A stretch of DNA of 64,000 nt from Okamejei kenojei (taxonomy: Eukaryota), in the NCBI GenBank assembly GCA_035221665.1, contig CM069157.1, positions 21,824,001 to 21,888,000 on the forward strand. The letters run 5' to 3'. Positions 1 to 64,000 of the stretch are shown here, one piece after another. A model generated the notes under the pieces. The model ran no database searches. It worked only from the letters and a program-made list of their open reading frames with translations, and was not told the DNA's origin. The position numbers and the translations under genes are program-made. Position 1 is the stretch's first letter. The number at the start of each line of letters is the position of its first letter.

Positions 1-952
1 GGAGAAATACACCTCTTGACAATACCCCTTAACCTTGCTGTAATTCTGGCCTTACACGGGTTTCCAATAAAACAGCACCTGATGGGTGCCTTCAGAATGG
101 CAAACTCAAGGACATATTTAAAGGATGGTATACAGCCTCTTTTAAGCTAGGATGAAAGGTAAATGAGACCAGGGTTTGGGAAATACGACAACTTAAATTA
201 GTGAATTGCCCCAGAGCCCAGTTAATACCACCTGTTATTGTGACAAAAGAAGCGACGGAGTATACTTGAGGAACAGCACCTGCACTTAATAATTTTGTAT
301 GTAGATTCTGGGCATACCCATGGTTACCTGGTATGTACCTGGGGTGAGAAGAACTGGGAAAGGTTGATCAGGCCAACCTACAACTGAAGGGGATGCTGTT
401 ATTTGGCCTTTGTTGTCCCTCACATGTGAGCTGTGTAACATCTAACTGAATTGTATATTCCCGATGAGGGCTAAGTGAAGTATATCGGAGTCAGAGCGAT
501 TATGGTTGATTGCCTTCCCGCTTTATGGGACAGCCTGTCTATCATGCGAATTGATTAATATTGGAGAAATTAGTTAATTAAACAGTGAACGCCTTTACCT
601 ACAAGCAAAAGGCCCTCTCATCCATGATGGCTGAAATGGTTGCACTTTGCCCTATAGTCCTATAGGATAATAGGAGGGACTTGTGCTATTATAGGGGGCG
701 AATGCTGCACTTACATTCCAGATGTATCCTCTAACATTACAGATTTAGCAGCAAATATCACCAGAGAAATAAAGAAGATTACGGATGTAGGGAAAGAGAT
801 GCATAACTTTAATAAAGATAGAGAATGCTGGCCATTTAGTATGTTTGGAGGAATATGGGGAATGATAATTCACTATGGATTTATTGTACTACTGATTAAT
901 CTATTCATCTATGTTGTATTAATCTATGTACTGAAATGTCTGAAGCCTTTAC
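1..952 (+). mobile_element. Outer ERV: degraded env (SU end and TM), gamma-type envelope
   Basis: Translates FVCRFWAYPWLP, GCCYLAFVVP, GGTCAIIGGECCTYIPD (CX6CC motif) and a hydrophobic anchor WPFSMFGGIWGMIIHYGFIVLLINLFIYVVL; stops and frameshifts present; continues at 6985 after the nested insertion. Confidence 0.9.
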
Positions 953-1490
953 TGTGAAAGTTTGTTTTTATAAAAAGCAGATAGCACAGCCGTTGAAGGT
1001 AGACCATGGCAGTCTTTAATCAATTCGTCAGACGGATGTGGCGAGATTACAATCAGCACAAACATTGCTCAGTGCTTCTTGTGCTCCCACTCACAGAACA
1101 AAGGCGAGTTAGCACAATTAGACATTTTTCTTATCATTAAAACACTCCTACCAAGTCTGAATATGGCATGACTGAAAGATTCTGTAGCCTTTCACAATAT
1201 AGGTAAAGCTGGGTCCAAATCGAGCTCACGCAATGACAAGTTATTACTTATCTCTGGAGCGTCAGCTATTTTCTTCAATCTTGGCTTCTTTATGGCCTTG
1301 AAGAGGCACATGTTATTACTGCAGGCGGTCATCTTAATGTCTTTATTGAAAAGACAACCTGTTCTCCATATTGTGTTTCATATAATTTACAAAGTCATTC
1401 AGACTTGGCACCGAGCCATTCTTTTGTTCTACTAATCCATGCTTTTGTAGATGAACGACTCCTTTTTAGATTTGACTATTAGCTGTTTCA
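953..1490 (-). repeat. 3' LTR of inner element
   Basis: 538 bp; preceded on - strand by PPT AAAAAGGAGGGAA (1491-1503). Confidence 0.92.
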
Positions 1491-1505
1491 TTCCCTCCTT
1501 TTTAT

Positions 1506-1696
1506 CAAACGTGATAACATTCAAAGTCCTCGGTAGGTACACACAATGGTTCCAAGTATTATAGCAGTATTAGCCGAATGATATAGACATAATGTATCAC
1601 AGTACCTCAAAGTCCACCAAACCAAAGGTATGGCAACCAGTTCAATAGTACCCCAAAGTCCATCCGACCAATGGTATGGCAACCAGTTCTCACTGT
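1506..1696 (-). pseudogene. env transmembrane-anchor tail of inner ERV (with a ~45-bp tandem duplication)
   Basis: DSENWLPYLWFGGL*GTVIHYVYIIRLILL aligns with the outer env DRECWPFSMFGGIWGMIIHYGFIVLL; lies directly before the PPT. Confidence 0.75.
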
Positions 1697-2436
1697 CTTC
1701 ATTGACAACCATTCTGATGAAGCCTGTTTAGGGTCAATGGATCAGGTGCCACCTATAGGCGGTGTAATCCTTTCAGCCGATATTGGGGTTGTGCCATAAA
1801 GTTTGCACCTGTCCGAGGGTGTTGCCAGTCTCTTCATAGATCATTGCACAGGTGAGGTGCTCCCCCCACCCCCCCTGTGGTGTGGTTTATCACCTTGATC
1901 TAGATGCTAGCGTATCCGTGGGCAGCTTCTCCTAGTAGGTTTGGATGGCCTGCTTCCACATCACCATGTAGAAGCGGCTGCTTGACTGGAAGCCAAAGAC
2001 AAAGCCAGCGTAGATTGCAGTCTGTGTTGATGTAGAAGGTGCCATTGAAGTTGAGGGCATTAAACTCCTCAAATCCGTCAGCAAGGCCAGGGTCAGAGTT
2101 GGCGGTCTGCAGTAACTCCCTGCCCTTGTTGCGCATTACCCAGTTAGGAACGACGTGCATCGTCCCCTTTGGAACTTCCTCAGGTCAGTCTTACTGATGG
2201 CGCTGTTCTCAGGGCACATGTCATAGATATCTGGGATGTTGTTGTCAAAGTCGTTCTTGCAGGTGTCTCCTCTGCTGTCACCATCGGCATCGATCTGGTC
2301 AGGGTTGGGAACAAAACAGCAATTGTCCTTCTCATCATAAACACCATCATTGCCATCCTCATCATTGTCCTGATTGTCATCACACTGATTACCCACCAGG
2401 TCTGAGTCATTGTCTTCCTGAATAGGGTTAGGTATA
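1697..2436 (-). pseudogene. THBS2: Captured intronless thrombospondin (subgroup A, THBS2-like) fragment: type-3 repeats plus C-terminal domain
   Basis: [14 protein letters not shown]...[22 protein letters not shown]...CPENSAIS; [21 protein letters not shown]; [21 protein letters not shown]; QTLWHNPNIG*KDYTAYRWHL; GFIRMVV. Contains stops and short deletions. Confidence 0.88.
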
Positions 2437-2566
2437 ATCTCTTTCAAGAGGTCCATCTGTTTCAAAATGTTCAGCTTCTCTCTCTTTAGACCCTTGGTCA
2501 TATGATAGAGCTCAAAATGCTTCAAGATTGTTGTTCAAATGTGGTTTGTCTTTCCGAAGATGTGAC

Positions 2567-3447
2567 CAAAGGCTTTGCACTTCCTTCTGATATATAAAGA
2601 TGTTCTTTCTTCTGCATGGATCAGCTTTACATGGCACTGCTGGTAGCGATCAATCAGAAATACTTTGTTACCTCCTGGGTGGGGGCAAGGTCTTTCACGC
2701 ACCTCTTCATGCTGCTCTTTTATGTGTTTCTTAAGTCCGTCAACACCTCTGTAAACAGCACAGCAACCCTTATACTGACATCAATACACGGTGGGGAAAT
2801 CTTCCCTTTCCAAGTTCCAAGACTTTGGTTTCCGGCCACGTTTCTGTCCAGATTGTTTCCTCACATCCTTAATATTGCACTTCTTAACTGGTAACTTACT
2901 CTTCTTCTTCCAATATGGTTGAAAAGACTCATCTGAAGAGCCATTCTTTTGTTACTTTTGTTTCTCTGTCATCTTCACTTGATAAATACCTTTCAGAAAG
3001 TTCACTGTACTCCAATCCATCCACAACATCATTTCTTATAGAACAAGTTGCTTCATTGCAGTTAACTTTTTTTTTCACATTTAATGGTTGAGTTGCATCT
3101 TGTACCTGAACTTTTTTTACCAAGAGCACTTCTGTATATTCAGGAACTGAGCACAAGAACATATCCTTCTTCAATGGGGATTCCGAGTTGTCCACATTCA
3201 CTGACCGTGAAGTAGTTCCGCTATATGTACAAGACTGAAAGTCTGCTAACACTGGGACAGGTTGATGCTTCGCAACATTATCACCCTCACTATTTTTAGT
3301 CACTGTTCCATTCCGAGGTGAAAGGGTTATTGAACCATCCAGAACTTCCTCCATTGAGTTCTTATTTCTACTGGATGGGCACTGTCCCTCAATCAAAACA
3401 ACGCTGCGATTTGAATGCATGTCCAAGATGTAACTGTAGCCCTCTGT
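2567..3447 (-). pseudogene. ZNF276: Captured intronless ZNF276 middle fragment (linker plus first two C2H2 fingers)
   Basis: SSDESFQPY...EREDFPTVY*CQYKGCCAVYRGVDGLKKHIKEQHEEVRERPCPHPGGNKVFLIDRYQQCHVKLIHAE...AKPL versus recalled ZNF276 EREELPTIYKCPYQGCTAVYRGADGMKKHIKEHHEEVRERPCPHPGCNKVFMIDRYLQRHVKLIHTE. Confidence 0.9.
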
Positions 3448-3449
3448 TA

Positions 3450-3630
3450 TCAGAGTTCTGAACAGTCCTTCTAATTGCGAGGATTCTGCCTGATTCTCCT
3501 CTACCCCATTGCAGACATTGGACTTTGTCTCTGGAACTGGTATGCTATAATGCTCAGAACTATGTTCTCCACACTAGCTTTTCCTTTGTTCTACCTTTTT
3601 AGTTAAGCTTGAATTGAATACATCTATTCA
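3450..3630 (+). repeat. Retroelement 3'-tail fragment inside the captured ZNF276 3' UTR segment
   Basis: Similar to the common tail family also seen near 20241-20355 (agaa.tat.ttct.ca.t...ctttg...cta). Confidence 0.45.
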
Positions 3631-3709
3631 TGTTAATCCTTTGTGTCTTGTTGACATATAAAAAGGGTGCAAGATTCTTTAGACTCATCATTTAGCGGTT
3701 GAATAACTA

Positions 3710-3909
3710 TTAACTGGGTTCCTGCTTAATTAATGTTTCCAAACTTATCTGGCTTGATGATTCAATTTCAGTAGGTTTGTTTTTATCTGTATTCTGGATC
3801 ACGGGATGAACCATGAACTAATGAACATTCAAATTGTGAGTCTTCTCGAACTGCTTCTCACATTGGTCACAAGCAAATTCAAGTTCAGCTTCTGTCTTGT
3901 GCTTGGTCA
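3710..3909 (-). pseudogene. ZNF276: Captured ZNF276 C-terminal fragment (last C2H2 finger to stop)
   Basis: TKHKTEAELEFACDQCEKQFEKTHNLNVH*FMVHPV...IKQEPS* versus recalled ZNF276 TKHKAETELDFACDQCGRRFEKAHNLNVHMSMVHPL...VKPEPT*. Confidence 0.85.
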
Positions 3910-4059
3910 GTGTTATAAATGTAAGGACAGTTGTCAGCCTTATTCAGGACGTCTTGGTGCAGGGGTGTTTCCCCAAGTTCAGCCCATCTGGGCCAACCTC
4001 AGGATAAAAAGTATGGTCAATAGCCCCATTGTCCTTTCTTGGTTCTTCTCCATTTATAG

Positions 4060-4420
4060 TCAATCGCATCAGATGTCTCCAACGGGGGTAATCTTCAATC
4101 TTCACGGCGGTTGGTGTCATAGTAGCACCTGGTACAGTCCTCTCCAAAGCAGTCCCAATTTTGTCCGATCCTAGTACCTTATCAGTACATAGTCTCCCAG
4201 TAGTATGGACTGTGTCTGTGTTCAACTGGCAGTGGCTTCTGCGTTTTCAACCCCTGTGAATGCAAGACTGATAAGGTTGTGCTTAATTGCTGTGCGTATG
4301 TAATTAATTAATTGATGTGGGCCTGTAGGCCATAACTAACTTCCACACTCTTTAGTGTCCTATTCATTCCCTCCACTAATCCAGAATTCTACGGGTGGTG
4401 GGGGATGTGTGATCACTCTT
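4060..4420 (-). pseudogene. Integrase C-terminal remnant of inner ERV
   Basis: HIPHHP*NSGLVEGMNRTLK (retroviral IN core motif) and GDYVLIRY...WRGLYQVLL.TPTAVKIEDYPRWRHL (GPY/F module). Confidence 0.85.
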
Positions 4421-5429
4421 TAACTACCTACAAGGCAGACCCTTTAAAAATAGATCATTATATTAAAAAAAAAATAAAAAAAATATTCCCAATTGTTCCA
4501 ATCCATCTCCCCAAATTTACAGTTTCAAATTAACAGATTTTGTTCTGAGATAAAGGCATCTCCAATCTCATCTAACACATCTACCAGAATGCCTCGTGGC
4601 CATCGTGGAATTCAGGTCTCTGTTTGAACTCAATTCAAAAGGTAAGAAATAGGAAAAAAAACTTAAACAAAGAATAAACAATTAATTTGCATAAATTGCA
4701 AGCTCATTCAATGACATCCTATTTCACCTGACATGGACCATTTCATCAAAAGGGGTATATATATATATAAATATGTAAATATAACCTGTTACTTGATGTC
4801 AAGTATCCCGATATGCTTTGGGAGAAATAGAAAAAAACATAGCAAAATTCTGAACACATTAAAATGAAGCTGCCAGTATCTTGTTATCATAGCCTTGAAA
4901 AGAACACTGAGCTTCTCTAGTCAGATAAGGGACAGAACTTGTTTGAGTGACAACTCGAAAGAACAAGGAGAACTATCTATTGATAAGAGCCAGAACTTCC
5001 TTGAATACTTTTGAAATAGCTTTTCGGTTTTAACAAATACTAACTTTCGAACATTGAAAGAAAAACTAGTACAAAAACAGGTAAAATACACAAATTTAAT
5101 CCGAGCGGAGTTAGCCAAAGTGGCGGAGCCCCGTCGTTTCTAAAAAAATCATGCAAAACATTAGAGACGTCTCTCTATATTAATTTTATACTTTCCTCCC
5201 TTGTCTGACAAAAGCCGTTCTGTTTAAAAAAAATCTTTGTTTCTATGGGAACCAATTTGCAGAATTGATGCAGAATTAGCAAGCTAGTCAGCTTGCAGAT
5301 GTTGTGAACCCGGACTGGGAGATTTGTAAAAGTAGTCTTCTTTGTTGGAGTGAGAATTTAAAATGAACAAAGGGAGTAGTTCAAAATGGGAGTAGTCTGA
5401 GCTGTGACTGGACAGTGATCCTCACCTTC

Positions 5430-5864
5430 CCCATCTTCTATAGACAGTGTCGCCATTGCCAGACATAGGGTCTTGAGAGGACCTCGAGAAGACTTACCGG
5501 TATTGGGTTTGTACTCTTATCAGCTTTCTTTCTCTGCCAGCCCTTACCTCCTATTTGTCTGCCCACTGAAATTCCATCTGAAGTACTTTCTAATATTTTA
5601 ATAGTTCTGTCTTTATTCCACAATTTAATTCCCCTTTTACAAGTATAATTCATCCAACCACTATCTTGCATCTCCACCCACTTCTTTTCTGCCTCTCTCT
5701 CTCTCTCTTCAATAGTCTCCATATTCCACATGCCTCCTACAGGTCAAGACACATTACTCCAACGTTTGGTCAATTTATAATACAAAATGCTATAATCCTT
5801 GTAAACAAATAACACACGTGTTGTACAGCTGTCTTTCCGTCACTCTTATCCAAATTATTTCCAT
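5430..5864 (-). pseudogene. gag N-terminal (matrix-like) remnant of inner ERV
   Basis: Follows the leader; ATG-(G)GAAAT reads M(G)NNLDKSDGKTAVQHVCYLF and later (W)PVGGMWNMETIEE; heavily degraded. Confidence 0.5.
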
Positions 5865-5934
5865 GTTTATCCAATCACCAAATCACTTCTTAGTACACAA
5901 CTTAGTACACAAATTGTAACAAACGTTTTCAGCA

Positions 5935-6220
5935 TGTTAAGCCCAATCCTTTATTTGTGACAAACCGTTGCCATCTGTAAAACCCAATCTGGTTTCTCTC
6001 TCTGGTAGCAAATTCACAAGTCTTTTCAAAACACACATTGTCTTTTCAATACGCATCTTTTCAATACACACTAGTGACAAAAAACGTTGTAGTCTGCCAT
6101 GCCCAATCCTTTAATTGTGACAAAACCTCTTTGGTCTGCCGTGCCCAATCCCTTAATCATTTCCAACACACAGGCCAATCCTTTACTCATTTCCAATACA
6201 CAAGCCAATCCTTTACACAA
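5935..6220. repeat. Short tandem repeats in the ERV leader
   Basis: Recurrent GCCCAATCC(T/C)TTA and TTTCCAA(C/T)ACACA.GCCAATCC units. Confidence 0.6.
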
Positions 6221-6419
6221 ATGGTCTTACCTTCGCTGTCTGCTTCTAAGGATCTTGTCTGGAACCAGGTCAATCAGGACTGAGGGACCTTAGTTTTTTA
6301 CCGGGAGCTTCTTCAGGAGGCCATACTGCAAAGGGTCCGACTAGAGCTCAGTTTTCTCCCCTTCAGATCCCGGTCAACTGCACCCTCTTACTCAGTCATC
6401 TGTTGCTGGTTCCAGCTAG

Positions 6420-6439
6420 ATCCCTGCCGACTACAGCCA
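6420..6439 (-). promoter_or_regulatory. Primer binding site, tRNA-Ser-like
   Basis: - strand TGGCTGTAGTCGGCAGGGAT versus the complement of the tRNA-Ser 3' end, TGGCGTAGTCGGCAGGAT; 2 nt after the LTR CA. Confidence 0.85.
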
Positions 6440-6441
6440 AA

Positions 6442-6980
6442 TGTGAAAGTTTGTTTCTTAAAGAGCAGATAGCAACAACCGTTGAAGGTAGACCATGGCA
6501 ACCCTTAATCAAATCGTCAGATGGAAGTGGCGAGATTACAATGAGCACAAACATTGCTCAGCGCTTCTTGTGCTCCCACTCACAGAACAAAGGCGAGTTA
6601 GCACAATTAGACATTTTTCTTATCAGTAAAAGATTCCTACCAAGTCTGAATACGGCATGTCTGAAAGATTCTGTAGCCTTTCTCAATATTGGAAAGCTGG
6701 GTCCAAATCGAGCTCATCCAATGACAAGTTATTACTTATCTCTGGAGCCTCAGCTATTTTGTTTTCAATCTAGTCTTCTTTATAACCTTAAAGAAGCACA
6801 TGTTATTACTGCAGGCTGCTGTCTTAATGTCTTTATTGAAAAGACAACCTGTCCTCCATATTGTGTTTCATATAATTTACAAAGTCATTCAGACTTGGTG
6901 CCGAGCCATTCTTTTGTTCTACTAGTCCATGTCTTTGTAGAAGAACGACTCCATTTTAGATTTGACTATTAACTCTTTCA
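6442..6980 (-). repeat. 5' LTR of inner element
   Basis: 539-bp copy of 953-1490 (about 91% identical by eye count); on - strand ends ...TTTCACA, then TT, then the PBS. Confidence 0.92.
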
Positions 6981-6984
6981 TTAC

Positions 6985-7810
6985 TGTGTACTAACCAAGG
7001 ACTGTAGTGTTATTGTTAAAATCGATAATAGGAGGGAATGAGAATATTCTAGTTAATAATAAATTATAATATAAAATATTTTTATTAAGTAAAGATTAAT
7101 TTGACTTCTTTGGGTTTGAGTAAACTGAAGCTTTATAATTCTGTGCTGTAGAGGATATGTGGGAATCAGGAAATTGGAGGCCAGCATTCAAGCTGCTTCC
7201 GGTTTTGCCCAGGCAAAAAAAACATTTCAATGGTGGGAGAGAATATACTTCCTGAGAAGATGCTGGCTTCTGTAAACAGAAACCTTGAGAGAGGATGTGT
7301 TTCCTTTGGAGTTGGTCGTTTCTGTAAACAGGAACTTCTGGTTGGTAGCTGACAATCGAAGATTGTTAAGACGGAATTGTAAATGTTGTGCTTTTTGACT
7401 AAGTTCCTGTTTCAATGTTTGTGATCAACAGTTTGTGATTGATAGAACCACAGGATGACAAGAGTATTGTGTTAATGACAAGAATTCTTTGAATGGGTAG
7501 AGCTGTGATTGATTTGTATTAAACGTCATTGCTGCCACTCTGCATAAACATGTGACTAATTTTCCAAAATACTCTAAAAATATGCTGTATGTCTTTGTTC
7601 ATTAGCCCAGGAGGGTTAAGTATCTGTTGCATACTTGACTTTATATCCCTGGCACTCTCGCCGGCTAAATGATCAGTAAAGCTTGTGTTGGTTTACCTAA
7701 TTTATTGTGAGTTGTCTGTTTGGTATTCTGTAAATGGTATTGAGTTTCATTCTGCTCTTAAAATAGAAGCAATTGTCATCCAAATCCTCTGGAGGAAAAT
7801 GCTAATTTCA
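6985..7810 (+). mobile_element. Outer ERV: env tail, polypurine tract (7027-7038) and 3' LTR (about 7039-7810)
   Basis: env frame resumes (KPL-LCTNQGL*), then AATAGGAGGGAA PPT directly followed by TGAGAA; AGTAAA polyA-like signal near 7675; putative end ...TTTCA at 7810 (right boundary less certain). Confidence 0.75.
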
Positions 7811-7823
7811 GATTTATATATGA

Positions 7824-7905
7824 ACTAGACCAAGTGCAGACCCGTCGGGTCTGTTCCCCCAACGCGTGGTTGCGAGGGGAGGGGGCGGCCTGAATGCGCG
7901 CGCAT

Positions 7906-7957
<52 letters not shown>

Positions 7958-8612
7958 ATCCCTCTGATATTATATTAGTATTAATTTACTCCTTTTACCA
8001 CATGCCCTGCCCTATCCACTCACACATAGCCCCCAATTTGGAGGCACAGAGAGGGAGACACGGAGGCATAGAGGGAGGCACACGAGCCTCAGCTCCATTG
8101 CCTCGCATCCTCGGTGCTTCAGACCCGGAGGGTGGAGTGGGTGGGCGGGCGTGATCCCGACTGAGCCTGCGGGCTGGCAGCGAGGACGGTGAAAAGCAGC
8201 GGGGGGACCAGCCGATCTGTGGCTTCCGCCAGCGTGACAGAGCTGGGCCATGGAAGTGGAGGTGAGCCGGGTGGCAGCAGCCATTATCAACGCGCGGGGC
8301 GCGCGATGAGGTGGCGGCCAGCGGGAGGTGAAAAAATGACTGAGTGGGGCGGGGGGGGGGGGGGATTGAAAGTGCGATGACAGCGTCTGCTTGAATGGAG
8401 AGCGGGTGGCAGTGCCACGAGCACAAGGGCATTGTGACGTTGGCTGCTGCTGATTTAAAGAAAAGAGTAAGCTTTGTGAAGGATTTTATTAAAAATGTGT
8501 ACAGAAAAATGACTAAATTTAATGAGGAGTGGATTTGCGAATATAAAAGTAAAATCGCTAGCAAAATGGTAAAAATCTCGGCGTTTTTGCGTCTGGTTTC
8601 CGCGGAGTAACA
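7824..8612 (+). mobile_element. GC-rich non-autonomous element, Helitron-like, truncated by assembly gap
   Basis: Starts ACTAGACC with a short hairpin (AGACCCG-T-CGGGTCT) and contains a (CA)n tract at 7907-7955; family assignment is inference. Confidence 0.4.
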
Positions 8613-8786
8613 NNNNNNNNNNNNNNNNNNNNNNNNNNNNNNNNNNNNNNNNNNNNNNNNNNNNNNNNNNNNNNNNNNNNNNNNNNNNNNNNNNNNNNNN
8701 NNNNNNNNNNNNNNNNNNNNNNNNNNNNNNNNNNNNNNNNNNNNNNNNNNNNNNNNNNNNNNNNNNNNNNNNNNNNNNNNNNNNNN
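8613..8786. other. Assembly gap (174 N)
   Basis: Run of N characters. Confidence 1.
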
Positions 8787-10455
8787 AATACTGATAAGAG
8801 CATGGCTATTCTCAATCGGAGGTTAGATATTTGATGGTATTTCATTGCTGTAGCTAGTGTTTCTTCAAGTAGAAATTGTTTGTGCAAAGCATCATCGGGC
8901 TATCTGCCAATGATCTTGTCATACTACCATTGCACATAGGCATTTCCAACCTGTCCATTTAAAGTATGATAAAAAGGATAATTGTAAAATGAAGGGTAGA
9001 TCAGATAATTATAGATCCTCTGTTGCAGTGCTGGTTGTTGCATTCACTCCGATATGGCACCTTCTTAGTCCAAATGAATGAGAGATTTGCCAGTAGGTCA
9101 TCGAGATCTCCCAACTACAAAGTCTATGCTGTTGCCGAGTTGGCATGTACTAATTTTATTTTTGGAACATATAATATTTATAGAAGTTCTCATTTCACAC
9201 AATTTACCAAAATCCTTTGGTGTTAATCTGAGAGAATTATTACCATTATCTACTTTAAATTGTACAAAATAAAATAAATGTGTGACAAAGTTTAAAGTTT
9301 TCTGCACCTCGAATAATTTTTCTCACTGAGTAATTAAAATAGAACAGTGAAAGGAGATTTTGCGCTGCTTACTTGCTTAATATTGCTTAAAACATAACTT
9401 GCTTAAGTTTAAAAAAAAATGGGGCTGCCCAGTTGAAGAAGGGTCTTGACCTGAAATGTCACCCATTCCTTCTCTCCAGAAATGCTGCCTGTCCCACTGA
9501 GTTACTCCTGCATTTTGTGTCTACCTTCAGTTGGAAGCACTTTTTCCCAACAGTGAATCGGTCTCATTTCAGCAATTTGGAATTGCAGATCTAGGCTGAC
9601 AATCCAGTGCAGTTCTGTGGAGTCGTGAGCTCTTGCAATGGCTAGCATTTGGAGTAAATGTTAATTGTTTCTCTAATGTTAATTTGAAGTTGTTTTGGCT
9701 CTCAAGGGGATGTAAAATAACTGTGGTACCACTTTAAAGAACCGGCATAGGGATTTTCTTCAAAATCTTTGGCAATAATTATCTTTCAGACAATGATATT
9801 GGAGAAAGCAGATCATCACATGTTTTGTAGGAGCGTTCTCTGCACAAATGTATAAATTGCCTGTCATGTTTCTTGCATTAAAGCAATGACTATTTCAGAA
9901 ATAATTAATTGTCTGTAAATGCTTTAGTCCAGAGATGAAGATAAACGATTGTCTACATTCGTGAGTGTAATTTTTGTAGTATAAGTTTCTATTATCGGCA
10001 TTTATACGCAATTTCATGTAATTTTAAGATTTTTTATTTATTATTGAAATTGTGTATCCTTTGATTTATTGTACAACTTTTGACTTTTAGTGTAAATTAT
10101 GTTTTTATGATTATATGCTTTAAAAGACAAAAATTGTAATTAAATCAAATAAGATGTCCAAAATAGTAACAATATGAAGCTGAAGTATTGAGATGTTTGC
10201 TGCGAGTAGTGCATGTTCAGCTACCAGAGTGGTGAGGGTAGCCAAATAAGGGGAAATGGAGTAGCTTGTGCATATTTATAAAGCAGGAGAATAGATTTGG
10301 GGGAAAAGGGTCGCCATGCTTGAGATGTGGATGGAAGGATATTTTTGAATATTTGGGTTTTGAGAGTTGATATAGACTTTTTTTTACCTAGAATGTCAGT
10401 CTTGCCAGGTAATGTTCGATTATCTGATTGATCTGTCTTTCTGCTTTCCACTTAG

Positions 10456-59016
<48,561 letters not shown>

Positions 59017-62000
59017 ACTAGATTTTTATCTGTTTTTAAGCACTGAATTCTGGAATGCATGTACCCATGGAGAGTAACTGACCTAGGAGTATAGTGAACT
59101 CCTCTTCTGGGTTGATTTAGGGACAGGGAAGAGAGGGTCAATGATCACACTGGTCAAACAAAATCTATGTTGATAATTACATTGACAGGAAATCTTGGTG
59201 CTTTAAAATAATTACAGTCTAAAGGATTTTTTTTTTGTTGAGATGGACAAGTGATGTAAATCTGTTTTTACCCCAAGCATTCACACTCTACTTCATTGTG
59301 TAAACAGATGTTTTAATTTTAAAAACAATGAGTGATAAATTCATTTTTAAGGAGAGCAGAAAAAGGAGTGAAGATAGGATGGATATGGAGTGTGGGGAAA
59401 GCCAAGAAGTATTTAAATGACTATTTTAGAATGTTACAGTGGAACTTGAAGGACATATTTTGATTGAATCTCTTATAGCGAGACAGTATTTCGGCCATTT
59501 AAATGTTAACATCTATGATTGAAACCACTGTTTAGTCTCTAGATTGCTGTTAACCACGAAACTACTTTTATTTTGGAAAAAAGAATTAACATTGAATTGC
59601 ATCTACTAACCCCTTGTTAAAATGTCCTGTGCTCACATTTTATTTAGAGGAGATGTGTGTGCTGTAAGTTTAGATGTAGATGTGCACCTGAGTATAAATT
59701 TGTATATTTTGAAGGTAATGGGGCAGCTAAAAGGATGTTGTTATAAGTTTAGGTTCTTGCTGACATGTTTTTGTACATACATTTTAATTACATTTATATC
59801 TTGACTGTGTATAAAATAAGTGCTTATGTGAAGCCTGATCAGACTTTACATACTGCAGAGTAATTACATTTGTAGAAAAACCCACTGTACTCCCTGTTAC
59901 ATAATACAGTTTGCATTGTAGTAAACAGGTGTTTGTGTGAAAGTACCTTTTACCTCTTCATTAAGTGAGAAACACACTGTTCCCCACTGACATAAATAAT
60001 GGGAAACGTGAAAATAGTAAATACACTAGATACTGTTCTGAGTTTGGTTTCCACAAGAACCTTTTATACACGGAAGTTGCTGCGATTTAGACACATGGGT
60101 TGTTTTGTTGTTGTTAAGGGAAGAACTCGGTTGTAATGCACTTTCTTTCTGCTTCATTCTATATAAAGGTGCACGTTTTACACACAGCTCACCAGCTCAG
60201 ACATTGAGCAGGTAGTAGTGCTTGCTGCTGGACTAAAGCTGTAATTAGATGATTCCCAAAAGTGATGGAGAGGAGCATTAATCTTCTTTCTACAGTTTTC
60301 TTTCTCAATAGTTGTGGCTTCTTCTCTACTACGTGTATTCTGCTACGGTCTCATAATTGAGCCACATTCAAAGGACCTTCAGTTGGAGAGTCAATGCTGT
60401 AGTGAGAAGCCCCACCTGTGTTTTTAAAGTCCTTTGAATACAGCTCAATGATGGGAACATTTAAATTAATTGAATTTGTTCTTTTTGAACTGGAAAGCAA
60501 TCACCAATCAAATGTGCCCCCTTTCGCTCCTGGACAGAGTGTTGGCAAACATAATTTTAATAGTTTATTTGAGAAATCAAACAGATGGTTACTTTGCAAG
60601 CATTTTTGCAGATTAGGCATAGTCAATGAAGCTTAGTTCAATTCCTCAATTAATTGAATCATAATGGGAAGATTTAACACATTGGCACCCTCAGCATGTG
60701 CCAGCAGCTCAGATCCAAAAATTCTGCAAAGACTTTTCATCCTTAATCAATAAAGGGAAAATATTCCCACACTGCTTAGCTTTGCCTCTGGATTTATCAA
60801 CGTTTAGTAGTGCATTTTCATTGTTGTTCACTGAAATTTCCATATGTTTTGAACTAGTGTCAACATTGACACGTACCAAGTTCAGATCAAGCAAAGGTTA
60901 AGATGCAGGTTGAAACTCCATCAACCCAACAGTGTGCCTTAACCAGTGTCTGGAAGAGCATCCCTTTTGCACAATGTAAATATTCCATTTTGATTCATTA
61001 AGTGACAGCATTTGTGCTGAATTCGGAGCAATATTTTGCTGTTGAAATACACTGGTTGTGACTACCTGAATTTTAATACTTTTTGGGCCGTTTCAACCAA
61101 TAGATAAAGTGTTCATACTGTCACCTTGGGTCAAAACCAGATCACAGAGGAAAGGATTGTATCTAGTCTGTTGTATCACCTCAACCAACTGCCAGTGCTT
61201 TCCCCAAAAATAGCATTACGTCCTTGCATGTTCACAGATCATGTAAATCAGAGGGCAAGTAACTAAGCATGCATTTTCTAAGTTTTTTGTTTGATTCAAA
61301 TGAATGGGATGAAGTCAATAAGGTTGGCGGAGGGTTGGAAAGCACTTAGCTAAGTTTGCAGAGTTGATATGTCTTGCAAATCTATCAGCAGCAATTGTGT
61401 GAGATCACTGGAAATAAGTGACTTCATAAAATAATCAGGTTTTAAATAAAACTGAAGCAAAACTCAAATTGCTGGAGGAACTCAGTGGCTCAAGCAACAT
61501 CAATAGAGGTAAAGAGATGGTTGAGTTTTTGGATCGAGACCTTGCATCAGTTCTAATGCAGCGAGTTGACATGAAGCATCAAGATTGTTGAACATCAACA
61601 AATATCTCTGTTGCCACAGATGCTGCATGACCTGCTAAGTTCCTCCAGCACTTTGTTTTTTGCTCCAGAATGTGGCATCTGCAGACTCTTGTGTCTTCAT
61701 TTAAATAAACTGAACGTGCTGCAAGATGCAAATGTTTGTTCCAAACAGAACACACGATGCCTTTCAATGGGCTAACATAACTGTTATTTTATACTACATT
61801 TTTTCATATTTCAATTGAAATATCACAGTGATGCAAGTACATTGAAAAATTATTGTCAACTTTTTTTGATGGGGGTGGGATGGGGAAGTTTTCAAGCAGA
61901 TTAAAATTCATGGAACAATCAGGAATAGTTCCAGAATGGAAAATATTCTGAAATCTCAGTTGAAACCTGTATCCTTTCTGCCGGGAACACTAGGCTGCAG

Positions 62001-62364
62001 GACATTTTCTTTTGCGCAGTAATATCCTTTTAAAACTTTTTTTGATAGTTGACTGACTTTATGATCATGTTGTGGATCATACCTTTGTTTGTAACACTTC
62101 TATTCGTAAACCTGGTATAAAGTGCAAGGCAATGTACCAAACAACTATGTCCCTTTAATAAAATATTTATCAGTAAGAACTATGAAATTCAGCTGCTGTC
62201 ATTAATGAGCCTTTTTAAAGTTTTTAGTCAAACCTTAACTCAACATGGTAAATGAACAAAAGTAAGTGAATATTTATGTTATCTGAATAAAAACTTTTTT
62301 TTTTTAAACTACAGCTTGTATTTGTTCCTGCTTAGATGTATTTTTGACTGTAGTATGTTAAATT

Positions 62365-62370
62365 ATTAAA
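62365..62370 (+). terminator. Candidate polyadenylation signal ending the ZMYM4 3' UTR
   Basis: ATTAAA after a U/UGUA-rich stretch; AATAAA also near 62157 and 62286; a repeat-poor UTR-like region runs from 59017. Confidence 0.35.
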
Positions 62371-62407
62371 GAAAGATTTCCATTACAATTACATATGAGT
62401 AGTGAAG

Positions 62408-62715
62408 GCCAGCACAGTGGACAGCTGGTAGTAGAATTGCTGCCTCACAGCACCGGACATCGGGATTCAGTCCTGATCTCAAGTGCTGTCTGTGTGGAGT
62501 TTGCACGTTCTCTTGTGACTGCGTGGGTTTCATCTCTAAAGATATGTGTTTTAGTCAGTTAATTGACCCCTGTAAATTGCCTCTGATGTGCAGGTGCGTA
62601 GTAAAATTTGATGGGAATTAGAATATAAATAAGATTAATTTGCATTAGTGTAAACGGATGATTGGTGATCAGTTCTGTTAAAGGGCCAGTTTCTATGCTG
62701 TATCTTTTTCATGAC
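62408..62715 (+). mobile_element. Degraded tRNA-derived SINE
   Basis: GGAGTTTGCACGTTCTC...GTGACTGCGTGGGTTT core. Confidence 0.7.
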
Positions 62716-63336
62716 TAACTTTTTAAAATCCATTTCAGACAGTGTTTTAATTATAGAATTGGTCTTGTACAGGTTATAAGCATATGTGAATATATTACCT
62801 TCCTCTGGTGAGATTTTCTTTTTCAGGAGGTTGGTTCAGCAAATAGTGTTGTTGACCCAGAGCATCAATTACCATGGTCATTCCTAACCACTGCTGATTG
62901 TGTGGCGTTTACATGCGTGTTCTTCAACTCCACCTCCAGGGTATCTGGTTTCCTCCCACATCTGAACGACTTGTAGGTTAAATGGCCAATAATTTGCCCA
63001 TTGCATAAAGATCGGTGAGAGTAATAAGGGGGATGTTGAGAGAATAGTTTCCAGGGAAAATTAGTGGGAAATGAGATTGCTCTGTGAGCCTGCGCAGACT
63101 CTGGACTAAGGTGCCTTGTCTTCTGTGAACTGAAGTGTTGAACTCTCAGTCATGAATGCTGTAGAATTGGTTGATGGTAACAACGTATGGGCAGATATTT
63201 TCAGTTTATAATTGTATGGTACTTTATTTGTCACGTACCGAGGTACAGTGAAAGCAGTTCAGTACAAGTATCACTATACATAAGCATTTAGATACGTATT
63301 AGATAAGCATCTCAGATACAAGTGTATAGTGGTAGT

Positions 63337-64000
63337 CAGGGACGTGGGGTCAGGGGAGGCAGAGCCTCACCTGTCATACTCCCAATGAAAATAGCTGTTA
63401 AGAAAGGTAAGGAAAAATAATAATAAAATAAATATAAAGATTTTTCCACTGATCTGTTATAAATGTGATTTCTATATGAATCGAATAATTTTTTTATAGT
63501 AAAATTTGCCAAAATTGCACTGTTCCGCTGCAAATACAGGGAGAGGTGAGGCAGCGACGAGCTGAGCCTCCCCTCTGATTGCGCAACCCCTCAGAAACTG
63601 CATGGAGCACGGGCAATAAGCGTGTGCCTACTATCTCGATGTATGTCACCAATGCAATGATTGTAAACCCTTTCATTACATGTCCTCACCTTCCATAGTC
63701 CAGGAAACTTATTTCACATATAAATATATTACATTTGTGCTCGCTGGTCTCACATAAAACTGCAATTAAATAACACCAGGGGAGGCAGCGATCACATCTG
63801 CCTCACAAGGGGGCGTGTCTTGAGCCCAGTAGAGGAAGAGCGAGTGTCAATTACGTAGGCTCAGCCCACGTAATTGACGTTGCCTCACTCTCCCTCCACG
63901 TTAGCTAGCTTCAGCAGCGGCGGCGCAGCACTGACCAAAGATGGAGCAAGACACGCCACTTGGCGAAAAAAACATCATTGGGAAGGTAGACTTTGTCAGT
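63337..64000 (+). mobile_element. Probable 5' end of a hAT-like DNA transposon (runs off the window)
   Basis: Starts CAGGGACGTGGGGTCAGGGGAGGCAGAGCCTCACCTG, with subterminal GAGGCA/GCCTC repeats, a CpG-rich region and an ATG frame at 63941 open to the window end. Confidence 0.4.

Follow-up and report, generated by a model that had tools for sequence, protein, structure and literature searches.

A ZNF276 copy in reversed order, nested in captured thrombospondin-2 sequence of a skate LTR element, is best explained by serial template switching

The window analysed here, a stretch of 64,000 nucleotides from the skate Okamejei kenojei (contig CM069157.1 of GCA_035221665.1, positions 21,824,001 to 21,888,000 of the forward strand), contains a 6.0-kb non-autonomous LTR element on the - strand (953-6980), and within this element sits a block of the host gene ZNF276. 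The element has features of a class I (gamma/epsilon-like) ERV, namely TG...CA LTRs, a short target-site duplication (TSD), a primer-binding-site-like (PBS-like) sequence and a polypurine tract (PPT); a TSD of 4 bp is linked to this class, and the PBS-like site is a putative match to tRNA-Ser. In the within-window comparison 953-1492 and 6442-6982 are 91.3% identical, and the two LTRs have diverged at 42 of 538 aligned positions (K2P 0.083). The retroviral features are as follows.

6984-6981 and 952-949, at both element ends: GTAA target-site copies, a 4-bp TSD read from the sequence
6442-6980, - strand: 5' LTR, TG...CA, ends read from the sequence
6423-6439, - strand: PBS-like 17 nt led by TGG, 2 nt past the 5' LTR
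4317-4427, - strand: broken remnant of an integrase core, whose best PDB matches are retroviral integrases, weak (E 0.033)
3968-4053, - strand: probable env start, signal-peptide-like and broken, judged from its translation
1491-1503, - strand: PPT, before the 3' LTR
953-1490, - strand: 3' LTR, TG...CA, ends read from the sequence

The integrase remnant at 4317-4427 has no Pfam match, a Pfam search of the element returned neither an RT nor an env domain, and no Pfam match was found in six frames of 3440-3712 or in three frames of 4500-6400. A reading of 4051-4500 as integrase C-terminal sequence gave chance-level matches only and was dropped. The host cargo (~3960-1692) lies between both LTRs of one insertion and appears to have taken the place of part of the internal ORFs, the ends of env being placed by inference. 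The leader that follows the PBS-like site holds degenerate tandem repeats of 30-42 nt (5914-6204), and a 43-nt near-tandem duplication (88%) lies at the boundary of the cargo and the env tail (1601-1689). The element is itself inserted into the 3' end of what looks like an older ERV on the opposite strand, represented on the left by an env TM remnant (601-950, + strand, best PDB E 0.0004) and on the right (6985-7050, + strand) by a purine tract, AGGAGGGAA-TG, which matches the element's own. A ZMYM-type gene follows on the + strand (8000-54300; zf-FCS 22776-23213, QRICH1 domain 53821-54213), and a GC-rich stretch at ~8000-8450, about 1 kb from the 5' LTR, is possibly its promoter. Two further GC-rich stretches, 13738-14475 and 33385-34156, have overlapping ORFs on both strands and are probably repeats.

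The composition of the cargo was read from tblastn comparisons with ZNF276 of Amblyraja, Leucoraja and Rhinoraja, from structure and Pfam matches, and from contigs of 4 of 23 listed sequencing runs (X1, X7, X17 and X19) mapped onto 1500-4500; X17 and X19 are RNA-type, a status guessed by the mapping tool, and the other two are DNA-type. Listed in the reading direction of the - strand, the cargo consists of the following pieces.

3904-3956, - strand: first piece of thrombospondin-2 (THBS2), from a type 3 repeat and matching chain residues 256-273 (PDB 2rhp), ending at the host-type joint 2437-3904
3902-3909, - strand: first TGACCAAG; its TGACCA (3909-3904), common to THBS2 and ZNF276, is the putative switch point, from the overlap of host-type contigs
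3440-3909, - strand: ZNF276 3' piece, with aa 567/568-631 (3909-3713), stop and probable 3' UTR (tblastn, X19 records 20 and 23)
3486-3572, no strand assigned: fragment of a very-high-copy repeat within the UTR stretch (depth 46,000-227,000 in both DNA-type runs, many loose ends)
3440-3446, - strand: permutation joint, a 7-nt overlap CAGAGGG leading from UTR to internal ZNF276 (aa 241-243; X19 records 22 and 23)
2603-3446, - strand: internal part of ZNF276 (aa 242-519), lacking introns and carrying frameshifts and stops (tblastn, host-type contigs)
2515-2608, - strand: first piece of the candidate third template, with 32 aa in an open frame, overlapping the end of the ZNF276 piece at 2608-2603, ends as implied by an X19 contig
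2438-2514, - strand: candidate third-template piece 2, in another frame that stays open through the second repeat and into THBS2
2493-2507, - strand: TATCATATGACCAAG, a ZNF276-compatible 15-mer with the second TGACCAAG inside
1692-2437, - strand: THBS2 again (pieces 2 onward), starting at chain residue 290 and comprising type 3 repeats and the C-terminal domain, with deletions inside (structure and Pfam matches, contigs)

The ZNF276 block thus lies inside a second captured host gene. TSP_3 and TSP_C matches are found downstream of 2437, and a host-type contig joins 3904 to 2437 in both RNA-type runs (X17 and X19, depth 85.2 and 64.5) and in neither DNA-type run. THBS2 therefore stops at 3904 and resumes at 2437, so that the foreign stretch is 3903-2438 (1466 nt), and about 50 nt of THBS2 have been replaced by this insert. 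A reading of the DNA made from the sequence only had overlooked thrombospondin-2 on both flanks and had proposed that the insert is bounded by the direct repeat TGACCAAG. This does not hold, as thrombospondin resumes beyond the second TGACCAAG and the first TGACCA is a plain switch point between THBS2 and ZNF276; the exit to THBS2 lies 55 nt past the second TGACCAAG, and that repeat is therefore not the exit. The 8-mer was likewise rejected as a target-site duplication, since its flanks are not one interrupted sequence and 50 nt of THBS2 are lost. Compared with the X19 host-type contigs, 69 of 1135 ZNF276 sites and 50 of 429 THBS2 sites of the cargo differ (Fisher p 0.0004), in a comparison made against a host of another organism label and across unequal GC content (0.37-0.41 vs 0.50); the difference hints that THBS2 may have been captured before ZNF276. 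Within the THBS2 cargo, a host-type joint at 1784-1929 marks further deletions or replacements, and about 33 THBS2 residues are missing near 2357 (2352-2365).

The two ZNF276 pieces stand in the reverse of their order in the mRNA, as the sequence-only reading had proposed. A 214-aa ORF at 3573-2929 matched six proteins among 733 candidates, all of them batoid ZNF276 and the best at 84% (Amblyraja and Leucoraja); it is not one gene, however, as ZNF276 covers 77% of it and its front part is UTR with the repeat. In the tblastn comparison aa 567/568-631 (3909-3713) precede aa 242-519 (3444-2603) on the - strand. A 922-letter host-type ZNF276 contig (X19 record 20) matches 3664-3909, holds 144 unmatched letters and matches 2603-3145, an alignment that 'goes back 1307', and in the ZNF276 of Amblyraja the distance from the first base of N519 (2603) to the second base of M567 (3909) is 144 nt. 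The agreement between the gap observed and the gap predicted from the protein indicates that the reversed order is real at the nucleotide level and that the internal piece ends at 2603, not at 2567 as had been suggested. The same 144 nt (48 codons, aa 519-567) are absent from the element, so the permutation is open; with these nucleotides missing and 102 foreign nt (2602-2501) ahead of the second repeat, the closed circular permutation proposed earlier is not found. The ZNF276 cargo spans an isoform boundary (aa 365) without an intron and the cargo is colinear with the RNA-type contigs, as partial, intron-free mRNA copies; the continuity of the 3' UTR over 3577-3663 is deduced from its cover by several contigs. 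In this copy the cargo is broken, and it is most likely a passenger with no protein function.

The joint between the two ZNF276 pieces lies at 3446-3440. On one side, X19 record 22 matches 3228-3446 and continues with 815 unlike letters; on the other, X19 record 23 matches 3440-3576 and has 134 unlike letters past 3440. Record 23 is taken as ZNF276 3' UTR because the depths, 14.9 and 14.4, are near the 21.2 of the ZNF276 contig, and on this assumption none of the 8 possible cuts in CAGAGGG yields a GT-AG pair. The joint (aa 241-243) falls inside the block aa 184-365, which is skipped whole in another Amblyraja isoform. It thus appears to be a microhomology joint and not a back-splice, and the earlier suspicion that the junction is mid-exon proves correct, as it is away from an exon edge. 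None of the listed contigs bridges 3446 or 3909, so that both of these joints are seen only in this copy.

The stretch between ZNF276 and the return to THBS2 is of a different kind. In the mapping 2602-2438 matched neither host ZNF276 nor host THBS contigs, and it is not contiguous ZNF276 and looks like sequence of a third host mRNA. A division into two coding-like pieces, separated at 2515, had been noted before the reads were mapped. The from_end values of the X19 contig (17 at 2592 and 46 at 2560, each of which has a second reading) agree with contig ends at 2608 and at 2515, and when applied to X17 records 10 and 11 the same calculation gives their printed ends. The queries available from this segment are short (32-60 aa). 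Word searches with 2608-2438 returned 2 candidates for one frame, none at E 10 or better, and 20 for both pieces, none significant; phmmer against 1.84 billion representatives returned 0 matches, the ESM Atlas no usable match and the PDB 0. A Pfam match to LOC400499 (E 0.079) was dismissed as weak. Both pieces may resemble the coiled coil of the CRACR2A/CRACR2B/RAB44 family, which would make a member of this family a candidate third gene.

The direct repeat is present as first described, with TGACCAAG on the - strand at 3909-3902 and 2500-2493. As an 8-mer it is not rare, with 7 copies in the window (6 on the - strand and 1 on the + strand), and it appears in 31 of 5000 shuffles of 2602-2438. 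The earlier idea that the repeat exceeds chance holds for the 15-nt match of TATCATATGACCAAG (16 of 5000). Only two exact matches of at least three residues link 2602-2438 to the ZNF276 stretch that is missing, AKPL (2578-2567, within the first third-template piece) and YHMTK, and they are in ZNF276 order. A 5-residue exact match is found in 16 of 5000 shuffles and in 2 of 666 genomic tiles, and a 5 + 4 residue match in 0 of 5000 shuffles, both tests having been framed after the match was seen. A post-hoc pattern for the 15-mer is met at 1 of 127,972 positions with zero mismatches, its own site, and at 0 with one mismatch. YHM is invariant in 5 of 6 ZNF276 proteins (the remaining one is an isoform that stops short of it), and with the 8-mer this means that at least 13 of the 15 letters of TATCATATGACCAAG must equal the ZNF276 mRNA (the other two are the wobble letters of the Y and H codons). 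THBS2, for its part, carries TATAACACTGACCA vs TATCATATGACCA. The 15-nt match is improbable by chance and may be causal.

The mosaic belongs to a family of copies. Sibling contigs bridge 2437 in three runs (X17 record 10, 2195-2591; X1 record 5, 2203-2483; X7 record 27, 2287-2473), X17 record 10 also bridges 2500 and 2515, and X17 record 11 (2565-2843) bridges 2603. Each of these contigs extends at least 31 letters to either side of the joint, and their divergence from this copy is about 6-13%. In both DNA-type runs, X1 and X7 (organism labels A and C), all 30 bins are covered by numerous differing contigs, and chimeric contigs are present in X17, whose RNA status is guessed. The mosaic was amplified after its assembly, and the family is shared by at least two organism labels. 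A direct joint of 3902 to 2492, to be expected if the repeat had bounded the insert, is absent among the best 15 of 31 joints. At the other edge of the cargo, X1 record 8 aligns over 4197-3968 and then diverges; its exit at 3968 suggests relatives without this cargo or with another, and the boundary of virus and cargo probably lies near this position.

We propose that template switching by reverse transcriptase (RT) very probably caused the mosaic, through LTR-mediated retroposition with serial switches among at least two, and probably three, host mRNAs. The env region of an ERV derivative would have been replaced by host mRNA pieces through repeated switches at microhomologies of 6-7 nt. During minus-strand synthesis RT would leave thrombospondin-2 at 2437, copy two pieces of a third mRNA (2438-2608), switch at 2603-2608 to ZNF276 and copy it up to 3446, jump at CAGAGGG to the ZNF276 3' UTR and copy this to 3909, and finally rejoin thrombospondin-2 at TGACCA, about 50 nt upstream of its departure point; the mosaic would then have been copied many times as a non-autonomous element. 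The order of the ZNF276 pieces would be reversed because RT jumped backward, not because the template was a circular RNA. Overlaps of 6 nt (3904-3909) and 7 nt (3440-3446) were read from contig ends and that of 6 nt (2603-2608) was deduced. The weak integrase match and the lack of a detectable RT mean that the role of the enzyme in making the joints is inferred; the third template and its ends are likewise placed by deduction, and a single excursion of RT seems preferable to several rounds. The sequence-only reading had offered several RT jumps on one mRNA as one of its two explanations, of which the jumps are supported, with three RNAs instead of one. Plain serial switching leaves the 15-nt match (16 of 5000) unexplained.

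The readings that account for this match differ in the origin they give to the 15-mer, and luck is a further possibility. It may be native to the third mRNA, a tentative reading that we consider possible without favouring it, in which case the third mRNA's cDNA would have annealed to its look-alike in ZNF276 and so recruited that mRNA. RNase H would have cut ZNF276 there, so that the 5' fragment was copied first and the 3' fragment, starting at TGACCAAG, second, and the broken end would have forced RT onto THBS2, where a similar motif lies 50 nt from the exit. The repeat would then mark a loop in the path of RT and not the template, an account compatible with serial switching. The ZNF276 3' piece begins exactly at the shared motif, the collinear 5 + 4 residue look-alikes occur in none of the 5000 shuffles, and the likeness of the THBS2 motif points the same way; a model established in vitro has the acceptor dock behind the growing end and undergo RNase H cleavage (PMC6088434), and forced copy choice at RNA breaks is described as well (PMC3187697). 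Nevertheless, an origin of the 15-mer in the third mRNA is an assumption, the switch from ZNF276 to THBS2 has a microhomology of its own and needs no cut, the patches lie 71 nt apart in the element but 60 nt apart in the mRNA, and the statistics of this single case were picked after the match was seen. A less likely origin, which we regard as doubtful, is that the 15-mer, perhaps with AKPL, is true ZNF276 brought in by short switches, or that 2602-2493 is a heavily deleted ZNF276 remnant. The identity of at least 13 of 15 letters with the mRNA and the ZNF276 order of both patches speak for this, but the host contig leaves at 2603 and its 144 letters find no match in 2602-2493 at a likeness of 80%; an X19 contig appears to cover 2515-2608, AKPL included, in a single alignment, and the open frame continues through the 15-mer on both sides.

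Two readings invoke a circle. In one, a circular ZNF276 RNA made by back-splicing was retrocopied, with TGACCAAG as the point of both opening and closure; a circular template was the other explanation put forward from the sequence. The reversed order of the pieces, the direct repeat and the LTR context, which Dong et al. found enriched around circRNA-derived pseudogenes (PMC4897178), are what recommends this reading. We consider it largely refuted and scarcely credible: 144 nt are missing, the last exon and the UTR are included, the joint, which lies inside the isoform-skipped block aa 184-365, overlaps by 7 nt and none of the 8 possible cuts there gives GT-AG, and the exit to THBS2 is at 2437, 55 nt past the repeat, and not at 2492. 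A chimeric DNA circle of 1409 nt (ZNF276 3', ZNF276 5', third gene) could alternatively have recombined into an ancestor of the structure THBS2-TGACCAAG-third gene-THBS2 and duplicated the 8-mer. This would explain the repeat directly, and the hypothetical ancestor, which swaps 50 nt of THBS2 for 57 nt, would nearly preserve length; it is nonetheless improbable, as it requires two separate captures of adjoining parts of one third mRNA, and the best 15 of 31 joints include no 3902-2492 joint.

Serial template switching, our preferred reading, has close counterparts among known systems. Tan et al. 2016 describe LTR-mediated chimeric retrocopies with a median microsimilarity of 6 bp at their joints, among them multi-gene chimeras, and cite the mouse four-gene 'Super' retrocopy, HERV-K/FAM8A1 and maize Bs1 (PMC5131818). 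The skate element agrees with these chimeras in that partial mRNAs of several parental genes replace internal ORFs between two LTRs, in the microsimilarity of about 6 nt (6, 7 and 6 nt at the cargo joints, a count that leaves the virus-to-cargo joints aside) and in its non-autonomous amplification. It differs in that it comes from a cartilaginous fish, outside the taxa named in that abstract, and in that two pieces of one mRNA are reversed and the insert is nested in another captured gene; the passages of that study considered here mention no permuted case, its structures being given in the supplements. In the openly licensed literature we found no earlier description of this skate element, which extends multi-gene LTR-mediated retroposition to a skate family. 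The crocodilian CrocERV31 (nectin3) and CrocERV29 (KIT-ligand) are env-region captures of host genes (PMC4299795, in the part considered) and resemble the skate family as multicopy ERVs of non-mammalian vertebrates, shared between species, with host mRNA in or beside env. Unlike the skate cargo, a multi-gene mosaic with stops and frameshifts, they keep single ORFs under purifying selection. CircRNA-derived pseudogenes are defined by a reversed exon-exon back-splice junction, and Dong et al. 2016 note that passage of RT across open RNAs can mimic non-colinearity (PMC4897178, in the part considered); the skate cargo shares with them the non-colinear order, the LTR neighbourhood and the lack of poly(A), but its joint is a mid-exon microhomology joint to UTR and the circle is not closed. 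The skate cargo is a clean example of a permuted retrocopy that resembles a circRNA product but is not one. Acceptor invasion and forced copy choice would explain how an acceptor is recruited by pairing behind the growing end, and also how it is cleaved; the sources describe acceptor invasion for homologous viral RNAs in vitro (PMC6088434 and PMC3187697, in the parts considered), whereas here it is invoked for a short chance likeness of unrelated host mRNAs. On this speculative view, which we hold to be possible but rather unlikely, the TGACCAAG repeat would be a fossil of acceptor docking and a chance 15-nt likeness would have chosen the ZNF276 mRNA from the packaged pool. With similar caution, RNase H might then have split ZNF276, and RT might have copied the fragments in reversed order and returned to the element RNA at the same motif. 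If docking is true, patches lying behind the joint, in addition to the microhomology at it, would guide the non-homologous capture of host genes, some apparent circRNA retrocopies would be products of that path, and a rule for which mRNAs retroviruses capture could be tested genome-wide.
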